Source: a virus. From it: DNA of 64,000 nucleotides. Each line of letters begins with the position of its first letter. The stretch's first letter is position 1. The stretch spans positions 1 through 64,000 of IMG/VR virus record IMGVR_UViG_3300030419_007002; one strand, 5' to 3'. Positions 1 to 64,000 of this stretch are shown here, one piece after another. A program made the translations under genes and the position numbers. The notes below the pieces were generated by a model. The model made no database searches. It was not told where the DNA came from and saw nothing but the letters and a program-made list of their open reading frames with translations.

Positions 1-892
1 CATCAACTACTTCTTCTTGCCCCGCTGACTCATTATGACCTGCCAGCATCCCGCCCAGCATAACAAAATCAGCACCAGCACAAAAGGCCTTGGCCACATC
101 GCCAGCACATACGCACCCACCGTCAGCCATAATATGCCCACCAATCCCATGTGCAGCATCCGCGCATTCAATGACTGCGCTGAGTTGAGGGTAACCGACA
201 CCAGTTTGAATACGAGTAGTACAGACAGACCCGCCGCCAATACCCACTTTAACAATATCTGCTCCACTTAATAATATCTCCTCTGTCATTTCGCCAGTGA
301 CAACATTTCCCGCTATGATGATAAGCGCGGGATGTTCATCTCTGACTCGTTTAATAAAATCACAAAACCTTGATGTATAACCATTAGCTGCATCAATACA
401 CACGAATCTATTCCAATAAAATTTAAACTGAAGGTCATTCAAATAATCTAAATCATCCAATCTGTGCGGGTCGTATTTGATACCAATAGAAGGACAAAGA
501 TGGTCATAAATTCTGCTTTGCCAATTATCCGCACCGCGCTCATATTTCCAACTCCCTTTATTTGCGAACCTTTGCTCTTGAGTTTTGTAAACCCCGTAGC
601 CATTCAACTTATGCGTCCACCTTTCTATATCGTTATGCTTACTGATACAGGTAAGCATATGATATTTAGCGAGAGCCTTCGCCGTTTCAAACGTGCCAAC
701 TGTGTCCATATTTGAGGCAACGATAGGAACACCTTTCCAGCTGTACCCCTTCGGGTCTGCACCCTCACCGCCGGCATTCTTGAATGTAAACTCCCGCATC
801 AAATCAACATCTTTACGGGATGTTAACTCTGAGCGCTTCGGGCGTAAAAGAACATCTTTGTAGTCTAGCTTCGTGTCTTCTTCAATTCTCAT
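1..892 (-). CDS. guaC: GMP reductase (3' end runs off the window; missing from the ORF track)
   Basis: Hand translation: [21 protein letters not shown]...ASNMDTVG...CIDAANGY...[34 protein letters not shown]...DGGC...[14 protein letters not shown]; frame open to position 1. Confidence 0.95.
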
Positions 893-1277
893 CGATTATC
901 TTCTTTCTCAGGGCGCTCGTAGACCAATCGTGGTCTCTGTTATGAAAATAGATTTTAATATCTAAATGGTCGCCGGTAAATTTCTTACCCTCGTAATCGC
1001 TTCCTAGTATTCGTACGTCAGGCCTTACTTCATGAAGAAGCTGAACGAGGTCGTGCTCTGTCTCGTAGATTTGGATTTCGTCTATATACTTTATGCTTTC
1101 TAGTTGAATTCTACGCTCCGCTAGGGATTGAATAGGTTTATTTTTATTTGGCCTATCAATAGTAGGATCTGTTTGGAGTGCCGCGATTAAGTAATCGCAC
1201 TGAGCTCTTGCATCTTTTAGCATCAAGCAGTGTCCTGCGTGTAAAAGGTCAAAACAACTAGCAACAATACCCGTCAT
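882..1277 (-). CDS. TagD-like cytidylyltransferase
   Basis: FDLLHAGH motif, [23 protein letters not shown]; likely start MTGIVAS at 1277. Confidence 0.85.
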
Positions 1278-1279
1278 AA

Positions 1280-1420
1280 TTAAATTACATTGAACAACTT
1301 CAACAGGATAACCACTTGAAGAAGCAGGGTGCAGCAAGCAAGCACGGTGCGGAGCATTTCCATTAAGTGATTACAATCATCAAGCCTCCGCTCAATTTTG
1401 TATAACCAATCTGGTAGCAT
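1280..1420 (-). CDS. small membrane protein (46 aa)
   Basis: MLPDWLYKIERRLDDCNHLMEMLRTVLACCTLLLQVVILLKLFNVI; fills the gap between neighbours exactly. Confidence 0.6.
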   Translation of the reverse strand: MLPDWLYKIERRLDDCNHLMEMLRTVLACCTLLLQVVILLKLFNVI

Positions 1421-1421
1421 A

Positions 1422-1964
1422 TTATCGCAAATCCTTTCTCAAAAGTCTCCATCTATCGCTGTCAATACATTTCTCTCCGCTATCTATCTCTTTTATCATA
1501 GCGACGACCTCCTCAATAGAATCATAAATATATTTGTGAGGCATCATTCCCATCATCCATAAAGGAGTTTTAGTTTTCCCCCCTTCCATAGATATAAAAA
1601 CAGGCTTTTTCATTCTGATAGCGGTAACTATTTCCTCTGCGCTACCCCAACTGGCTACTTCTGGCAACAGATGGGCGATAATGAAATCGCTCCTATCCAC
1701 CAAATTAAGATCGTAGCTTCTGATTTGCTTCATTCTTTCTGCTACGTCATTGTAATAGCCCCTTTCCATATCTCTATGGATTTTATCCCTTGCTTCTTCG
1801 TCTTCATCCACATCTTTAACAAAAGGTTTTTTGTATGGATTGAAGATTTGAACGTTCATGGGAGTTAGTTCTTCCTCTACATATTCTCGCCAATCTCTTC
1901 CATTGGCATACTGCATGTGACCAACGAGATATGTCTTGGTTCTGTATAATATGTTATCTTCCAT
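1422..1964 (-). CDS. nucleoside 2-deoxyribosyltransferase-like protein
   Basis: YLVGHM, FNPY, DLNLVDRSD, GSAEEI pattern of the NDT/YtoQ fold. Confidence 0.7.
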   Translation of the reverse strand: MEDNILYRTKTYLVGHMQYANGRDWREYVEEELTPMNVQIFNPYKKPFVKDVDEDEEARDKIHRDMERGYYNDVAERMKQIRSYDLNLVDRSDFIIAHLLPEVASWGSAEEIVTAIRMKKPVFISMEGGKTKTPLWMMGMMPHKYIYDSIEEVVAMIKEIDSGEKCIDSDRWRLLRKDLR

Positions 1965-2023
1965 AACTAGAAATTGCTTCTAGATAAAGATATCATAACG
2001 AAGTTAAAAAGGCAAATTACTTT

Positions 2024-3274
2024 TTAAATTTTATTTTCTTCTTTTCGTTTCTGTTCTAGCGCGTATTCTCTATATTGAGAAACGTTCTGGAGCACTACTA
2101 TTTTCTCATTAAAAATATCATCTTTTAGCTCGTTTATGAAGTCTTCAAAGTGAGGGTTCTCCTTTTTCCATATTGACCTTTCTTCAAAGTCTTTCTCCTC
2201 GAAAGTGCCCCAGTCATTCATTAGGGTGATTCTCACTTGGTCTACTCCAGCTTTTAGCCCTATTTTAATAAAATCTTTCATTTCTTTGTAGTTTTCCCTT
2301 TGCACTACGTACGCAAAGCAGTAATGAAAACCATATTCTTTCTTCCTTTCGGACAAGAAAGCTATATTCTTCATAAGGGTGGGCCAGTGCCCTCCTTTCC
2401 TTACTATATTATAAGTTTCTTCTGTCCCTGCATCGAGAGATATATTTACTTCGTTAATGTTATTGTGTATTTTCTTTATCTTGTCCCAGTTCTTGGGGGT
2501 AAACATAACACCGTTGGTCTGAAGGTTTATTTTTACGTTAGGGTATTTTGATCCATCTATGCTGTATAGTAAGTCTCTGAAAAGTTTTGATCCAAATGGG
2601 TCACCTGATCCAGTGACATTAACTGTATAGTGTTTGTCATGTGGTTCATTAAAAATCTTTTTTATAATTTTATTTTGTATAGCTAATGCTCTTTCGTAAT
2701 GAGGTCCGCTCGTGTAAGAAAATTTCTCAACCCTACAACTTGGGCACGCTAGGTTGCAGGAATTGTCATAAGTTAAGTTATAAAATATTGGATCGGATGT
2801 TAGTTGATTATTTTCTACTATATCTTTGTACCTATTGCTACCCCCAAACCCCTCTAGCTTATCTGTGTCGGGTAATACTTCTGCTGTGCCATCTGTGGAA
2901 CCAACTGAGTGACGCTGTATTTTGGGACAAGTTCCTTGGTTGCAGTATTTGAATGAACCATCTAATATGCTCGCCCTTATGTCTTGCGCTTCTTTGGAAT
3001 TAAAAACGTCATCTATACTTTTTTTATCATCTAGTATTCCCGCGCATTTATGAAGCCAAGCAGAGCAGCACAAAAAAACACGTCCGTCATTTTGGAAATC
3101 GATATAATCCCAAGGAGTTCTGCAGAATTTACCCTTTAGGCTTACCTTCTTCATAATAGAGCCTTCCATATCTTTCTGGTCTTTATATCCTACATAATAA
3201 CCAGAGTCATCCTTGACATCAGCCATCTTAAGCCTGAGTTGTTTCTGCTCTTTATTTATATTAGATTTATCCAT
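2024..3274 (-). CDS. radical SAM protein with N-terminal SPASM/twitch-like Cys cluster
   Basis: CNLACPSC (CxxxCxxC), GSGDPF, LQTNG, ISLDAG; N-terminal C..PW...DG.V..CC. Confidence 0.85.
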   Translation of the reverse strand: MDKSNINKEQKQLRLKMADVKDDSGYYVGYKDQKDMEGSIMKKVSLKGKFCRTPWDYIDFQNDGRVFLCCSAWLHKCAGILDDKKSIDDVFNSKEAQDIRASILDGSFKYCNQGTCPKIQRHSVGSTDGTAEVLPDTDKLEGFGGSNRYKDIVENNQLTSDPIFYNLTYDNSCNLACPSCRVEKFSYTSGPHYERALAIQNKIIKKIFNEPHDKHYTVNVTGSGDPFGSKLFRDLLYSIDGSKYPNVKINLQTNGVMFTPKNWDKIKKIHNNINEVNISLDAGTEETYNIVRKGGHWPTLMKNIAFLSERKKEYGFHYCFAYVVQRENYKEMKDFIKIGLKAGVDQVRITLMNDWGTFEEKDFEERSIWKKENPHFEDFINELKDDIFNEKIVVLQNVSQYREYALEQKRKEENKI

Positions 3275-3543
3275 TTTAAATATCCATATACGTTCAAGAT
3301 AACTAAAGCCAGAGACATTACCGCCGTCGGGTAAGTCTTCTGCTTAATACAATATACACTAACCATGGAATTACCCACTATCCAAAGTAGCCAGCAAGAT
3401 GGCATTTTCTGCGCATTAAGGATATATCCCAACAAGACTAGTATGGCCCCCATCCAGCCAAGGATATTCTCTATAAATTTTTCCTTAAAAGAATAAATAA
3501 ACATTAATAATCTAACTTTTATTTTCATATAAGCCTCTGGCAC
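3256..3543 (-). CDS. PnuC-like small membrane protein
   Basis: Three hydrophobic segments, W..WIVGN, NVYGYLKW. Confidence 0.55.
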   Translation of the reverse strand: MPEAYMKIKVRLLMFIYSFKEKFIENILGWMGAILVLLGYILNAQKMPSCWLLWIVGNSMVSVYCIKQKTYPTAVMSLALVILNVYGYLKWINLI

Positions 3544-4073
3544 TCTTTATCTGGAAAGAGTTTTTGTTCAACGCAATAAATGCACTCTAGTAGTCTAACA
3601 TCTATACCAAGTTTATCTCTTATCTCGCTCACTTTTTCATTCGCAAAACTATTAAACTTTACTGTAGTTAAATCAATGGGGCATTTTTCACCTGCTAAAA
3701 CGCCTGAATAAAAAATATAACGCTCATTTTCATTAAATTTATATCCCTCTGGATAAAGGTATTTGGAGGCAAACATGAATAAATTTCTTCTCCACCTAGT
3801 CATTTTCTTGGTGCTCCCCATTGTGAAACCTATAACAAAAGCCTCATCTTTTACTAGCAACCCCCTTCCTAGCAAAACATGAATGCAGTCATGGGTAAAT
3901 AAATCTACAGCGCCGGTGAACAGTCGTGATGTCTTGTATTCAGGGTTTTCTATCAATTTAATTATTAAAGGGACATCTTCGGGGTTTAGTTTAAAATCCC
4001 CCATTTCCTCGAGAACATCGAACAGTCGGTCCCTACCTCTAGAAATGGGATAATGCCAAGACTCTGCATCCAT
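3525..4073 (-). CDS. hypothetical protein with Coq4-like HDxxH..E motif
   Basis: HDCIHVLLG...DEAFVIGF. Confidence 0.45.
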   Translation of the reverse strand: MDAESWHYPISRGRDRLFDVLEEMGDFKLNPEDVPLIIKLIENPEYKTSRLFTGAVDLFTHDCIHVLLGRGLLVKDEAFVIGFTMGSTKKMTRWRRNLFMFASKYLYPEGYKFNENERYIFYSGVLAGEKCPIDLTTVKFNSFANEKVSEIRDKLGIDVRLLECIYCVEQKLFPDKECQRLI

Positions 4074-4081
4074 AAAAGATA

Positions 4082-5203
4082 TTAGGTTTCTATCCCTAAA
4101 ATCTTCAAATTTTCTTTAAATTCTTCGAATGGAATATCTGCGTACGATAAGGCGGCTGGGTATTGAACCCAGTAATCTCTGCGTTGCTCTTTATTGCCTT
4201 CTAGTTTCCCTTGGGCCATAATGGCTGCGACTGAAGAAATTGAAAATGCGGTAGCTTTTTGCATGGCCGAAAATTGTTCATCCGATTTAATCACCCTTTC
4301 TCTTCTCCAAACTTTGTCGCCGCCGCTAACCTCTGCTACGACAAAAACTTCGTCGTTTTCTGCTTTACCGCACCCCTGAAGGAAAATCTTCTCCATTGTC
4401 TTATCATCTAATTGACAATCCCTCATCAAGAAGTTAACTATATCGCGGTGACCTTTATATCTAATAGTTTTATAAGAACAATTTCTGACGCCCCTATCTT
4501 TCATGGAGTGAATAGAGTGTGATGCGCCTCCGCTTGTGTAAAAAGCCTCCATCTTGCCAAACTTATTACCCTCTATCTGCTCTAATCCATCCATGCCTTT
4601 GACGGTTTCAATTTCTCCGTCTCTTAGGATTAAGCAGTCATCTATGTACTCGTTAATAAGCCCGTCTGTGGACCAAGTTACTGCGTATCTAAGCGGGTTT
4701 TTTGTGCTTTCTGAGTAGTCTGGCAGTCCACCTACCATCATCTTGACATCTTCTACTTGTCCATGTAGCTGCCTGTACCCTTCTTCCGCTAAGATATTTA
4801 CCCAACCGGGGGCAAGGCCAAGGTCTGTTAGTACGGGTTTTTCAGCTACTTGTCTAGCGTAATCATTTATGCTTTCTGAAACGTCTACCCTGCCCCCTAA
4901 GTCACAATAACGTATGCCACTATCCACACAAAATACGCCCAACCTCTTTGTTTTGTGGTAAGGTAAGGAAGAGATTACTATATCAATGTCTTGATTATCT
5001 AATATATGACCTAAGCTTAATTCAAAATCATGCTGCGTCTTCCCCTCTACTAAAATAAAATCGGCATCAGGGACTAATTGTCTAAGTGTCGACTCTGCGG
5101 GGGCATAGGAATCCACTCCTAGGATTTTAAATCCTAGTTTATCCATAGCGTAGCAGATGGCTTGCCCCATTCTGCCAACGCCAAACACCGCAGCCGTTTT
5201 CAC
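4082..5203 (-). CDS. saccharopine dehydrogenase / lysine 6-dehydrogenase family oxidoreductase
   Basis: GVGRMG Rossmann motif, YCDLGG, DLGLAPGWVN, VGGLP, TWSTDGLINEY, YKTIRYKGH. Confidence 0.85.
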   Translation of the reverse strand: MKTAAVFGVGRMGQAICYAMDKLGFKILGVDSYAPAESTLRQLVPDADFILVEGKTQHDFELSLGHILDNQDIDIVISSLPYHKTKRLGVFCVDSGIRYCDLGGRVDVSESINDYARQVAEKPVLTDLGLAPGWVNILAEEGYRQLHGQVEDVKMMVGGLPDYSESTKNPLRYAVTWSTDGLINEYIDDCLILRDGEIETVKGMDGLEQIEGNKFGKMEAFYTSGGASHSIHSMKDRGVRNCSYKTIRYKGHRDIVNFLMRDCQLDDKTMEKIFLQGCGKAENDEVFVVAEVSGGDKVWRRERVIKSDEQFSAMQKATAFSISSVAAIMAQGKLEGNKEQRRDYWVQYPAALSYADIPFEEFKENLKILGIET

Positions 5204-5409
5204 TATTCAGTAATATCTAGGTCGGAGGGGGCTACTACGTTTTGGGCGCCTTGGCTTCTGGCTGCATCCGCTTCGGCTTCCATTTTTCTGCGGATCTTTT
5301 CTGATCTTTCCAGTAAGAAAGATCTATCATCTCCCTCTAGTTCTGCGCATTTATCGTAAGGCATATTTAGCATATGCATTAGCTTCCAGTTTTCTTCTTG
5401 TGTGTTCAT
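5203..5409 (-). CDS. hypothetical protein
   Basis: ORF abutting the operon. Confidence 0.6.
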   Translation of the reverse strand: MNTQEENWKLMHMLNMPYDKCAELEGDDRSFLLERSEKIRRKMEAEADAARSQGAQNVVAPSDLDITE

Positions 5410-5415
5410 AAAATG

Positions 5416-5568
5416 TTATCTTCTTCCGGGTTTGCAGTTCTGTCGGTATCTTTTCCTAGGGCCTCCTTGACCTCTATACTTTTTCATACCTTTGCTGTTG
5501 TTACTGCACCCTTGTCGAGTCTTTTTCCCTTTGGGTTTTTGGTATCCTGATTGGTCTGTTTTTGCCAT
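5416..5568 (-). CDS. small basic phage protein (50 aa)
   Basis: MAKTDQSGYQKPKGKKTRQGCSNNSKGMKKYRGQGGPRKRYRQNCKPGRR; fills the gap. Confidence 0.65.
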   Translation of the reverse strand: MAKTDQSGYQKPKGKKTRQGCSNNSKGMKKYRGQGGPRKRYRQNCKPGRR

Positions 5569-5571
5569 AAA

Positions 5572-6069
5572 TTATAATTCTTCTATTCTCTTTGCTTTAT
5601 CATCTATAACCATGTCACAGGCAGGTTTAATATACTTACCCTTGGAACCTGTGGATAAATCATGAAATTTGCACCCCCAAGATTCAAGTTGTTTCCAAGT
5701 AAATTCATAATAACATTTACCCAAAGAAATCGATCTTTGCGAGCCACCCCTAGCCGTCCAGTAAACTACATACCAACCTTCGTCATATAATTTATTAATT
5801 TTCGCTATATTCTCATGACTCGGTTCTGCTAAGTTGTATTGCCTTTTGTCTGGGTAAAAGCAAATGGTCTCATCAATGTCTACTAGCACAACCTGTCTAT
5901 CGTCTGATGAATATTTTTTAGATTCGTGAAACTGCATGTCTTTTGCTAACTTTCTGTATTGATCATGTTCTGGGTGCCCGCTCATCTCATTATTATTAAA
6001 AATGAGGTCATAATTTTCTAAATATTTTTCCGTATCTACCTTCCTAGGTCTACTCCCTTTGCCGTTCAT
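5572..6069 (-). CDS. HAD-superfamily phosphatase
   Basis: VDIDETI, WTARG, KP...IDDKA. Confidence 0.8.
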   Translation of the reverse strand: MNGKGSRPRKVDTEKYLENYDLIFNNNEMSGHPEHDQYRKLAKDMQFHESKKYSSDDRQVVLVDIDETICFYPDKRQYNLAEPSHENIAKINKLYDEGWYVVYWTARGGSQRSISLGKCYYEFTWKQLESWGCKFHDLSTGSKGKYIKPACDMVIDDKAKRIEEL

Positions 6070-6072
6070 GCT

Positions 6073-7608
6073 TTATTTCATGCCTTGTGGAAAGGTTAAT
6101 CTGTCTGCATGATTAACCGTCCAGCTTATTTCGTGGGTTACTGCCCTAAAGGTGCGGGCAGCACTTGGGAATCCATTACCAGATTTTTTAACGCCCCCAA
6201 AGGCGAGGTGAGATTCTGCGGCGATAGATCCGCCGTTCCAGTATATCATTCCTGCATCGCATTCATCCCTCATTATCCTAGCTTTTCTAAAATCATTTGT
6301 TAACACCCCAACCGCAAGCCCGTACTCCGTATCGTTGTATATTCTTATGGCATCTTCAATTGTGTCAAAGGGTATGATAGCTACATGAGGGCCAAAAACT
6401 TCATTTCTTAGATAGGGTGCGTCAACCCCGCGCCACTCTACTTTATAAACCATTGGTGTGCTGTAGTAAGCTTTATGATCACCAGTATAGGTGGGAGAAA
6501 GTAATACTTCAGCTTGAGGGTCATCCGTAACTATCTTATTATAATATCTTATTTTATTAAAACCCTGCTCATTTATGATTGGGCCATAGTAAATATCTTT
6601 GTTAGGCACAAGCTCTTCCCAGACCATGCCATCTGGGCAACCAGAAGTTCCCAGCATAGATTTGAATGGGTTTCCTGTTTTAAGTTTAGAAGCCTCTTCA
6701 GCAAATCTTCTCGCAAAATCATTATAAATAGTTCTTTGAACTAGAATTCTACCGGATGATACGCAGCGTTGACCAGATAATTTAAAAGCGCTGGCTATCG
6801 TAGCTTCTAGCGCAAGGGGAATTTCTACATCGTCAAAAACGATACAAGCAGATTTACTTCCTAATTCACAGGAGGTTGTTTTATGCCAAGATTCAGCAGC
6901 CACTTTACGAATATGTTGTCCGACGTCGGCAGAGCCAGTAAAGCAAATATGATCGACACTATCCCTAACCAAAAAATCACCAGTAGCCCCATCGCCATGA
7001 ACCAAGTTAATGACACCGCGTGGGATGCCAGCTTCCGCATAGATCTGGACAGCCATTTGAGTTGACATTGGGGCATCTTCACTTGGTTTAATTACGATTG
7101 TGTTTCCTTCTACTAAGGCTGGGGCTGCATTCCAAAACATGCCGATAGCCAATGGAAAATTGAATGGTGTTACAATAGCTATTACACCTTTAGGCTTGCG
7201 AAGCATATAAGCATCTTTATCTTCAACTTCTGAGGATACCGCTTCTCCATGAGAGTAGCGCCCCGAGCCGAAGGCAAATTGGGCCATATGCAAAGCTTCA
7301 TTGACTTCCGCTATGCTTTCGTTGTAGTTTTTGCCTGTTTCTAGTGAGATTACTGTCGCCAGCTTCTCCCTGTCTCTTTCTATCAACTGGGCCACTTTAT
7401 TCATATAATCAGAACGCACAAAGCGACTGACCTTTCTCCATTTTCTAAACGCTTTCCTTGCTGAGAGCACGGCTTTGCTTACTTCGCTGGCGTTACTCAT
7501 TGGAAATGCGCCTTGAGCTTTCCCTGTCGACGGGTTAACTTTGGTATACATCTCCGCTGTGGCTCTCCACTCTCCGTTAATATAATTTCTTCCTTCGAAA
7601 TCTCGCAT
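6073..7608 (-). CDS. NAD(P)-dependent aldehyde dehydrogenase
   Basis: TPFNFP, KPSE, FTGS, ELGSK, GQRCVS, EVFGP, FGGVKKSG; start MRDFEG at 7608 preceded by AGGAGG. Confidence 0.95.
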   Translation of the reverse strand: MRDFEGRNYINGEWRATAEMYTKVNPSTGKAQGAFPMSNASEVSKAVLSARKAFRKWRKVSRFVRSDYMNKVAQLIERDREKLATVISLETGKNYNESIAEVNEALHMAQFAFGSGRYSHGEAVSSEVEDKDAYMLRKPKGVIAIVTPFNFPLAIGMFWNAAPALVEGNTIVIKPSEDAPMSTQMAVQIYAEAGIPRGVINLVHGDGATGDFLVRDSVDHICFTGSADVGQHIRKVAAESWHKTTSCELGSKSACIVFDDVEIPLALEATIASAFKLSGQRCVSSGRILVQRTIYNDFARRFAEEASKLKTGNPFKSMLGTSGCPDGMVWEELVPNKDIYYGPIINEQGFNKIRYYNKIVTDDPQAEVLLSPTYTGDHKAYYSTPMVYKVEWRGVDAPYLRNEVFGPHVAIIPFDTIEDAIRIYNDTEYGLAVGVLTNDFRKARIMRDECDAGMIYWNGGSIAAESHLAFGGVKKSGNGFPSAARTFRAVTHEISWTVNHADRLTFPQGMK

Positions 7609-7609
7609 A

Positions 7610-8167
7610 TTATCCTCCTTTAGTGCTTTCCATAAGTCCTTTAACATTAAGCTCACAGAACCCTTTACCTTCTCTAGATATAAGTTCATAAACTACTCCC
7701 GTTAATTCTGATGGTTTAGTAAAAACTTGAACAAGTCCGGGGCAAGTCATCGGTTCATCAGAATAGAACTCAGCATACCCTTTCTCTTTCCATTCTTTCA
7801 TAGTAGCTTCCACATCTTCTACTTGATAAGCTATATGGTGAACCCCACCAATACCACCCCTTTCGGCCACCCAATCACCCACGATACTTCCTTTCGGGCC
7901 GTCACTCACAAAAATCTCTGGAGGAGCATGATATTCTACAGGAACTTCTGTTTCGATTTCGTTCAAGGAAAGATGAGTCTCCATTCTCCATAGACTAGTC
8001 TCTTCTGTTCTGTTTTCTGGTGGAACCAGCGCTAGACAATCTGCTTTACCACCATCATCAAATTTTATTTGAAACTCTATGCCGACTTTATAACCTAGGG
8101 TATCTTCAAAAAACTTAGCTGTTTTGTGCCGGTCTTTCGATCTGTAAGCTATGTGGTCTAGTCTCAT
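7610..8167 (-). CDS. VOC-fold protein resembling the catalytic C-terminal domain of 4-hydroxyphenylpyruvate dioxygenase
   Basis: DHIAY, GGVHHIAY, LVQVFTKP, YELISR, GFCELNVKGLMES (His/His/Glu triad). Confidence 0.7.
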   Translation of the reverse strand: MRLDHIAYRSKDRHKTAKFFEDTLGYKVGIEFQIKFDDGGKADCLALVPPENRTEETSLWRMETHLSLNEIETEVPVEYHAPPEIFVSDGPKGSIVGDWVAERGGIGGVHHIAYQVEDVEATMKEWKEKGYAEFYSDEPMTCPGLVQVFTKPSELTGVVYELISREGKGFCELNVKGLMESTKGG

Positions 8168-8185
8168 TTGTTATCTTATTATATA

Positions 8186-8395
8186 TTAATAATCAAAATC
8201 TTTCAAATTAGAAAATTTTTTCTCTTGTATTCTAACAAGTCTGGCCCCAAAGACGTCCTCGTTTCGTATTCCATTTTGTTTATTAGATTCTTCCACAATT
8301 GACAGCGCCTCCATAGCGTCAGCCTCTTTTCTAAAAAAGGCTACCGAAGCCCATGTCAAATTATTCATTTTCTTTTGTACTTCGTAGAATTTCAT
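8186..8395 (-). CDS. hypothetical protein
   Basis: ORF overlapping its neighbour by ATGA. Confidence 0.6.
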   Translation of the reverse strand: MKFYEVQKKMNNLTWASVAFFRKEADAMEALSIVEESNKQNGIRNEDVFGARLVRIQEKKFSNLKDFDY

Positions 8396-8874
8396 TTCTT
8401 TCTAGGAGGGGGTAACTTAAAAAATTTATGTTTTTTGTAAACAAAAACCGGAGTTTTGCCCCTAGTCCAATAGGGGAAAGACGTTGTTCTGCAAAAATGG
8501 TTCGCTCCGTTAGTTATGTCCTCCAGCTTTACTTTTTTATTACAAACTTTTCTGGCCAACTCTCTGGCATAGATTTTAGATGGCGATCTCCAAAGGTAAT
8601 ACAATTCTCGCTCTTTTTTTAAGCTCCATTGCCGCCCGCTACTGACCCACCACGTATCAAACTGCCTGTATTCATGGCACACTTGTAGTGGGGTGAGCCC
8701 TCTTTCCTTGGCCCTCGTTTGTATGACACATGCTACTGCTGACATACCCTTCTCTCCCTCGCCGCGGGCTTCTCCGAGTATTGTGAGTGCCACTACTCTT
8801 TCCTCTATAGTTAGGGCTTTGTCTGCGAAAACAGAAGAGGCTAAAAAAATAAGTAAAATAGTTATTCTTTTCAT
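8392..8874 (-). CDS. SleB-family cell wall hydrolase with signal peptide
   Basis: TILGEARGEG..GM.AVA.VI..R, QF, DITNGANHF, HKFF. Confidence 0.85.
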   Translation of the reverse strand: MKRITILLIFLASSVFADKALTIEERVVALTILGEARGEGEKGMSAVACVIQTRAKERGLTPLQVCHEYRQFDTWWVSSGRQWSLKKERELYYLWRSPSKIYARELARKVCNKKVKLEDITNGANHFCRTTSFPYWTRGKTPVFVYKKHKFFKLPPPRKK

Positions 8875-9467
8875 TTTAAAATTCTTTCTATTCTAATCGT
8901 AGTATTGATTATACCATTAAGGGCATATCTAATCAATGAAAAAATGAAAAATATTGGGGCCGTGGTAAATGACACTAGCTTATTTTGCTTTCTGTTTGAG
9001 TTTTTGACGGCTTCTTCGATTTTTTTTCTAGCTTCTTTCCTAGGGGTATTGTCTCTCTCTACACATTCATGTAGGTCACACTCTTTTAGGTCGCCCTTCC
9101 AGAATAAAGCCTTGAATGTAAAATAGAAATCGGTTTCTTCCTCTAGGTGCATCCCGTATAAGTTTAGCTCCCCTGTGTAATCTATTCTTTCAATTCCGTC
9201 GTCTTTCTCTTCTACTTCTGCGTGACCTTCTTCGTCGTAAATGAACTCTCTCTTAACGTTTTCCTTGTAAAGTTGCCCGTCTTCAGATATGGTGTACCTA
9301 TCTGGAAATAGGGAAGCGCCGAAGGAGTCAGTTTGGAAATCTATTTCTTCCCAGTTCGGCGGGTTGTCGGCGTCAGTAAGGCATCCGGACGTAGGTAATA
9401 TATATTCACATGTAACGCTATCTATCATTCGTCTACCAATTATAGTCTTTTTCGTAACCAAGATCAA
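8871..9467 (-). CDS. hypothetical protein
   Basis: ORF; likely start MIDSVTCEY. Confidence 0.65.
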   Translation of the reverse strand: MILVTKKTIIGRRMIDSVTCEYILPTSGCLTDADNPPNWEEIDFQTDSFGASLFPDRYTISEDGQLYKENVKREFIYDEEGHAEVEEKDDGIERIDYTGELNLYGMHLEEETDFYFTFKALFWKGDLKECDLHECVERDNTPRKEARKKIEEAVKNSNRKQNKLVSFTTAPIFFIFSLIRYALNGIINTTIRIERILK

Positions 9468-10386
9468 CTATTAAATCTCCATAAAATAACTTAAATAAGT
9501 AAGTTACTTCGTCGGTGAAGTGATCTTTCCATCGATCTTTTTTATATTTAAAATTGGCGTGTGAGTCTTCCTTTAGCTGTTTTTTGCTCCAAGAAGCTGT
9601 ATCGAAGTCCCTAGCTTTCTCGAGCACTGAGTCGTGCATTGTTTTGTCTATTTTATAAAAATTTAATAGTTCAATTATAGAGGAGTCAAAGTCCTCCATG
9701 ACTTGTTCAAATTTTATTTCTTTAATTCTGCTCTCTATTAGTGTGCCTTCTCTTATCGCTTCCTTTTTCGCTATGTTCCAGTAGTACATCCGCTTGTAGG
9801 ATTCATGCATTAACACCATCATCTCGTAAACTAGTGCGTCTTCTTTTTTCATGCTATTCAGGGCTTCTTGTTTAGTAAGGCCTTTTGCTGGCAGTAGGTA
9901 TTTCTTGATCGTCTCATCATAGGCCCTGTTTGCTTCTTCGCTTTTTTCTCTTAACCAGTATCTAGGAAAGCATTCTTCCTGCTGTGCGTCGAAGACCCAA
10001 GGCTCTAGTTCTTGGGTACATTTTTTGTGATAAAAATATCCAGAAATGAGCATGTCTCTGGGGTCTCTAACTGAGTGGGTTATGAGGTGCGAATTCTTAT
10101 CAAAATCAAGGAGGGAGAAGTTTATAATGCTGGGTTGGTCTTGTTTAAGGATGTATCTACTGGAGTCTTCGGTGAGATCTGGCAGGCATACCTTGATTCT
10201 TGCAAGCTGCGTGTTGGGTTCTGGGGTGCATGCTTTTTGGCAAGGGGAGTAGTCAGTTATGGAGTGGCAATCTTGGTCTAGTGTGAAAAGGTCTTCCTCG
10301 TTTAATTTTTCAGCTAGGGCTGTCAGGAAGTTCTTAAACAAAACTGTACCGGTTTTGTGGTGGCAAAAATGTATTATATTATTCAT
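9433..10386 (-). CDS. sulfotransferase-fold protein
   Basis: HHKTGT (5'-PSB), RDPRDMLISGYFYH (3'-PB), WKDHFT; likely start MNNIIHF. Confidence 0.75.
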   Translation of the reverse strand: MNNIIHFCHHKTGTVLFKNFLTALAEKLNEEDLFTLDQDCHSITDYSPCQKACTPEPNTQLARIKVCLPDLTEDSSRYILKQDQPSIINFSLLDFDKNSHLITHSVRDPRDMLISGYFYHKKCTQELEPWVFDAQQEECFPRYWLREKSEEANRAYDETIKKYLLPAKGLTKQEALNSMKKEDALVYEMMVLMHESYKRMYYWNIAKKEAIREGTLIESRIKEIKFEQVMEDFDSSIIELLNFYKIDKTMHDSVLEKARDFDTASWSKKQLKEDSHANFKYKKDRWKDHFTDEVTYLFKLFYGDLIVDLGYEKDYNW

Positions 10387-10552
10387 CTTCAGACATAAGA
10401 CCTCTAAGTAATTTAAGATGGTAAACCATCCAGCTTTCTCCCACGGCTTTTTCGCCTTGCCCTTTATCAATTGCGGATTGCTTTTGTTTTAGGTCGTCAA
10501 TTTGGGCTTTCTCTATTATCTGATCGAGAAGCTCTAGGTTTCTGTTCTTCAT
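10379..10552 (-). CDS. hypothetical protein (57 aa)
   Basis: MKNRNLELLDQIIEKAQ...GESWMVYHLKLLRGLMSEDE; fills the gap. Confidence 0.6.
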   Translation of the reverse strand: MKNRNLELLDQIIEKAQIDDLKQKQSAIDKGQGEKAVGESWMVYHLKLLRGLMSEDE

Positions 10553-10556
10553 ACTG

Positions 10557-11288
10557 CTATATATCCTGTAATAACTTTAAGGTCTCGTTCGGGTTGTCTA
10601 CCTGAAAGAAAACTCCATCTTTATTTTCAAGTAGATCTAAGACTATATCATAATCATTGCCGCCTTTAAAGCATTTATCTCCTACGAATATTATTTCGCC
10701 GCCTAGGTTGTCTCTTACCCATCTGCTGGCTAGGGATTTATTGTTGCCCTTTGGCTGTATGTCTATGCTAATTTGTCCTCCTAGCCTAGCTTCCAATTCT
10801 GGAAAGTTTTCTTCTATTTCCTTTGCGATGGACTCCCTCTCTCCGTTTTCTTGATCCCACTTGTAATATTTTAATCTTTCTTCTTTTTCAGCTGACCTGC
10901 CTAGGGTGGTAAAATTAACCATTCCAGATCTTTCTTCAAAGATGGGGCCTCTACCACCAAGTTTAGCTTTCACAGGGAAGCTTCCGTACATTTGGCGAGA
11001 TATTAGTAATTCCTTTAGCTGGAAAGGTAATTGAAAATCATTTTTATAAACTAATTCTTGATCTTTCCAGAATTCATTACCCATACAGCAAAATATGCCC
11101 TCCAGTCTATTTAAAACGCTAGAAGGTATTTGTTTCTGTATTTTCTCTAAGTTGCTTCCTGCCGCCAAAAAAACTCGCTTGCTTGCCATCCACCCTAGGA
11201 AGGGCATTGCGAAACTTGAATCCATTTTTTCTAATGGGTTAGTTAATGTGCCGTCTACATCAAAAAGGTAAGTTATTTGTTTATCCAT
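10557..11288 (-). CDS. HAD-type (eukaryote-like) phosphomannomutase
   Basis: FDVDGTLT, ERSGMVNF..LGR, GGQISIDI.PKG..K, FVGDK...GGNDY. Confidence 0.85.
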   Translation of the reverse strand: MDKQITYLFDVDGTLTNPLEKMDSSFAMPFLGWMASKRVFLAAGSNLEKIQKQIPSSVLNRLEGIFCCMGNEFWKDQELVYKNDFQLPFQLKELLISRQMYGSFPVKAKLGGRGPIFEERSGMVNFTTLGRSAEKEERLKYYKWDQENGERESIAKEIEENFPELEARLGGQISIDIQPKGNNKSLASRWVRDNLGGEIIFVGDKCFKGGNDYDIVLDLLENKDGVFFQVDNPNETLKLLQDI

Positions 11289-11650
11289 ACTCTGTAGCTA
11301 TCTGAATCCATGTGGTAAGTGCTGCTTTCTATTATTTCTGTCTCTTCAAGCGCTTCTATTTGGTGGGGTAGTAATCTATCTACGATATAGCAATCCCCTT
11401 CTTCTAGGATGACGGAAGTAATTTCTGCCGTAACCGTATCTATGGTATTTAACCTAGCCGACCCAGATAATACATAAAAGGTCTCGTGTTTCTGGGAATG
11501 AAAGTGCATTGAGAAGGCGTGACCCTTTTTTACATGCAATATCTTGCCGCAATAGTCATTCTCTTCGTCATTCGCTAACCATAGTTCGTGTCCCCAGATT
11601 TTTTCTACTCTTTTAGCTTTAGTTTTCATTACATCATATATTTTTCCCAC
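11273..11650 (-). CDS. cupin (mannose-6-phosphate isomerase type II-like)
   Basis: KIWGHE, SMHFH..KHETFYVLSG, PHQI. Confidence 0.75.
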   Translation of the reverse strand: MGKIYDVMKTKAKRVEKIWGHELWLANDEENDYCGKILHVKKGHAFSMHFHSQKHETFYVLSGSARLNTIDTVTAEITSVILEEGDCYIVDRLLPHQIEALEETEIIESSTYHMDSDSYRVWINK

Positions 11651-12411
11651 ATCGTTGCGTACTCATTATAATCCATGTTATACTCAAAAAAATCAAGTTC
11701 TAGATCGTGTTTTTTTCTTATTCGACCTCTCGCTTTTTCTGTTTTTAAAATAGAACTAACATGCGGCCTTTTATCTAGAGGCCTTGATTCGTTTTCTCTG
11801 CTTAGGGTTAAATTTGGTAACCCAATTTTGCCACAAAGATATGAAAAGTCTAGTCTCAGGCTGTCGTACTTCCCGATAAAATCTAAGTCTGTTTTAATGT
11901 CGAGGTTGCCGAGCGGGTCTGTTGTCTGGTTCTGTTTTTTGTCTACGCATAAAAAATCTAATAAATTATATTCCCAGCTATAATTTGAATTTATATATTG
12001 GTCAAAACTCATTTTTTTTATTTCTCTGTATTGTTCAATATAGCCTTCTGGTGAGGGGTCCCATTTGCCTTTGCTTTTCATCCACCAAAAGTAAAGAGAT
12101 AGGTATATGTCGTAAGGATTTCTCACAAAAGAAAATTTAAAGTATTGGTTCCATCTTCTAGTTCCGACGTGTCTTTTAGCCCATACTGCAGTGGAGTGCT
12201 TCCATGGTAGGCGCCCTTGCTCGTGTCTTTGTCCTGATCCACCTTTGAGGTTTTTGCTGCGATTATTATCCGAGAGTATTTCGTGATCATGGGTGTAGCC
12301 ATATACTTCATCTTTTTCACCTAAGTAGGGTAGGAGGGATCTCGCTATAGAGGTGCCGCCTGTTCGATGTATGTGCAAAAAAATAAAATTATGTTTATGA
12401 GAAATAATCAT
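11629..12411 (-). CDS. sulfotransferase family 2 protein
   Basis: MIISHKHNFIFLHIHRTGGTS, FSFVRNPYD..LSLY, DFIGKY. Confidence 0.8.
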   Translation of the reverse strand: MIISHKHNFIFLHIHRTGGTSIARSLLPYLGEKDEVYGYTHDHEILSDNNRSKNLKGGSGQRHEQGRLPWKHSTAVWAKRHVGTRRWNQYFKFSFVRNPYDIYLSLYFWWMKSKGKWDPSPEGYIEQYREIKKMSFDQYINSNYSWEYNLLDFLCVDKKQNQTTDPLGNLDIKTDLDFIGKYDSLRLDFSYLCGKIGLPNLTLSRENESRPLDKRPHVSSILKTEKARGRIRKKHDLELDFFEYNMDYNEYATMWEKYMM

Positions 12412-13496
12412 AACTGTTTATACGTCTCTGAATCTATGAAATCTTTTAAGAAAATGTCTGGCTTTAGTTTTTCTCTGATTGAGAAGTTCTTTAAGTATTC
12501 ATTGGTCTTTTTAATTAAGTCTAGATCAGAAGCTTTTCGGGCTGCGTCCTCTAGCGAATCAAAGTAAAATGGATATTCTGCCCCTAAATATTCTTCTACG
12601 GGTGGTATGCGGTTAATTAATAGCGGAGTGCATCTAGCCATCGATTCTATAACTGCGTTGTTCGCACTGGAATCATACATATCTAGGAAGGCTATGTTAT
12701 CTACGAATAGTTCGTCATAATCTTCATTGGGTATTCTATTGAGTTCTTCTACGTAGTTGTATTGATCCGTGCCGTAAATACCCCAAGCTGATCTGAGCCA
12801 AGTCTCATTCTTGAACTCTTCGGCTTTAAGCTGCTTGAAGAAGTCGTGCGCTTGGGTTCCTTTCTTGAATGGGAGGACTCTGGTTTTTGTGTACAAGTTC
12901 TTAGGTACTGGCAGTACATCTATAGAATTTATTTTCCTCAACCAATATCCAACATTAATTATCCTTTTGTTTTCGTTAGATTTAAATTTATCAAAATCAA
13001 ACTGTGAGTCGGGTATTTCTGATGGGTGGAATAGGGAAGAAACTGTTTTTCCTGTTTTTTCCCTGAGGAAATCTGCGTGACTTTCTGAGAGCGTCCATAG
13101 CCCCAAACAATAATCTAGACTATATTTGAAAGCGTCACTTTTGACTATCTCTTTGCCTGCGTATAGCTCCCCGCAGAACCAGTCCGGATGACGATTCGGT
13201 ATAGAGGCTGGGTTATGGAGGAAGCCGCACCATGGCTTTTTAAAAGGTAAAATTCCTTTTCTTTCGTATTCGTCTTTTCTCCAACAGAATAAGTCCTCTA
13301 GAAAACCGTGAAAGTAGACGCCTTGATCGTTGTGGATGGGTTTTAGAGCTCTCATGGCATACGCCCAACCGCTCCTATGAGAGGAAAATGTTACTTGAGT
13401 TCCTAGGTTTATTTTTCCTTCTGGGTTAGAGGGTATTAGGTAGGTGGTATCGTCCTGCCCAAAGGAATTAACTGATTTTACTCTTTCGTCTTCCAT
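12408..13496 (-). CDS. glycosyltransferase-like (GT-B) protein
   Basis: GYWLRK, SANNAVIESMARCTPLLIN, EYLG. Confidence 0.55.
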   Translation of the reverse strand: MEDERVKSVNSFGQDDTTYLIPSNPEGKINLGTQVTFSSHRSGWAYAMRALKPIHNDQGVYFHGFLEDLFCWRKDEYERKGILPFKKPWCGFLHNPASIPNRHPDWFCGELYAGKEIVKSDAFKYSLDYCLGLWTLSESHADFLREKTGKTVSSLFHPSEIPDSQFDFDKFKSNENKRIINVGYWLRKINSIDVLPVPKNLYTKTRVLPFKKGTQAHDFFKQLKAEEFKNETWLRSAWGIYGTDQYNYVEELNRIPNEDYDELFVDNIAFLDMYDSSANNAVIESMARCTPLLINRIPPVEEYLGAEYPFYFDSLEDAARKASDLDLIKKTNEYLKNFSIREKLKPDIFLKDFIDSETYKQL

Positions 13497-13550
13497 TTTT
13501 CTTCTTAAGTATTTTATGTCGAAAGAGGGGCTTAATCAAAAAATAATAAT

Positions 13551-13603
13551 ATATCGTCCACCCTGAACAAAATTTCCTTCGCGGTTGAAAAATCATTTTT
13601 TTT
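13551..13603. repeat. copy 1 of a ~53-bp intergenic repeat
   Basis: ATATCGTCCACCCTGAA..AAA..TTCCTT.GCGGTT..AAATCATTTTTT, also at 15822. Confidence 0.85.
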
Positions 13604-13604
13604 T

Positions 13605-13632
13605 AAAAAAAAACCGATCCAAAAGGACCGGC
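13605..13632 (-). terminator. intrinsic terminator
   Basis: GCCGGTCC-TTTT-GGATCGGT followed by a T run. Confidence 0.8.
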
Positions 13633-13744
13633 TTTATTTTAATGCTCAGAGTTTATGAAAACTAAGAGAGCTAAGCAGGAACGACCCAATCCCCGCCTAT
13701 TCTGAACTCGCTCACTTGTCTCATAAGGGCCTCTTTGTTAGAGT
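13605..13744 (-). ncRNA. candidate ~140-nt structured RNA with predicted double pseudoknot
   Basis: TTGGAG-18-TATAAT upstream, nested helices, two cross-pairings, terminator; no ORF. Confidence 0.6.
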
Positions 13745-13784
13745 GTATATTATATCTCTGAGGTTTGTTTTTCTCCAACCTTTT

Positions 13785-13985
13785 TTACTCTTGGGGTTGG
13801 CCAGCTAGGTCTTTCGTGGCTGTAACTGGGGTTGGAGTTTCTTGCTCTAGCGCTACATCATTAAGTTTAACGATAGCGTAGGTGGTTAAACCAAAGTTAA
13901 GGGTTAGGAGCAACAATGCTAGTCGCGCATAAACGGTCTTAACTGTGGTGAGTTTGTTTGTTTTATTATTTTCTTCTTTATTCAT
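13785..13985 (-). CDS. small single-TM protein
   Basis: Hydrophobic LALLLLTLNFGLTTYAIV; TTGACA promoter upstream. Confidence 0.65.
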   Translation of the reverse strand: MNKEENNKTNKLTTVKTVYARLALLLLTLNFGLTTYAIVKLNDVALEQETPTPVTATKDLAGQPQE

Positions 13986-14029
13986 TGTTTGAAGTCTATA
14001 TTATCACATAATGATGATTATGTCAAATA

Positions 14030-14353
14030 TTAATTTACTTTAATGCTCACCCCCTTGTCTTTTTCGTTCTTAATAAATTTAATATGCAATAAACCATCTT
14101 CATACCTCGTCAGGGTGGCTGATGCGTCTGCTTTGCTGGGGATTGATAAATATCTTGAGTAGGATTTATCATCTTGTTTAGCTGATACATGTAATAATCC
14201 ATCTTCAGCTTTGATTTTAATGTTTTCCTTTTTGATCCCAGCTAGATTTAGGTTTACTTCATATTGTTCGTGATCTGGCATTGATTTAGAGTAAGCTAAA
14301 TCAAAATCATGCCAAAGGTCGTTGAATAATCTGGTAGTTAATAATGTTTTCAT
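14030..14353 (-). CDS. small heat-shock protein (Hsp20)
   Basis: LNLAGIKKENIKI..EDGLL.VS, YEDGLL.I, I.VN tail; likely start MKTLL. Confidence 0.85.
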   Translation of the reverse strand: MKTLLTTRLFNDLWHDFDLAYSKSMPDHEQYEVNLNLAGIKKENIKIKAEDGLLHVSAKQDDKSYSRYLSIPSKADASATLTRYEDGLLHIKFIKNEKDKGVSIKVN

Positions 14354-14366
14354 ACGTTTTAGTTGA

Positions 14367-14382
14367 AGCAATATGCGTGCCA
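14367..14382 (-). promoter_or_regulatory. sigma54 -24/-12 promoter for Hsp20
   Basis: TGGCACG-CATA-TTGCT, matching the consensus TGGCACG-N4-TTGCW. Confidence 0.8.
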
Positions 14383-14420
14383 AACTATAACGTCTTAAAA
14401 CGAGGCGTTTTGTTTATGGG

Positions 14421-14451
14421 TGTGACTTTGTGTCACAATTTAATTGAGACA
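14421..14451. promoter_or_regulatory. overlapping dyads, putative enhancer-binding-protein sites
   Basis: TGTGAC-N5-GTCACA and TGTCACA-N7-TGAGACA, 40-70 bp upstream of the sigma54 site. Confidence 0.55.
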
Positions 14452-14604
14452 TTACTTCTCTACTAGGTAAAGGTCTTCGTTTTTGCACTTCCGGATGAAC
14501 GTTTCGGCTTGCTCCTTACCTTCCGGGGTGAACGGGAAAACTCCATGTCTATAGTTCTTACTCTTCGATAAAACTAGGTAATATTTCTGCTTCTTACGTG
14601 CCAT
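14452..14604 (-). CDS. hypothetical protein (50 aa)
   Basis: MARKKQKYYLVLSKSKNYRHGVFPFTPEGKEQAETFIRKCKNEDLYLVEK. Confidence 0.6.
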   Translation of the reverse strand: MARKKQKYYLVLSKSKNYRHGVFPFTPEGKEQAETFIRKCKNEDLYLVEK

Positions 14605-14648
14605 ATAGTTTATAATATGGCGAGTCAGGTAAAAACTCTATTATTTTT

Positions 14649-14951
14649 TTAAGATAATTTGTAAACTAACTCGTGAAGCCGGACTTCTGTGAAGATTTCT
14701 GAAGTTAAGTCCTCGATTATTTGATCGAAGGTAAAACCTTCTTCGTCAGCCCATCTCCACTTGTACACATCGATTGTGAAAGCATGAATACCAGATTCTT
14801 CTGTTAGCCCTATTAATCCAAGTTTTGCCTTCGACTTATTCATTAATAGAACACTGCTATCTGATGTAGATTCACGAACCGTGAGTTTGATATTCTCAAA
14901 TTCAGATTGTATGAGGACACTCGCAAGTGCCTCCTTAAGCTCCTTTTTCAT
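14649..14951 (-). CDS. hypothetical protein
   Basis: ORF with GTGTAA motif 11 nt upstream. Confidence 0.7.
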   Translation of the reverse strand: MKKELKEALASVLIQSEFENIKLTVRESTSDSSVLLMNKSKAKLGLIGLTEESGIHAFTIDVYKWRWADEEGFTFDQIIEDLTSEIFTEVRLHELVYKLS

Positions 14952-14970
14952 TCTGTAATAGATTACACTA

Positions 14971-15216
14971 CTACTTCCTCCAGATATCTGGATCTTCTGC
15001 CCTTTTTCTTCTCATGTATTCTCTCTTTTGCTTTCTTCTTCTTTCCTTGTCTGATTCGTCATATCTCTTGCGCGCATTCTTAAGGGCTATTTTGCCTTTT
15101 TCTGACGAAAGATATTTTTTTTGAGCAAAATGAGGGTCATTCTTCTGAGAACTCGTATCCGAAGTATCGGATATCTTCTTTAAACATCGTTTTAACTTTT
15201 TCCTTGGTTTGTTCAT
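14971..15216 (-). CDS. basic hypothetical protein
   Basis: K/R-rich ORF; true start uncertain because of overlap. Confidence 0.5.
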   Translation of the reverse strand: MNKPRKKLKRCLKKISDTSDTSSQKNDPHFAQKKYLSSEKGKIALKNARKRYDESDKERRRKQKREYMRRKRAEDPDIWRK

Positions 15217-15775
15217 CGTAGTATTTAGAATAATGTTCGTGTTCTGATTTGTTTAGGTGGGGTACGTCGGATTCTATTTTTAATCTATCTAATATAGTAG
15301 CTGCATCTTCTGAGAAGTTCTCAAATCGACCTATAAAGTCCATGTCAATTTTTCCGCGTCTATTGATTAGGTATTTGACTTGAGACCAAGCGAAACCCAT
15401 GTGCTCAAAATATAAATTATCTAAAAATTGATTGAAGTCAGAGAGGCTGGAGTGATCTTCTACTTTTCTGAAGAGTGGGCCATCATCCGCATGCAAAAAG
15501 GAATCGGGCTGCAATCTGTGGCTAGAGATTCCCTTTTCGATTGCCACCTCTTTTTCCCAGAAATATAAAGAAACTACTAGGTCCCAAGGGTTCCTGACAA
15601 AGGCAAACTTAAAGTAATCGTTCCATTTTTGTCTGCCGTGAAGGGCCTGTAGCTCTCTGGCGTCTAAAAATGCATCCACCGGGGATTCGTTAACCGGCGA
15701 AATCGCGCTGGCAATAGATGTACCTCCGGTCTTGGGTATATGTATAAAGATAGCCTTATGTTCGTCTGATATCAT
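15137..15775 (-). CDS. sulfotransferase family 2 protein
   Basis: IFIHIPKTGGTS, FAFVRNPWD..VSLY, DFIGRFE, DI..FGYEF. Confidence 0.85.
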   Translation of the reverse strand: MISDEHKAIFIHIPKTGGTSIASAISPVNESPVDAFLDARELQALHGRQKWNDYFKFAFVRNPWDLVVSLYFWEKEVAIEKGISSHRLQPDSFLHADDGPLFRKVEDHSSLSDFNQFLDNLYFEHMGFAWSQVKYLINRRGKIDMDFIGRFENFSEDAATILDRLKIESDVPHLNKSEHEHYSKYYDEQTKEKVKTMFKEDIRYFGYEFSEE

Positions 15776-15821
15776 GTCTATATCTGAGAATGTTTACACA
15801 TTTAAAATCAAAAGTTCCAAT

Positions 15822-15872
15822 ATATCGTCCACCCTGAAAAAAAACTTCCTTGCGGTTCGAAAATCATTTTTT
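15822..15872. repeat. copy 2 of the ~53-bp intergenic repeat
   Basis: ATATCGTCCACCCTGAAAAAAAACTTCCTTGCGGTTCGAAAATCATTTTTT. Confidence 0.85.
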
Positions 15873-16054
15873 CCATAATTCTTTGAAGTTCCTAAATAAA
15901 TGACTTAATATCCATTTAATACAACTTATTTTATTTTTTTGTTTAAGGCATCTAGGTATTACCCTTAGATTTATTTTAATTGAGTCCATTGGGCCCATCT
16001 CCTCGTTTTTCATTGCTCTTTTCTTTCTTTATTTTTTGTAGTCGTAGTGGTAGT

Positions 16055-16825
16055 TCATACTGTCTTAAAATAGTTTTTTTCGTAGTCCCACATAACATCA
16101 TTCATGTCTTGGAAAGTTTCTATCTCACTGTCTTTGTTGCACATGTATTCATACATACTTCTATCCTTTGACCATTTAACTCCGTCCCAAAATTCAAAGC
16201 CAGCAAAGTCTCTTTTGTATATGCAGGTTTTTTCATAACCGGGCATCATGTAAAGGTATTTCATGCCGCAGTCTTTAGCCCATTGCGTTTCTTTTAAGAT
16301 GCTGTACTTACCCAATGAAACGCGGGGCTCGTGGTAGTCCCAGCAGAACTGCAACCCTGTGGCTGCGTTAGCGGTATTATAGGTTCTAACTAATGTCCAA
16401 GCCCTAAGTTCGCCTCGGTCATAATAATGAAAAACCAATTTATTATCTTGGTCTAATTCAACCTGATTTATGGGGCCTCCCTCGCCCAGATCGTCAGTAA
16501 AGCCTCTGTGCTTCATATATTTTTCATATACCTTTTGTATCTCCTCAAGGTCTGTCTCAGAATATTTTTTAATTTTTCTTGTTATTCTTTTGGCTCTTCT
16601 TAGAATCTTTCTGGTTTTTTTATTTTCCACTAAATCATTAACATTCAAGCGAACCTGCCTACCTTGAAACCAGCATCTAGGTTCTTCATCCGCCCATTCA
16701 TCAACAGCCCAACCTGTTTGCAGCGCGTGGTTTTCTTCTTCTGGTTTTACATGTGCATAAGCATTGCAATAAATTATGCTCATGTCTGTCATTTTACCTG
16801 TTATGTGGTGAAAAAATATTTTCAT
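16055..16825 (-). CDS. ATE1/Bpt-like aminoacyl-tRNA--protein transferase
   Basis: L..GW, R+RL, KK.RKILRR, YEKY...R, SLGKYSILKE..WAK..G.KYLY...YE....YK..F. Confidence 0.7.
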   Translation of the reverse strand: MKIFFHHITGKMTDMSIIYCNAYAHVKPEEENHALQTGWAVDEWADEEPRCWFQGRQVRLNVNDLVENKKTRKILRRAKRITRKIKKYSETDLEEIQKVYEKYMKHRGFTDDLGEGGPINQVELDQDNKLVFHYYDRGELRAWTLVRTYNTANAATGLQFCWDYHEPRVSLGKYSILKETQWAKDCGMKYLYMMPGYEKTCIYKRDFAGFEFWDGVKWSKDRSMYEYMCNKDSEIETFQDMNDVMWDYEKNYFKTV

Positions 16826-17064
16826 TTATCTTTTTTCCACGGCCTTGGATTTGTTTGGGGTTTTTCATTGTATGGTATACCGAAAGTTTCATTTCCGCAT
16901 ACTCTCAGGTCGTTAGAATCAAAATGTTTTACATAACCAGAGTCAGAAAGAAATACTACCCAAACGGTATTAAAATCTGGACTATAATCTATAACTAATT
17001 GAGCCCAGCCTTCACCCATAGGGGTTTCAACTGGAATAGGCGGATTCAACTGTATCATACTCAT
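16822..17064 (-). CDS. conserved-looking phage hypothetical protein
   Basis: QLNPPIPVETP.GEGWA..VIDY. Confidence 0.7.
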   Translation of the reverse strand: MSMIQLNPPIPVETPMGEGWAQLVIDYSPDFNTVWVVFLSDSGYVKHFDSNDLRVCGNETFGIPYNEKPQTNPRPWKKDK

Positions 17065-17112
17065 CCTGCATGTAATTACACTACAAAAAACAGGATTACA
17101 TTTCCATCGCGT

Positions 17113-17334
17113 TTACTCTTCGGTATATTCTCTTTGAAAAATCTTAACGTCAGTTCTTCTGTCTTCTATGAAACCTTCGTCGTATAAATACTGTATCATA
17201 GATAAACAAAATGCTTCGTCGACTCGTTTTTGGGGGTCGTAAATATTTATTATTTTAGTCGCCCAATGATCAGTCTTTGAGAGACTATCCCTATGCTTAA
17301 TTTCTATATAAAATCCTAGATAAAGCATGGTCAA
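17113..17334 (-). CDS. hypothetical protein
   Basis: YLYDEGFI; divergent GTGTAA motif upstream. Confidence 0.6.
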   Translation of the reverse strand: MTMLYLGFYIEIKHRDSLSKTDHWATKIINIYDPQKRVDEAFCLSMIQYLYDEGFIEDRRTDVKIFQREYTEE

Positions 17335-17348
17335 TATTCTATTATAAA

Positions 17349-17366
17349 TTACACTGCCATGTGTAA
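17349..17366. promoter_or_regulatory. back-to-back GTGTAA motifs (putative phage promoter)
   Basis: TTACAC-tgccat-GTGTAA between divergent genes. Confidence 0.6.
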
Positions 17367-17372
17367 TTATAT

Positions 17373-17702
17373 GTGATGAATTTAATTATCGTGGACGAAC
17401 TTAGCTCGGACCCACCCTCTGAGGGTTTGTACTTCCGTTTTTTAACCATGGTGGCAAAAAAAGATTTAAATTACGACGTTTTGCTAGAGTCTGAGTCAGA
17501 AATGGTAGATATAAATTGGAAATTTCTAAAAAAGAGGGGCTGGTTTGATTTCGTGGATGACATTATTGTTCCCGAATGGAGGTTGGAGGGCGTCCGGGTC
17601 GATACAGATATTAATTATCCTATGACCATAAGAACTCCATACATTAGATGCGAAAATACACCTAACTTATTGGGGCAAATCAAAAGCTTAAGGGATATTT
17701 AG
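17373..17702 (+). CDS. hypothetical protein
   Basis: ORF after a GTGTAA motif. Confidence 0.7.
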   Translation: MMNLIIVDELSSDPPSEGLYFRFLTMVAKKDLNYDVLLESESEMVDINWKFLKKRGWFDFVDDIIVPEWRLEGVRVDTDINYPMTIRTPYIRCENTPNLLGQIKSLRDI

Positions 17703-20122
17703 CTTTCTACTCTTTCTTTCGCCTTATAAAAGAAAACTCGTTCGTGGTTTATTGGAGATGCCAGTAGGATTGCTGGTTTAACATCTTGAATTTTAGTTAA
17801 TTGGAATATGTGAGACATCCATGTTTGCTCGAATGGGTGACTCCATGTTTCGTCTAAAAACATTTTTTTGTTTCCCTCCTTGCTAACTATCTGCGGCCAG
17901 TTAGAATAGTAAACCTCACCGTCTATGTACGGAAGACCCTCTAAGCTTTTTATCTCGTTGAACGTGGTGCGGGGGCAGTTATCGTCTAGTCCTAATGTGG
18001 GTAGCTTGTTGTAGTTTGGCCAGTACTCCTCTCTTTTTTCTTGAGGGACGTTATACCAAGCCCATTGGGTTGCATTATCTCCATAGAATTCGGTAAAAGA
18101 TAATTTAAGAAAATCATATTCTTCTTTCAGCATTATCTTTATGCATTTTTCGTATAGGTCTTTTACGTAGTTATTGAATCCATTTTTGCAAACGGTACTA
18201 GTCAGGCTAGAATCGGTCGGCGGGTATAGCATCATGTCATCTTCAAGCCAAAACATAAACTCCGAATCAGACTCGGCGAAATGTTCTGCCGCTCTCTGTC
18301 TACCTCCACATATACCTAAATTTCCTTCTTTTATTTGCTCGAAGTCGTAGGCTTTGCATATTTTTTCGTATTTTTTATCTAAAGACTTTTTAGTTGAATT
18401 GTTTACTAAAACTTTTTTTAAGTTCGGGTCTTTTAAGAATCCCTCATGTGCTTCGTAGGAGTCTAATAGTAGCTGCAGTTGATCCGGGGAATTAAAAGTT
18501 ATTATATAGAGCGAGCATTTTATACCAGTAATATCTATTATCCTGTTTTGTTTTCTGGCTAATTTTATTGAGTCCTCTAGCTCCGCCTTACCCTCTAGTA
18601 TGTCCTCAAAAAATTTATTTATGAATCCGTTTTCTTCGATCATGAACCTGTCGAAGATCTGCGGGTTGAGGTACGTCATCAGGGTGAATATGCTTTCCTC
18701 TGTACCCATATGCCCCTCTTTTAGGGTTGACTCTAGTAAGTAATAATAGAAGCCGTTAGCCTCTGCTATGTGTTCTTTTCTTCCTCCAAAGAAGCCCCCT
18801 CTTGCTACCCAGCTGACATGCTTTGTCTCTGCGTACCTATCCATTGCTGCCTTTTCGAATCCGTGTATTTCGGATTGCGTCTCGTAAGGAAAGCATAAAA
18901 ATAGAAACTTATCCAAGAAGGGCTCTACCTTAGGTATTATTTCATGCTTCGTCCAGTAGCCTTCGTGAACTGTACTGGTTATTCCTCCATCTACCCAAAC
19001 GAAATAATCCGTACCGAACGGATCCATTATAGACGCATCATTTAGCATGAACATTTTGCTCATAACCATCGGATTGTATAGCTCCATGGTTGCCTGAGTG
19101 CTTTGCTCTAGCCAAGACGCTTGTTCTTTCCAAGATTTTCTTTTTCTTATCTTTTGTACTTCTTTGTAGAAGGGGAATTTTTTAAAATCAGAAACCTCCT
19201 TTATTGAAACTACTGTATTGTGTTCGGATCTATGCTCCCAGACTATGTGCTCATATTTCTTTTCTATGTATATGTACATAGGGGAGTCTGTTTTTAGTAA
19301 TTTAATAAAATTATCTATATAAAAATCAAAACCCCTTTTGAAGCCTTCTCCGGCCTTGTCTCTTTTAAGATCCCATATACCGGTAACAATGGTGGTTTTG
19401 CCCTTGTCGAAGTCTGAGCTATTGCCCTGAGTCGATGGGGCAAAATATAAATCTGAGCTTCCTTTGTAAAACTCATTACAGGTAAAGCCTTCCTCGTTAA
19501 AAAGGGCGAGTATCCGGTGGTTGCTGAGGTAGTCTCTGCCTGACTTGCCGTTTGCTGACTCAAAAACAATTACTGGTTTCTGTTCCGATTTTCTTAGGAA
19601 ATCTAGGACTCCTTTTAAAACTAAATAGTCTGCCCCCTCGCAATCTATTTTAATTAAATCAATATCTTCTTTATAGTTTACGTTTATTAAGCTTTCGTTT
19701 ACTAGTTCGTCAAAATTGTAAAAGGTTTTCTCCTGTCCTTCGCCTTCTGAGCATATCTTGTCTAGCCCTAGGTTTAAGTCTTTCTCGTCGACTTCGCCTT
19801 CTCTTGTTGCTGTGTGGAAGTATATATTTTTTGTTTCATCTAATAAGCCGTAGTTGTATACGTCTACCTTCTTATTTCTCGAGAGATTCTTTTTGGAGAA
19901 CTTGAATAGATCAATTGATGGCTCTAATAAAATTCCTTTGTTTATTTTTATTTTTTTAGATAAGTTAACGAAAAACTTACCCGTATTACTACCTATGTCT
20001 ATTACGCTATAGGATTTTTTCTTTGGTAAAACTTCAGAAATTTGATGGATCAATGAGTCTATGTGTCTGTCTTGCTCTTTGTGCCACCTCCTGATTAGCT
20101 CTGTTCTTTTTTTAGATGTCAT
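17699..20122 (-). CDS. fusion: FkbM methyltransferase + HtrL/YibB-like glycosyltransferase + GT-A domain
   Basis: DIGSNTG/IKIDCEGAD; TIVTGIWD..R, YNPMVMSK, YFVWVDGG; C-terminal FWLEDD. Confidence 0.75.
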   Translation of the reverse strand: MTSKKRTELIRRWHKEQDRHIDSLIHQISEVLPKKKSYSVIDIGSNTGKFFVNLSKKIKINKGILLEPSIDLFKFSKKNLSRNKKVDVYNYGLLDETKNIYFHTATREGEVDEKDLNLGLDKICSEGEGQEKTFYNFDELVNESLINVNYKEDIDLIKIDCEGADYLVLKGVLDFLRKSEQKPVIVFESANGKSGRDYLSNHRILALFNEEGFTCNEFYKGSSDLYFAPSTQGNSSDFDKGKTTIVTGIWDLKRDKAGEGFKRGFDFYIDNFIKLLKTDSPMYIYIEKKYEHIVWEHRSEHNTVVSIKEVSDFKKFPFYKEVQKIRKRKSWKEQASWLEQSTQATMELYNPMVMSKMFMLNDASIMDPFGTDYFVWVDGGITSTVHEGYWTKHEIIPKVEPFLDKFLFLCFPYETQSEIHGFEKAAMDRYAETKHVSWVARGGFFGGRKEHIAEANGFYYYLLESTLKEGHMGTEESIFTLMTYLNPQIFDRFMIEENGFINKFFEDILEGKAELEDSIKLARKQNRIIDITGIKCSLYIITFNSPDQLQLLLDSYEAHEGFLKDPNLKKVLVNNSTKKSLDKKYEKICKAYDFEQIKEGNLGICGGRQRAAEHFAESDSEFMFWLEDDMMLYPPTDSSLTSTVCKNGFNNYVKDLYEKCIKIMLKEEYDFLKLSFTEFYGDNATQWAWYNVPQEKREEYWPNYNKLPTLGLDDNCPRTTFNEIKSLEGLPYIDGEVYYSNWPQIVSKEGNKKMFLDETWSHPFEQTWMSHIFQLTKIQDVKPAILLASPINHERVFFYKAKERVES

Positions 20123-21752
20123 TTTTAGATATAATCCTATCTTCTATTACTACAGAGTCTAAACCATGCTCTAGCATAAGTATTGATTCTTGTATAGTAG
20201 AGACTATGGGTTTTCCGTTAACGTTTAGTGACGTATTTAGTAATACTCCGTGGTCATTTATTTTATTAAAATGAGTTAGTAAGTCGTATAGCCATGGGTT
20301 TTGATCCCTCGTGACCGTCTGTACTCTAGCTGTTCCATCAATGTGAGTAATTGACGCCAGTCTTTTCTTCCACTTTTTCTTAACTTTACAGGCGTAAGAC
20401 ATGAACCTCGACTCCCCTTCGAAAACAAAATATTTATTTACATCCTCCAGTCTAACGACTGGGGCAAAAGGCCTGAACCACTCCCTGTGCTTGACGTTAT
20501 CGTTAAGTTTTTCTTTCATTCCTTCTACAGATGGGTTGCACAGAATACTTCTATTTCCTAGCGCTCTTGGTCCATGCTCCGCTTTGCCTCTGGATACCCC
20601 AATGATATCCCCTTCTTTAAGTTTCGCGGCTAAGTCGCTTAGGTTAACGTCGGAAACAGCGCTTTCGTTTCCGTGAGAAAGCAGATTAAGCCCCATTATT
20701 GACAAATAAGAATCTTTATCTAGCAAGGGGAGTCCTGCATACGTCGCATCGAATCTTTTATCTGGCCTAAGGTATCCAAGGAGCATTCCTAAGGGTAGTC
20801 CGCAATCACTGCTATTGGGCGCGATGAACATGGGCCTCTTGAACTCATCTTTTATTCTCGTATTCAAGGATATATTAAGCGCACATCCACCAGTCAAAAT
20901 TATAGGAAGGTCTGGGTATTTTTCTATATATGGCCTAGTATATTTCAGGAATACATTTTCGAAAGCTCTTTGAGATGTCGCGGCTACGTCATATTCGATT
21001 TGCCCTTCGAGCCGTTGCTCTTCATCAAAAATTATGTTGGTGTTTTCTGTAAGTTTATCCAGCTTTTTCTTGTAAAAAAAATCATCTTCTTGGTTAAGTA
21101 GGTTGGCGTGCATGGGGCAATCGTAAAAGTCCTCAAAAAATGGCAGCCATCTCTCGATTACCTGTCCGAAAGCTTCTAGCCCCATGATTTTTCCAGAGTA
21201 AACTAGGTTACCTTCGGATAATGTTTCTTGGGATATGTCAGAAAAGAAATGCCCAAAAACCATGTATGGAAAACCTAAGTTAACCATAAAATAATTTCTT
21301 ATTAAGTTTACTCCTTTTTTTCTGTCAGCTAAATAAATATTAAATTGGCCATCGTTTCCGCCCCCATCATAAGAAATGACGAGCGCCTCTAGAAAATCTG
21401 ATTGATAAAAGGAACCGTTCGCATGACTTTCGTGATGGTTACAAAGGATAGCTTTATCGTGGTCTACTAAATCTAGTAAGTCTAATCTCTGCTCGCCTAT
21501 AACGTAATCCGCGCTTTGATGTAAACAGGTATCGAACCTTGAAGGGAGATTGTATTTTCTTTGGAGAAATTCCAAGCAGCTTTGGAAAGAGAAGGCTATC
21601 TTGTCTTGGTGAGGTATTTTGTATTGACAGAAGCCGGAGTTTTTCATCCCGAAGAATTTTTCAGCTTCCAATACATAAAAGGATCCGTCATGGTAGGCTG
21701 CTATGCCTCCATTATGTGATCCGTGTATAGAAATAACTGACTCATTCTTCAT
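20112..21752 (-). CDS. NodU/CmcH-family O-carbamoyltransferase
   Basis: HHESHA, DGGG, GKIMGL, GGCALN, GPRALGNRS, KHREWFRPFAP, HIDGTARVQTV, LNTS. Confidence 0.9.
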   Translation of the reverse strand: MKNESVISIHGSHNGGIAAYHDGSFYVLEAEKFFGMKNSGFCQYKIPHQDKIAFSFQSCLEFLQRKYNLPSRFDTCLHQSADYVIGEQRLDLLDLVDHDKAILCNHHESHANGSFYQSDFLEALVISYDGGGNDGQFNIYLADRKKGVNLIRNYFMVNLGFPYMVFGHFFSDISQETLSEGNLVYSGKIMGLEAFGQVIERWLPFFEDFYDCPMHANLLNQEDDFFYKKKLDKLTENTNIIFDEEQRLEGQIEYDVAATSQRAFENVFLKYTRPYIEKYPDLPIILTGGCALNISLNTRIKDEFKRPMFIAPNSSDCGLPLGMLLGYLRPDKRFDATYAGLPLLDKDSYLSIMGLNLLSHGNESAVSDVNLSDLAAKLKEGDIIGVSRGKAEHGPRALGNRSILCNPSVEGMKEKLNDNVKHREWFRPFAPVVRLEDVNKYFVFEGESRFMSYACKVKKKWKKRLASITHIDGTARVQTVTRDQNPWLYDLLTHFNKINDHGVLLNTSLNVNGKPIVSTIQESILMLEHGLDSVVIEDRIISKNDI

Positions 21753-23061
21753 TTAAGATAACTGCGTCTAAGATCTTCGGAGTGTCCTGTTCGTGTACCG
21801 AATCTGGGTAAATTCTACCGGACAATTTCTCCATCCAATCTTTAGACTTACTGTGGGGCCATACCACCCATTCAAACGGCTTAACTTCCGTTTCGAACTC
21901 CCTGAATATCTTTATATAACCATCTGGGTCGTTGTACAGGTGGGGCATATCTTCTGCGGTTACGTCTTGCCTATGTATGGTGTTGCCTTCTTTATCGTGA
22001 AACGCTACCGCCCAGAAGTCATAATCTTTCTCGGGTACTTGATTCTTATCAAGGTCTATGCAGTGTTTAAATATCTTCATGAAGGAGGCTTGCCACTCTT
22101 CTTCATTATTGTAAACTGCTGGGTTCGGGGGGTAATTCTCGTCTTTAGTCCATTTTTGTATAGCTCTTTTTCCAAAGTTTAAACCGGAATAAACTTCATA
22201 TTGCCTTAAGGTTCTGTCTGTGCCCCAGCCATACTTTCCGAAATCAATGTCATTGACTAACCCATCCATTTCAAAGAGGGTTCTGTTTCTTCGGTGTGAT
22301 GACTCGTTCTTCCTCCCCCAGTCTGAATCATCATCCCATTGTTTTGTCCTTCCTTTTCTGGTGTATTCGTGCCAAACAACCACTTTATGCGGGTGGAATA
22401 GGTCGTAGCCATGGGTGTAGGCTCTGGCGGATATGCTGATTTCTTCTCCGTGGAAGTAGTATTCTGGGTCGTGCTGTACTTCCTCACTGAATTTGCCCCA
22501 AGTAAAGCAGAAATGAGCAGAATAAAATCTAGCAGGAACAGGATATTTCAGTTCTTTAAAGTTCTCTATGGTTGAAGGCATGAAGAATACAGCGCCCTCT
22601 GGAATGAATCTATCAAAATTCATTTGCCAAGGCTCGTTCACCCTTTCCTCTGGGTCTTTTCTTGGGTTGTAGGATGGGATATAGGCTGTGAGTAAGGGTT
22701 TCTGGTAACCTAGGTCTACTAGGCTGTGGAACATTTCTTTAAGCTCTGTATCCCAATTCTTTATGAATCTGTGATGGGAGTCCAACTGTAGGGTATAAGT
22801 CTCCCCTTCGTATAATTGCTGTATTTGATTCCTCGCCCAGCAGGTGCCTTTTGTTTCGTCATGGGGTACTTCTATTATCCTAAACCTTTTATCATCTTTA
22901 TATTCTTTTAGGTCATCAAATTTATCATCTGGGTGAAACTGCCTACATATACCGAAAACTAAATCATCAGGTTTCTCGGCGTTCTCGATACAATCTTTTA
23001 ATGTGGGTAGGAGTTCTGGGTCCCTGTAGCTCGCTATCTGTATAAAAATTTGATCGGACAT
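21742..23061 (-). CDS. GT60-like (Skp1-hydroxyproline type) GlcNAc transferase
   Basis: IFIQIASYRDPEL, G.CWAR, QLDSHHRF..NWD, FHGEE...S.RAYTHGYD. Confidence 0.8.
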   Translation of the reverse strand: MSDQIFIQIASYRDPELLPTLKDCIENAEKPDDLVFGICRQFHPDDKFDDLKEYKDDKRFRIIEVPHDETKGTCWARNQIQQLYEGETYTLQLDSHHRFIKNWDTELKEMFHSLVDLGYQKPLLTAYIPSYNPRKDPEERVNEPWQMNFDRFIPEGAVFFMPSTIENFKELKYPVPARFYSAHFCFTWGKFSEEVQHDPEYYFHGEEISISARAYTHGYDLFHPHKVVVWHEYTRKGRTKQWDDDSDWGRKNESSHRRNRTLFEMDGLVNDIDFGKYGWGTDRTLRQYEVYSGLNFGKRAIQKWTKDENYPPNPAVYNNEEEWQASFMKIFKHCIDLDKNQVPEKDYDFWAVAFHDKEGNTIHRQDVTAEDMPHLYNDPDGYIKIFREFETEVKPFEWVVWPHSKSKDWMEKLSGRIYPDSVHEQDTPKILDAVILNEE

Positions 23062-23157
23062 TTTATTAAGTATTGTCAGGTGTTACTGGTTCAAAATATA
23101 TTAGATAATATAAAGTATTATTTCTAGAAAAACGTACATTTTTTTTGATAATGGTTA

Positions 23158-23700
23158 GTGTTGAGTATACTCAAGAAAAAGGTACCAGTGGATATAAAGA
23201 ATTGCTCATTGCTTATATTGGCTATGTTGCTGTCTTGGTATCTCTTCGTCGGGTATAAATATAGTTTTGTGTTAAATTGGGGCGAGAGTATGGTTCCTAC
23301 TTACGAAGACCGGGAAATTATAATCGTTCAAAATAAATATACGCTAGGAGATTACTGGCGTCCGGACAGGTATGACAATATAATTATACGGGTGGATGGA
23401 GAAAGGTTAAGTAAAAGGGTATTGGCTCTGGAGGGCGAGTATGTTCGGATCAGGCACGGGAAAGTATATATAAACGAAAAGAAAAGGGAAGATCCATATG
23501 GGGCAGGGCATATCATTTACTGGACAGAGCCAGAGGAAATAAGGAAAAAGAAGCCCGAGGAGGAGTGGCTATTCTTGAATGTAGATCAAGACGTAGGGCT
23601 GGTTCCGCCCGGGTATGTGTTTGTCATGGGCGATAATAGGAAGATAAGCTGGTACGGCATGATTAGGATCGAGGATATTAAGGCTTTAGTTATTTTTTAA
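23158..23700 (+). CDS. signal peptidase I (S26)
   Basis: TM segment, GESMVPT (Ser), SKRV (Lys), FVMGDNR. Confidence 0.85.
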   Translation: MLSILKKKVPVDIKNCSLLILAMLLSWYLFVGYKYSFVLNWGESMVPTYEDREIIIVQNKYTLGDYWRPDRYDNIIIRVDGERLSKRVLALEGEYVRIRHGKVYINEKKREDPYGAGHIIYWTEPEEIRKKKPEEEWLFLNVDQDVGLVPPGYVFVMGDNRKISWYGMIRIEDIKALVIF

Positions 23701-24686
23701 TTAAGTAATTCGATTGAGAGCTCGCCTTCCCCGTAGCGAGCGCGCTTCGTTAAGTCTACTGTGCTGTCTATCACTTTGCCTATCGGTACCTTAGAAAATA
23801 ATTCATCCCGTATACCGTAACTCTTTACCCAATTATAAAACTGATTTTTGTTAAAGCATTCATAATGTTCATTATTGGGATGAATTGTCAAGCCGCCGTT
23901 TATGTGCTCTATGTTCCGTATGTCGAACTCTGAGGGGTCATCTAGGTTTGCGAAGCAGGTCTCGTAATCCTTTCCTCCGATGGATTTGAGTATTGATACA
24001 TTGCATTCTTCGTAATTATCTGGAAAGCTAGATATTAGTTCTTCGTAGCTTACTTCTTTTAGTGAGTCCATAAATATGCTTTTTATGCATGTTCCTTCAT
24101 CGTTAAAAAGGCGGGGTCTACTCCAATTTATATTAGCAACTAAGGGATATTTACCTGTCCTTTCTTTGTGTTCGTTACAGATGGAATCTATGGTCGGGCT
24201 GTGAGAAGAGTTTTCGTATTCGTGGACGTAATGATTGATGTTGTGTAGCTGTTCTTGAAAAACATTAATATCAATAACTCGGAACTGGGCGTCAGTGTTA
24301 TCAGTCGTCCATTTTCTTAGTATCGGTGAGCCTATTAACTTAGATTCTGCTAATTGATCCTGTGTTAACTCATGGTGCCAGCAGTGTTCGGTTATTGACC
24401 CTGTGGTGAAGCATCTATGTATTCTGTTGGTTTGCGCCCAAGGCATGCCTAGGTATGCCTTGTATGGGAATTTTTTTCCATCTATTATTTTGTTAAGCTC
24501 TGCTATTGATTCGTTTATTTTTTGTGCATAGCTATCGCGTTTGCCAGAGAGGCCTGCGGCTTCTTCCTCGCTTGGGTGGTAATTTATTGAATTTACTCCC
24601 GCTACAGGAGGTATTCCATGACTCTTGAAGACGTTGTAAGCGCTAATCCACCTCTCCACGACTGGGGTCTCTAGTAGTTCTATCAT
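23697..24686 (-). CDS. hypothetical protein
   Basis: 329-aa ORF. Confidence 0.7.
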   Translation of the reverse strand: MIELLETPVVERWISAYNVFKSHGIPPVAGVNSINYHPSEEEAAGLSGKRDSYAQKINESIAELNKIIDGKKFPYKAYLGMPWAQTNRIHRCFTTGSITEHCWHHELTQDQLAESKLIGSPILRKWTTDNTDAQFRVIDINVFQEQLHNINHYVHEYENSSHSPTIDSICNEHKERTGKYPLVANINWSRPRLFNDEGTCIKSIFMDSLKEVSYEELISSFPDNYEECNVSILKSIGGKDYETCFANLDDPSEFDIRNIEHINGGLTIHPNNEHYECFNKNQFYNWVKSYGIRDELFSKVPIGKVIDSTVDLTKRARYGEGELSIELLN

Positions 24687-24729
24687 TACCTCCCCGTGAG
24701 AGAAGGTGAGTTTTATGTATTTTTGTTTT

Positions 24730-24939
24730 TTAATAAAGAATATATTGGTTATAGTCTACTTCGTCATCGTTCCAGCATGGGTTATCGCTGCCCTTGGCTT
24801 TCTTTCTTTTTAATTTTGAATGGCAGATAGCTAATCTTTGCTTGTGAGACGGGAATTCTTCTTTCATTGTGTCGTTACTCATACAGTTTGATATAAAGCT
24901 GTTTTTGTCTTGACCTTTATCTGGTGAGGGTATTGGCAT
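24730..24939 (-). CDS. conserved-looking phage hypothetical protein
   Basis: MPIPSP...FISNCM...QRLAIC. Confidence 0.7.
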   Translation of the reverse strand: MPIPSPDKGQDKNSFISNCMSNDTMKEEFPSHKQRLAICHSKLKRKKAKGSDNPCWNDDEVDYNQYILY

Positions 24940-24956
24940 AACTATAGTGGTTACAC

Positions 24957-24988
24957 GAAAAACGTGGCCAGCTTTCGCTGACCACGCT
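24957..24988 (-). terminator. intrinsic terminator
   Basis: GCGTGGTCAGC-GAAA-GCTGGCCACGT-TTTT. Confidence 0.8.
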
Positions 24989-25068
24989 ATTATCTATCTC
25001 CACCGGACACCCCCCTCGTAGGAAGCGTTGTTTAGTAGCCTAAAGCCCCAAATCAAAAACACCTTAGG

Positions 25069-25221
25069 TTAATTTTTCTCGCAAGCACAATTGCAATCGG
25101 CAACTGAGCAACTGTCGGATGAACAGCAGCCCGCTTCGCAGGAACAATCCGAACATCCGGAATTTCCCCAGTTGCAACCGATTACAAAAAGCGCAGCGAA
25201 TAAAGTGATAATTGTTTTCAT
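25069..25221 (-). CDS. metallothionein-like Cys-rich lipoprotein (50 aa)
   Basis: MKTIITLFAALFVIG-C-NWGNSGCSDCSCEAGCCSSDSCSVADCNCACEKN; ATGA overlap with the protease stop. Confidence 0.7.
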   Translation of the reverse strand: MKTIITLFAALFVIGCNWGNSGCSDCSCEAGCCSSDSCSVADCNCACEKN

Positions 25222-26159
25222 TTTCTTTCTTTTAGTATTAATACCTTTGGATATGTTACACGTAACATGAACGGAAATAACTTTTTAGTTTCTTCGTTAT
25301 CAGCGGTATCTTTATCATCTTCCTCATCTTTTGGTGCGTGTTCTATGGGCATTTTCTTTAATGTGTCTTCGTCTGGCATTTCTACATTTCTGTCTAGGGC
25401 CCACATCATTTTATGTTTTTCGCAGTAATCTTGCATTCTCCTAACGGGTACTATAAGGTTAAAGCCCTCTCCCGCTCCCCTGACAAGCATTCCGATATAT
25501 CTGGCATCAGATTTTAAATATACACCTCCGCCACTAGACCCGGGGAATGCGGTCACTGTGGTTTGATCGAATACATATTTATTTAAACTTTTAATTAACC
25601 TACCGTGCTGAGAGTAGATTCCATCTGTCATGCTGTTCGCGCCCATTTGCCCCAGTAAGCTGCCTACGTGGAGTAAGCCTGTGCCTAGGTCTGGAATTTT
25701 TTCATCAAGATAGAAAGTGACCGTGTCTGTCACAAAATTGTATTTTCTTACACGAAGCAAGGCTAAATCGTGTCCATCGTCTGCATCGCTATATTTAAGA
25801 ACTTCAGCGTCCATTTGCAGTCTGCCGACGGTCCTTCCTCCTTGCCTGATCTCTTTTACCACCATTGGGTCTTTAAATTCCACAATGGTCTTCGGCTTAC
25901 CGTCCACCAGAGCCGTCCTAGTTTTTCTTAAGTTGTCTATAACATGAGCGGCTGTCCATACGAAATTCACCTGATTCCCTTTGGCGTCTTTTCTCGTGAA
26001 GATAACCCCAGATCCTTCTCCGGTTGAAAAATCTCCTTCGGATCTTATTGTGACAGAAACATTTTGCAAATGGTCTGCGGTTGTTTGTTTTTTATCGGCC
26101 GCACTCAGGTCGAAGCTTGAGAACGCCAATCCCAGTAGGATAGTGTATACGATTTTCAT
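25218..26159 (-). CDS. secreted trypsin-like serine protease
   Basis: Signal peptide, TAAHV, DLALL, PGSSGGG. Confidence 0.85.
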   Translation of the reverse strand: MKIVYTILLGLAFSSFDLSAADKKQTTADHLQNVSVTIRSEGDFSTGEGSGVIFTRKDAKGNQVNFVWTAAHVIDNLRKTRTALVDGKPKTIVEFKDPMVVKEIRQGGRTVGRLQMDAEVLKYSDADDGHDLALLRVRKYNFVTDTVTFYLDEKIPDLGTGLLHVGSLLGQMGANSMTDGIYSQHGRLIKSLNKYVFDQTTVTAFPGSSGGGVYLKSDARYIGMLVRGAGEGFNLIVPVRRMQDYCEKHKMMWALDRNVEMPDEDTLKKMPIEHAPKDEEDDKDTADNEETKKLFPFMLRVTYPKVLILKERK

Positions 26160-26222
26160 TTTTACCTTTTACCTTTTAAGAGCTTACACAGTTTTATTGT
26201 TAATAATAAATTAAAAAACAGT

Positions 26223-26498
26223 TCAAAACGAACAAAATTCTTTCTCATCGTGAAGTAACTTAACCTCGTCTACCCCTAGTTTTTCCTTAATAAAAGCCTT
26301 GTCATCGTCCGTAAGAATGTCACACATATTTTGGTATATATTTTCTACGTTGTGCACTCTCTTGTTTCTGTCGCACCCGCATCCCCCGGATAGACCCGTA
26401 ACCATGTTTCTCCAATGAGAGAGCATTTCATTATAGTTTGGGGTTTTGCCAACGGATTCTAGCGTTTGAAAAAAATGACCAAAATTTTCTATTTTCAT
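26223..26498 (-). CDS. hypothetical protein (GCGC motif)
   Basis: ORF. Confidence 0.65.
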   Translation of the reverse strand: MKIENFGHFFQTLESVGKTPNYNEMLSHWRNMVTGLSGGCGCDRNKRVHNVENIYQNMCDILTDDDKAFIKEKLGVDEVKLLHDEKEFCSF

Positions 26499-26499
26499 A

Positions 26500-26853
26500 T
26501 TATTCCCTCATAAGTTTAATCAAAGAAAAATAAACAATAAGCGTTACTATTATAATAGGACAAAGATACCAAAGTCCAAAAAAATAAGCGGAAAAAATAC
26601 TCATCCATACAGTCAAGCATATTGGACAAGTTATCAATCTCATAATGAAAGAGTTATGTTTCTTTAGTAAGAAATCATGATAAGTAAAGAAGGGATTATT
26701 GTTAGATTCTTTTTCGTACTCATCTATTTTAATTAACTTACTTAAGCCAAGTAGCTTGGCGTACTCTAGTAATGCTTCTGTTTTTAACCACAATATAAGA
26801 ATAGTACAATTAATAAGACTCATGTGAGTCAAAATTAAATAATCTATTTTCAT
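26500..26853 (-). CDS. membrane protein with CPxC..W motif (DUF1360-like)
   Basis: LITCPICLTVW plus TM helices; TTGAAA-17-TATAAT ends 6 nt upstream. Confidence 0.6.
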   Translation of the reverse strand: MKIDYLILTHMSLINCTILILWLKTEALLEYAKLLGLSKLIKIDEYEKESNNNPFFTYHDFLLKKHNSFIMRLITCPICLTVWMSIFSAYFFGLWYLCPIIIVTLIVYFSLIKLMRE

Positions 26854-26914
26854 TTATGAATTATATTAAAGCATATTAAAATTTTCAAAAGTATGTTAAC
26901 GCTTCTTTAAGCAT

Positions 26915-26949
26915 AAAAAGACAAGACCCCCTATGAAAGGGGGCCTTGT
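26915..26949 (-). terminator. intrinsic terminator
   Basis: ACAAGGCCCCCT-TTCAT-AGGGGGTCTTGT-CTTTTT. Confidence 0.85.
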
Positions 26950-27275
26950 GTGTATGCGCACGCTTCTTTGAAGCCATGTTTTGTTGATGCTGATTGGACA
27001 TTCAGCGACCTACACAAACCGAAAGATATATTCGGAACCACCTACCTTCCTTTGAAGGCGAAGAAACTGTGCTTAAAACTTCTTACAGTGGTCGACCACA
27101 ACACGCCGGGGTATTGCAACAAGAATTACTTGTTAGTTTTTTAGATTATCTTGGTAGTAGATAATAGCTATCCCTTTGAAATGGCAGCAAGCCAACTGCC
27201 AACCTACTTTGCTTCGGTTATCTTGGGAAACCTTGTCTGATTACTCTCAGCAGGCTGAAAGATGTAAAATCTTTT
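26915..27275 (-). ncRNA. candidate ~360-nt multi-domain structured RNA
   Basis: Own TTGACT-17-TACATT promoter, about 10 hairpins with multibranch closures, terminator; no minus-strand ORF. Confidence 0.7.
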
Positions 27276-27280
27276 TATTT

Positions 27281-27309
27281 AATGTATCCTATTCTTATTT
27301 AAAAGTCAA
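27281..27309 (-). promoter_or_regulatory. sigma70-like promoter for the candidate ncRNA
   Basis: TTGACT (27309-27304), 17 nt, TACATT (27286-27281). Confidence 0.7.
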
Positions 27310-27788
27310 AGTCCACTGCTCCCGAACCCTCCAGAACCCCTCTCTGATTCAGAAAAATCACTTACCTCAACCCAGTCTGGGGTATAGCATTTTTCGATAA
27401 TTAATTGAGCCACTCTATCTCCGGGGTTTATTTCTATCTTGTTCCTTTCGCCGAACATACTTTCCATAGCAGAGTTTCTTTTACTCTTATCGAAAAGTGA
27501 GTCTGGTAAATTTAAATTTATAAGAACCACCCCAAGCTCACCTCTGTAATTTGAGTCCACAACCCCAGCCAAGACATCTAATCCCTTTTTTACGGCTAGG
27601 CCACTTCTTGGAGCGATCCTGCCGTAATACCCTTCTGGTATTTCTATTGATATGCCAGTAGACACGACGGCTCTTTGCATTGGGTTTATAGTCACCCTAA
27701 TATCACTAAATATATCAAAGCCAGCGTCCCCTGCGTGTTGATTTTCTGGCTTGATAGCTGAAGGAGATATCTTTTTAAACCTTATCAA
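27306..27788 (-). CDS. dut: dUTPase
   Basis: AGFD, RIAPRSGLA, GVVDSNYRGE, GDRVAQL, RGSGGFGSSG. Confidence 0.95.
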   Translation of the reverse strand: MIRFKKISPSAIKPENQHAGDAGFDIFSDIRVTINPMQRAVVSTGISIEIPEGYYGRIAPRSGLAVKKGLDVLAGVVDSNYRGELGVVLINLNLPDSLFDKSKRNSAMESMFGERNKIEINPGDRVAQLIIEKCYTPDWVEVSDFSESERGSGGFGSSGL

Positions 27789-28678
27789 ACTACAGCCCTT
27801 CCCTTGTCATCCTTCCAGTCTTGCTCTTTACGATCAACCTGTTTATTTCTAGACACTGCGCCTTCAATAATGTAACTCTCCATTCCGGCGTCAGACATCT
27901 GAGAGTACAGGGAACTAGTATCTTTAGGGAAGCAGGTTCCACCGAACCCATTTTTTCCATCAGGTCCCGGCACGGCGCTATGACTCGCTCCTATCCTGTC
28001 ATCGAGACAGGTCATTTCTCTTACCGATTCATAGTTTATATTAAGGCATTTACATAGCTCTGCGATTTCGTTAAAGAAAGAAACCTTGGTAGCCAAGAAG
28101 GAATTCCTTGCCAACTTAGATAGTTCAGCAGCTTCGGTGGACACGAAATTTAATGTAGGATGCTCTATCCGATTATTTCTTTTCGCTATTAAAAAGAGTT
28201 TCCTTATTATTTTCTTTACTTGTTTATTATTTATATCGTTAAGCCCAATTACCCACTGCTTACAATTTTTAAAATCATTTTCCCAATTAGCCTCCGTTAA
28301 AAACTCGGGCATGAAACTAACTCCGTGCTTCCGGCAGAACCCCGCGGGCACGGTCGACCTTACCACGATTGGGGAAAGATCTAAATGATCTGTTGATTCA
28401 AGCTGCTCTTCTGGGATCAAATCTCTCAACTGATTAATAACCTGCTCCACGACATCCGTACTGCAAGATCCGTCCTCTCTCATCGGCGTGGGTACGCAAA
28501 TAAAAACTAAATCACAACCAGCCAAATCTTCTAATCGTACATCTTTAGGAACCCTTTTCTTCTCGTCTATGTCATAAATCATAAAAGCAACGTCTTCATT
28601 ATCGGCGTACTCATCCTTGCAGCCGAAGAGCGACGTGGCTTTACCGACAAACCCATTCCCTATTATTCCGATGTTCAT
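27785..28678 (-). CDS. UDP-glucose/GDP-mannose dehydrogenase family
   Basis: GNGFVG, CVPTP, RSTVP, PEFL, KLARNSFLATKVSFFNE, GFGGTCFPKD. Confidence 0.9.
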   Translation of the reverse strand: MNIGIIGNGFVGKATSLFGCKDEYADNEDVAFMIYDIDEKKRVPKDVRLEDLAGCDLVFICVPTPMREDGSCSTDVVEQVINQLRDLIPEEQLESTDHLDLSPIVVRSTVPAGFCRKHGVSFMPEFLTEANWENDFKNCKQWVIGLNDINNKQVKKIIRKLFLIAKRNNRIEHPTLNFVSTEAAELSKLARNSFLATKVSFFNEIAELCKCLNINYESVREMTCLDDRIGASHSAVPGPDGKNGFGGTCFPKDTSSLYSQMSDAGMESYIIEGAVSRNKQVDRKEQDWKDDKGRAVV

Positions 28679-29112
28679 TCGACAGACTCTCCCCCGTTTG
28701 AATTTTCATTGCTCTCCTGCATTAGGTAGCCGCATATCGTCACTACATTCATTATATCTTTTGCTTTCATGTCTGTTGCATTACATGAATCAGAATCATC
28801 CTGCAGCACATCGCAAAACCCGTTGATCAATTGTGAAATACTCAAGCACAGTTGTGCTGGTAATTCTACTGTTTGAGAAAAGGAGGAGAAAGGCTTCTTT
28901 AGAACCCAGTATTCATTAGATTCTTGTATAAAATCTATTTTTTGTAAATCTTTCAGCGCGCACAGCAGAATCGCCTTGTCCTCCTCCTTATCTTTAGACT
29001 TCGGTAAAATTGTGCCGAAATCCCTGTCTATAGATAGCGTGTCCTTGTCTGCGAACCACTCAAAAAGTTTGTTAGATGCATCTAGTGAGGTCATTTCAAG
29101 AACATAATACAA
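28675..29112 (-). CDS. hypothetical protein
   Basis: ORF; likely start MTSLDAS at 29094. Confidence 0.65.
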   Translation of the reverse strand: MYYVLEMTSLDASNKLFEWFADKDTLSIDRDFGTILPKSKDKEEDKAILLCALKDLQKIDFIQESNEYWVLKKPFSSFSQTVELPAQLCLSISQLINGFCDVLQDDSDSCNATDMKAKDIMNVVTICGYLMQESNENSNGGESVE

Positions 29113-29137
29113 ACCATTAAAAATAAATCAATTTTTT

Positions 29138-29166
29138 TTGACTTTCTTATTAAAAGAATGTATCCT
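29138..29166 (+). promoter_or_regulatory. sigma70-like promoter at the strand switch
   Basis: TTGACT-17-TATCCT, with a divergent TTGATT..TATTAT on the minus strand. Confidence 0.6.
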
Positions 29167-29176
29167 ATAGTCGTAT

Positions 29177-29437
29177 ATGAACACAGAACAAACCACACCA
29201 GTAGACACGTGCCGGACAACCCGAAGGGGTAGACCTCCGGTTAAGCTTGATTGGCCAGAGGGTAGCTTTACTGTTTCAGATGTTAAGAAAACGTCTGGGC
29301 AGGCACTATCAAATGTATCTATTCAGCTTAAAATTAACAAAGCTGTTTCTGACGGAGCGTTGCAAGTTGTAGGCAAGGTATCGTCAGGGATGGGCAGACC
29401 AAAGGTTACCTATAGAAAAACTACAGGAACTCCTTAG
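29177..29437 (+). CDS. putative small DNA-binding protein
   Basis: RRGRP AT-hook-like motif, wHTH-like end G.GRPKVTY. Confidence 0.55.
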   Translation: MNTEQTTPVDTCRTTRRGRPPVKLDWPEGSFTVSDVKKTSGQALSNVSIQLKINKAVSDGALQVVGKVSSGMGRPKVTYRKTTGTP

Positions 29438-29442
29438 TGTGC

Positions 29443-29467
29443 GGGGGGTTATACCCCCCTTTTTTTT
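29443..29467 (+). terminator. intrinsic terminator
   Basis: GGGGGGT-TAT-ACCCCCC followed by T8. Confidence 0.75.
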
Positions 29468-29893
29468 ATGACCAAAGGAAAGGACAGGATATCTTGGGAT
29501 GAATATGCCCTAGAGCTAGCTTGGGTTGCCTCAAAAAGAAGCGAAGACCCATACCTAAAGGTCGGCGCATGTATCCTTAGGCATGACAACTCAGTTGCGT
29601 CCCTAGGTTATAATGGAGCACCGAAGGGGATAGAGATAGATTGGGAAGATAGAGACGAAAGGAGAAAAAGGGTAATACATGCAGAAATTAATGCCCTTAG
29701 ATATATTAAACCCCAAGAATGTAAAACTATTGCGGTAACTCACTTACCATGCAACGACTGCCTTAAATCTATAGCTTCTTACGGAATTCATAACGTGATC
29801 TTTTCTGAGATTTACGAGAAAGATCCCTCATCCCTAGAGATAGCTAGGGATTTAAAAATAAACTTAAAAAGCATCTTAAAAATCGAAAATTAA
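29468..29893 (+). CDS. dCMP deaminase
   Basis: RSEDP..KVGA, GYNG, HAEINA, PCNDC. Confidence 0.92.
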   Translation: MTKGKDRISWDEYALELAWVASKRSEDPYLKVGACILRHDNSVASLGYNGAPKGIEIDWEDRDERRKRVIHAEINALRYIKPQECKTIAVTHLPCNDCLKSIASYGIHNVIFSEIYEKDPSSLEIARDLKINLKSILKIEN

Positions 29894-29928
29894 TCCTTGA
29901 TTCAGGAGGGGTTTTATGCTAGATTTGG

Positions 29929-30564
29929 TTGATGATTTTTCTTGGAATATCTGGAGTAGCTGGTTCAGGCAAGGATCTTTTTTTTAAAAAACTTAAAAAA
30001 GAACTAGCCAAGATAAACGTACAGGCAGAGAGATTAGCCATAGCAGATGCCCTAAAGTCAGAAATTAATTCTATAACGATACCTAGATATGGGATTAATG
30101 CCTTATCGTGTACCCGAGAAGAAAAAGAAACGATCCGAGGCTTACTTGTCGAATATGGAACCTCGAAGAGGAAGCAGACCGCTGGCCGACATTGGATCGA
30201 TAAGCTCGGAGAGAAAATAGACGCGCTAGACTTCGAAGAGCCTACAGTAGTATGTATTACCGACGTTAGATATGCGGAATATGAAAAAGATGAATTGCAC
30301 TGGTTGAAAGAAGAGCTAGGCGGCAAGCTTGTACATATCTCCCAGTATACCTATGGCTTTGGAGGGGAGAAAAATTACCTAGACCCAGCTAACTCAGAGG
30401 AGGAAAGGCAAGAGCCCAAGCTTAAGAAAGAGTCTGACTACAGGCTCGAATGGCAATTTAAAAACGGCCCCAAATCAGAAATGCAAGAATATACATCGGG
30501 CAAAGTAAGAGAATTTTTAGAATGGATACTACAAAATGAAAAGGAATGGCTGGAAAGAGCTTAA
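29929..30564 (+). CDS. deoxynucleoside monophosphate kinase
   Basis: GISGVAGSGKD, ADALK, R.LL..YG, ITDVRY. Confidence 0.8.
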   Translation: MMIFLGISGVAGSGKDLFFKKLKKELAKINVQAERLAIADALKSEINSITIPRYGINALSCTREEKETIRGLLVEYGTSKRKQTAGRHWIDKLGEKIDALDFEEPTVVCITDVRYAEYEKDELHWLKEELGGKLVHISQYTYGFGGEKNYLDPANSEEERQEPKLKKESDYRLEWQFKNGPKSEMQEYTSGKVREFLEWILQNEKEWLERA

Positions 30565-30981
30565 GAAGATAATTTCGAGCTATACTTCTGAAAAATCAAA
30601 AGCTCCGAGCGAAGGGGAACTGATAACCCCGCTCTTTGCTATGAAGCCTTCAAACCCGGTCTCGATGTCTGAGGCATACGCTAAAGTATTACTAGGCAAT
30701 GACTTACCGATAGAAAAATTTATTTTCTTAACCTGCGGTATTAAAAAAAAAATATTTTACACGCAACCATATCCATCAACTCAGTACAATCGCCCGACTC
30801 GACCGATGAAGACAAAAAATTTGACAGTACAGAATTTAGTGACTTCATTAACTACGCCACAACACCCATGAGAATGTTCGCCATGACAAAAAAGCATATA
30901 GATATAATAACTTTTGACAACGAACAGATGACAGCAAAACAATTTGAACTCCACCTGACAAGGTGGTTAAATAAAACTTAA
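30536..30981 (+). CDS. hypothetical protein interrupted by a frameshift at an A10 run
   Basis: 0-frame stops at 30871; the -1 frame after A10 (30743-30752) stays open to TAA 30981, next to the following ATG. Confidence 0.55.
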
Positions 30982-30982
30982 A

Positions 30983-31579
30983 ATGAATGAAACAACAACG
31001 TTAGATAAATCCTTAGCTCAAGACGTCAAAGATAAAGACTGCGAAGAGGCGCTAATAGAGCTCATCAATAGGCACACCCCACTGTGCTATAATATATATA
31101 AAAAATACCAGCCAGCCATAACGGCCTCCGGACACTGCATAACAGAGATATCGAAAGAAAAAGATTACTGGGTATATAAAGCGGCAAAAAGTTACGACCC
31201 CACAAGGAAAGTTAAGTTTTCTACTTGGCTGGGTAACCAAATAAAATACCATTGTTTAAACGTAATAAACGACAACAGATACATAGCAGTAGAAGACAAG
31301 GATTTAGATTTCCTAATCAATAAATCGCCCTCGGAGGAAACGTCAGACTTCCAAGCTGAAATCGATTTTGTCTTTAATATTTTAGACCAACTTAGAGATA
31401 AAAGAATTAAAAAGGTGTTTGAAGAAAGATACTTCAGCAAAACCGTCAAGAAAAAACCTTGGTCTAAAATAGCAAAGATAGTAGGAGTGAGCACTCAAAC
31501 AGCTATTAACCTACACGAAAGAGGAATAAGTATTTTAAAGAGAAAAATGTTATCGAAACAATCTCCAGATAAAATATAA
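30983..31579 (+). CDS. phage RNA polymerase sigma70-family factor
   Basis: Region 2 (EEALIELI...KAAKSYDPTRKVKFSTW) and region 4 HTH (WSKIAKIVGVSTQTAINLH). Confidence 0.85.
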   Translation: MNETTTLDKSLAQDVKDKDCEEALIELINRHTPLCYNIYKKYQPAITASGHCITEISKEKDYWVYKAAKSYDPTRKVKFSTWLGNQIKYHCLNVINDNRYIAVEDKDLDFLINKSPSEETSDFQAEIDFVFNILDQLRDKRIKKVFEERYFSKTVKKKPWSKIAKIVGVSTQTAINLHERGISILKRKMLSKQSPDKI

Positions 31580-31580
31580 T

Positions 31581-31608
31581 TTGACATTCCGCTTTAATAT
31601 GATATCAT
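31581..31608 (+). promoter_or_regulatory. sigma70-like promoter
   Basis: TTGACA-16-TATCAT, 9 nt before ATG. Confidence 0.6.
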
Positions 31609-31617
31609 TAATCCGAT

Positions 31618-31875
31618 ATGAGTACAAACAACAAATGGAGCGATAGAGAAGTCGGTGCCTTTTGGAAAAGGGAAGGTAAATCTTCTGGTCGAAAATACTT
31701 GGCTGGTCACATGGAAGTGAATGGCGAAAAACAAAAAGTTGTTGTATTTTCTAACTCCAATAAGAAAAATGACAAGGCCCCAGATTTCAGGGTTTACTTG
31801 TCAGACGAAGTAAGCCGTGAGGGCTCACCAACCACCGACGATGCTCAGGAAGAATCAGCAGATCTCCTGCAGTAA
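31618..31875 (+). CDS. DUF736-like putative ssDNA-binding protein
   Basis: VGAFWKR...YLAG...KAPDFRVY, acidic C-terminal tail. Confidence 0.6.
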   Translation: MSTNNKWSDREVGAFWKREGKSSGRKYLAGHMEVNGEKQKVVVFSNSNKKNDKAPDFRVYLSDEVSREGSPTTDDAQEESADLLQ

Positions 31876-31890
31876 AATAACGCAAAACAC

Positions 31891-31921
31891 AAAATCAGGG
31901 CCTCGTGCCCTGATTTTTTTT
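31891..31921 (+). terminator. intrinsic terminator
   Basis: AAAATCAGGGC-CTCGT-GCCCTGATTTT followed by a T run. Confidence 0.8.
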
Positions 31922-31955
31922 GTATTTTTACATAATTGATAGTATCATCATCTAT

Positions 31956-33044
31956 ATGAACCTTTCTTTAAATTTACCTTTGAATAGCGTAAGCTTTGGG
32001 CAGGTGTCTACAGCCTTGCTAAGGGAGGTGTACAGCAGGGGAATGGAGCCCTGCTTATTCCCTATAGGAAACGTAGATATAACCTGCCAACCGGATGATA
32101 AGGACTTCTCTGACTGGATAGATACGTGCGTGAAAAAGGCTAACTCACATCACGACAGAAAAACCCCCACCCTCAAGCTGTGGCACATAAATGGTTCGCT
32201 AGAGTCTTATAGCGAGAAACAAATGCTATACACCTTTTACGAGCTAGACCAACCCACCGCCATAGAAACTAATATTTTAAAAAATAATACAAAAGTTTTG
32301 GTAAGCAATACAGAGGCGAAAGAAGTCTTAAACCTCAACGGGGTTGAAAACGTAAGCGTTATACCTCTGGGATTTGACAAGACTAACTTTAAGGTCTTAG
32401 ATAAAAAATACTTTTCAGACAATAGGATAGTATTTAATATTGTAGGAAAATTTGAAAAAAGAAAACACCACGTAAAACTCATAAGGTCTTGGATAAAAGC
32501 TTATGGAAATAACCCAAAATATTTCCTTCAGTGCTCTATATGGAATCCATTCCTGAAGCCAGAAGACAATAATAGCATCATAAACCAGATAACAGAAGGA
32601 AAAAAGTTTATGAATGTTAATTTCTTAGGGGCCATGCACAAAAATTCGGTATACAATGATTACCTAAATTCATCTAGCATTATTATAGCTATGTCAGGAG
32701 CAGAGGGGTGGGGGCTACCAGAGTTTCAGTCCGTAGCAATGGGCAAACACTCGGTAGTCTTAAACTGCACGGGCTATAAAGAGTGGGCAAATAAAGATAA
32801 CTCAGTACTAATAGAGCCTAAAAACAAAATAGAAGTTTATGACAATATGTTTTTTAAGAAGGGACAAGACTACAGCCAAGGGAATATATATGATTTTTCG
32901 GAAGAAGAATTCCTAAAGGGTTGCGAAGAGGCGGTAGCCAGATTCTCTAAAAATAAAATAAACGAAGAAGGACTAAAGCTCCAAGAAGAATTTACTTACC
33001 CCAAGATGCTAGACTCCATAATAGAGGCATCAGAAACCATTTAG
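31956..33044 (+). CDS. GT4 (GT-B) glycosyltransferase
   Basis: VGKFEKRK, S.AEGWGLPEFQS; likely start MNLSLN. Confidence 0.8.
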   Translation: MNLSLNLPLNSVSFGQVSTALLREVYSRGMEPCLFPIGNVDITCQPDDKDFSDWIDTCVKKANSHHDRKTPTLKLWHINGSLESYSEKQMLYTFYELDQPTAIETNILKNNTKVLVSNTEAKEVLNLNGVENVSVIPLGFDKTNFKVLDKKYFSDNRIVFNIVGKFEKRKHHVKLIRSWIKAYGNNPKYFLQCSIWNPFLKPEDNNSIINQITEGKKFMNVNFLGAMHKNSVYNDYLNSSSIIIAMSGAEGWGLPEFQSVAMGKHSVVLNCTGYKEWANKDNSVLIEPKNKIEVYDNMFFKKGQDYSQGNIYDFSEEEFLKGCEEAVARFSKNKINEEGLKLQEEFTYPKMLDSIIEASETI

Positions 33045-33048
33045 CAAT

Positions 33049-33402
33049 ATGCCTCTTTACATATACGTACATCCAGAAACAGAAGAACTGATAGAGATTA
33101 GGCAGAGGATGACTGATACTCACGTATACATAGATGAGCATGGAACAGAATGGAGTAGGGTATACACCGCGCCAAAAGTTTCCGCAGACACGAACTTGGA
33201 CGCTTTCTCATCCAACCAATTCTTAGACAAGAGCTATAAAAATAGCGACAATAGTAATGTAGGCGACCTTTACGATATGGCAAAAGAAGCCAGTGAAAAG
33301 CGCAAGCAAAAACTTGGATATGACCCAGTGCAACAGAAATTTTTTAAAAATTACTCCGAAAAAAGAAAAGGTCGTAAGCACCCCAATGATCCATCCAAGT
33401 GA
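33049..33402 (+). CDS. FmdB-like phage protein
   Basis: MPLYIY.HP...E..Q.M...H; SEKR...GYDP. Confidence 0.55.
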   Translation: MPLYIYVHPETEELIEIRQRMTDTHVYIDEHGTEWSRVYTAPKVSADTNLDAFSSNQFLDKSYKNSDNSNVGDLYDMAKEASEKRKQKLGYDPVQQKFFKNYSEKRKGRKHPNDPSK

Positions 33403-33511
33403 AGCATACACTTACTAACATCTCACAAACAAAAAAGTTCTTTTAGAGTTTTTTTTCTTTCTTTTTCGAGCGAAACCATGTAATATTTACTACCACGATT
33501 GGTATCTAAAA

Positions 33512-35941
33512 ATGAATTCGGCCTCAAGCAAAATAAGTGTTAAAAAAAGGAACAATAGACTTCAGCAGCTAGATATAGACAAAGTAAATATATGTGCACA
33601 AAGAGCCTGCGAAGGCCTAGAAGACGTTTCCGCCAGCGAGGTGGTCATAGATGCTAACGTCCAACTTTACGACAAAATACCCACTAAAGAGATTGACAAG
33701 GCACTGATTATGTCCGCTAGGACGAAGATAGAAAAGGAGCCTAATTACAGTTACGTGGCGGCCAGATTATTATTGGGTAATATCCATAAAGAAGTTTTTG
33801 GAAGTAGCGTGGACAAAGATGCATTTGACCACCAGTATAGATTATCTTTCATAAGGAATATCAAATTATTAGTAAAAGAAGGAATACTTAATAAGAGATT
33901 ACTTGAATTTGATTTAAAAAAATTGTCAGAATCCCTTTCTCTAGAAAGAGATTATAATTTTAAATATTTAGGATTACAAATTCTCTACGATAGATATTTC
34001 CACAAGCTAGACAAACGAAGGTTAGAGTCACCCCAGTCCTTTTGGATGAGAGTCGCCATGGGATTGGCTCTTAACGAAGATGACAAAGAGAAAAAAGCAA
34101 TTGAGTTTTACGAGGCTATTAGCACGTTTAGACTTTGCCCATCTACGCCTACGCTTTTTAATAGCGGAAGCGTACGCTCGCAGCTTAGCTCTTGCTACCT
34201 CAATACCTTTGATGACTCCATCGACGGTATCTTTGAGGGTGCATGGCAAGAAGCAAGAAAATCTAAGTTTGCCGGAGGTTTAGGCTTTGACGTTTCTAAT
34301 TTTAGGGCAGCTGGGTCATACATTAAAGGCACCAACGGCTCCTCCAGCGGAATAGTTCCTTGGCTTAAAATATTTAATGATCTTTTGGTTGCAGTAAACC
34401 AAGGTGGTAAACGCCCCGGTGCGGGGTGTGCGTACCTAGAACCTTGGCACTTAGACATAGAAGACTTTTTAGACCTCAAAAAGAACACTGGGGACGAACG
34501 CAGGAGATGTCACGACCTAAATACAGCGAATTGGATACCTAATCTTTTTCTAAGAAAAGTTGAAGAAGATGATGACTGGTACCTATTTAGCCCAAGTGAT
34601 ACCCCAGATCTTCATGGCCTCCATAGCGAACAATTTGACAAGAAGTACAAAAGCTATTGCTCAAAAGCCGACAAAGGAGAAATCGAAAACTTTAAAATCA
34701 TTAAGGCCAAGGACTTATGGAAGAAAATGCTTCGCTCCCTGTACGAAACAGGACACCCTTGGATGACATTCAAAGATAATGCTAACCTTAGGTACTCCAA
34801 TTACCACGAAGGCATTATTAATAGCTCTAATTTGTGTACAGAAATTTTCCTCCACACGATCCCCTCAAAATACAAGCAAGGGGAAAAAACAGAAGTGGGG
34901 GAAACCGCAGTCTGCAACTTAAGCTCTATAAATCTAAAAACACACCTAAAGAAGAATGGAAAATTAGATTTTAAACTTCTCTCTAAGAGTATATCTACCC
35001 AAATGAGGATGCTTGATAATGTAGTTGATCTTAACTTTTACCCGACGAAAGAAGCAGAGAAAGCTAACATGGCCCACAGACCCGTTGGCGCAGGAACCAT
35101 GGGATGGGCTGACGTGTTTCATTCGTATGATATAGATTTTTCCTCCAAAGAAGCGGTCAGGCTTTCGGATGAACTATATGAATTTATTTCTTATCACTGT
35201 ATCCTCAATTCAAGTAAGCTAGCGAAGGAGAAGGGAAAATACTCCTCCTACGAAGGATCAAAATGGAGCCAAGATATCTTACCTATAGATACCTATAAAA
35301 ATCTTATGGATTATTTAGGCGAAAAGCCTATTATGCATAAGGGCAGACAATATGTTTTGGAGACGGATTGGAGAGCTTTACGGGATAGTATTAGGGTACA
35401 CGGTATGCGTAACAGTAATACTATGGCTATCGCTCCTACTGCTACTATATCTTATATACAGGGCTGCTCGCCTTCTGTTGAGCCAGATTTTTCTGTTCTT
35501 TTCGTTTACGAAAACAAATCAGGAAACCTGACTATAACTAACGAGTGGTTCGTGAAGGAGTGCAAAAAACTAGGCATATGGAATAGCTCCCTTATAGAAA
35601 TGATTAAATCTGTAGACGGAAACCTTAATAATTTAAATGGAGAAATACCGGAAGAAGTAAAAGAAAAACACAGAAGGGCATTTGACCATGATCAGTTTTC
35701 TTTAATCGACAACGCCGCAGCGAAACAGAAATGGATAGACATGGGGCAGAGTTTGAATTTATTCAACAATAAAACTTCATTAAAATATTTGAATGATCTT
35801 TATATTTATGCTAATAAAAGAGGTCTAAAAAGCACGTACTACCTCAGGACAGAGTCGGCGAGTAAAATAGAAAAATCTACCACGGCAAATCAACCTGCGG
35901 CTTGCAGCATATTGGACCCAGATTGTGAAAGTTGCCAATGA
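33512..35941 (+). CDS. nrdA: ribonucleotide reductase class I alpha subunit (ATP cone)
   Basis: VKKR cone, STPTLFN, LSSC, NQGGKRPG, SNLCTE, CNL, APTATIS, KSTYY, CESCQ tail. Confidence 0.97.
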   Translation: MNSASSKISVKKRNNRLQQLDIDKVNICAQRACEGLEDVSASEVVIDANVQLYDKIPTKEIDKALIMSARTKIEKEPNYSYVAARLLLGNIHKEVFGSSVDKDAFDHQYRLSFIRNIKLLVKEGILNKRLLEFDLKKLSESLSLERDYNFKYLGLQILYDRYFHKLDKRRLESPQSFWMRVAMGLALNEDDKEKKAIEFYEAISTFRLCPSTPTLFNSGSVRSQLSSCYLNTFDDSIDGIFEGAWQEARKSKFAGGLGFDVSNFRAAGSYIKGTNGSSSGIVPWLKIFNDLLVAVNQGGKRPGAGCAYLEPWHLDIEDFLDLKKNTGDERRRCHDLNTANWIPNLFLRKVEEDDDWYLFSPSDTPDLHGLHSEQFDKKYKSYCSKADKGEIENFKIIKAKDLWKKMLRSLYETGHPWMTFKDNANLRYSNYHEGIINSSNLCTEIFLHTIPSKYKQGEKTEVGETAVCNLSSINLKTHLKKNGKLDFKLLSKSISTQMRMLDNVVDLNFYPTKEAEKANMAHRPVGAGTMGWADVFHSYDIDFSSKEAVRLSDELYEFISYHCILNSSKLAKEKGKYSSYEGSKWSQDILPIDTYKNLMDYLGEKPIMHKGRQYVLETDWRALRDSIRVHGMRNSNTMAIAPTATISYIQGCSPSVEPDFSVLFVYENKSGNLTITNEWFVKECKKLGIWNSSLIEMIKSVDGNLNNLNGEIPEEVKEKHRRAFDHDQFSLIDNAAAKQKWIDMGQSLNLFNNKTSLKYLNDLYIYANKRGLKSTYYLRTESASKIEKSTTANQPAACSILDPDCESCQ

Positions 35942-36951
35942 TGAATAAAAATGGATTATTACTAGATGGGGATACGTCAGGAGTCAACCAGATACTACCT
36001 CATAAACATAAACTCGCTTGGGATTTATTCCTTAAAGGAGTGGCCAACAATTGGTCGCCAGCGGAAATAAACATGAGCGACGACGTAGAGCAATGGAAAA
36101 ACGAGACCCTTACTAAAGATGAAAAATTACTAGTTAAAAGATGTCTTGGATTTTTTGCCGGAAGTGAGTCCTTGGTTGGCAATAACCTACTGCTTAATGT
36201 TGCGAAGTGGATAACGGACGCAGAATGCGGCCAATACATAATGAGACAAGCTTATGAAGAGTCCCTACATAACTGGACGGTAGTAACTTGTTGCGATTCT
36301 TTTTCCTTAAAAGTATCTGAAGTATATGAAGCTTATCTAAACATCCCCTCTATTAAAGCGAAAGATGATTTCTTGATGCAGATTACAACCGATATTAATC
36401 GTCAAGATTTTTCTACGAAAACCACCGAGGGGAAAAGGGAATTCTTAAGGAACCTAATAACTTACTACATTGTCTGCGAAGGAACGTTCTTCTTTAGCGG
36501 CTTCGCTATGCTTTTGGCGCTAGGAAGACAAAACAAACTCCCCGGACTATCAGATCAGATAAGATATACCCTTAGAGACGAGAGCCTACATATTCAATTC
36601 GGCACATACCTAATCAATACAATTAAACAACAATACCCATCGGTGTGGACAAAAAAATTCGAGCAGGAAACCGTAGAGCACATCAAGAAAGCTGTAGAAT
36701 TAGAAGTACAGTATGCTCACGACGTACTCCCAAGGGGTATCTTGGGGCTTAATGCTGATATGTTCGTAGACTATATGCAATATATTGGCAACAGGCGACT
36801 CGAAGGAATTGGCATCGACTTCCGATTTGACAGCGACCAGAATCCATTCCCTTGGCTTTCTGAGGTTGTCGATACGGGAGCGATGACCAATTTCTTTGAG
36901 AGAAAGGTGAAAGACTATCAGAGTTCAGGCAGTTTAGAAGACGACTTCTAA
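35938..36951 (+). CDS. nrdB: ribonucleotide reductase beta subunit, class Ic-like
   Basis: FFAGSESLVGNN, EESLH, EGTFFFSGF, RDESLH, NPFPW, NFFE.+V..Y. Confidence 0.95.
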   Translation: MMNKNGLLLDGDTSGVNQILPHKHKLAWDLFLKGVANNWSPAEINMSDDVEQWKNETLTKDEKLLVKRCLGFFAGSESLVGNNLLLNVAKWITDAECGQYIMRQAYEESLHNWTVVTCCDSFSLKVSEVYEAYLNIPSIKAKDDFLMQITTDINRQDFSTKTTEGKREFLRNLITYYIVCEGTFFFSGFAMLLALGRQNKLPGLSDQIRYTLRDESLHIQFGTYLINTIKQQYPSVWTKKFEQETVEHIKKAVELEVQYAHDVLPRGILGLNADMFVDYMQYIGNRRLEGIGIDFRFDSDQNPFPWLSEVVDTGAMTNFFERKVKDYQSSGSLEDDF

Positions 36952-36952
36952 T

Positions 36953-37684
36953 ATGATTAGCCATAAATATAAATGTATTTTTATAGAGATACCCAAAAAT
37001 GCATCCTCCAGTATATCCAAGTGGCTATACGAAAATGATACGTCGACGCTAGGCTCTCAATGCGAGCATCCCTCTAAAAATTATAAATGGATAGATGAAC
37101 ACCAATACAGAGACGGACATATTCACACTTCTGAACTCCGACACCTCTATAGAAGACACTGGGATAATTATTATAAATTTGCCGTAATAAGGAATCCCTT
37201 CGATAGAGTCTTTTCCTGCTACTCGATGTACACGAGCAAAGAATGGGAGTCTCAATACCAAAAAAACGAATTTAGCATACATGACGAACGACTATATGAA
37301 GAAGTTTCAGAATATAAAAACTTTCCTGAATTTTGCAGCGGATATCTCGATCGGATAACCATTCATTCTCTTTTCCAAAATGGAGCAAGGTACTCCGAAG
37401 TAGGAATGTATCACGGGGTTCACCTAAGAGAGCAAAGCTGCTGGGTTAACCCAACCAAAGAATGGTCTGATAATATAAATATTATAAAATATGAAAATTT
37501 AAAAGAGGAAATACAGTCCCTTTCCGATGCGCTAGGCATACCGTTCTCACGCAAAGATTTCCCTTGGGAAAATAAGAAAGGGAAAGGAAGAGGTAGCTAC
37601 AAAGGGTTTTATGACGCAGAAAGCATAAAAATAGTCAAGAAAAAATATAGATCAGATTTTTATTTTTTTAAATATAATTTTTAA
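36953..37684 (+). CDS. sulfotransferase family 2 protein
   Basis: MISHKYKCIFIEIPKNASSS, FAVIRNPFDR..S.Y. Confidence 0.8.
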   Translation: MISHKYKCIFIEIPKNASSSISKWLYENDTSTLGSQCEHPSKNYKWIDEHQYRDGHIHTSELRHLYRRHWDNYYKFAVIRNPFDRVFSCYSMYTSKEWESQYQKNEFSIHDERLYEEVSEYKNFPEFCSGYLDRITIHSLFQNGARYSEVGMYHGVHLREQSCWVNPTKEWSDNINIIKYENLKEEIQSLSDALGIPFSRKDFPWENKKGKGRGSYKGFYDAESIKIVKKKYRSDFYFFKYNF

Positions 37685-37686
37685 TT

Positions 37687-37715
37687 TTGACTTTTCCATC
37701 ATTTAATGTTATGAT
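37687..37715 (+). promoter_or_regulatory. sigma70-like promoter
   Basis: TTGACT-17-TATGAT. Confidence 0.65.
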
Positions 37716-37726
37716 TTACTCAATAT

Positions 37727-37924
37727 ATGAAGACAGTAAAATATAGTATCGCTGCAATCCTCCTGATTGGCTTTGCAGCAGGTTGTTCTAGCACCATGAC
37801 AGTTGGGCCCAGCGCCAATAAAGACGGCTATCTGGGCGCCTCAGGCTCATTATCACCCCCTGTGGGAGCGAGCGTAACTGTACCTTGGGTAAAGGCCGAG
37901 GTGAAACAAGTGGAATCGGAATAG
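37727..37924 (+). CDS. small lipoprotein
   Basis: Signal peptide with lipobox AAGC. Confidence 0.7.
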   Translation: MKTVKYSIAAILLIGFAAGCSSTMTVGPSANKDGYLGASGSLSPPVGASVTVPWVKAEVKQVESE

Positions 37925-37945
37925 AACAGCCGGTATTCGACCAAG

Positions 37946-37977
37946 ACCCTAGCTTGTAATGAGCTAGGGTTTTTTTT
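37946..37977 (+). terminator. intrinsic terminator
   Basis: ACCCTAGCT-TGTAATG-AGCTAGGGT followed by a T run. Confidence 0.8.
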
Positions 37978-38014
37978 GTTGCCCTCTTTCTGTTTATGTG
38001 TAATATAAGATAGA

Positions 38015-38299
38015 ATGGAGCTAACTAATCTTATAGATGTAGTAACAGGAGTCTTTGCGTTAATAGCTGGCTGGGTTTTTAAGCTAGTTCTTTCGCAATT
38101 AAAGGAGATGAAAGATGAACACCAACACTTATTCATCAAACAGACAGAGGATTATAGAGAATTAACCAGTAAGGTCACAGATTTAGCAATATCCCTTCCA
38201 GATAAATACGTCAACAAAGACGACTTCAAAATGTTTGCAGAGAGAATGAACGATCGCTTCGATAGAATAGAAGAGAAGCTAGATCAACTAAAAAAATAG
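38015..38299 (+). CDS. TM + coiled-coil protein
   Basis: N-terminal TM, LPDKYVNKDDF, FDRIEEKLD; GTGTAA 11 nt upstream. Confidence 0.65.
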   Translation: MELTNLIDVVTGVFALIAGWVFKLVLSQLKEMKDEHQHLFIKQTEDYRELTSKVTDLAISLPDKYVNKDDFKMFAERMNDRFDRIEEKLDQLKK

Positions 38300-38351
38300 A
38301 TTCTTCTAAAAAAAAATTGCCTTTTACCCATATTAGTTTATAATATGGTAT

Positions 38352-39161
38352 ATGCTATCTATTTACAGTTCTGCATTTAATTTAATTAAAAATAACTTTA
38401 ATTATAAAGATGCATTAAATAATTTTTCACACTTCGCTAACGAAGTAGTTATAGCTGTAAACAGTAGCGAAGACGACACCCTTTTGGCTCTTAAAGATTA
38501 CGCGGACGAAAGAAAGAACATAAAAATAGTAGAAACAGACTTCAGTTACGAAGACCCCCTCTTAGACGGAAAGATAAAAAACGCAGCGCTTCAAGAGACC
38601 ACTGAAGAATTTAAGATAAACTTGGATCTAGACGAAAGAATACCGATAAGGCATAGGAGTAAATGGGAAACTCTGGCTTATCAATTAAGATTTGCATCGT
38701 TTGATTCGTACTTAGTACCCAGCCTTAATTTATGGGGAAACCTGATGTCTATGCGGTGGGACGATGAAATGAATTTAAATTTTAAATGGTACCTTCACAA
38801 AGGGGGGCTCACTAGGGGCGCGGTTAACTTTGCTAAATTACCAGACGGAAAAGTAGACACGTCCAAGAGCGACACCTGCGAACTAATATATGAAGACGGG
38901 ACGCTTGTAAAAGCAGCGCATATAACCAAGGACTCGTGCCGGAGCTCTATGCAAGAATATTTAAATTTCATAGAAAACGAAGGCATCTTTGTTTTTCACC
39001 TAGGGTATGCAGATTTTTCTGACAGAGCATTAAGAAATAAAAACTTCTGGAAGAAACACTGGGAGATAGAGTCAGGAAAAGAAAATGATATCCCCACAAA
39101 AGAAAAGGATATCCCCGAGCACAGAACTTATCTTCATAACTTGAAGATGTGGGACGAATAG
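38352..39161 (+). CDS. GT-A glycosyltransferase-like
   Basis: SEDDT, KNAALQ, LDLDE, FHLGY. Confidence 0.7.
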   Translation: MLSIYSSAFNLIKNNFNYKDALNNFSHFANEVVIAVNSSEDDTLLALKDYADERKNIKIVETDFSYEDPLLDGKIKNAALQETTEEFKINLDLDERIPIRHRSKWETLAYQLRFASFDSYLVPSLNLWGNLMSMRWDDEMNLNFKWYLHKGGLTRGAVNFAKLPDGKVDTSKSDTCELIYEDGTLVKAAHITKDSCRSSMQEYLNFIENEGIFVFHLGYADFSDRALRNKNFWKKHWEIESGKENDIPTKEKDIPEHRTYLHNLKMWDE

Positions 39162-39164
39162 TTT

Positions 39165-40049
39165 ATGATTCAACTTATCTTAACTTACGGACACTCAGAA
39201 TTCACAAGGGTATGTATCGACTCTGTGTACAAGAACACGCCCAAGGATGAAATAAATTTAATAGTATGGGATAATTTTTCCGAAGACAGAATAAGCGAAA
39301 GTGACATAGACCCAGAAAACACTGTCCTAATTAAAGCTGAAAATAATTACGGAGTTTCCATCCCTATAAATTTCTTGATAAAGGAGGTGGGTCAAGCGCT
39401 GGATGATGACGTTTTTTATATATCAAATGACCACTACCTATTCCCCGGCTGGATAGACCCACTCCTAGGGAGGTCTGAGTTCAATATCTTTTGCCCTTGG
39501 ATACCGTTTGGGCTAGACGGAATAATGAACGGCTATGGCGGACAGAAACAAAGCAAGCTTATTGATTTTTGGTCGGACGAAAAAATAGACCTGCATAATT
39601 CAATAAAAGCAGAATACCTAGACCACCCAGAGTCCTCAGAAAAAATAATGAAATTTTTTAACAACATTTACCCAGACGGGGAAGATAGGTTCGTGAAGGA
39701 TAACGTACTGAGTCAAGAGCCCGTAAGTTACGGTAATGTATTGTGGATGGGATGCTTTGGGATTAAAAGGTCATTGCTAGACATAGTCCCAGAGTATAAA
39801 ACTAACGTAGGACTAGCAAGCACTGAAGATTATATATGGCAATGTGAAACTAGGGATATGCCCCAAGTTAAAATGGGCGTCTATAATCATTCCTACGCGC
39901 ATCACTTTCAGTGCATAACTGGGCAAAGGGTATCTCTCAGCATGGATCACGAACACAAGGAATTCGAAGCCACCCCGCCAGAACTGTCAGGCAGAGATAG
40001 GGAAGAAATGGACAAAGCGCTTGCTAAAATAAAAAAAATTAAAAAATAA
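39165..40049 (+). CDS. GT2 glycosyltransferase
   Basis: TY...T..CIDS, IVWDN.S, NYG...IN, SND, ED. Confidence 0.7.
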   Translation: MIQLILTYGHSEFTRVCIDSVYKNTPKDEINLIVWDNFSEDRISESDIDPENTVLIKAENNYGVSIPINFLIKEVGQALDDDVFYISNDHYLFPGWIDPLLGRSEFNIFCPWIPFGLDGIMNGYGGQKQSKLIDFWSDEKIDLHNSIKAEYLDHPESSEKIMKFFNNIYPDGEDRFVKDNVLSQEPVSYGNVLWMGCFGIKRSLLDIVPEYKTNVGLASTEDYIWQCETRDMPQVKMGVYNHSYAHHFQCITGQRVSLSMDHEHKEFEATPPELSGRDREEMDKALAKIKKIKK

Positions 40050-40051
40050 TC

Positions 40052-41032
40052 ATGAAATTAGGATTAATAGGGTACGGATACTGGGGACCTAACATAGTTA
40101 GGAACATGCAAAAAATAAAAGGATTACAATTGGCCTTCGTTGTGGATAAAAATCCAGAAGCGCTCGACAAAATCCCGATGGTTACATCGATGTTTGATAA
40201 CATAGATACAGCACTGTCTAGACATGACGATGTAGATGGCGTTATCATAGCAACACCCATATCCACCCATTTCCCCTTGGCCAAAAAAGTACTAGAGGCA
40301 GGAAAAAGTGTCCTTATTCAGAAGCCTATGGCTATGAGCGTAGAAGAATGCGACGAACTAACAGACATGGCGAAATCGAAAGGCTTAACCATAATGATAG
40401 CGCATACATTTTTATTTACTGGCGCAGTAAGAAAACTTAAAGACCTAGCAGACTCCAATCATTTAGGAAACTTAAAACATTTCGATTCCTGCAGGGTTAA
40501 TCTAGGATTATTCCAAAGAGATTCTAATGTGGTTTGGGATTTAGCTCCCCACGACTTTTCTATCCTGAGTTATATAATCGGGGATGAAAAACCGCTTTTT
40601 CTTTCTGCGGTCGGGTCCACGCATACGCCGAAGGGGAACGCTGACGTAGCGAATATATCAATTCAATATGAAAATGGGTTTTCTGCGCATATCCACATAA
40701 GCTGGTTCTCTCCTATTAAGGTGCGTCAAATTTTGCTTAATGGAGATGAGCGGATGGCCGTATATGACGACAACAAACCCTCCGAAAAGATAATGGTTTA
40801 CGATAAGGGGGTAAATTACGCAGATAGCGTTTTCGATTATCGAGTGGGTGATATGTTCTCCCCAAAACTACCAAGCTCTGAGGCAATTGAGCAAGAGATA
40901 GAACACTTTTGTGAATGCATTCAGGGGGCAGAATGCATATCGGGCCCAGACCTAGGGAGGAAAGTTGTTGGGTTAATAGAGGCAACCAATAAGTCAATAG
41001 GGCTGAAAGGAGAACCTTTCGATGTACAGTAG
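40052..41032 (+). CDS. Gfo/Idh/MocA oxidoreductase (WbpB/WlbA-like)
   Basis: GYGYWG, ATP..TH, QKP, WDLAPHD. Confidence 0.88.
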   Translation: MKLGLIGYGYWGPNIVRNMQKIKGLQLAFVVDKNPEALDKIPMVTSMFDNIDTALSRHDDVDGVIIATPISTHFPLAKKVLEAGKSVLIQKPMAMSVEECDELTDMAKSKGLTIMIAHTFLFTGAVRKLKDLADSNHLGNLKHFDSCRVNLGLFQRDSNVVWDLAPHDFSILSYIIGDEKPLFLSAVGSTHTPKGNADVANISIQYENGFSAHIHISWFSPIKVRQILLNGDERMAVYDDNKPSEKIMVYDKGVNYADSVFDYRVGDMFSPKLPSSEAIEQEIEHFCECIQGAECISGPDLGRKVVGLIEATNKSIGLKGEPFDVQ

Positions 41033-41480
41033 AGTCAAGGATTGCAAGCTGGGCATGGGAGTATCCGTGCATAACTATGTAAATGTTTATGGTTGCGAAA
41101 TCGGCGGGAACACTACTTTAGGATCATATGTAGAAGTGCAAAAGAACGCCAAGATAGGTAAAAATTGTAAAATTTCTAGTCATTCATTTGTGTGTGAGGG
41201 CGTGGAAATAGAAGATGAAGTTTTTGTAGGCCACGGAGTTATGTTTATTAACGATAAAAAACCAAAAGCCTGTAATGTCGACGGATCCAAGCAAAGGGAT
41301 GGCGATTGGAAGCTAGAGAAAACCATCGTAAGGAAAGGAGCATCGATAGGATCAAACGCAACTATTTTATGTGGCATAGAGATAGGCGAAAGCGCAGTGG
41401 TAGGCGCTGGGTCAGTAGTAACAAAAGACGTGCCCCCTAATTCTATCGTTTATGGAAATCCAGCGAAAACTAAACAATGA
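41022..41480 (+). CDS. hexapeptide N-acyltransferase (WbpD/WlbB-like)
   Basis: Hexapeptide repeats, FIND..P, GASIGSNATILCG, GNPA. Confidence 0.9.
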   Translation: MYSRVKDCKLGMGVSVHNYVNVYGCEIGGNTTLGSYVEVQKNAKIGKNCKISSHSFVCEGVEIEDEVFVGHGVMFINDKKPKACNVDGSKQRDGDWKLEKTIVRKGASIGSNATILCGIEIGESAVVGAGSVVTKDVPPNSIVYGNPAKTKQ

Positions 41481-42766
41481 AAATACAATTCATAAATCAT
41501 GCTAGCGTAATTTTTAAATGCGGCGAAACAAAAATTCTAACTGACCCTTGGTACTGTGGACACCCTTTTAATAACGGGTGGAGCCTGTTGGTAGAAAAAG
41601 ATATAGATATCAATAAATTAGATTTTAATTATCTTTGGTATTCTCACGAGCACCCAGATCATTTCAGCATAGCTGATATAAAAAAAATTAACGAAGATCG
41701 CAAAAAAGAAATAACCATCCTTTTCCAAAAAACTCCAGACCAAAAAGTTAAAGGCTTCTGTGAGAAGCTGGGGTTTAAAGTAAAAGAATTAGAGCCACTG
41801 AAGGAATACGAATTAGAAGGGGGTGTAAAAATAATCTGCGGCATAGAAGGCGGATTTGATTCTTGGATTTCAGTTAGTCACGAAGATAAAACAGCCCTAA
41901 ATATTAATGATTGCAGGGTAGAAAACGAAGAAGAGCTAGATGAAGTTAAAAACCTTGTCGGAAAAATTGATGTTTTGTTAACGCAATTTAGTTGGGCTAA
42001 TTGGGTAGGCAATAGCGGTGATGAAAAAGCTATTGAAACATCCAAGGGGATGGTATACCATAGGGTAGATAATCAAATTAAATTTTTAAAACCGAAATAT
42101 ATTATACCCTTTGCTAGCTTTACTTGGTTTTCTCATGAAGAAAACTATTTTTGTAATCACAATGCAATAACGGTAGAAGAATTCGTGGAAAGATACCCCG
42201 ACGAGAATATGATTACGATGTACCTCGAAGATGAATGGGAGGTCGGAGAAGACAGGGATTGCGCAGATTCCATATCTAAATGGATGAAAGCAATATCCCA
42301 GAACAGAACCCCCAAACACACGAGCTATACCGTACCAATAGAAGACCTATTAGACTCATTTAAAGAAATGAAATCTAAATTGCAAAAAGACAATGACTGG
42401 CAATCTATAATTGAGCTACATGAATCAGGAAATCTAGAAGACTGCATAGTTCACCTTACGGATACGGACCAAAATTTTATATTTAACATAGTTAAAGAAG
42501 CATTAACAGAAACCCAAGAACCTCACGACATAGAAATGGGAAGCGAATCTTTTCATTACTTAATGAAGCATGCTTGGGGAAGGGGGACGTTAATGATCAA
42601 CGGCAGGTTTCAAGCTAATTACGAAACCTTATATAGATTTTTAAGGCAAACCCACATATATTACGGCAACAATATAGGAAAAAGTTTCCCGAAAGACATA
42701 AGCCCAGAACAGATAATTAACCCTAAATGTTTTGTCTTCGAAACGATAGGGGAAATGAATAATTGA
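41477..42766 (+). CDS. metallo-beta-lactamase-fold protein, CMP-NeuAc hydroxylase/NamH-like
   Basis: NHAS, TDPW..G..FNNGW, SHEHPDH, DS, NINDC, IPFAS. Confidence 0.7.
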   Translation: MKIQFINHASVIFKCGETKILTDPWYCGHPFNNGWSLLVEKDIDINKLDFNYLWYSHEHPDHFSIADIKKINEDRKKEITILFQKTPDQKVKGFCEKLGFKVKELEPLKEYELEGGVKIICGIEGGFDSWISVSHEDKTALNINDCRVENEEELDEVKNLVGKIDVLLTQFSWANWVGNSGDEKAIETSKGMVYHRVDNQIKFLKPKYIIPFASFTWFSHEENYFCNHNAITVEEFVERYPDENMITMYLEDEWEVGEDRDCADSISKWMKAISQNRTPKHTSYTVPIEDLLDSFKEMKSKLQKDNDWQSIIELHESGNLEDCIVHLTDTDQNFIFNIVKEALTETQEPHDIEMGSESFHYLMKHAWGRGTLMINGRFQANYETLYRFLRQTHIYYGNNIGKSFPKDISPEQIINPKCFVFETIGEMNN

Positions 42767-42767
42767 A

Positions 42768-43865
42768 ATGAAAGTAAAATTCTTAGATTTATCAAAGCAA
42801 AATAAAGTTTTTAAAAGCGATTTCCTTAAGGAAGTTTCCGACATAGTGGATTCAGGGGCATACGTTTCCGGAAAAAGAGTTGAAAAGTTTGAGCAGGCGT
42901 TTGCTGAATATTGTGACTCGAAGTATTGCGTAGCTACTAGCAGTGGAACCTCAGCCTTACACGCGGCTCTTTCCTGCTTCGACCTAGAGGGGGACGTAGT
43001 AACTCCACCTAATAGCTTTATAGCCACAAGCGAGGCAGTTTCTTACTGCGATAAATTAAAACATAAATTCGTAGATGTAGATAAAAGTGGGTGCATGGAC
43101 CCCAAAAAAACTGAAAAACTAATAGGAGAGAAAGAAACTAAACTCATTTTACCCGTAAGCCTTTACGGAAACCCATGCGATCTGATAGAGTACTCGAGGC
43201 TTTGTCAGCAACATAAAAAATTCTTAATACATGACGCTGCACAAGCTCATGGAGCAGAGGTGATGAATACGCCGATCTCTTGGTTTTCAATTGCTACGTG
43301 CTTCAGTTTTTATCCCGGTAAAAATTTAGGGACAGCAGGGGAAGGCGGCGCAGTTGTCACCAACTCTCGCCAAGCCTATGAATACATGAAGGCTTTCGTC
43401 AATCACGGACAAATTGAAAAATACAAACACGAAATAGTAGGTAACAATTACAGGATGAGTGAAATAGAAGCGGCAGCTTTGAATATAAAACTAAACTACA
43501 TAGACGAGTGGACAGATCAAAGGATTGAAGCAGCCGAAAGGTATATCAATAACTTTTCCGGACACAAGAAAATAGGCCTAATCAAAACAAATCCACAGAA
43601 CAAATGCGTATATCATTTATTTCCAGTTTTCGTTTCTAATAGAGACAAAATTATCAAGAAGCTAAATGACAAAGGTGTCCAGACGGGAATACATTACCCT
43701 ATACCCATCCACATGCAAGGAGCATACCAGAGCCTAGGTCACAAAAAAGGTGACTTCCCAGAATCAGAGAGGCAAGCTAGAAGAGAAATAAGCCTGCCTA
43801 TTTACCCCGGAATAACCAACCAGCAGATAGATTACGTATCTGAATCCCTAATCGATTCATTATGA
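42768..43865 (+). CDS. DegT/DnrJ sugar aminotransferase (WbpE/WlbC-like)
   Basis: SGTSAL, DAAQAHG, FSFYPGKNLG..GEGG, NYRM, HYPIP. Confidence 0.92.
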   Translation: MKVKFLDLSKQNKVFKSDFLKEVSDIVDSGAYVSGKRVEKFEQAFAEYCDSKYCVATSSGTSALHAALSCFDLEGDVVTPPNSFIATSEAVSYCDKLKHKFVDVDKSGCMDPKKTEKLIGEKETKLILPVSLYGNPCDLIEYSRLCQQHKKFLIHDAAQAHGAEVMNTPISWFSIATCFSFYPGKNLGTAGEGGAVVTNSRQAYEYMKAFVNHGQIEKYKHEIVGNNYRMSEIEAAALNIKLNYIDEWTDQRIEAAERYINNFSGHKKIGLIKTNPQNKCVYHLFPVFVSNRDKIIKKLNDKGVQTGIHYPIPIHMQGAYQSLGHKKGDFPESERQARREISLPIYPGITNQQIDYVSESLIDSL

Positions 43866-44764
43866 AGATAAAAACTTTCGGATATAAAAAAACCTCAGAG
43901 AACTACTTGCACTTACTTGAAGAAGAGTGGCTCAAAATGGGGCACGAAATTTTTTACGATGACGATACCTCTTCTGATTACGACTTCATTTTCAACATAG
44001 ATAGATCTCAGTTAGACCTAGCTTATTCAGAGTCCATAAAACGGAACAAGCCTCTACATTGTTTAATTTTAGATTTGTCTTATGGGTTTTTTAATGGGCA
44101 ATTTAACATTTACGACCCCTCTCTCGTAGAAAAAGAAAGTCGAATATATAAACACTGCGCTTCATTAATGGCGATCTCGAAGGAGACGGGGAGGGTACTA
44201 GAAAAGCTTACCGGACTTAGGGCTAACCACGTTGGAATACCCGCGCTTTCTTGTGATAAGTTTTATGAAGAAAGGGATAGGGGTGAATACATATATTTCT
44301 TTGGCAGACCCCTAGATCCAATTAAAAATATAACTACTGTTTTAAAAGCCATAAACGGCACAGGAGTTGAGCTTTACGTATCCGGAGAGCCATGCCCGCA
44401 AGAACTATTCACCTCTATCGCTCCAGACGTTAAAATAAAAAACTTTGGCTGGCTAGATAGGCAGGGGGTCAATGAACTAATAAAACAAGCCAGACTGCTG
44501 ATAGCCCCAGAGCTCTATGGTGGACTAGGCATGCAGCCAATAGAGGGCGCACTAATGGGAACACCGTGCCTAAGCGCTGATATACCAATAAAAAGGGAGG
44601 TGTGGGGAGACACGCTACCCCTCTACGAACCCCAAGACCACGAAGACTGTAGAGAAAAAATAATAAATTTTGATCAAGGATCTATCGATATGACAAAGGC
44701 AGCAGAGATAGCTGAATGGTACCTACCTAATAGAGTAGCAGAAAGGATACTTAATAATATATGA
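43862..44764 (+). CDS. GT4 glycosyltransferase
   Basis: FGR..P.KN, GLGMQPIEG...GTP..S.DIP. Confidence 0.75.
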   Translation: MKIKTFGYKKTSENYLHLLEEEWLKMGHEIFYDDDTSSDYDFIFNIDRSQLDLAYSESIKRNKPLHCLILDLSYGFFNGQFNIYDPSLVEKESRIYKHCASLMAISKETGRVLEKLTGLRANHVGIPALSCDKFYEERDRGEYIYFFGRPLDPIKNITTVLKAINGTGVELYVSGEPCPQELFTSIAPDVKIKNFGWLDRQGVNELIKQARLLIAPELYGGLGMQPIEGALMGTPCLSADIPIKREVWGDTLPLYEPQDHEDCREKIINFDQGSIDMTKAAEIAEWYLPNRVAERILNNI

Positions 44765-45522
44765 AAATAGGCATTATATCCGCAGCGTATAATTGTGGTG
44801 AATACATTGATGAAGTTCTAGCTCCTTGGGTAGAGCTTAAAAAAGAGCACGATATATTTATTAGCATGATACATGTGTGCTTCAAAGAAAATCAAGAATT
44901 AGGCCTGTCGCCTAAATCAGAAGACAATACAGAAGAATTGTTGCAGCTTGCCCTAAGTGAATCAAAAATAGACTATTACGAATCTACGACAGAACCCCTT
45001 ACAGAACCAGAGGCAAGGACTATATGCTTAAATAATGTTAAAAAACATGACATAGATTATCTTTGGCTCTTGGGCTTAGACGAAATATATACGACCGAAG
45101 AAATAAAAAAAATAATTAATTTTGTAGAATTTAATAAGTTCATATCTTGGTTTAGCATAAACTTTAAAAATTATTTATTCGAGAATAATACTTGGATAGA
45201 TGGGTTCTCTCCCCCTAGAATCTTTAACGCAAGATGTAATGACGGTATTAAGCAGCTTTATTACGATGACGATGTCGTTTATAATGATGGGGCAGACTAT
45301 AAAGCGCTTTCTAATTTAGAGATACCCAGAGGGATAGCTCATGTCAAGCACATGACTTGGCTAAATAATGAAACCAGCAGGAGAAAATGTGAATACCAGA
45401 AATCTAGGTGGGGAGAAGATTTTTGTAGCTACCTTTGGGACTACGACAAAAAAGAATTAAAATTCAATGAAAACTACTACAAGCTCCACAACAAACAAAA
45501 GCCAAAATTAAATTATGATTGA
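44761..45522 (+). CDS. GT2-like glycosyltransferase
   Basis: AYNC..YI, SEDNT, LDE. Confidence 0.65.
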   Translation: MKIGIISAAYNCGEYIDEVLAPWVELKKEHDIFISMIHVCFKENQELGLSPKSEDNTEELLQLALSESKIDYYESTTEPLTEPEARTICLNNVKKHDIDYLWLLGLDEIYTTEEIKKIINFVEFNKFISWFSINFKNYLFENNTWIDGFSPPRIFNARCNDGIKQLYYDDDVVYNDGADYKALSNLEIPRGIAHVKHMTWLNNETSRRKCEYQKSRWGEDFCSYLWDYDKKELKFNENYYKLHNKQKPKLNYD

Positions 45523-46456
45523 TAAACCCAAGCTATGGTTATGCGGAATAACCCAAGACAGAGAAAAGGATGTGGAAGAAATGACTCGGCCAGAAGTCAT
45601 GGAGCACTTTGATGGATTAGTTTTTACGGATGGTTATTCAAAAGACGAAACTTATAGTATTCTTAACGAAAGAAAAAAAGAAGGAAAGATCGCTCGAAGA
45701 AAATGGACCAATGACCACGATTACCAAATGAACGAGTTCATGAGATGCGGAGCAATGAGTAACGGAGATTGGTTTGTTTTATTAGATTCGCCAGATAGAG
45801 TAAACCTAGATTGGGCAGCTGGCCTAAGGGAAGAAATAGAAAAGCTAGAAGAAGAATCGGTAGGAGCCGTAAACATGGACAGCAAAATACATCTAGCAAA
45901 ATATTTTGACCACATGTATTACGCCCCGAATCCTCACTGGGGCCTGCAAGGGGTCGTAAACAAAGTAGCATTTTACGACAAAGACCAGAAAGAGCAATGC
46001 ATAGAAAGTAAAAGGTTTGATAATCCAGTAAAATCAGCTTTAGTTCATCCCGTAAAATACTATTACGTATACGGAAGATCAAATCATTGCCAATTGCTTT
46101 ACGGAAGATTTGGTGCAGAAGCAGTCAACTTCCACGAAGCTAATAGGTTAAGGTTCAGATTGCATTGCGAAAAAATCTTAGGGCTAGACATCTCCACGTT
46201 AGATTCTCTAGAAGAATTCTATAGGAAGGGAGATTTTAGCGACGAATTCATAGATGCCGTGGAGCTAGAAGTAAACTTAAAAGATTACTTCAGATACAAA
46301 ATACTAGAACAAGACTTCGTAGAAGAGATAGATAAAAATAGAATTAATTGGAGTTTTAGACTATACTTAGATAGTGGAGACGCTAAACAAGAATCTACCG
46401 ATTATAAGGGCCCGATAAATCAATACCTAGAACAGGTAGGACAACCAGAAGAATGA
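45515..46456 (+). CDS. GT-A-like protein
   Basis: DGYSKDET, LDSPD. Confidence 0.55.
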   Translation: MIDKPKLWLCGITQDREKDVEEMTRPEVMEHFDGLVFTDGYSKDETYSILNERKKEGKIARRKWTNDHDYQMNEFMRCGAMSNGDWFVLLDSPDRVNLDWAAGLREEIEKLEEESVGAVNMDSKIHLAKYFDHMYYAPNPHWGLQGVVNKVAFYDKDQKEQCIESKRFDNPVKSALVHPVKYYYVYGRSNHCQLLYGRFGAEAVNFHEANRLRFRLHCEKILGLDISTLDSLEEFYRKGDFSDEFIDAVELEVNLKDYFRYKILEQDFVEEIDKNRINWSFRLYLDSGDAKQESTDYKGPINQYLEQVGQPEE

Positions 46457-47517
46457 AAAAAGTATTAGTTACAGGAATCCTAGGGCAGGATGGCGCTAAC
46501 ATGGCGGAGTTTTTACTATTTGAAAACGAAGAGCCAGTCCAAGTCTATGGAATGATGCGCAGAAGCTCTATACCTAATTTTACAAACACAGATAAATTTA
46601 GATATCATGAAAATTTTGAGTTTGTGCATGGTGATCTTTCTGATGACGTCAGTCTCGATAACCTAGTAAAAAAAATTCAACCAGACTACTTCGTTAACTT
46701 CGCAGCAAACTCTTTTGTTGGTTGTTCTTGGGATATGCCAGAGCAAGTCATGGATGTTAACACCCTTGGCGTCCTTAGGTGCTTGGAGTCTATACGTAAG
46801 TTCAAGCCAGATTGTAAATTTTACAGCGCAGGAAGTAGCGAAGAATGGGGGGACGTAGACTATTCACCCCAAGACATAAAGCACCCCATAAAACCCAGAA
46901 GCCCCTACGGAGCGTCAAAAGCAGCAGCTAGACATTTAGTAAAAGTTTACAGAGAATCGCACAATCTTTACGCAGTTCACGGAATACTCTTCAATCACGA
47001 AGGGACCAAGAGGGGGGAGGAGTTTGTTACTAGAAAAATAACGAAAGCAGTTGCAAAAATATATAACCAGAAACGGATTGGGCAAAAAATTACACCAGTT
47101 GAGCTTGGAAACCTAGACGCTAAACGCGACTGGAGCGATAGTAAGGATTTTGTGAAAGGGGTATGGCTAATGCTTAACCAAGAATCCCCCAAAGACTATA
47201 TATTGTCGAGCGGAGAAACGCACTCTATAAGGGAATTTGTAGAGCTAGCCTTCAAGGAGGCAGGAATAGAAGGTCAATGGAAAGGCGAGGGGGTGGAAGA
47301 AACTTACAATCTTAAAGATTCTGATCCTAGTCGATATTCTTCGGGAGAAACATTATTAAAAATAAATAAAAAATTTTACAGACCAGCAGAAGTAGACCTC
47401 TTATTAGGAGACTCCAGCCCCATAAGAGAAGAATTAGGCTGGAAACCAGAAATTTCATTTGACAATCTAGTAGCAAGTATGGTACAATATGATATTGGAT
47501 TGTTAGATGGCAAATAA
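46453..47517 (+). CDS. gmd: GDP-mannose 4,6-dehydratase
   Basis: TGILGQDG, SSEE, PRSPYGASK, LFNHE, FVTRKIT, LGNLDAKRDW, RPAEV. Confidence 0.95.
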   Translation: MKKVLVTGILGQDGANMAEFLLFENEEPVQVYGMMRRSSIPNFTNTDKFRYHENFEFVHGDLSDDVSLDNLVKKIQPDYFVNFAANSFVGCSWDMPEQVMDVNTLGVLRCLESIRKFKPDCKFYSAGSSEEWGDVDYSPQDIKHPIKPRSPYGASKAAARHLVKVYRESHNLYAVHGILFNHEGTKRGEEFVTRKITKAVAKIYNQKRIGQKITPVELGNLDAKRDWSDSKDFVKGVWLMLNQESPKDYILSSGETHSIREFVELAFKEAGIEGQWKGEGVEETYNLKDSDPSRYSSGETLLKINKKFYRPAEVDLLLGDSSPIREELGWKPEISFDNLVASMVQYDIGLLDGK

Positions 47518-47881
47518 GACGGATCATAATAAATGTAAAATGATTGTATCCAAGCTCGTCTCTCAGACGAGATGGGATGGCTCTAAAAATCCCATTAGTT
47601 GGCCTAAAGAAATCAAAATAGCCAAACAGTTAATTAAAAAGTTTCCACAAGAAAAGTTTTGGAAAACTTTATTTATAGAAGAAAAACCCACTTCCTTGTC
47701 TTGGTTTTTGACCACGGAAGGTAACATAATTTTATGTCAGCACAACCTGAAAACAAACAAAAAAGAAACCACGGGGCTAGCTAAAATAGCTGAAGTAAAA
47801 ATGAACTCCACCAAGCTAGGTGAAGACAAAAACGTGTCGCTACCCCCGACAAACATTATGGAATTCATGAAGGATGACTAA
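47507..47881 (+). CDS. hypothetical protein
   Basis: ORF overlapping both neighbours. Confidence 0.65.
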   Translation: MANKTDHNKCKMIVSKLVSQTRWDGSKNPISWPKEIKIAKQLIKKFPQEKFWKTLFIEEKPTSLSWFLTTEGNIILCQHNLKTNKKETTGLAKIAEVKMNSTKLGEDKNVSLPPTNIMEFMKDD

Positions 47882-48962
47882 GAAAAAAACAGATAACGTT
47901 TCTCCCCTCCAACAGATACAAGCTTACTTGGAGCAAAACAAAGGAGATCATTACAACTTTGAAGAAGAGAGGGTATATACCGTCTCTAGCGGCAGCTTAT
48001 TATTAGATATAGAAATGGGTGGTGGAATAAAACCCGGAGTAGTAAGAGCCTCTGGAGTTACAGAGGGAGGCAAAACCTCTTGCGGCTTAGCTTTCGCCAA
48101 GAATTTCCAGAAGATGGATAACAGTATGGTTATCTATATCAAAGCAGAGGGTAGACTATCCGTAGACATGATAGAAAGAATGGGAATTGACACTAGCGAA
48201 GAAAAGTGGTTTGTTTTTAAATGTAATGTTTATGAAACTGTAATAGATTTTATGAGGCAGATGGTGAAAGATAACCCATCAGATACTCGTTATATGTTCA
48301 TCATAGACTCTATGGATGCTTTAGTCCCCAAGGGGGATCTCGAAAAAGGCGCAGACGAAGCACTCAAGGTCGGCGGCGGAGCTTTACTAAGCTCAGACTT
48401 CTTGCGCCGCATGGCGCTGGGGCTAGCGACAAGAGGTCATATATGCTACATGATTTCTCAAGTACGCAGCACAATAAAGATTAACCCATACGAAAAATCT
48501 GACCCGCAAGTCACAAACGCTTCGGGCGGAAATGCCGCGCTCCATTATAGCGATTGGATTTTAGAATTTCAGCCCAGATATTTAAAAGACCTGATCACCA
48601 CTCAGCCGAACGGCAAAGGTGATCATCTTGGACACTGGTGCAAGGTGGTTTTTAGAAAGACTCCTAACGAAAAAACTGGCGTGTCTGTTCGTTACCCTAT
48701 CCGTTACGGCAGAAAGCACGGCAAGAGCATCTGGGTTGAAAAAGAGGTTGTCGACATGATGCTTATGTGGGGAATGGCCACAGCAAAAGGTGCTTGGGTT
48801 ACAATTTCAGACGAAATAATAGAAGAAGTAAATAAAGAAACAGGGGTCGAGATTAAAAAGCAGCATCAAGGCATGGACAACTTTAGTAAATACTTCGAAG
48901 AAAACAAAGAAATAGGAAAATATTTATTTTATAAATTTAGAGAAACGCTAAAAAAATCTTAA
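47874..48962 (+). CDS. recA: RecA/UvsX-like recombinase
   Basis: SSGSLLLD..GGG, G..EGGKT, IIDS, ISQVR, SGGNA..HYS. Confidence 0.85.
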   Translation: MTKKKTDNVSPLQQIQAYLEQNKGDHYNFEEERVYTVSSGSLLLDIEMGGGIKPGVVRASGVTEGGKTSCGLAFAKNFQKMDNSMVIYIKAEGRLSVDMIERMGIDTSEEKWFVFKCNVYETVIDFMRQMVKDNPSDTRYMFIIDSMDALVPKGDLEKGADEALKVGGGALLSSDFLRRMALGLATRGHICYMISQVRSTIKINPYEKSDPQVTNASGGNAALHYSDWILEFQPRYLKDLITTQPNGKGDHLGHWCKVVFRKTPNEKTGVSVRYPIRYGRKHGKSIWVEKEVVDMMLMWGMATAKGAWVTISDEIIEEVNKETGVEIKKQHQGMDNFSKYFEENKEIGKYLFYKFRETLKKS

Positions 48963-48972
48963 GAAGAATTTT

Positions 48973-49049
48973 GCTCTCGTAGCTCAATTGGATAGAGCAT
49001 CTGTCTTCTAAACAGAGGGTTCTGGGTTCAAGTCCCAGCGAGAGTACCA
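48973..49049 (+). tRNA. tRNA-Arg(UCU) with encoded CCA
   Basis: Acceptor GCTCTCG/CGAGAGT-ACCA, D arm, anticodon stem TCTGT-CTTCTAA-ACAGA, GGTTCAAGTCC T arm. Confidence 0.95.
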
Positions 49050-50173
49050 TGAATAAAAGCGATACAAAAAAACTTAAAAATTTTTATGAATCCTTAAAGA
49101 GGGAGAAAGAGAGCTTCATAGGCTACCCAGTAAACACCTCCTTTGATTATTCCGAGCTCTTCGAGTTCCTGTCTATCCCGCTTAATAATGTGGGCGACCC
49201 ATTCTCTTCGAGTTATTACGGCCTAGACTCGAGAGAATTTGAAAGGGAGGTTTTGAATTGGTTTGCAAAACTACATAACGCTCCCCTTGATAATTATTGG
49301 GGATACGTAACCAATGGCGGAACAGAAGGAAACCTTTATGGGCTTTACCTAGCTAGAGAGTTGTACCCCAAAGGGGTTGTGTATTATTCCCAAGATACTC
49401 ACTATAGCGTAAGTAAAAACATTCGAGTATTAAATATGGAAAATGTGATGATTAAGTCCCGTCGCAATGGGGAGATGGATTATCAAGACTTTAAAGACAT
49501 GCTCTCTAGCTGGAGATCTGCACCGCCCATAATATTCGCTAACGTAGGGACGACGATGAGAGAAGCCTTTGATAGTGTATCTGAAATTAAAAAAGTCTTG
49601 AAAGAGTTAGCGATACCAGAATATTATATTCACGTAGACGCAGCGTTAGGTGGCATGACTCTTCCGTTTATTGAAGGCTCTCCCAAATTTGATTTTACAA
49701 CAGGTGTTCAAAGCATGTCTATAAGTGGACATAAGTTTATAGGTTCCCCCATGCCCTGCGGCGTAGTACTAGCCCTTAAGAGCAACGTGGGCAGGGTATC
49801 CAGAGCCGTAGAGTATGTGGGTTCACTAGATAGCACCATTAGCGGGTCAAGAAATGGATTCACTCCGATACTCCTGTGGTACGCAATTAAAAGGTATGGA
49901 TTTAATGGGTTCAAAAAAGTCGTAAGGCAATGCGTGAGAACCGCAGAGAAAGCCGTAAGGAAATTTAACGAAGCAGGTATAAAGGCTTGGAAAAATGATC
50001 ACTCTATAACAGTTATTTTCCCTAGGCCAAGCTATAAAATAAGCAAGAAATGGAAGCTTGCCGTTCAAGATGACATCGCCCACATAATTTGTATGCCTCA
50101 GGTTGATGATAAAACCATAGACTCGATAATAAAGGATATCCTAGAAGATGAGCCAAAGAAAATATTTGGATGA
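49049..50173 (+). CDS. PLP-dependent histidine/serine decarboxylase family
   Basis: GYP, NNVGDPF, WGYVTNGGTEGN, THYS, HVDAA, SGHKFIGSPMPCG, GSRNG. Confidence 0.88.
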   Translation: MNKSDTKKLKNFYESLKREKESFIGYPVNTSFDYSELFEFLSIPLNNVGDPFSSSYYGLDSREFEREVLNWFAKLHNAPLDNYWGYVTNGGTEGNLYGLYLARELYPKGVVYYSQDTHYSVSKNIRVLNMENVMIKSRRNGEMDYQDFKDMLSSWRSAPPIIFANVGTTMREAFDSVSEIKKVLKELAIPEYYIHVDAALGGMTLPFIEGSPKFDFTTGVQSMSISGHKFIGSPMPCGVVLALKSNVGRVSRAVEYVGSLDSTISGSRNGFTPILLWYAIKRYGFNGFKKVVRQCVRTAEKAVRKFNEAGIKAWKNDHSITVIFPRPSYKISKKWKLAVQDDIAHIICMPQVDDKTIDSIIKDILEDEPKKIFG

Positions 50174-50615
50174 CCCCAATTTCCACCGTATAATTAATAG
50201 CCTCATGAATATAAAATTAACAACTGTAGCGGTGAGCGGATACTTTGACCCTCTCCACGTGGGGCATATAGAGATGCTAGAAAAAGCGAAATCCCTAGGG
50301 GATAAGCTAATTGTTATAGTTAATAATGACGCCCAAGCTAAACTTAAAAAAGGCAAGTCATTCATGAGCCAAGAGGATAGGCTAAAAATCATAAGGTCGC
50401 TGAAATGCGTAAATGAAGCGTTCATTTCAATAGATGAAGACTCATCTGTATGCAAGTCGCTAGCCGCCTGTAAGCCAGATATTTTTGCCAACGGTGGAGA
50501 CAGAATAGAGGAGGAAATCCCCGAATCGCTTATCTGTAGGGAGCTCGGAATAGAAATGGTAGACGGACTTGGCGATAAAATAAGATCATCATCAGACTAT
50601 ACAGGACTTAAATGA
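50148..50615 (+). CDS. cytidylyltransferase family (HldC/TagD-like)
   Basis: SGYFDPLHVGH, ANGGDR, SSS. Confidence 0.85.
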   Translation: MSQRKYLDDPNFHRIINSLMNIKLTTVAVSGYFDPLHVGHIEMLEKAKSLGDKLIVIVNNDAQAKLKKGKSFMSQEDRLKIIRSLKCVNEAFISIDEDSSVCKSLAACKPDIFANGGDRIEEEIPESLICRELGIEMVDGLGDKIRSSSDYTGLK

Positions 50616-51382
50616 AATTTTTAGTAATAGGAGATAGCTGTACAGACAAATTTATCTACGGCAAATGCGAAAGGATATGCCCCGAAGCACCCGTGCCAGT
50701 CTTTAATCCGATAAAGGAAACCACCAATGGGGGCATGGCAGCTAACGTGAAAGCAAACGTTGAGTCTTTGGGCGTAGAATGTGATTTAATAACTCACGAA
50801 AATCAGATAGTTAAAACTAGATATGTAGATATTAAAACTAATCAAATGCTTCTGCGGGTCGATGAAAACGATGAGGCCATGGGAAAATTCAACCACGGAG
50901 AAGTAGATTGGAAAAAATATGATGCAGTTATTATTTCTAATTACGGAAAAGGTTTTCTCAACGGAATGAGTGATGTTAGAAAAATATGTTTAGAGCATGA
51001 TAATGTGTTTTTAGATAGTAATAAATGTAAGATAGATACAGATTTACCTTTAAATTTAAGATTCTTAAAAATAAATGAGTATGAACTAGAAATTAATCCT
51101 CACCTCAAGAGTCATCTAGAGCCAGACGTTGGATTTATGACAAATTATACTAGGCCAGATCAAATTATAATTACTCTGGGCCATAAGGGGTGCAGTTATA
51201 TGGGTAAGACTTACCCGCCGCCCAAGCGCGTTGTCGCTCAAGATTTATCTGGCGCAGGAGACACTTTTTTAGCAGCATTAGCCGTCTCCATAATGAAGGT
51301 CAACGAAGTAGAAATGGCTATAGAATTTGCAAACGAATGCGCTTCGAAAGTAGTTGAGAAAAGGGGAGTAAAAACAGTATGA
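50612..51382 (+). CDS. PfkB sugar kinase (HldA/RfaE domain I-like)
   Basis: IGD...D..YG...RICPEAPVPV, GMAANV, KTR, GAGDTF. Confidence 0.85.
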   Translation: MKFLVIGDSCTDKFIYGKCERICPEAPVPVFNPIKETTNGGMAANVKANVESLGVECDLITHENQIVKTRYVDIKTNQMLLRVDENDEAMGKFNHGEVDWKKYDAVIISNYGKGFLNGMSDVRKICLEHDNVFLDSNKCKIDTDLPLNLRFLKINEYELEINPHLKSHLEPDVGFMTNYTRPDQIIITLGHKGCSYMGKTYPPPKRVVAQDLSGAGDTFLAALAVSIMKVNEVEMAIEFANECASKVVEKRGVKTV

Positions 51383-52314
51383 TTTATTTAGATGATTTAA
51401 CAGTTAAAGAATTGCTTGATAACAAGTGGCTTGAAATTGCTGAAGCCGTTGAGGAAGCATTTGTTGACCCAACGGCAGACATGGTTCCTAAAGTTTACCT
51501 TGAAGCAGGTAACGCTGGGGATTATAGGGCCATGCCAGCAGCATTAGGTGGCTACGCCGCTTTAAAATGGATTGGTGTGTTCCCTGACAATAAAAAACAC
51601 AGCCTTCCGACCACCATTGGTTCACTTATTCTTAACGATAGATACACGGGTCAGCCATTAATAGCAATGGACTGTACGACACTGACTGCGTATAGAACCG
51701 CCGCCACTTCCGCGATTGCTGCAAAATATTGCGCTCCAGACGCGGAAGAGTTTGCAATTATTGGTTGCGGGATACAGGGGAGGTACCATATCGAAGCCTA
51801 CGAAGCCATTTGTCAAGGCCACATGAAGTTAAGCATAGAGCTTTACGATACCAACGAAAGCCCCATGTTGCAAATGTTTAATTGGCTTGGTAGAGAAAAC
51901 CTTTGTCATGCTTGGGGCAGAAATAAGTCAGTAAAAGAAGCCGTTAAATACGCAGACGTTATCACGACACTCACGCCCTCGACTGAGGGCTATCTAAATA
52001 TACTTGATCTTAAAAGTAATTGTCATGTAAATGCAGTTGGCGCAGACGCCGTGGGTAAGCGTGAATTAATGACTAATGTAATTGACGGAGCCGCGAATAT
52101 CATTTGCGATGACCCAACGCAAGCTCTGCACTCTGGAGAATTACAATACAATGAGTGGCCTCATTTAGATGTTAGCTCCATGAATCATCTCATCAGGAAT
52201 CATAAAACCATGCAGTTAGACAGGGGCGTGTCAATATTTGACTCGACAGGGGTGGCGATAGAAGATATAGCTATCGCAGAATTAATCTATAGGCTTCACA
52301 ATGGACAAAAATAA
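51379..52314 (+). CDS. ornithine cyclodeaminase / mu-crystallin family
   Basis: AMPA, LKW..V.P.N, LTAYRTAA.S, GCG.QG, NAVGAD, FDSTG.AIED. Confidence 0.9.
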   Translation: MIYLDDLTVKELLDNKWLEIAEAVEEAFVDPTADMVPKVYLEAGNAGDYRAMPAALGGYAALKWIGVFPDNKKHSLPTTIGSLILNDRYTGQPLIAMDCTTLTAYRTAATSAIAAKYCAPDAEEFAIIGCGIQGRYHIEAYEAICQGHMKLSIELYDTNESPMLQMFNWLGRENLCHAWGRNKSVKEAVKYADVITTLTPSTEGYLNILDLKSNCHVNAVGADAVGKRELMTNVIDGAANIICDDPTQALHSGELQYNEWPHLDVSSMNHLIRNHKTMQLDRGVSIFDSTGVAIEDIAIAELIYRLHNGQK

Positions 52315-52412
52315 TTTACTAAAATGGAAAATTCGCCGTTTAGAAGCTAAAATAAGTAAGCTAGAAGAAGAAAAAAGAACCTTGAAAAAGCGTCATAAAC
52401 ATCAAAGAAGTC

Positions 52413-52820
52413 GTGATAGAAAGGTATATATTCAATGCCGATGCTGAAGAATTATTTTATAATAAATTAAATAATTTACATGATAAGTATGTTTATCATC
52501 TTATATTAAGCGGAGTAGCAGATAAAGGCACGGATATTGAGTCTATAAAAATGACCAAAAATCCGCTTGCAAACAAAAAATATTGCGAAAAAATAGTGGG
52601 CGGGTTGGTAAATATCAAACCACAAATAATATCGAGCCTAAAAGAAGATGGAAAAGCCAAACTAGAGTGTATTTTTACAAAGATAGAAGACAATAAATAC
52701 TTAAACCATATCTACATGATACAGAATGTTATGGATTGGCCACAGCTAGACAAGTTCAGCTGCCAAATATGGTATCTCGGAGAGACTGGGCTTGAGGACA
52801 TTAAAAAAATTTGGGATTAA
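52413..52820 (+). CDS. hypothetical protein
   Basis: ORF. Confidence 0.65.
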   Translation: MIERYIFNADAEELFYNKLNNLHDKYVYHLILSGVADKGTDIESIKMTKNPLANKKYCEKIVGGLVNIKPQIISSLKEDGKAKLECIFTKIEDNKYLNHIYMIQNVMDWPQLDKFSCQIWYLGETGLEDIKKIWD

Positions 52821-52825
52821 TTTAA

Positions 52826-53311
52826 ATGAATACTTTTACTAAATGGTTTCTGATTAATGCGGTCATGGGAACTGCCGTTTTTTTTGCAGAACAAAAGGGC
52901 GCGGTATCTACCGTAATTAAAAATGACTTATCATATATTTCTATTTTGATAATGGCACTATACGTTGGAGTTTCTATTTACGTAGGGAGATTATGTTACT
53001 TAGCTGACAAAATAAATAAGAAAAGAGAAGACGACGCCAGAGAATATTTACTAAAACGATCAGACTTGGGGTGGTTCTCTGCGGAACATTTTTTCTCATT
53101 AGGGCTATTGGGTACGATCATAGGACTAATCTTCGCAACGAGAGGAAGTCTCGATTCATCACTACCAGTAGCAGATATAGTTGCGGGATTAAAAGAAGGG
53201 CTCAACACAGCCTTTTACACAACCGTGTGCGGAATTGTATTTAGCTTACCGCTACAGGTACAATTGGTAATTTTAAAATTTAAGCTAGAAACTCATGGCC
53301 ATAAAACCTAA
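52826..53311 (+). CDS. MotA/TolQ/ExbB proton-channel family protein
   Basis: LGLLGTIIGL...GLNTAFYTT.CG...SLP, four TM segments. Confidence 0.8.
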   Translation: MNTFTKWFLINAVMGTAVFFAEQKGAVSTVIKNDLSYISILIMALYVGVSIYVGRLCYLADKINKKREDDAREYLLKRSDLGWFSAEHFFSLGLLGTIIGLIFATRGSLDSSLPVADIVAGLKEGLNTAFYTTVCGIVFSLPLQVQLVILKFKLETHGHKT

Positions 53312-53456
53312 CAGAAGCGAAAGGCTCATCATAGTCATTGTGGCTTCAGCTGCGATTGGCTTTACGCTAGGGGTTCTGTCCATGGAGCAAAAGGTAAAAG
53401 AAAAAGACGAACAAGTAGAAGAACTACTTGGCGCAGTAGAGGATTTATTAAAATAA
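53295..53456 (+). CDS. small single-TM protein (53 aa)
   Basis: MAIKPNRSERLIIVIVASAAIGFTLGVLSMEQKVKEKDEQVEELLGAVEDLLK; TAATG coupling to the next gene. Confidence 0.6.
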   Translation: MAIKPNRSERLIIVIVASAAIGFTLGVLSMEQKVKEKDEQVEELLGAVEDLLK

Positions 53457-54049
53457 TGAGAAAATTTTTTTCATTCAGGCCATTCATTGACGTTTTGTTC
53501 TGCTGCCTTCTTATGTTGGTGGCGATCTTATTTCTGCTAAAGACAGAGGAAGAGAAAACTAAGTCTCGCCCTCCTAATGTGATTTATGAAATAGTACTGA
53601 CTTGGGATGGAGACAGTGAAGATGATCTAGACATCTATGTGCAAGCTGCATCGGGGCACAAGGTATACTTCAACAATAGGGAGGGCGGAGAAGGCAGTCT
53701 TATAAGCTTAGACCATGACGCGTTAGGCAAGCGAAGAAATAATAGCCTATCCCAAGGGCAAGAAGGGACTGTTGTAAAATTCAACGAAGAGATAGTCTCG
53801 TTTAGAGGGGTAACCGAAGGAGAAAACATAGTCACCGTTCACGTATATTCGAAAAGAGATGAAGAACCAACAGTAGCCACAATTAAATTAATAAAAATTA
53901 AACCATTCAGAGAAGTCATCACCAAGCAAAGACAATTCTCCACCACGGGGCAAGAAAAAATAGCCTTCAGGTTTAAAACAGACAAGGACGGAAACATCTT
54001 AGACGTAAATGAGTTACCAGCTAATTTAGTAAATCAATTAGGAGAATAA
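53456..54049 (+). CDS. ExbD/TolR-like TM anchor with a novel soluble domain
   Basis: RPFIDVLFCCLLMLVAILF (Asp in TM); LTWD..S.DDLDIYV, LDHD..G, NEE. Confidence 0.6.
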   Translation: MRKFFSFRPFIDVLFCCLLMLVAILFLLKTEEEKTKSRPPNVIYEIVLTWDGDSEDDLDIYVQAASGHKVYFNNREGGEGSLISLDHDALGKRRNNSLSQGQEGTVVKFNEEIVSFRGVTEGENIVTVHVYSKRDEEPTVATIKLIKIKPFREVITKQRQFSTTGQEKIAFRFKTDKDGNILDVNELPANLVNQLGE

Positions 54050-54051
54050 TC

Positions 54052-55050
54052 ATGAAACCATTAGTAGCAGTAGTAGACTGGAAGCAATCACCAAGAGGTG
54101 ATGAAAGTTGCTATATAGAAAAAGAGGCTATTGGTAATAGGGCGCGAGTTAAATATTTTAAATGCGATACGGATAAAGACTGGAAAGGGGAAGTATTAAA
54201 ATCGGACTATATCCTCTTATGGCACAATACAAGTATGCCCGATACAGTAATAAACAAGCTGGAAGACTGCAAAGCAATAATTAGAATTGGCACCGGATAT
54301 GATTCAGTCGATTATATTGCGGCCGCAACCAGAGACATCCCAGTTTGTAACGTTCCAGACTACGGAACAGATGAAGTTGCAGATCACTCCATAGCCTTAG
54401 CGCTTGCCCTTTGTCGCCAAATTATACCCATTGACCAAGAATGTAAAAACCTTGGTTGGGACATACCAAACAAAAATAAGATTCAAAGATTTGGAGAAAT
54501 GATGTTCGGGGTTATAGGGCTAGGCAGAATTGGAACATCTGTCGCCCTAAAGGCTAAAGCTCTCGGATTTGAAGTTCATTTTTATGACCCCTACCTTTCT
54601 AATGGCGTCGATAAATCCCTAGGTATAGCTAGAAGTAAAAATCTCGATAATTTTTTAGGCATGATGGATATAGTGTCCATTAATTGCCCGCTAACCGAAG
54701 AAACTCATCATATGATTACGAAGAGGGAGCTTAAAATAATGAGAAAAAATGCTTTCATTGTTAATACAGCGCGTGGATCCATTATAAAAAAGAAAGATTT
54801 ATTCTCCTCCCTCAGAAAAAATGATATAGGTGGCGCAGCCCTTGATGTAATAGAAGACGAGCCATTGAAGACAAAAAAAGAAGCCGAAACCCCCAACCTA
54901 ATTGTAACGTGTCATTCTGGATTTTACAGTATCCAAGCTGCATGGGAAATGAGACATAAGGCAGCATCAATCGCACGAGATATGATCTTAGGAGAAGATA
55001 TAGAGAATTGTATTAACTGTAATTTTTTACCAAGGAATTTTATAAAATGA
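54052..55050 (+). CDS. D-2-hydroxyacid dehydrogenase (CtBP-like)
   Basis: GTGYDSVD, NVPDYG..EVADH, GLGRIG, VNTARG, LDV...EP, H.GFYS. Confidence 0.9.
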   Translation: MKPLVAVVDWKQSPRGDESCYIEKEAIGNRARVKYFKCDTDKDWKGEVLKSDYILLWHNTSMPDTVINKLEDCKAIIRIGTGYDSVDYIAAATRDIPVCNVPDYGTDEVADHSIALALALCRQIIPIDQECKNLGWDIPNKNKIQRFGEMMFGVIGLGRIGTSVALKAKALGFEVHFYDPYLSNGVDKSLGIARSKNLDNFLGMMDIVSINCPLTEETHHMITKRELKIMRKNAFIVNTARGSIIKKKDLFSSLRKNDIGGAALDVIEDEPLKTKKEAETPNLIVTCHSGFYSIQAAWEMRHKAASIARDMILGEDIENCINCNFLPRNFIK

Positions 55051-55559
55051 TTTATTTATTATACGGACAACCGGGATCAGGCAAAACAACTCTGGGAAGT
55101 ATGTTGGCCAGAGAAATAGACACCCCATTTTTTATAGATGGAGATGAATTTCGTAAAATGTTTTCACGCCAGAACCTCGGGTACGGAAAGGCGGGCAGAA
55201 CCAAGAACATAAGGAATGTCAATGCGGTAGCAACCTTTTTAAATAAGAAAGGTAAAAGTGAAGACTGGATGTGCATTTATGTTCGTGACAAAAACAACCC
55301 CAACAGTATAGAGGGGATAAGCGTTAACAACGAAACTGATGTAGTTCTAAGTTTTGTTAACCCTTATGCAGAGCTAAGAGAAGAACTGAGGGTAGACAAT
55401 AAAGGGCAAGTGGTAGAGATTTTATTAAAGTCAGACAGAGATCTAAGGAAAGAATATCATGTTGAAGACTTCGAAGAAGGCAACCCAGATCACAGCATAT
55501 CCACAGACAAAGATGTTACAGAAGGTTGGGCTGAATTAAAAAATTTATTAAAATTATGA
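55047..55559 (+). CDS. adenylylsulfate (APS) kinase-like
   Basis: GQPGSGKTT, IDGDEFR, GY...GR..NI, V.PY...R. Confidence 0.75.
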   Translation: MIYLLYGQPGSGKTTLGSMLAREIDTPFFIDGDEFRKMFSRQNLGYGKAGRTKNIRNVNAVATFLNKKGKSEDWMCIYVRDKNNPNSIEGISVNNETDVVLSFVNPYAELREELRVDNKGQVVEILLKSDRDLRKEYHVEDFEEGNPDHSISTDKDVTEGWAELKNLLKL

Positions 55560-55771
55560 AATTAATATTACTACTAGCAGCTTTTTATTTAGTTGGATGT
55601 TGCTGCCCAACATGTGAGCCAACTATATATTACAGCCCTAGCGGTAAACCATTCCCTACTAGTTGGGGTAGTCCTCCAGAGATACAGACTAAAGACTATC
55701 GACCCCTGCAAGAAGGTTATGGGCATGGCAGCAGCACCTTATATCATTGGATAGAGGAGAATCAAAAATGA
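55556..55771 (+). CDS. small lipoprotein
   Basis: Lipobox LVGC; FP..WG.PP.IQTKD...L..GYG.GSST. Confidence 0.65.
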   Translation: MKLILLLAAFYLVGCCCPTCEPTIYYSPSGKPFPTSWGSPPEIQTKDYRPLQEGYGHGSSTLYHWIEENQK

Positions 55772-56223
55772 AAATATTACTATTCCTATTACTTACTAGT
55801 CTCTCTACCTACTCTCAAGTAGCTAGACCAACGTACAACCCATTCAATAATGGAGGCATTCCATTTTACGGTCAAAATCAAATGAGGCCGCAAAATAATT
55901 ACTACAATAACAATAACTTGTACAACAGACCGCAGTTTCCAAATAATACAAACCATCCTTTGAATTTTCATCGACCAAATAATTTTGGGTTTCAGAATAA
56001 TTTTCAAAGACCCCAGCAGTTCTTCCCGCAGAGTCAGCCGCAGCAAAATTGGCAGCAACCCCAAGTACAACCACAACAGCCTCAACCGCAGCAACCCGCT
56101 CCCCCACCAATGTTTACTAGAAAGTTCCATCTTAATAATGGATATTTATTCGGTAGGCCTACGCTATGGTACGACTCCAAATCTAACAAGATGCAGCCTT
56201 GGGTTAGGAAAAACCTAAGATAG
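55768..56223 (+). CDS. secreted N/Q/P-rich low-complexity protein
   Basis: Signal peptide MKILLFLLL; NNYYNNNN, QPQ repeats. Confidence 0.7.
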   Translation: MKILLFLLLTSLSTYSQVARPTYNPFNNGGIPFYGQNQMRPQNNYYNNNNLYNRPQFPNNTNHPLNFHRPNNFGFQNNFQRPQQFFPQSQPQQNWQQPQVQPQQPQPQQPAPPPMFTRKFHLNNGYLFGRPTLWYDSKSNKMQPWVRKNLR

Positions 56224-56232
56224 CTAAGCGTA

Positions 56233-56499
56233 ATGAAAGCTAAATTTCCAGAAGGTTACGGGGAGTACAAAGAGTATGATTTTGATAACAGGATCAGCTA
56301 CGAAGAAGACTCTGATTCAATGTATATCTACGTCGCTCCGCCCCAAGGGCAAGTGGGGGCAGTAATGGTTTACAATGAAGATGGGTGTATGGTATCAATA
56401 GATACGGACGAAGTGAATACTCAAGTAGGTATTGAAATAATTGGCGTGTCTAAATTAATGGATAAATTTAATCTAAAGAATATAATAAAGAAGAACTAA
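56233..56499 (+). CDS. DUF2283-like protein
   Basis: YEEDSDSMYI...D.D....VGIEII. Confidence 0.6.
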   Translation: MKAKFPEGYGEYKEYDFDNRISYEEDSDSMYIYVAPPQGQVGAVMVYNEDGCMVSIDTDEVNTQVGIEIIGVSKLMDKFNLKNIIKKN

Positions 56500-56812
56500 A
56501 ATGGAAAATAAACACAGAGAGCCTTGGGAAATCATAGGCATCATAACCTCAGGATATTTAGGAGTATTATTAGTGCATTGTGTACTTACGGCTATGGAGT
56601 ATGGAATGTTAATTGTAAATTATAAAAAAGAATTTAATTTGGGAGACTGCTTTCACGTGCCCTTATTAGTATAATGCTTAAAAAAATTATATTAATATTT
56701 TTTGCAGTTTTAACTATTCTTTTTGTTATACAGGCATTACCTGTTATACTTGCTATCGTTTATTTAGGGGGTTGGATGATATGGTGCGTTCTAACAGGGG
56801 ATTCTTTTTGGG

Positions 56813-57133
56813 GTGAGTATGGCCCGTTTTGGTAAAATGGAAAGTCGAAAAAAATTTATAAAATGCAGTTGTCACGGCGAAGGTATGCTACTTGCCAAGT
56901 TTGACGGCGAAGAAGAAATCTATGTTAGCTTTTGGCGAGAGGGCATAAACCCCGTCAAATTAACTTGGTGGATGAGACTGAAGCTGTGTTACTTGGCTTT
57001 ATTTAAGGGCAATTATTATGACGACCAGTTAGTTTTAAGTAAAGAAGAAGCAAGACAGCTTTGTACGTGGATTCAGGATGAATACGACATGGACGCGGTG
57101 GAAAGAGAGATGGAAAAAGATGTGGAACAATAG
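56813..57133 (+). CDS. hypothetical protein
   Basis: C.CH.E; RLK....LFKG. Confidence 0.6.
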   Translation: MSMARFGKMESRKKFIKCSCHGEGMLLAKFDGEEEIYVSFWREGINPVKLTWWMRLKLCYLALFKGNYYDDQLVLSKEEARQLCTWIQDEYDMDAVEREMEKDVEQ

Positions 57134-57356
57134 AATCATAAAGCACGAAAAGGATGGAGTCACTTGGCATAGTGTCCATGAAGTCTTTTACAATGAAGAC
57201 GGTAGCATTTATGGTCACACCGAAGACCCAATTACTATCGTTGGAGAAACCGAAGAAGAAGCGGTAGAACAAGCGGAACAAATATTGAGAGATATTAAAG
57301 ATACGCCAGTTCTTGTGGCGTCTGAAATAGAATTTAAAGACCATGAAGAAATATAA
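57078..57356 (+). CDS. conserved-looking phage hypothetical protein
   Basis: Likely start MWNNRII; HEVFYNEDG. Confidence 0.65.
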   Translation: MNTTWTRWKERWKKMWNNRIIKHEKDGVTWHSVHEVFYNEDGSIYGHTEDPITIVGETEEEAVEQAEQILRDIKDTPVLVASEIEFKDHEEI

Positions 57357-57696
57357 AAAAGAACGATTAGAGAAAAAAGGCTGGTCTGTTGGAGATACGG
57401 ATGATTTTCTAAATGACGAGTCTCTTGAAGAATTTATGTCTAGTGATTTTCCGAGGGTTTATATACATGACGTTAAAAATAACCCAGACGATACCTGCTC
57501 TATAGAAATTTCTACTAATAAAGCTTTTGACGAACTCTTTAAGAAAGAAAAAAATCGTAAGCGAGTTAGCAATAAAGGAATACAGGAGTTTTTTATAGAG
57601 CTACTCGAAAAGGGTCTAGCTAAAGAAGATGGGTACGATTTAAAGACATTAGACAAGCGTAAGTCAAGTCGTAAGGCAAGTAAACTTTACAAATAG
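57343..57696 (+). CDS. hypothetical protein
   Basis: ORF. Confidence 0.6.
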   Translation: MKKYKKERLEKKGWSVGDTDDFLNDESLEEFMSSDFPRVYIHDVKNNPDDTCSIEISTNKAFDELFKKEKNRKRVSNKGIQEFFIELLEKGLAKEDGYDLKTLDKRKSSRKASKLYK

Positions 57697-57722
57697 ACGG
57701 ACAAATGTAAAAAAGCTAAAAG

Positions 57723-57917
57723 ATGTTTAAAAGACTTTGGTTAATTTGGTCGAGGACGGTAGATCATCGCATTGGCAAAACCGACGATGACGCCCCAGAT
57801 ATTCCAATTTTAAAAAACAAAGATGCGAATATTAGTTTGTTAATAAGGACCGTAATCGTTATAATAAATGTAGTAACTTGTTTTTTTATTATAGCTAATG
57901 TGATAAGGCACTGGTAA
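57723..57917 (+). CDS. small membrane protein
   Basis: W.IWS...RT.....N..TCFFIIANVIRHW. Confidence 0.65.
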   Translation: MFKRLWLIWSRTVDHRIGKTDDDAPDIPILKNKDANISLLIRTVIVIINVVTCFFIIANVIRHW

Positions 57918-57919
57918 AT

Positions 57920-58498
57920 ATGAATATAGCATTACCAATTTTATTATTAGTATTTGGAGCACTGAGCTTTTGGATACTCACTGAATCAAGCGTTAGGTGG
58001 TATATCAAAACGGCTTGCATTACAACGTTTTGTTTATTCACGATCGTTTTTTGGACAACTATACACACCTTCTTGGGGTGGTCGGCTCACGAAGAATATA
58101 TGCCTCAAAAAGTTTTGGTTCATTGGGTAATAATCAAAGAGCCCAATAAAGTAACCGAGTCGAAAGGCTCTATACACATTTTGATAGAGTCCATAGAAGA
58201 CGCAAAAGGAAATATGATTTCCAAATTCTTCGGCTACAGAACGGATAAAATTGAGCCAAGGCTATTTGAACTAAAATACAACAGAGAGCTTCACGAAAAA
58301 CTCGAAAAATTAAAACAGAGACTTAAACAAGGCCAACCTGTAGCTGGTAAATTCACCAAAGAAGGAGAGAAAGGAAAGGCTAAGGGTGGAAAGGGAAAGA
58401 AAAACGACAAGAACGGAGAGGGCAGCGAATCTCAAGAGCAAAGCTGGGAATTCCACGAATTATTACCATCAGAAATACAAGGGAAACCAGAGCGATGA
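57920..58498 (+). CDS. two-TM membrane protein, possible third component of the ExbB/ExbD-like pair
   Basis: Two TM segments, GW, EP, EPRLFELKYNRELHE, G/K-rich linker. Confidence 0.6.
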   Translation: MNIALPILLLVFGALSFWILTESSVRWYIKTACITTFCLFTIVFWTTIHTFLGWSAHEEYMPQKVLVHWVIIKEPNKVTESKGSIHILIESIEDAKGNMISKFFGYRTDKIEPRLFELKYNRELHEKLEKLKQRLKQGQPVAGKFTKEGEKGKAKGGKGKKNDKNGEGSESQEQSWEFHELLPSEIQGKPER

Positions 58499-58655
58499 AA
58501 GAAAAAATAAAAGAAGTATTAAAGCGTTACGAAAACATGCAGGTCAACTTAGGCTCAGAAGTAGCTAGAGATATATTAGCAGAAGAAATACTTTCGGCGC
58601 TAGACCCAGAGAAAGAAACCAAAGAGTGGCTAGATAAAAACGATAAGACTAGTGA

Positions 58656-58862
58656 ATGCGGAGGAGTATAGTGCACGAATTCAAACTACCCCCCTATATA
58701 TGCCCCTACGAAAAACGCAAGAAATTTTGCAGAAAAATAAGAGACACTGAAAAAGAAATCCAAAACTTGAAAAGCGAGGGGCGTTGGAAAGAGGTCGCCC
58801 ACTTACAATGTGTCTTAAGAAACTCTTGGTGGGGATACAAAAGATTTGCCGAAAACAAATAA
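58656..58862 (+). CDS. hypothetical protein
   Basis: ORF. Confidence 0.5.
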   Translation: MRRSIVHEFKLPPYICPYEKRKKFCRKIRDTEKEIQNLKSEGRWKEVAHLQCVLRNSWWGYKRFAENK

Positions 58863-58880
58863 TTGTGTATAATAATATAC

Positions 58881-59294
58881 GGGAGCGTACTGGATTCGAT
58901 TTAGGGTCTTACGCCAGATTGCAAGTAGAGGATGATAGTTGGCCTCTTTAATAATCTATCTAGGAAACTTCAACTGCCGATAATATTGTTGATATGGCTC
59001 CTTCGCTTGACGAAGCTGATGCGATTCTCGCTAAGTTTGGTTGGACCGAAGAGGCCGCGATGGCAGCATAGATTGCCCCGTCCTACTCCGGATGCTCGTT
59101 AAGGAGATAGGGCGACGACAGCGAGCAAAACACTGGTTGAGTCTGGTTGAGTCTCCAGTTGCTTAAAAAAAGATAGACCAAACCTTACGTGAAGTTGTCG
59201 GTCACAGACACGTATTGCATTAGATCGACTAAGCTTGTAGTAATTTGAGCCGATGGCTTTAAAGACGCGGGTTCGATTCCCGCCGCTTCCACCA
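58881..59294 (+). ncRNA. ssrA: tmRNA
   Basis: GGGAGCG/CGCTTCC-ACCA acceptor with G3.U, GGATTCGA, GGTTCGATTCC T arm, tag ORF 58976-59071 ending AMAA*. Confidence 0.95.
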
Positions 59295-59302
59295 ATTTTA
59301 AC

Positions 59303-59722
59303 ATGAGACTGTACAATATAAAGGGGAGGCTTCAAAGCAGGAATGTCTCCAAGTATCTCATAGACTGGGATGGAAAATCTAGGTCAAAAATACAATTCTC
59401 AGTAAAACAATTCTTAAAATCATTCTGGAAGAATCAAATAGTTTATGAAGAGTTCCCCGTATACGGGACAAGGCTCAAGGTAGATATTTTAAATGCTACA
59501 AAGAAAATAGCGATAGAAGTACAAGGTAAACAACATAGTGAATTTAACAAATTCTTTCATAAAAACAGTGCATCTAATTACCTTAGCTCTATAAAAAGGG
59601 ACGTACAGAAAAGAGAGTGGCTTGAATTAAATAATTTTAAAATACTCGAGATAGAACAAGAGGATATAAACCAACTTTCTTTAGAATATATAGAAAAAAC
59701 ATTTAATGTCTCTATTTTATAA
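59303..59722 (+). CDS. DUF559/Vsr-like endonuclease
   Basis: EEFP, D, IAIEVQG.QH, RD..K..W...N. Confidence 0.75.
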   Translation: MRLYNIKGRLQSRNVSKYLIDWDGKSRSKIQFSVKQFLKSFWKNQIVYEEFPVYGTRLKVDILNATKKIAIEVQGKQHSEFNKFFHKNSASNYLSSIKRDVQKREWLELNNFKILEIEQEDINQLSLEYIEKTFNVSIL

Positions 59723-59737
59723 ACAGTGTAATCCATA

Positions 59738-60037
59738 TTGGTGAAAAATAATAAATTTGTATTCCCGAAGCAAATCCTAGACCAAATAAATGAGTGCTCT
59801 AATGGAGGATTTATTCTATTTACTCTAAATGACGAAGGTTTACCAGAAGTACATAGCGACTTCGATAATCCTATTCATGCTATGGCTTTACAATATTATG
59901 TTAACAATTGGTCAAAAGCGGTTGAAATGCTGAACACTGAAGCGACCACGTCTTCATTAGAACTTCAAGAGATGCCTCCACCAGATGAAGAAAGTGAGAT
60001 TGAAGAACCAGAAGACAATGACGAAGATTGCATTTGA
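59738..60037 (+). CDS. hypothetical protein with acidic tail
   Basis: ORF after a GTGTAA motif. Confidence 0.7.
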   Translation: MVKNNKFVFPKQILDQINECSNGGFILFTLNDEGLPEVHSDFDNPIHAMALQYYVNNWSKAVEMLNTEATTSSLELQEMPPPDEESEIEEPEDNDEDCI

Positions 60038-60062
60038 CTTTTAGCTCACTTTATAATATCTT
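60034..60062 (+). promoter_or_regulatory. sigma70-like promoter
   Basis: TTGACT-17-TATCTT. Confidence 0.55.
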
Positions 60063-60133
60063 TCATAAGATTTTGCGACAAATTGTCCCCTCAAAAAAAT
60101 GGGACTTACTGGTTGATGATATTATAATACGGC

Positions 60134-61633
60134 ATGAGCAACATATATTCCTTACAACTCGAAAAGCATGTCCTTGGAGGACTGATTAATCACCCCGACG
60201 TTTTCCCCGAAGTAGATAAATTTTTATCTGAATCAGACTTCTTTAGCGAAGTACATTATACAATTTTTTGCGTTATAAGAAAATCACTTTCAAAAAACGA
60301 GAAGGTAGATAAGGTCATCTTGGCTGACCAACTTAAGAACTGGGGGATCAAATATAACGGAGATTTAGACATCTACGAATACATAGATGGCATAGCGTTT
60401 ACTCAAATCAAGAAAAGCGCAGTTATACAAGCGGTAAAAGACCTCAAAAAGTACTCCCTCAGGAGGGACTACGAAAAAATCGGAGAAGAACTTAAGGATT
60501 CCATGCGCAAAAATGGAGAAAAAAAGTTCGAAGAGATTATAGAAAGTGCAGATAAAGTATGCAACCAATTAGTTACGAAATACACTGAGGCAGAAGAACC
60601 CACGAAGCTAACCACGGGATTAGTAGACCTCCTAGAAGACAGGGGGAATAACCCAGTCGAAGAAATAGGCCTAGCCACCCCATTCAAATGCTTAAACGAA
60701 ATGTACGGAGGGTTAAGGGTGGGGCAAGCCTTCGCAATAGCAGCTAGACCAAAGCAAGGCAAAAGCACCTTCCTTAACCAAGTAGCCTTCGAGACGGCAA
60801 GGATAAATAAATGTAAAGTTCTTTTCCTAGACACAGAAATGGCAACGGAGGAAGTAAAATTCCGAAGGTCAGCAGCTTTAACAGATATAAATCCTTGGTG
60901 GCTAGAAACAGGCAACTGGAGAAAAAATGAAGAGATGGTTAAAAAGGTTCGTTCGTGTGAGGGCTTGAAAGAGGATCATGATGTTTATCATCTTTACATT
61001 GGCAACATGAGCGTTGACAAGATTTGCTCTCTAATAAGAAGGTTTAAATATAACCACGTGGGCAGGGGCAATAATTTTTTAGTAGTTTATGATTACCTAA
61101 AAATAACCGGAGAAAAACTATCGGATTTTAACAAGGAATACCAAGCGATAGGTGATAAAATTAATATGCTTAAATCTGTATGCATGGAAACTGAAGCTTG
61201 CCTACTAACCGCTAACCAACTAAATAGAACCGGAGAGAACAGGGGGAGAAGGGGTGCCCAAGTAGTAGATGATATGTCTACGCTAGCTGGCTCAGATAGA
61301 TTAGCTTGGTTCGGTGGCAATATATTCATCTTCAGAGCCAAGACGGAAGATGAAGTACACCTAGATAACAGGGGCGGCATAGATCGAGGTACTCATAAAT
61401 TAATTTGCGTAGCCTCCCGTTACCAAGGCAAAAATGCAGCGGGTTTTAGGGACATGGTAACTAGGACATTAGAAGATGGCTCGCAACGAGCAGAGCCGAA
61501 TTATATTAATTTTAATATAAGTAATTTTAGGGTAGAGGAGCAGGGCACACTAGAAGACATAATCAGGAGAGAAGAGGGCATAGCAGATATATCAGACATA
61601 AGTGGAGATGACGGAGACTTTCTTTTAGAATGA
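60134..61633 (+). CDS. dnaB: replicative DNA helicase
   Basis: E..VLGGL N-domain, AARPKQGKST, DTEM, DYLK, NQLNR. Confidence 0.92.
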   Translation: MSNIYSLQLEKHVLGGLINHPDVFPEVDKFLSESDFFSEVHYTIFCVIRKSLSKNEKVDKVILADQLKNWGIKYNGDLDIYEYIDGIAFTQIKKSAVIQAVKDLKKYSLRRDYEKIGEELKDSMRKNGEKKFEEIIESADKVCNQLVTKYTEAEEPTKLTTGLVDLLEDRGNNPVEEIGLATPFKCLNEMYGGLRVGQAFAIAARPKQGKSTFLNQVAFETARINKCKVLFLDTEMATEEVKFRRSAALTDINPWWLETGNWRKNEEMVKKVRSCEGLKEDHDVYHLYIGNMSVDKICSLIRRFKYNHVGRGNNFLVVYDYLKITGEKLSDFNKEYQAIGDKINMLKSVCMETEACLLTANQLNRTGENRGRRGAQVVDDMSTLAGSDRLAWFGGNIFIFRAKTEDEVHLDNRGGIDRGTHKLICVASRYQGKNAAGFRDMVTRTLEDGSQRAEPNYINFNISNFRVEEQGTLEDIIRREEGIADISDISGDDGDFLLE

Positions 61634-62550
61634 TGGATTACAAAAACATCCTTGGCGAAATAGGCTATTCCAATATCGTGGATAACGGTAGAGAATTAAG
61701 AATGAAGCCTATCTATAGAGAGTCTAGCAGCAACACCGTGTTAAGTGTCCGCAAGGACAGCGGCTATTTTATAGATTTTAGTAAAAATATTAGTGGCTCA
61801 TTTTACGACTTGGTTAAAATATCTTTAAAGCTAAAGTCCATAGACGAAGCAAAAACTTGGGTCTCCAAGGGGAACAGTATACCAGACGCAGAGAAGATAA
61901 AGCATCAGCCCAAGATCAAAACTCAAAGAGTTTTTTCCAAAGATCCTTTGTCTAAAATTCTACCCATCCACTCCTACTGGGTAAACAGAGGTGTCCCAGA
62001 AGACGTAGTAAAAATATTTAAAGGGGGAGAAATGAGGGAAAAGGGGAAGATGAAAGACAGATATGTTTTTCCTATTTTTAACTGGAAGGATGAGCTCATA
62101 GGTATAAGCGGCAGATATTTACTAGACCTAGAAAAGGGATCCAAGATACCTAAATGGAAACATTATGGTGACAAAAGTAAATGGAATTACCCACTGTTCA
62201 TTAACAGTAAGATTATTAGAAACAAAAAGGAAGTCATCCTAGTGGAAAGCATAGGAGATATGTTGGGATTATGGAAGGCTAACCACCATAATGTTATGGT
62301 TACTTTTGGATTAGATGTCAGCGTGTCTATGATAAATACATTCTTAAAAATGGACATGAATAAAATCATTATTGCATTTAATAACGATTCAGAAAACAAC
62401 AGCGCAGGAAATGAAGCGGCAAAAAAAGCTCATAAAAAAATGCTAAAGTATTTTGACCCCCATCAATTGTCAGTAAATTTACCAGACAAAAAAGATTTTG
62501 GCGAGATGTCCATAGACGAAATTAACGCATGGGCCTCTTCAATTAACTAA
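61630..62550 (+). CDS. DNA primase (TOPRIM)
   Basis: RYVFPI, GISGR, KWKH, LVESIGD, FNND, DFG. Confidence 0.85.
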   Translation: MMDYKNILGEIGYSNIVDNGRELRMKPIYRESSSNTVLSVRKDSGYFIDFSKNISGSFYDLVKISLKLKSIDEAKTWVSKGNSIPDAEKIKHQPKIKTQRVFSKDPLSKILPIHSYWVNRGVPEDVVKIFKGGEMREKGKMKDRYVFPIFNWKDELIGISGRYLLDLEKGSKIPKWKHYGDKSKWNYPLFINSKIIRNKKEVILVESIGDMLGLWKANHHNVMVTFGLDVSVSMINTFLKMDMNKIIIAFNNDSENNSAGNEAAKKAHKKMLKYFDPHQLSVNLPDKKDFGEMSIDEINAWASSIN

Positions 62551-63569
62551 TGAATAATAAAGAAAGTATTTTATCTGCATCACGCATTAAAACGCTCGAA
62601 GCGTGTTCGTGGCTGTATTGGTGCAAATACAAGCTCAAACTGCCTGAGAAGACCAATTCCGGCGCATTAAGGGGCACTATATGCCATCTTATCCTAGAGC
62701 TTCTCCTCAAAAAAAGACATAAAAAACATTATAATTTAATAATTAAAGAAGGACATATAAAGGCTAGTAGCTCCGTAGATAAAGTAGTTAAAAAATACCT
62801 CAAGAAGCACAAGCTTTTAGACTCAAACGAAGACGAGGATCACTACGGACTTTGTAGCGATATGATTTTAGTTGGGCTTAAAAATGATTTCTTTAGCGAG
62901 GGCGGAAAGATCTTAGACCCTGAATATGAATTCCTATTAGAGAGTGAAGACCCACCATATAAAGTGATGGGGTTTATGGATAAAACAGTTACCTATAGCA
63001 AGAAAAAAGAAATCTTAATATCCGATTATAAAACCAGCAAGAGTAAATTTTCTGGAGAAGATTTAGATTCTAACTTACAAGGATTAATTTACAGCCTAGC
63101 TGCAAAAAAGATATGGCCTAAACTTAAATCTTCCATAAGGTTCATATTCTTAAAATTCCCCAAAGACCCACTGCAAGAGTTATCCTTTAAAGATTCTCAG
63201 CTTAGCGGGTTAGAATATTACTTAGCTCATGTTTTTAAAATTATAAATAATTTCTCGGAAGAAACAGCCTCTACAAATTATGCGGCAGATCAGCCTATGC
63301 CCCCTAAAGGGGGAGGCTTTAAAGGCCCACTGAACTGTGGCTTCGCCAAGAGGAAAGGTCAACTCAAAAAAGATGGCTCACTCATGTGGCATTGTCCGTT
63401 TAAATTTGATTTTGAATATCATGCTCTTGTCAACGAGCTCGGAGAAACCATATCCTCAGCCTTCGATGAGGATAGCTTACCCACCCCCAAGGACGGCGAA
63501 TCCATAGTTAAAAAGAAGTACGATGGATGCCCCAGACATAACAATAAAAATGATGATTTTGATTTTTAG
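62550..63569 (+). CDS. PD-(D/E)xK exonuclease (RecB/Cas4-like)
   Basis: SASRIKT...C, GT..H..LE, GFMDK, DYKTSK, Q...Y. Confidence 0.8.
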   Translation: MNNKESILSASRIKTLEACSWLYWCKYKLKLPEKTNSGALRGTICHLILELLLKKRHKKHYNLIIKEGHIKASSSVDKVVKKYLKKHKLLDSNEDEDHYGLCSDMILVGLKNDFFSEGGKILDPEYEFLLESEDPPYKVMGFMDKTVTYSKKKEILISDYKTSKSKFSGEDLDSNLQGLIYSLAAKKIWPKLKSSIRFIFLKFPKDPLQELSFKDSQLSGLEYYLAHVFKIINNFSEETASTNYAADQPMPPKGGGFKGPLNCGFAKRKGQLKKDGSLMWHCPFKFDFEYHALVNELGETISSAFDEDSLPTPKDGESIVKKKYDGCPRHNNKNDDFDF

Positions 63570-63572
63570 AGC

Positions 63573-63601
63573 TTGACTTTCTTCTGCTTTTAGTTTATCA
63601 T
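63573..63601 (+). promoter_or_regulatory. sigma70-like promoter (leaderless)
   Basis: TTGACT-17-TATCAT, 6 nt before ATG. Confidence 0.65.
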
Positions 63602-63607
63602 TAGTAA

Positions 63608-64000
63608 ATGAGTGTTTTACCGTTATTTAAGTCACATTATTCCTTAGGTAAAAGCATATTAACCTTAGAAAGCCCAGAGTCAGTATACCCAGAAGGCCCT
63701 GACTCCATTATAAAGATATGCAAAGACAATGAAATATCCTCTTTCTTCTTGATAGAAGATAATATGAGCAGCTTCCTTCAGGCCTATAAAAATTCCTGCC
63801 TAGAAAACATAAAGTTTAACTTTGGTTTAAGGTTAACCGTATGTAATGACATGGAAGCAAAAAACCAAGACGAATTAACTAAATCCTGCAAGTATGTTAT
63901 TATTGCAAATAATGATGAGGGGTACAGAAAGTTAATAAAAATTTATTCTTTAGCTTCTCAGAGGGGCTTCTATTATGAGCCAAGAATAGATTTTAAAAAT
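63608..64000 (+). CDS. DNA polymerase III alpha-like PHP domain (truncated by the window)
   Basis: MSVLPLFKSHYSLGKSILTLE...FGLR...IIANNDEGYRKLIKIYS.AS..GFYYEPRID. Confidence 0.8.
   Translation, partial: MSVLPLFKSHYSLGKSILTLESPESVYPEGPDSIIKICKDNEISSFFLIEDNMSSFLQAYKNSCLENIKFNFGLRLTVCNDMEAKNQDELTKSCKYVIIANNDEGYRKLIKIYSLASQRGFYYEPRIDFKN

Follow-up and report, generated by a model that had tools for sequence, protein, structure and literature searches.

In this study, we asked what is specified by the short stretch of minus strand that separates an hsp20 gene from a glycosyltransferase-like gene in a marine phage, and whether the RNA that it appears to encode is a gene in its own right or a part of a neighbour's transcript. 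The window, that is the whole stretch of 64,000 nucleotides that was analysed, corresponds to positions 1 to 64,000 of an IMG/VR virus record that is 104 kb long and is estimated to be 60% complete, and its source is a fragment of an uncultivated marine phage with a genome of well over 100 kb. The stretch is present in marine metagenomes, a DNA search of isolated phages returned no match to the window, and protein searches gave no close isolated phage, the best match of an 807-aa protein having at most 40% identity and that of the helicase at most 27%. On the minus strand the RNA is surrounded by the Hsp20 gene and by genes for sulfotransferases, a cupin and a phosphomannomutase. The protein encoded 3' of the RNA (362 aa, window 12408-13496, minus strand) is without a Pfam hit and is glycosyltransferase-like; it has more than 120 relatives, which are labelled GT1 or exostosin GT47-like in some sources, and many of which, from Planctomycetes and Cyanobacteria, contain TPR repeats. 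The window also contains a 66-aa ORF (orf66; 13785-13985, minus strand), which encodes a hydrophobic segment, has a TTGACA-17-TAATAT site of its own and sits between hsp20 and the RNA.

Read along the minus strand, positions 13605-13778 comprise, between a promoter-like site and a strong intrinsic terminator, a core of about 88 nt; no ORF is conserved here. The initial annotation had described the strand order A-B-C-D-E-A'-E'-C'-B'-D' followed by a terminator, and each of these parts was located on the minus strand at the coordinates given here, where B, C and E are referred to as stems P1, P2 and P3. A -35-like hexamer, TTGGAG (13773..13778), is followed 18 nt later by the -10 hexamer TATAAT (13749..13754); both were read directly and identified in a consensus scan, and together they may serve as a promoter. 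Transcription would then start near 13744, 5-7 nt past the -10 hexamer, and the RNA would begin with an unpaired 5' leader (13732..13744). A CUCU/AGAG hairpin that had been annotated in this leader can be seen in the window; however, it overlaps A by one base, is missing from the homologue described below and is the sole item of the annotated list that is not conserved. The leader is followed by A, the 5' strand of the first pseudoknot (GGCCC, 13727..13731, pairing with 13683-13687), which adjoins P1 without a linker, and then by the 5' strands of P1 (UUAUGAGA, 13719..13726, pairing with 13653-13660) and P2 (AAGUGAGC, 13710..13717, pairing with 13664-13671). D, the 5' strand of the second pseudoknot (GUUCAGA, 13701..13707, pairing with 13644-13650), lies in the 10-nt bulge between P2 and P3, and the 5' strand of P3 (UAGGCGGG, 13692..13699, pairing with 13672-13679) leads into an apical loop (13680..13691) that contains A' (GGGUC, 13683-13687). 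On the way back, the 3' strand of P3 (CCUGCUUA, 13672..13679) runs without a linker into that of P2 (GCUCUCUU, 13664..13671), and the 3' strand of P1 (UUUCAUAA, 13653..13660) is followed after 2 nt by D' (UCUGAGC, 13644..13650). P2, which had been given as GAGC/GCUC, can be lengthened to AAGUGAGC/GCUCUCUU if one U.U mismatch is allowed, and both of its strands are invariant. After a gap of 6-9 nt between fold and terminator comes the intrinsic terminator (13605..13635; hairpin 13635-13610), with an 11-bp stem, a UUUU loop and a run of nine Us. No terminator was found between hsp20 (and orf66) and the RNA, so that the RNA's terminator also ends the hsp20 transcript.

Evidence for this fold also comes from a second phage. 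Homologues were sought through an alignment of the closest relatives of the glycosyltransferase, which led to 45 viral loci, and nhmmer, a descriptor scanner and covariance models placed the RNA in one of them alone, L001, where it lies directly upstream of the orthologous glycosyltransferase gene. The L001 record is the sole close relative in IMG/VR, with a helicase that is 87% identical (the next best being 47%); 69% of the window's record can be aligned to it as DNA, at about 70% identity. In both phages the RNA is located between hsp20 and the glycosyltransferase gene, and the shared gene order is orf100, hsp20, RNA, glycosyltransferase, sulfotransferase, cupin, phosphomannomutase, sulfotransferase. 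The flanking signals have counterparts as well: L001 has TTGAAA at the place of the -35 hexamer, directly 3' of the hsp20 stop codon, TATCAT 16 nt past it, a partly conserved leader (UA.CAAA) whose length is about 12-13 nt in either copy, and a terminator at the same place with a GC-rich stem and a longer U run. The 66-aa ORF is missing from L001, where the promoter-like site of the RNA is the first feature past hsp20. Upstream of the L001 hsp20 gene (ATG at 2385) lies a sigma-54-type motif, TGGCAC-N5-CTGCT (2355-2369), which argues for a host possessing sigma-54.

The two cores are of equal length (88 nt), and 46 of the 88 positions are identical. P1 is UUAUGAGA/UUUCAUAA in the window and UUGUUUGGA/UCCAAACAA in L001, with four of its eight pairs changed on both sides and one on one side; P3, UAGGCGGG/CCUGCUUA in the window and UGGGUAAAAA/UUUUUACCCG in L001, has four of eight pairs changed on both sides and three on one. 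The same is seen in the crossing helices. In A (GGCCC/GGGUC in the window, AACGC/GCGUU in L001), which occupies identical alignment columns in both copies, two of the five pairs are changed on both sides, one on one side and none is broken, and in D (GUUCAGA/UCUGAGC and ACCUAGA/UCUAGGU, respectively) three of the seven pairs are changed on both sides and one on one side. In total, thirteen pairs of P1, P3, A and D are thus altered on both sides, and none is broken. Uncompensated breaks of A and D in a homologue had been named in the initial annotation as what would speak against these two pairings; L001 retains both with compensation. All pairs (100%) are kept in L001, versus 26-58% when the partners are slid by one to three columns. 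Based on the window copy alone, a covariance model recovered L001 at 44.7 bits (E = 1.6e-8), and RNAalifold returned P1, P2 and P3 independently. As the comparison comprises two full sequences and one partial variant, it is too small for a statistical covariation test such as R-scape. None of the seven P2 pairs is changed on either side in L001, and the 17 bases of P2 are invariant; since the stem shows no covariation, pairing of its lower AAG/CUU part is putative. Judged from these sequences, what selection appears to preserve is the pairing, together with the exact P2 sequence, and not the remaining sequence.

Folding calculations are in agreement with this picture. The fold z-score is -3.46 for the window copy, which is more stable than all 200 shuffles, and -4.92 for L001. 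Single-sequence minimum-energy folds differ between the copies and miss the consensus, and the consensus stems were therefore fixed before layered folding. With the nested stems fixed, the leftover bases give first D and then A in both sequences, and the fraction of shuffles of these bases that reach the observed energy is 0.002 and 0.01. Taken singly, D is strong, a complementary run of this length occurring in 0.5% of shuffles of the L001 tail, and A is weak, with a run of this length in about 10% of L001 5'-tail shuffles. The window copy contains five G.U pairs, which would be C.A mismatches on the opposite strand, and the minus strand is therefore the functional strand. A coding reading was considered and rejected: the chance ORFs of the two copies differ in frame and in sequence, and the absence of an ORF, which had been noted from the window alone, extends to the comparison, in which none is conserved. 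The pairing is conserved, the strand is set and the element is non-coding.

A third variant was found in a marine metatranscriptome run (X8) as a 151-nt contig, which covers 13661-13786 and continues through D'. In this variant C13710 is replaced by U, which turns the top pair of P2 into G.U, and G13709 is replaced by A. Its P1 3' strand, at the loose end of the contig, reads CUUAUAA and keeps eight of eight P1 pairs by swapping one G-C and one G.U, so both P1 and P2 pairing are retained. The -10 hexamer of the RNA-library variant is TACAAT, which differs at 13752 and retains A2 and T6. Contigs from two DNA runs, X2 and X3, are identical to the window across the RNA and add no variation. The presence of the variant in an RNA library weakly suggests that the region is transcribed, like hsp20 and orf66 in the same library. 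The contig extends upstream past the -35 site and spans the stop codon of the upstream ORF; it could come from upstream read-through RNA or from contaminating DNA, and contigs of this kind cannot reveal RNA ends. RNA-library contigs were also seen to span a diverged version of the 66-aa ORF.

Comparison with known families gave no match. A gathering-threshold scan of the whole window assigned no Rfam family to the RNA, and scans of both copies at E <=10 returned only weak sub-threshold hits that owe their scores to the terminator; the two copies have different best-scoring hits, and the few that are common to both are hairpin-plus-terminator models far below their thresholds. The view that the strand order does not fit HDV, twister or pistol was borne out, as none of these models is among the Rfam matches at E <=10 of either copy. 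The Rfam scans likewise contained no match to the twister, twister-sister, pistol, hatchet or hammerhead models or to the phi29-type pRNA model, and a CUGANGA...GAAA hammerhead core does not occur in the sequence. The HDV-like and twister ribozymes resemble the phage RNA in their similar size, their two crossing helices and an invariant core flanked by covarying stems. However, the order here is A-P1-P2-D-P3-A'-P3'-P2'-P1'-D', as opposed to P1-P2-P3-P3'-P1'-P4-P4'-P2' in HDV, and the pseudoknots of twister use internal and terminal loops where this RNA uses its tails. Flavivirus-type exonuclease-resistant RNAs (xrRNAs) are also compact, below 100 nt, and have two pseudoknots that likewise involve both tails, an apical loop and a strand from an internal junction. 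In xrRNAs the junction is the partner of the 5' end and the 3' tail that of the apical loop, whereas the phage RNA has these partners swapped, its 5' tail being paired to the loop and its 3' tail to the bulge; moreover, the phage RNA is a single extended hairpin without a three-way junction and without an Rfam match. The RNA is a new structured family and a new fold with an unusual strand order, and newness is claimed for the family and the fold, not for the function.

The explanation to which we give most weight, at roughly even confidence, is that the locus is a real non-coding phage RNA gene of about 140 nt, whose product works as a separate RNA in a shape-dependent manner and is neither the leader of the sugar genes nor a simple antisense RNA. 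Transcription would probably start at its own sigma-70-type promoter, with additional read-through from hsp20, and would stop at the strong intrinsic terminator. The 88-nt core would then fold into the three nested stems P1, P2 and P3 and two crossing helices, with helix A joining the 5' tail to the P3 apical loop and helix D joining the P2-P3 bulge to the 3' tail. The transcript ends, the arrangement in three dimensions and the function are inferences; according to this proposal the RNA would act through its folded shape, to which a protein or further copies of the RNA itself could bind.

The arrangement of the five helices in space is constrained by their linkers. P1 and P2 together have a strand length of 17 nt in both copies (8+1+8 and 9+0+8), and the distance covered by the P3 5' strand and the loop up to the end of A' is likewise 17 nt (8+4+5 and 10+2+5), even as P3 itself differs by 2 bp. 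With these matching 17-nt strands, A fits a monomer in which a P3-A stack lies beside a P1-P2 stack. D is tethered by 2 nt to the top of P2 and by 1-3 nt to the base of P3, and D' by 1-2 nt to the bottom of P1. With such short linkers, a 7-bp D helix cannot form in cis beside a straight P1-P2 helix of 16-17 bp, a point that the initial annotation had missed. D would instead form through a hinge or a tertiary motif in the invariant lower part of P2, through alternation between P1 and D, or through pairing between molecules. In this last case D' would pair with the D bulge of another RNA, possibly along with A and A', giving an antiparallel homodimer or a head-to-tail ring. We regard pairing of the tails between molecules as a possibility that falls well short of probable; it concerns the architecture only and is compatible with a stand-alone gene. 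Apart from the sterics, with P1 and P2 forming a near-continuous helix, it is favoured by the fact that the five helices use separate bases and that all variable ones covary, which argues for their coexistence. A phage precedent is the pRNA of phi29 (about 120 nt), whose bulge loop covaries with a hairpin loop and pairs with it hand in hand between molecules, so that pseudoknots unable to close in cis are not without parallel; however, that RNA belongs to small phi29-like phages and is encoded by the packaging genes, and the present phage is large, with hsp20 and sugar-modification genes as the neighbours of the RNA. Contacts between copies of one RNA, with covariation support, have also been described for OLE, ROOL and GOLLD (bioRxiv 10.1101/2024.12.08.627333). 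On the other hand, covariation cannot tell cis from trans, and a monomer may be possible if the lower part of P2 (AAG/CUU by the U.U mismatch) is the hinge.

The first alternative to a separate RNA gene is a cis-acting riboswitch or attenuator, which would respond to a metabolite such as a nucleotide sugar or a sulfate donor and adjust read-through into the glycosyltransferase-sulfotransferase-cupin-phosphomannomutase genes. The layout of a terminating riboswitch is present in both phages, with a complex conserved structured domain upstream of same-strand sugar genes and a terminator a few nucleotides further on. There are also precedents in manA and wcaG, orphan riboswitch candidates of marine phages and cyanophages that precede comparable genes, namely those for mannose and exopolysaccharide functions and ibpA (Hsp20-type), and a pseudoknot has been proposed for manA (PMC2864571). 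They share with the present RNA a marine phage origin and similar gene contexts. However, manA (RF01745) and wcaG (RF01761) gave no match at E <=10 in either phage record (G000, G001), and the present RNA and the downstream gene have a terminator and a distinct regulatory element between them. This 63-nt element (13601-13539, minus strand) begins directly after the U run and contains the box GGGTGGACGATATAT followed by TTGATT. It is repeated at 81% identity at 15810-15872 (minus strand), upstream of the sulfotransferase gene at 15775, which has no RNA of this kind in front of it; the box is exact in the repeat, and the record of the related phage (G001) retains it at the two orthologous positions, about 85189 and 80943. 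The element is probably a shared promoter or activator site of the glycosyltransferase (13496) and sulfotransferase (15775) genes. As the box is kept at orthologous places and repeated before a second gene, the glycosyltransferase gene has its own, apparently co-regulated, control region. A GTGTAAA sequence was also noted 3' of the conserved box in the sulfotransferase copies (window 15790-15800; G001 near 80960).

Inspection of both copies revealed no conserved antiterminator in which the domain would pair with one or the other terminator arm. A 7-bp GGAUUGG/CCGGUCC option with the terminator is found in the window copy only and has no counterpart in L001. Furthermore, the three variants differ in their junction bases (GA, GC or AA at one place and A or GAC at the other, in three sequences only), whereas ligand pockets are usually invariant. 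Taken together, the separate control region, the lack of a conserved antiterminator and the variable junctions argue against a classical terminator riboswitch, which we consider unlikely, and because the downstream gene has an element of its own and no antiterminator is conserved, we read the locus as a separate RNA gene and not as a leader. The earlier proposal of a stand-alone RNA is in part upheld by these findings: promoter-like sites are present in both copies and a separate regulatory element lies downstream; however, the metatranscriptome contig runs past the -35 site and shows no separate start.

A less probable alternative, to which we assign a low likelihood, is that the RNA is a 3' module of the hsp20 transcript, in which the knot blocks 3'-to-5' exonucleases and thereby stabilizes the mRNA or leaves a stable 3'-derived small RNA. 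This would be consistent with the uninterrupted path from hsp20 and orf66 into the RNA, with the RNA-library contig that spans the upstream stop codon together with the RNA, and with the fact that both RNA ends are tucked into helices, as they are in viral exonuclease-resistant RNAs. However, promoter-like hexamers precede the element in all three variants, a terminator hairpin is normally enough for stability, and the resistant RNAs known so far act against 5'-to-3' enzymes and have a different strand pairing.

We think it improbable, and more so than either of the two preceding explanations, that the RNA is a new self-cleaving ribozyme which would process either itself or the transcript reading through from hsp20. 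Phages commonly carry small ribozymes, the compact double-pseudoknot fold with its invariant core would suit such an activity, and the failure to match any known class would make it a new one; but the invariant bases lie in a helix and not in junctions, and the RNA occurs as a single copy per genome with a very narrow distribution. Equally doubtful is a base-pairing small RNA whose leader, or whose A/U-rich segment upstream of the terminator, would base-pair to an mRNA of the phage or the host, the fold having only a stabilizing role: the single-stranded, partly conserved leader of 12-13 nt, the A/U-rich linker and the terminator with a long U run are typical of Hfq-dependent small RNAs, yet P2 is better conserved than the leader, the sites that could pair with the invariant strands are scattered and do not correspond in position between the two phages, and an elaborate covarying fold is unnecessary for such a role. 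A separate RNA that acts through its shape and possibly associates with itself is therefore favoured over riboswitch, 3'-end stabilizer, ribozyme and antisense roles.

To our knowledge, almost every small natural RNA that contains two pseudoknots is a ribozyme, a riboswitch or an element that blocks nucleases, and new biochemistry has followed from each double-pseudoknot fold described so far. The RNA described here combines compensatory support for every variable helix with a strand order unlike that of the known classes, and the steric puzzle posed by D points to a hinge, a switch or self-assembly. We tentatively put forward, as a proposal less likely than the existence of the gene itself, that it is the founding member of a new class of small knotted phage RNAs in which the 3' tail enters the bulge of another copy to give a protein-free symmetric dimer or ring, or which represents a new self-cleaving or exonuclease-blocking fold. 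If so, a new RNA architecture would have been found from two genomes only. The RNA also shows that rare families can be recognized from two genomes when covariation is dense. At 88 nt, the core is easy to make, to probe, to assay and to solve structurally.

The RNA family is rare. An exact 23-mer of the RNA had no match in viral contigs, and a strict motif pattern found the L001 contig only. The same pattern gave eight hits in JGI metagenomes, which by eye were without the fold and of which seven are near-identical copies of one GC-rich stretch, and relaxed patterns run on GTDB genomes and viral contigs produced chance hits only, the best being a plain palindromic hairpin without a D bulge. 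Neither a single-protein search with the downstream glycosyltransferase nor an hsp20-anchored search returned anything, and a covariance model (R2) detected no further member in 72 related viral records, 30 with the glycosyltransferase and 42 with helicase relatives at <=47% identity. Published virus-wide RNA screens required at least three IMG/VR matches (PMC10690425), and a family this rare would be missed by them. A glycosyltransferase (P0001) that is 88% identical to the downstream protein was identified, and its contig may carry a closer copy of the RNA. No paralogue is present in the 104-kb record, and neither genome has a second copy. The window also carries genes for a tRNA-Arg and a tmRNA; the latter (window 58881-59294, plus strand) scores 124 bits in Rfam, and its tag peptide as predicted by ARAGORN is unusually long, with 31 residues ending in AAMAA.

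Follow-up and report, generated by a model that had tools for sequence, protein, structure and literature searches.

The stretch between positions 26,915 and 27,309 of this viral DNA raises the question of whether it encodes a free-standing structured RNA and, if so, what such an RNA might do. The window (64,000 nucleotides of the IMG/VR record IMGVR_UViG_3300030419_007002) was inspected for open reading frames and sites, and the ORF-poor stretch was found where an original prediction, which took it for a stand-alone RNA gene of no recognised class, had placed it. Few large RNAs have folds that are both intricate and strongly conserved, and almost all of those with a known role do something fundamental. 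RNase P RNA, tmRNA, introns, riboswitches and guide scaffolds are RNAs of this kind.

All features described below lie on the minus strand unless stated otherwise. Upstream of the RNA is dut, encoding a dUTPase (27306-27788; PF00692, E 2e-35), whose stop codon is overlapped by a sigma-70-type promoter (27281..27309) with a -35 box TTGACT (27309-27304), a 17-nt spacer and a -10 box TACATT (27286-27281). An intrinsic terminator (26913..26949) consists of a 12-bp stem-loop (26949-26921) and a U tract (26920-26913); both signals, the terminator being a strong one, are at the positions first proposed for them. From promoter and terminator, the predicted primary transcript would run from 27274 to 26913, a length of about 360 nt; the nhmmer profile of the family spans 27295-26909 at this gene (E 2e-87), and there is one copy of the RNA per genome record. 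The next gene (26500-26853) encodes a DUF1360-like protein and, as had been claimed, is served by a separate promoter (26853..26888; TTGAAA at 26888-83, a 17-nt spacer and TATAAT at 26865-60; score 11/12), its ATG at 26853 lying only 6 nt past the -10 box.

The search for relatives proposed with the original prediction yielded about 40 homologues from IMG/VR and marine metagenomes, all but one on viral or marine contigs. Among 185,579 cellular genomes there was a single homologue. BLASTN in distant mode and tblastn with two neighbour proteins gave no match among 50,697 records of isolated phages, and thus no cultured relative is available. The loci L042 and L063 match the profile (nhmmer E 8e-38) and can be aligned at every core helix; L042 aligns over its full length with the RNA of this record and has the covarying helices in common with it. 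These observations are best explained by an RNA family, some 345-365 nt in length, that is found in a single clade of uncultured marine phages, large and long-tailed, and is peculiar to it.

A TTGAC-N16-18-TAnnnT site (score of at least 9/12) stands at the same distance from the RNA in 14 of 27 homologues, compared with 1 of 27 for a control segment lying another 100 nt upstream; by eye, TTGAC is visible in about 20. The promoter keeps its distance irrespective of the upstream gene, be it dut, the gene for a 145-aa protein or another. The terminator stem, helix 16 of the covariation model, is 98% paired. Downstream genes belong to at least four families (the DUF1360 protein, a dNMP kinase and others), and in at least 16 of 26 homologues the downstream gene has a promoter of its own, with a -10 box 5-8 nt from the ATG. 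Because the neighbouring genes differ between phages, the RNA appears to be a module in its own right and not a 5' leader, which agrees with the earlier reading of the next gene's promoter.

Could the stretch nevertheless hold a protein gene, small or in decay, or be an ordinary spacer with chance hairpins? The plus strand contains ORFs of 56-74 codons, and a conserved plus-strand protein had been named as an observation that would overturn the RNA interpretation. No conserved protein was found on either strand: homologous frames are broken by in-frame stops and frame shifts in most relatives, and coding potential was rejected for this reason. The RNA also retains about 70% nucleotide identity, compared with only 49-58% protein identity for the dUTPase next to it. 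Covariation was scored on 32 distinct sequences with a model of 16 helices and 66 pairs, in which four helices are pseudoknots. Pairing under this model is 92.9%, versus 78.9% in shuffles and 39-49% (about 45%) when the model is slid. Changes on both sides of a pair were counted at 48 pairs (296 cells), a figure reached by 0 of 500 shuffles, and H9 and PK1 additionally pass permutation tests of own-phage against cross-phage duplexes. The covariation sought among homologues is therefore strong, with compensation that is massive and confined to a single strand. Folding energy bears out the original expectation only in part, with a z-score of -4.3 that owes its significance to the terminator: once this is left out the value is only -1.3, and 10 of 100 shuffles do equally well. 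The plus strand scores -1.9. Energy alone is weak evidence: covariation, not energy, raises the structure above chance. The low z-score without the terminator and the plus-strand ORFs are what a stretch lacking any RNA gene would offer in its favour; given the broken frames and the one-strand compensation, that reading is refuted unless the alignments are artefactual, and we give it hardly any weight. With promoter, terminator, covariation and no conserved protein, the observation of a stand-alone RNA gene holds.

Read from the 5' end, the fold begins with H0 (27259..27273), a hairpin AAGAU/AUCUU that recurs with at least 4 bp in 29 of 32 homologues, in such variants as AAAGG/CCUUU, AAAGC/GCUUU and AACGG/CCGUU. 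H1 (27231..27255; model helices 2-3) is a hairpin built of two parts, and its loop GAGAGNAAU is conserved; 94-98% of its cells are paired and five of its seven pairs change on both sides. The 3-bp stem of H1b (27202..27218; NCC/GGN, with variants TCC/GGA, GCU/AGC, ACC/GGU and AUC/GAU) closes a conserved 11-nt loop, GAAGNAAAGUA, which may be the 5' strand of a candidate pseudoknot, PK5, with CUUC at 26973-26970 as its partner (permutation p 0.025). H2 (27201-27182; model helices 5-6) and PK1 together occupy 27166..27201, PK1 joining the loop GGCU (27193-27190) to AGCU (27169-27166) across the conserved linker UUUCAAAGGGAU. PK1 duplexes average -5.2 kcal/mol within a phage and -3.2 between phages (permutation p<0.0002), and occur as GGUC/GACC, AGCC/GGCU, GGUU/AACC and AGUC/GACU.

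The variable hairpin H3 (27145..27165) is present in 30 of 32 homologues, and its loop forms PK2 with a strand 3' of H7b (CUAC 27157-27154 with GUAG 27013-27010; model helix 8), which is 94% paired and changes on both sides in five of five pairs (for example AU 14 / CG 14). PK3 (model helix 9) pairs AAAC at 27139-27136 with GUUU at 27067-64 in the H6 loop; it is 99% paired, with variants GGAC/GUCC, AGAC/GUCU and AAAC/GUUU. The hairpin H4 (27134-27118; model helix 10) carries a conserved loop UAAUU, is 98% paired and shows both-side changes in all six pairs. It is followed by a junction of invariant, apparently unpaired columns, GCAAUNCCCCRGCG...GGU (27094..27117), into which some homologues fit an extra hairpin. 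At the three-way junction H5/H6/H7 (27036..27093; model helices 11-13), H5 (27093-27087 with 27042-36) is 100% paired, with both-side changes in five of seven pairs, and encloses an invariant GUAAG, H6 (27081-27079 with 27063-61), whose loop holds the 3' strand of PK3, H7 (27058-27045) and then an invariant UAG. H7b (27019..27035; CCGAA/UUCGG) has at least 4 bp in 32 of 32 homologues and is variable in sequence.

The 3' domain (26946..27018) comprises H9, H8 and PK4. H9 is a long-range helix of strand X (27017-27011) with X' (26954-26948) that encloses H8; since X overlaps the 3' strand of PK2 by 3 nt here, this exact register in the window is putative. Within a phage the duplexes of H9 average -9.7 kcal/mol, between phages -6.9 (permutation p<0.0005), with z below -1 in 23 of 25. 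H8 is a hairpin (27006-26989; with PK4, model helices 14-15), and PK4 pairs its loop CCA (26997-95) with UGG (26976-74), appearing as CCC/GGG, CUC/GAG or CCA/UGG. A helix closing the 5' and 3' ends was sought by covariation and none covaries; one candidate, 5' UUUAAGC with GCUU(C)AAA, was dropped, as the words are complementary but a U30 variant is uncompensated. What covariation shows is a compact body of about a dozen short helices with at least four pseudoknots (PK1-PK4), in which H9 docks the 3' tail onto the core.

This fold retains the local hairpins of the one originally drawn for the window and replaces its long-range closing helices by conserved pseudoknots. Eight of the helices drawn then match covarying ones: AAGAT/ATCTT is H0, TGGCAG/CTGCCA is H2, ATTATCT/AGATAAT is H3, AACAAG/CTTGTT is H4, CCTTC/GAAGG is H7, CCGAA/TTCGG is H7b, GCTGA/TCAGC is H8, and the terminator hairpin is the eighth. 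The long-range pairings AGCCTGCT/AGTAGGTT and GGGATAGC/GCAATACCC are specific to the window and absent from homologues, and TGTTG..CAACA, CGACC/GGTCG and ACTGT/ACAGT are likewise window-specific pairings that homologues have not kept.

The 3' end of the RNA contains a 22-nt module that is repeated past the terminator. Copy 1 lies inside the RNA (26952..26974; GCUUCAAAGAAGCGUGCGCAUAC) and copy 2 directly 3' of the terminator (26891..26912; GCUUAAAGAAGCGUUAACAUAC), ending 2 nt before the -35 box of the next promoter. The copies co-vary within each phage (permutation p<0.0002), and no further copies were found in the 104-kb record. A role for copy 2 as a general phage promoter was rejected, the motif being confined to the RNA locus. 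Pairing of copy 2 with strand X was also rejected: own-phage and cross-phage duplexes do not differ (p 0.12) and complementarity is found in only about 10 of 25. A window scan for a covarying partner of copy 2 anywhere in the RNA found none, and so the partner may be DNA. No internal 'twin box' was found within the aligned core.

The position of the gene is also constant, always 0-3 genes from the divergence point of the two early gene arms. Both the minimum of the cumulative GC skew and the switch in AT skew lie at 28-30 kb, a pattern that gene orientation explains equally well. In related phages the identical genomic slot is occupied by a second, unrelated RNA-like element. A covariance model of the conserved core (R1, the three-way junction H5-H7, built with L042 included) gave no match in those relatives whose gap at the slot is unexplained. 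Two points of this analysis are new, namely the twin 3' module and the presence of a second RNA-like element in the slot. The surrounding genes encode nucleotide-metabolism enzymes and proteins of no assigned function, with proteins of 145 and 86 aa and a sigma-like protein among the conserved neighbours, and no partner protein for the RNA was recognised among them; an ESM Atlas lookup of the 145-aa neighbour protein gave only sub-threshold matches to hypothetical proteins. The T4-type markers gp23 and MotA found no match in the 104-kb record, nor did the controls.

What, then, might the RNA do? We tentatively consider it most likely that this free-standing gene produces a stable, clade-specific non-coding RNA that folds into a particle acting in trans. 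Host RNA polymerase would start at the sigma-70-type promoter in the end of the upstream gene and halt at the strong hairpin terminator; the RNA might then serve as the RNA part of a ribonucleoprotein, or as a decoy for a phage or host protein. The invariant unpaired bases (GAAGNAAAGUA, AAUCAAGGGAU, CCCCRGCG, GUAAG and UAG) would provide tertiary contacts and a binding surface. We do not think that the RNA is a leader, an intron or an mRNA.

A particle acting in trans leaves unexplained both the module repeated past the terminator, co-varying with its internal copy, and the constant position near the divergence of the arms. The main rival, which we judge unlikely, is an origin-linked pre-primer resembling ColE1 RNA II: the folded RNA would bring its purine-rich 3' module to the identical downstream copy, where the module would anneal to the template strand, and a persistent R-loop would then be processed into a primer or open the origin. 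A module that flanks the 3' hairpin, co-varies and occurs nowhere else in the record is consistent with this proposal, as are a possible DNA partner for copy 2, the skew near the point of divergent transcription and the different RNA-like element in the slot of relatives, which would be expected of a cis-acting site kept for its position. There is also a precedent, since Masukata and Tomizawa are said to have found in 1990 that the G run of ColE1 RNA II pairs with a template C run about 245 nt downstream. However, gene orientation accounts for the skew equally, and five covarying tertiary pairings with many invariant junction bases go beyond any known requirement of a pre-primer; the strong terminator between the copies would halt most polymerases before copy 2, and neither a DNA-unwinding element nor iterons nor an initiator gene was found. 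More doubtful still is the bolder form of the idea, that RNA and twin module are a self-contained, RNA-programmed cis-acting device at the phage origin, whose knotted body would present the purine-rich module to the matching DNA word beyond the hairpin, seeding an R-loop that primes or licenses replication, in a slot that unrelated RNA families can fill in sister phages.

If the RNA instead controlled transcription in cis, as a large riboswitch-like attenuator or a put-like antiterminator gating the downstream genes, then one would understand why promoter, folded RNA, terminator and co-oriented genes follow in this order at nearly all loci, why H9 and PK4 sit immediately 5' of the terminator, and why nucleotide-metabolism genes are nearby. 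The U tract varies in quality and is poor in some homologues, making read-through plausible. We nonetheless regard such control as improbable: the downstream gene is not conserved, its promoter is so near the ATG that a read-through transcript would gain nothing but an untranslated leader, none of the known aptamer classes matches, and GGG-to-GAG variants of PK4 are compensated in the H8 loop while the terminator C run, the obvious antiterminator partner, is unchanged. Lower again in probability is a ribozyme, self-processing or acting on other RNA, for which the copies of the twin module would be interchangeable as substrate or product sites. In its size, its density of pseudoknots and its invariant bases at junctions the RNA is comparable with RNase P, group I and glmS RNAs, and one word does stand in two copies flanking the 3' hairpin, but the RNA resembles no ribozyme family in Rfam, its CR-I/CR-V-like words form no P4-like helix, and by inspection its strand order is unlike the group I P3-P8 core.

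The RNA, with its unusually dense set of pseudoknots, is confined to a clade of big uncultured marine phages. Its function is approachable through a 3' module duplicated across a terminator and kept identical by selection, and through a fixed slot in which sister phages carry a different RNA. Plasmid constructs together with E. coli RNA polymerase would suffice to test either feature, with no need to culture a host. Should the RNA turn out to serve at an origin, to be a ribozyme or to form the core of a new ribonucleoprotein, phage biology would gain a new kind of RNA machine, and an origin device would represent a new class of structured RNAs at the origins of large DNA phages; otherwise Rfam would still gain a new and well-defined family.

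The lack of a recognised class, noted at the outset, was borne out by comparison with Rfam 15 (4227 models). Scanned at the gathering score, the window yielded only a tmRNA and a tRNA, each well away from the RNA gene; relaxed thresholds over 26700-27500 gave only chance-level matches on the terminator, and nine homologous loci gave no match within the RNA, even at permissive E-values. By this comparison the family is new, catalogued nowhere in Rfam 15. Several look-alikes picked out by eye (RNase P CR-I/CR-V, a TPP 'CUGAGA', a T-box 'AGGGUGG', an 11-nt GAAA-receptor 'CCUAAG' and a short AUG...UAG frame of some homologues) were dropped because Rfam was silent and their partners were non-covarying or not conserved.

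Like RNase P RNA and tmRNA, the RNA is some 350-400 nt long, has its own promoter and terminator and contains several pseudoknots. It also has short words similar to CR-I and CR-V of RNase P (AAAGU.GGG; ACA.GGGCUU), but there is no P4-like helix between them and no terminal P1; in PK4 the CR-V-like word covaries through its GGG with the loop of H8, and ends that no helix closes likewise agree with the earlier exclusion of RNase P. Unlike a tmRNA, it lacks a tRNA-like end and a conserved short ORF and finishes in a terminator hairpin; the phage's real tmRNA is at 58881-59294 (Rfam and ARAGORN), and none was found at the RNA gene. An intron had also been discounted, rightly in view of flanking genes that are complete, unrelated and different between phages, and of the lack of an RF00028 match; the strand order (PK3-5', H4, H5-5', H6-5', PK3-3', H6-3', H7, H5-3') differs by inspection from that of group I introns. 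Riboswitch and T-box leaders have a known aptamer and one regulated gene downstream with no intervening promoter; here no aptamer matches, the downstream gene is variable and a promoter intervenes in at least 16 of 26 homologues.

ColE1 RNA II and the T4 oriF/oriG transcripts are, like this RNA, promoter-driven, folded and several hundred nt long. In ColE1, identical words let the RNA hybridise with template DNA, and here too a word of the RNA is identical to one downstream, at a plausible origin position, albeit one where skew is confounded by gene orientation. There is no homology to RNA II, the repeat is a 22-nt module flanking the terminator and not a G run, and the fold is far more knotted.

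GOLLD and ROOL are large ornate RNAs of 580-800 nt, often found in phages and prophages and frequently neighbours of tRNA genes. Both have been studied by cryo-EM (bioRxiv 10.1101/2024.12.08.627333). The RNA described here matches neither in sequence or structure (RF01998 and the ROOL model), is about half their size, lies 22 kb from the nearest tRNA gene and has a twin 3' module without a described counterpart in them. It is nevertheless like them in being phage-borne, free-standing, several hundred nt long and rich in pseudoknots, in having conserved junctions, and in being known solely through comparative genomics.

The predicted RNA of about 360 nt (window 27274-26913, minus strand) lies downstream of dut (27306-27788, minus strand; PF00692, E 2e-35), and the location and layout originally given for this ORF-poor stretch are correct. 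The promoter TTGACT-17-TACATT does overlap the dut stop codon; there are no ORFs of 30 aa or more on the minus strand between 27041 and 27306; a terminator with a 12-bp stem and U tract is evident in the sequence (26949-26913, minus strand); and the next gene, DUF1360-like, starts at 26853 (minus strand) behind a promoter of its own. The window is taken from the start of a 104-kb IMG/VR virus record (first 64 kb), which holds one copy of the RNA and is estimated to be 60% complete. Among the genes of this record are those for a DNA polymerase and minor tail proteins, along with two tape-measure-like ORFs (3050 and 496 aa), so that it is a large, long-tailed, sipho-like phage; a search of 50,697 deposited phage records found no relative. 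The 3050-aa ORF (90645-99797 of the full record, G000) stands beside the 496-aa ORF (99812-101302), both outside the window. The match to tape-measure PHROGs comes from the 496-aa ORF, the one of the two that was scanned; should they be parts of a single tape-measure protein, the tail would be of exceptional length. The phage also has its own tmRNA (window 58881-59294, plus strand; 124 bits in Rfam; a 31-residue tag peptide ending AAMAA by ARAGORN) and a tRNA-Arg(TCT) (48973-49049, plus strand).

The first homologue, a 71%-identical stretch in one contig, came from a search of records of related dut loci; it lies 5 kb away from that contig's dut, downstream of a different gene. Further copies were obtained by scanning IMG/VR and metagenomes for exact patterns built on conserved words (some of the metagenome records are, judged by name, Tara Oceans scaffolds). 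After removal of duplicates a profile search left 32 distinct RNA sequences, and loci fetched via a neighboring glycosyltransferase supplied 6 more homologues. In a scan of 185,579 prokaryote species, each represented by one genome, just one of 67 pattern matches was a true homologue (L093:3811-4188, contig CAZYHH010000001.1), so that the RNA is in effect restricted to phages. The contig that carries this single copy (44 kb) was assigned to an uncultured 'Pseudomonadales' MAG, which could point to the host or reflect the mis-binning of phage DNA. The conserved segment of the RNA around its GAAG loop (GATAACCGAAGCAAAGTAGGTT) has an exact 22-nt match at L022:7796-7817 and L028:9997-10018, in a 28-kb viral contig that is otherwise unrelated; at the size of the collection about one chance occurrence is expected.

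Folding energy by itself is not convincing evidence of an RNA. Against shuffled sequences the minus strand reaches a z-score of -4.3 when the terminator is included and only -1.3 when it is cut away; -1.9 is the score of the plus strand. The decisive evidence is comparative, and comes from aligned sequences. From 32 sequences RNAalifold predicted 45 pairs, with compensatory changes at 31. Crossing helices were added after a scan of every column pair, supplemented by inspection, and the resulting 16-helix model (66 pairs) was counted on the unmodified MAFFT alignment. Standard pairs occupy 92.9% of model cells; shuffled alignments give 78.9%, and shifting the 3' partners by 1-3 columns gives 39-49%. 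Changes on both sides were found at 48 of the 66 pairs (296 cells), and none of 500 shuffles equalled the real alignment on any of five measures. Helices H0, H3 and H7b were left out of the per-column counting because their sequence is too variable; a hairpin nevertheless forms at H0 in 29 of the 32 sequences, at H3 in 30 and at H7b in all 32. For three pairings the energy of each phage's own duplex was compared to that of cross-phage duplexes: own-phage duplexes are the more stable for pseudoknot PK1 (-5.2 versus -3.2 kcal/mol, p<0.0002) and for H9, formed by strands X and X' (-9.7 versus -6.9 kcal/mol, p<0.0005), and PK5 (the GAAG loop with CUUC after PK4) is a weakly supported candidate (p 0.025). 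Eight helices of the original prediction were recovered; its long-range closing helices are peculiar to the window, and pseudoknots take their place. On the minus strand a knotted RNA fold is thus shown to be conserved, and promoter and terminator signals travel with it.

From the 5' end, the fold opens with the hairpin H0, followed by H1 and by H1b, whose stem of 3 bp closes the conserved loop GAAGNAAAGUA. The loop of H2 pairs with a strand past the linker AAUCAAGGGAU (PK1), that of H3 pairs about 150 nt downstream (PK2), and an AAA-GGAC strand pairs into the loop of H6 (PK3). H4, with its invariant loop UAAUU, is separated by the conserved junction CCCCRGCG...GGU from a three-way junction made up of H5 (enclosing GUAAG), H6, H7 and UAG. 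H7b and strand X follow, then H8, which forms PK4 by pairing of its loop CCC with a GGG farther downstream, and H9, in which X pairs with X', the tail segment immediately before the terminator; the 3' tail and terminator are the final elements. A 12-nt palindrome, GTGGTCGACCAC (window 27087-27098), overlaps the 5' strand of H5; it is probably incidental, because homologues do not conserve it (they have, for example, GTGGTAGATAAA).

The RNA is a gene in its own right, as its changing immediate neighbors show. Clustering of the proteins encoded around 36 copies placed every one of them in one and the same early region of nucleotide metabolism (dut, dCMP deaminase, dNMP kinase, UDP-glucose dehydrogenase-like, sigma-like protein, ribonucleotide reductase). 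The gene upstream is dut or encodes an unknown 145-aa protein, with other genes or an opposite-strand gene at a few loci; the gene downstream encodes a DUF1360 protein, dNMP kinase or one of two others. A TTGAC-N16-18-TAnnnT promoter (at least 9/12) precedes the RNA at a constant distance in 14 of 27 homologues, compared to one of 27 in a control window 100 nt upstream, and TTGAC alone was seen by eye in about 20. That the next gene is separately promoted, as had been claimed, holds in the window (promoter score 11/12) and in at least 16 of 26 homologues, where the -10 box is 5-8 nt (mostly 7) from the ATG. These promoters, that of the window (26853-26888) included, are of sigma-70 type, and there is no Shine-Dalgarno sequence. 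With a promoter so near the ATG a read-through transcript would add only an untranslated leader, and genes after the RNA are probably made as leaderless mRNAs, whatever gene occupies the position. No conserved reading frame was found: the regions homologous to the window's plus-strand ORFs carry stops or frame switches in most relatives. The early region has two arrangements, which differ by inversion of blocks flanking a small divergent core (window ~29.1-29.5 kb); the RNA lies near the core in both, but beside different genes, and has therefore moved relative to dut.

The slot itself is shared. Among 80 relatives fetched via the glycosyltransferase at window 31920-33044, 14 carry the RNA 1.5-3 kb upstream of that gene (by both nhmmer and R1, the covariance model of the conserved core), and at least 16 others have, at the identical site before a dNMP kinase or sigma-like gene, a gap of 380-550 nt that contains no ORF and has no similarity to the RNA. 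Ten gaps, before the dNMP kinase gene, hold another RNA-like element, unrelated to the first and about 400-450 nt long (L142:7639-8017, L151:7566-8050, L152:7694-8099, L166:7555-8017, L163:3028-3500, L156:7589-8060, L184:7906-8353, L211:7588-8055, L179:2600-3047 and L199:2750-3236). This second element combines a TTGACA promoter with long conserved blocks, a purine word (GGGRAAAGU) on both sides of its 3' hairpin and compensatory changes at 16 of 33 RNAalifold pairs (from only ten sequences), and it has no match in Rfam. Six further gaps (L170, L192, L193, L195, L201 and L216) aligned with neither family. The slot is at, or at most three genes from, the point of divergence of two early gene arms; cumulative GC skew reaches its minimum, and AT skew switches, at 28-30 kb of the window, both of which gene orientation alone could yield.

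In all 25 homologues examined, the ~22 nt following PK4 (consensus GCUU(C)AAAGAAAAG..CACAC) are repeated directly after the terminator; in the window copy 1, inside the RNA, is at 26974-26952 and copy 2 at 26912-26891 (both minus strand). The copies vary between phages (starting GCUU, CCG, CCU or CUA, and ending CAUUCC, CCAUGU, GCGC or CAUAC) but agree within each: alignment scores average 26.0 for own-phage and 19.8 for cross-phage pairs, a difference reached in none of 5000 permutations. Copy 1 belongs to the fold: H9 takes its 3' strand from it, as does the candidate pairing PK5 one of its strands. For copy 2 no part of the RNA covaries as a partner; it is complementary to X in only about 10 of the 25 homologues, recurs nowhere else in the 104-kb record, and in most homologues ends 1-16 nt upstream of the -35 of the next promoter.

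The many tertiary pairings and invariant unpaired bases argue for a defined three-dimensional particle recognized by something, and the simplest reading, tentatively favored, is that the folded particle would act in trans, bound by a phage or host protein. A purely trans-acting RNA leaves the twin module unexplained. In ColE1, an upstream word of RNA II hybridizes to the template at an identical downstream word; by analogy the RNA might be an origin-linked pre-primer, the main rival, which better serves the twin module, the fixed slot and the skew pattern, yet seems rather unlikely. Slightly less likely again is a cis-acting attenuator or antiterminator, which fits the layout but not the downstream genes, variable and separately promoted as they are. 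A ribozyme is improbable, and a non-RNA explanation of the stretch is essentially ruled out. Two unusual features, the twin module and the shared slot, make the function of the RNA testable.

The RNA is of no recognized class, as originally proposed. Rfam 15 at gathering scores returned only a phage tmRNA and one tRNA for the window, both elsewhere, and at permissive thresholds only chance matches on the terminator; nine homologous loci gave no match. A tRNA-like end, an exon context and a conserved downstream gene are each absent from the RNA or its locus. Short words of the RNA resemble CR-I and CR-V of RNase P, but covariation gives them different partners. The membership of the stretch in a new family of large pseudoknotted phage RNAs is real and well supported. 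The unnamed candidate structured RNAs catalogued from IMG/VR number about 8,500, with a mean length of 67 nt (PMC10690425).
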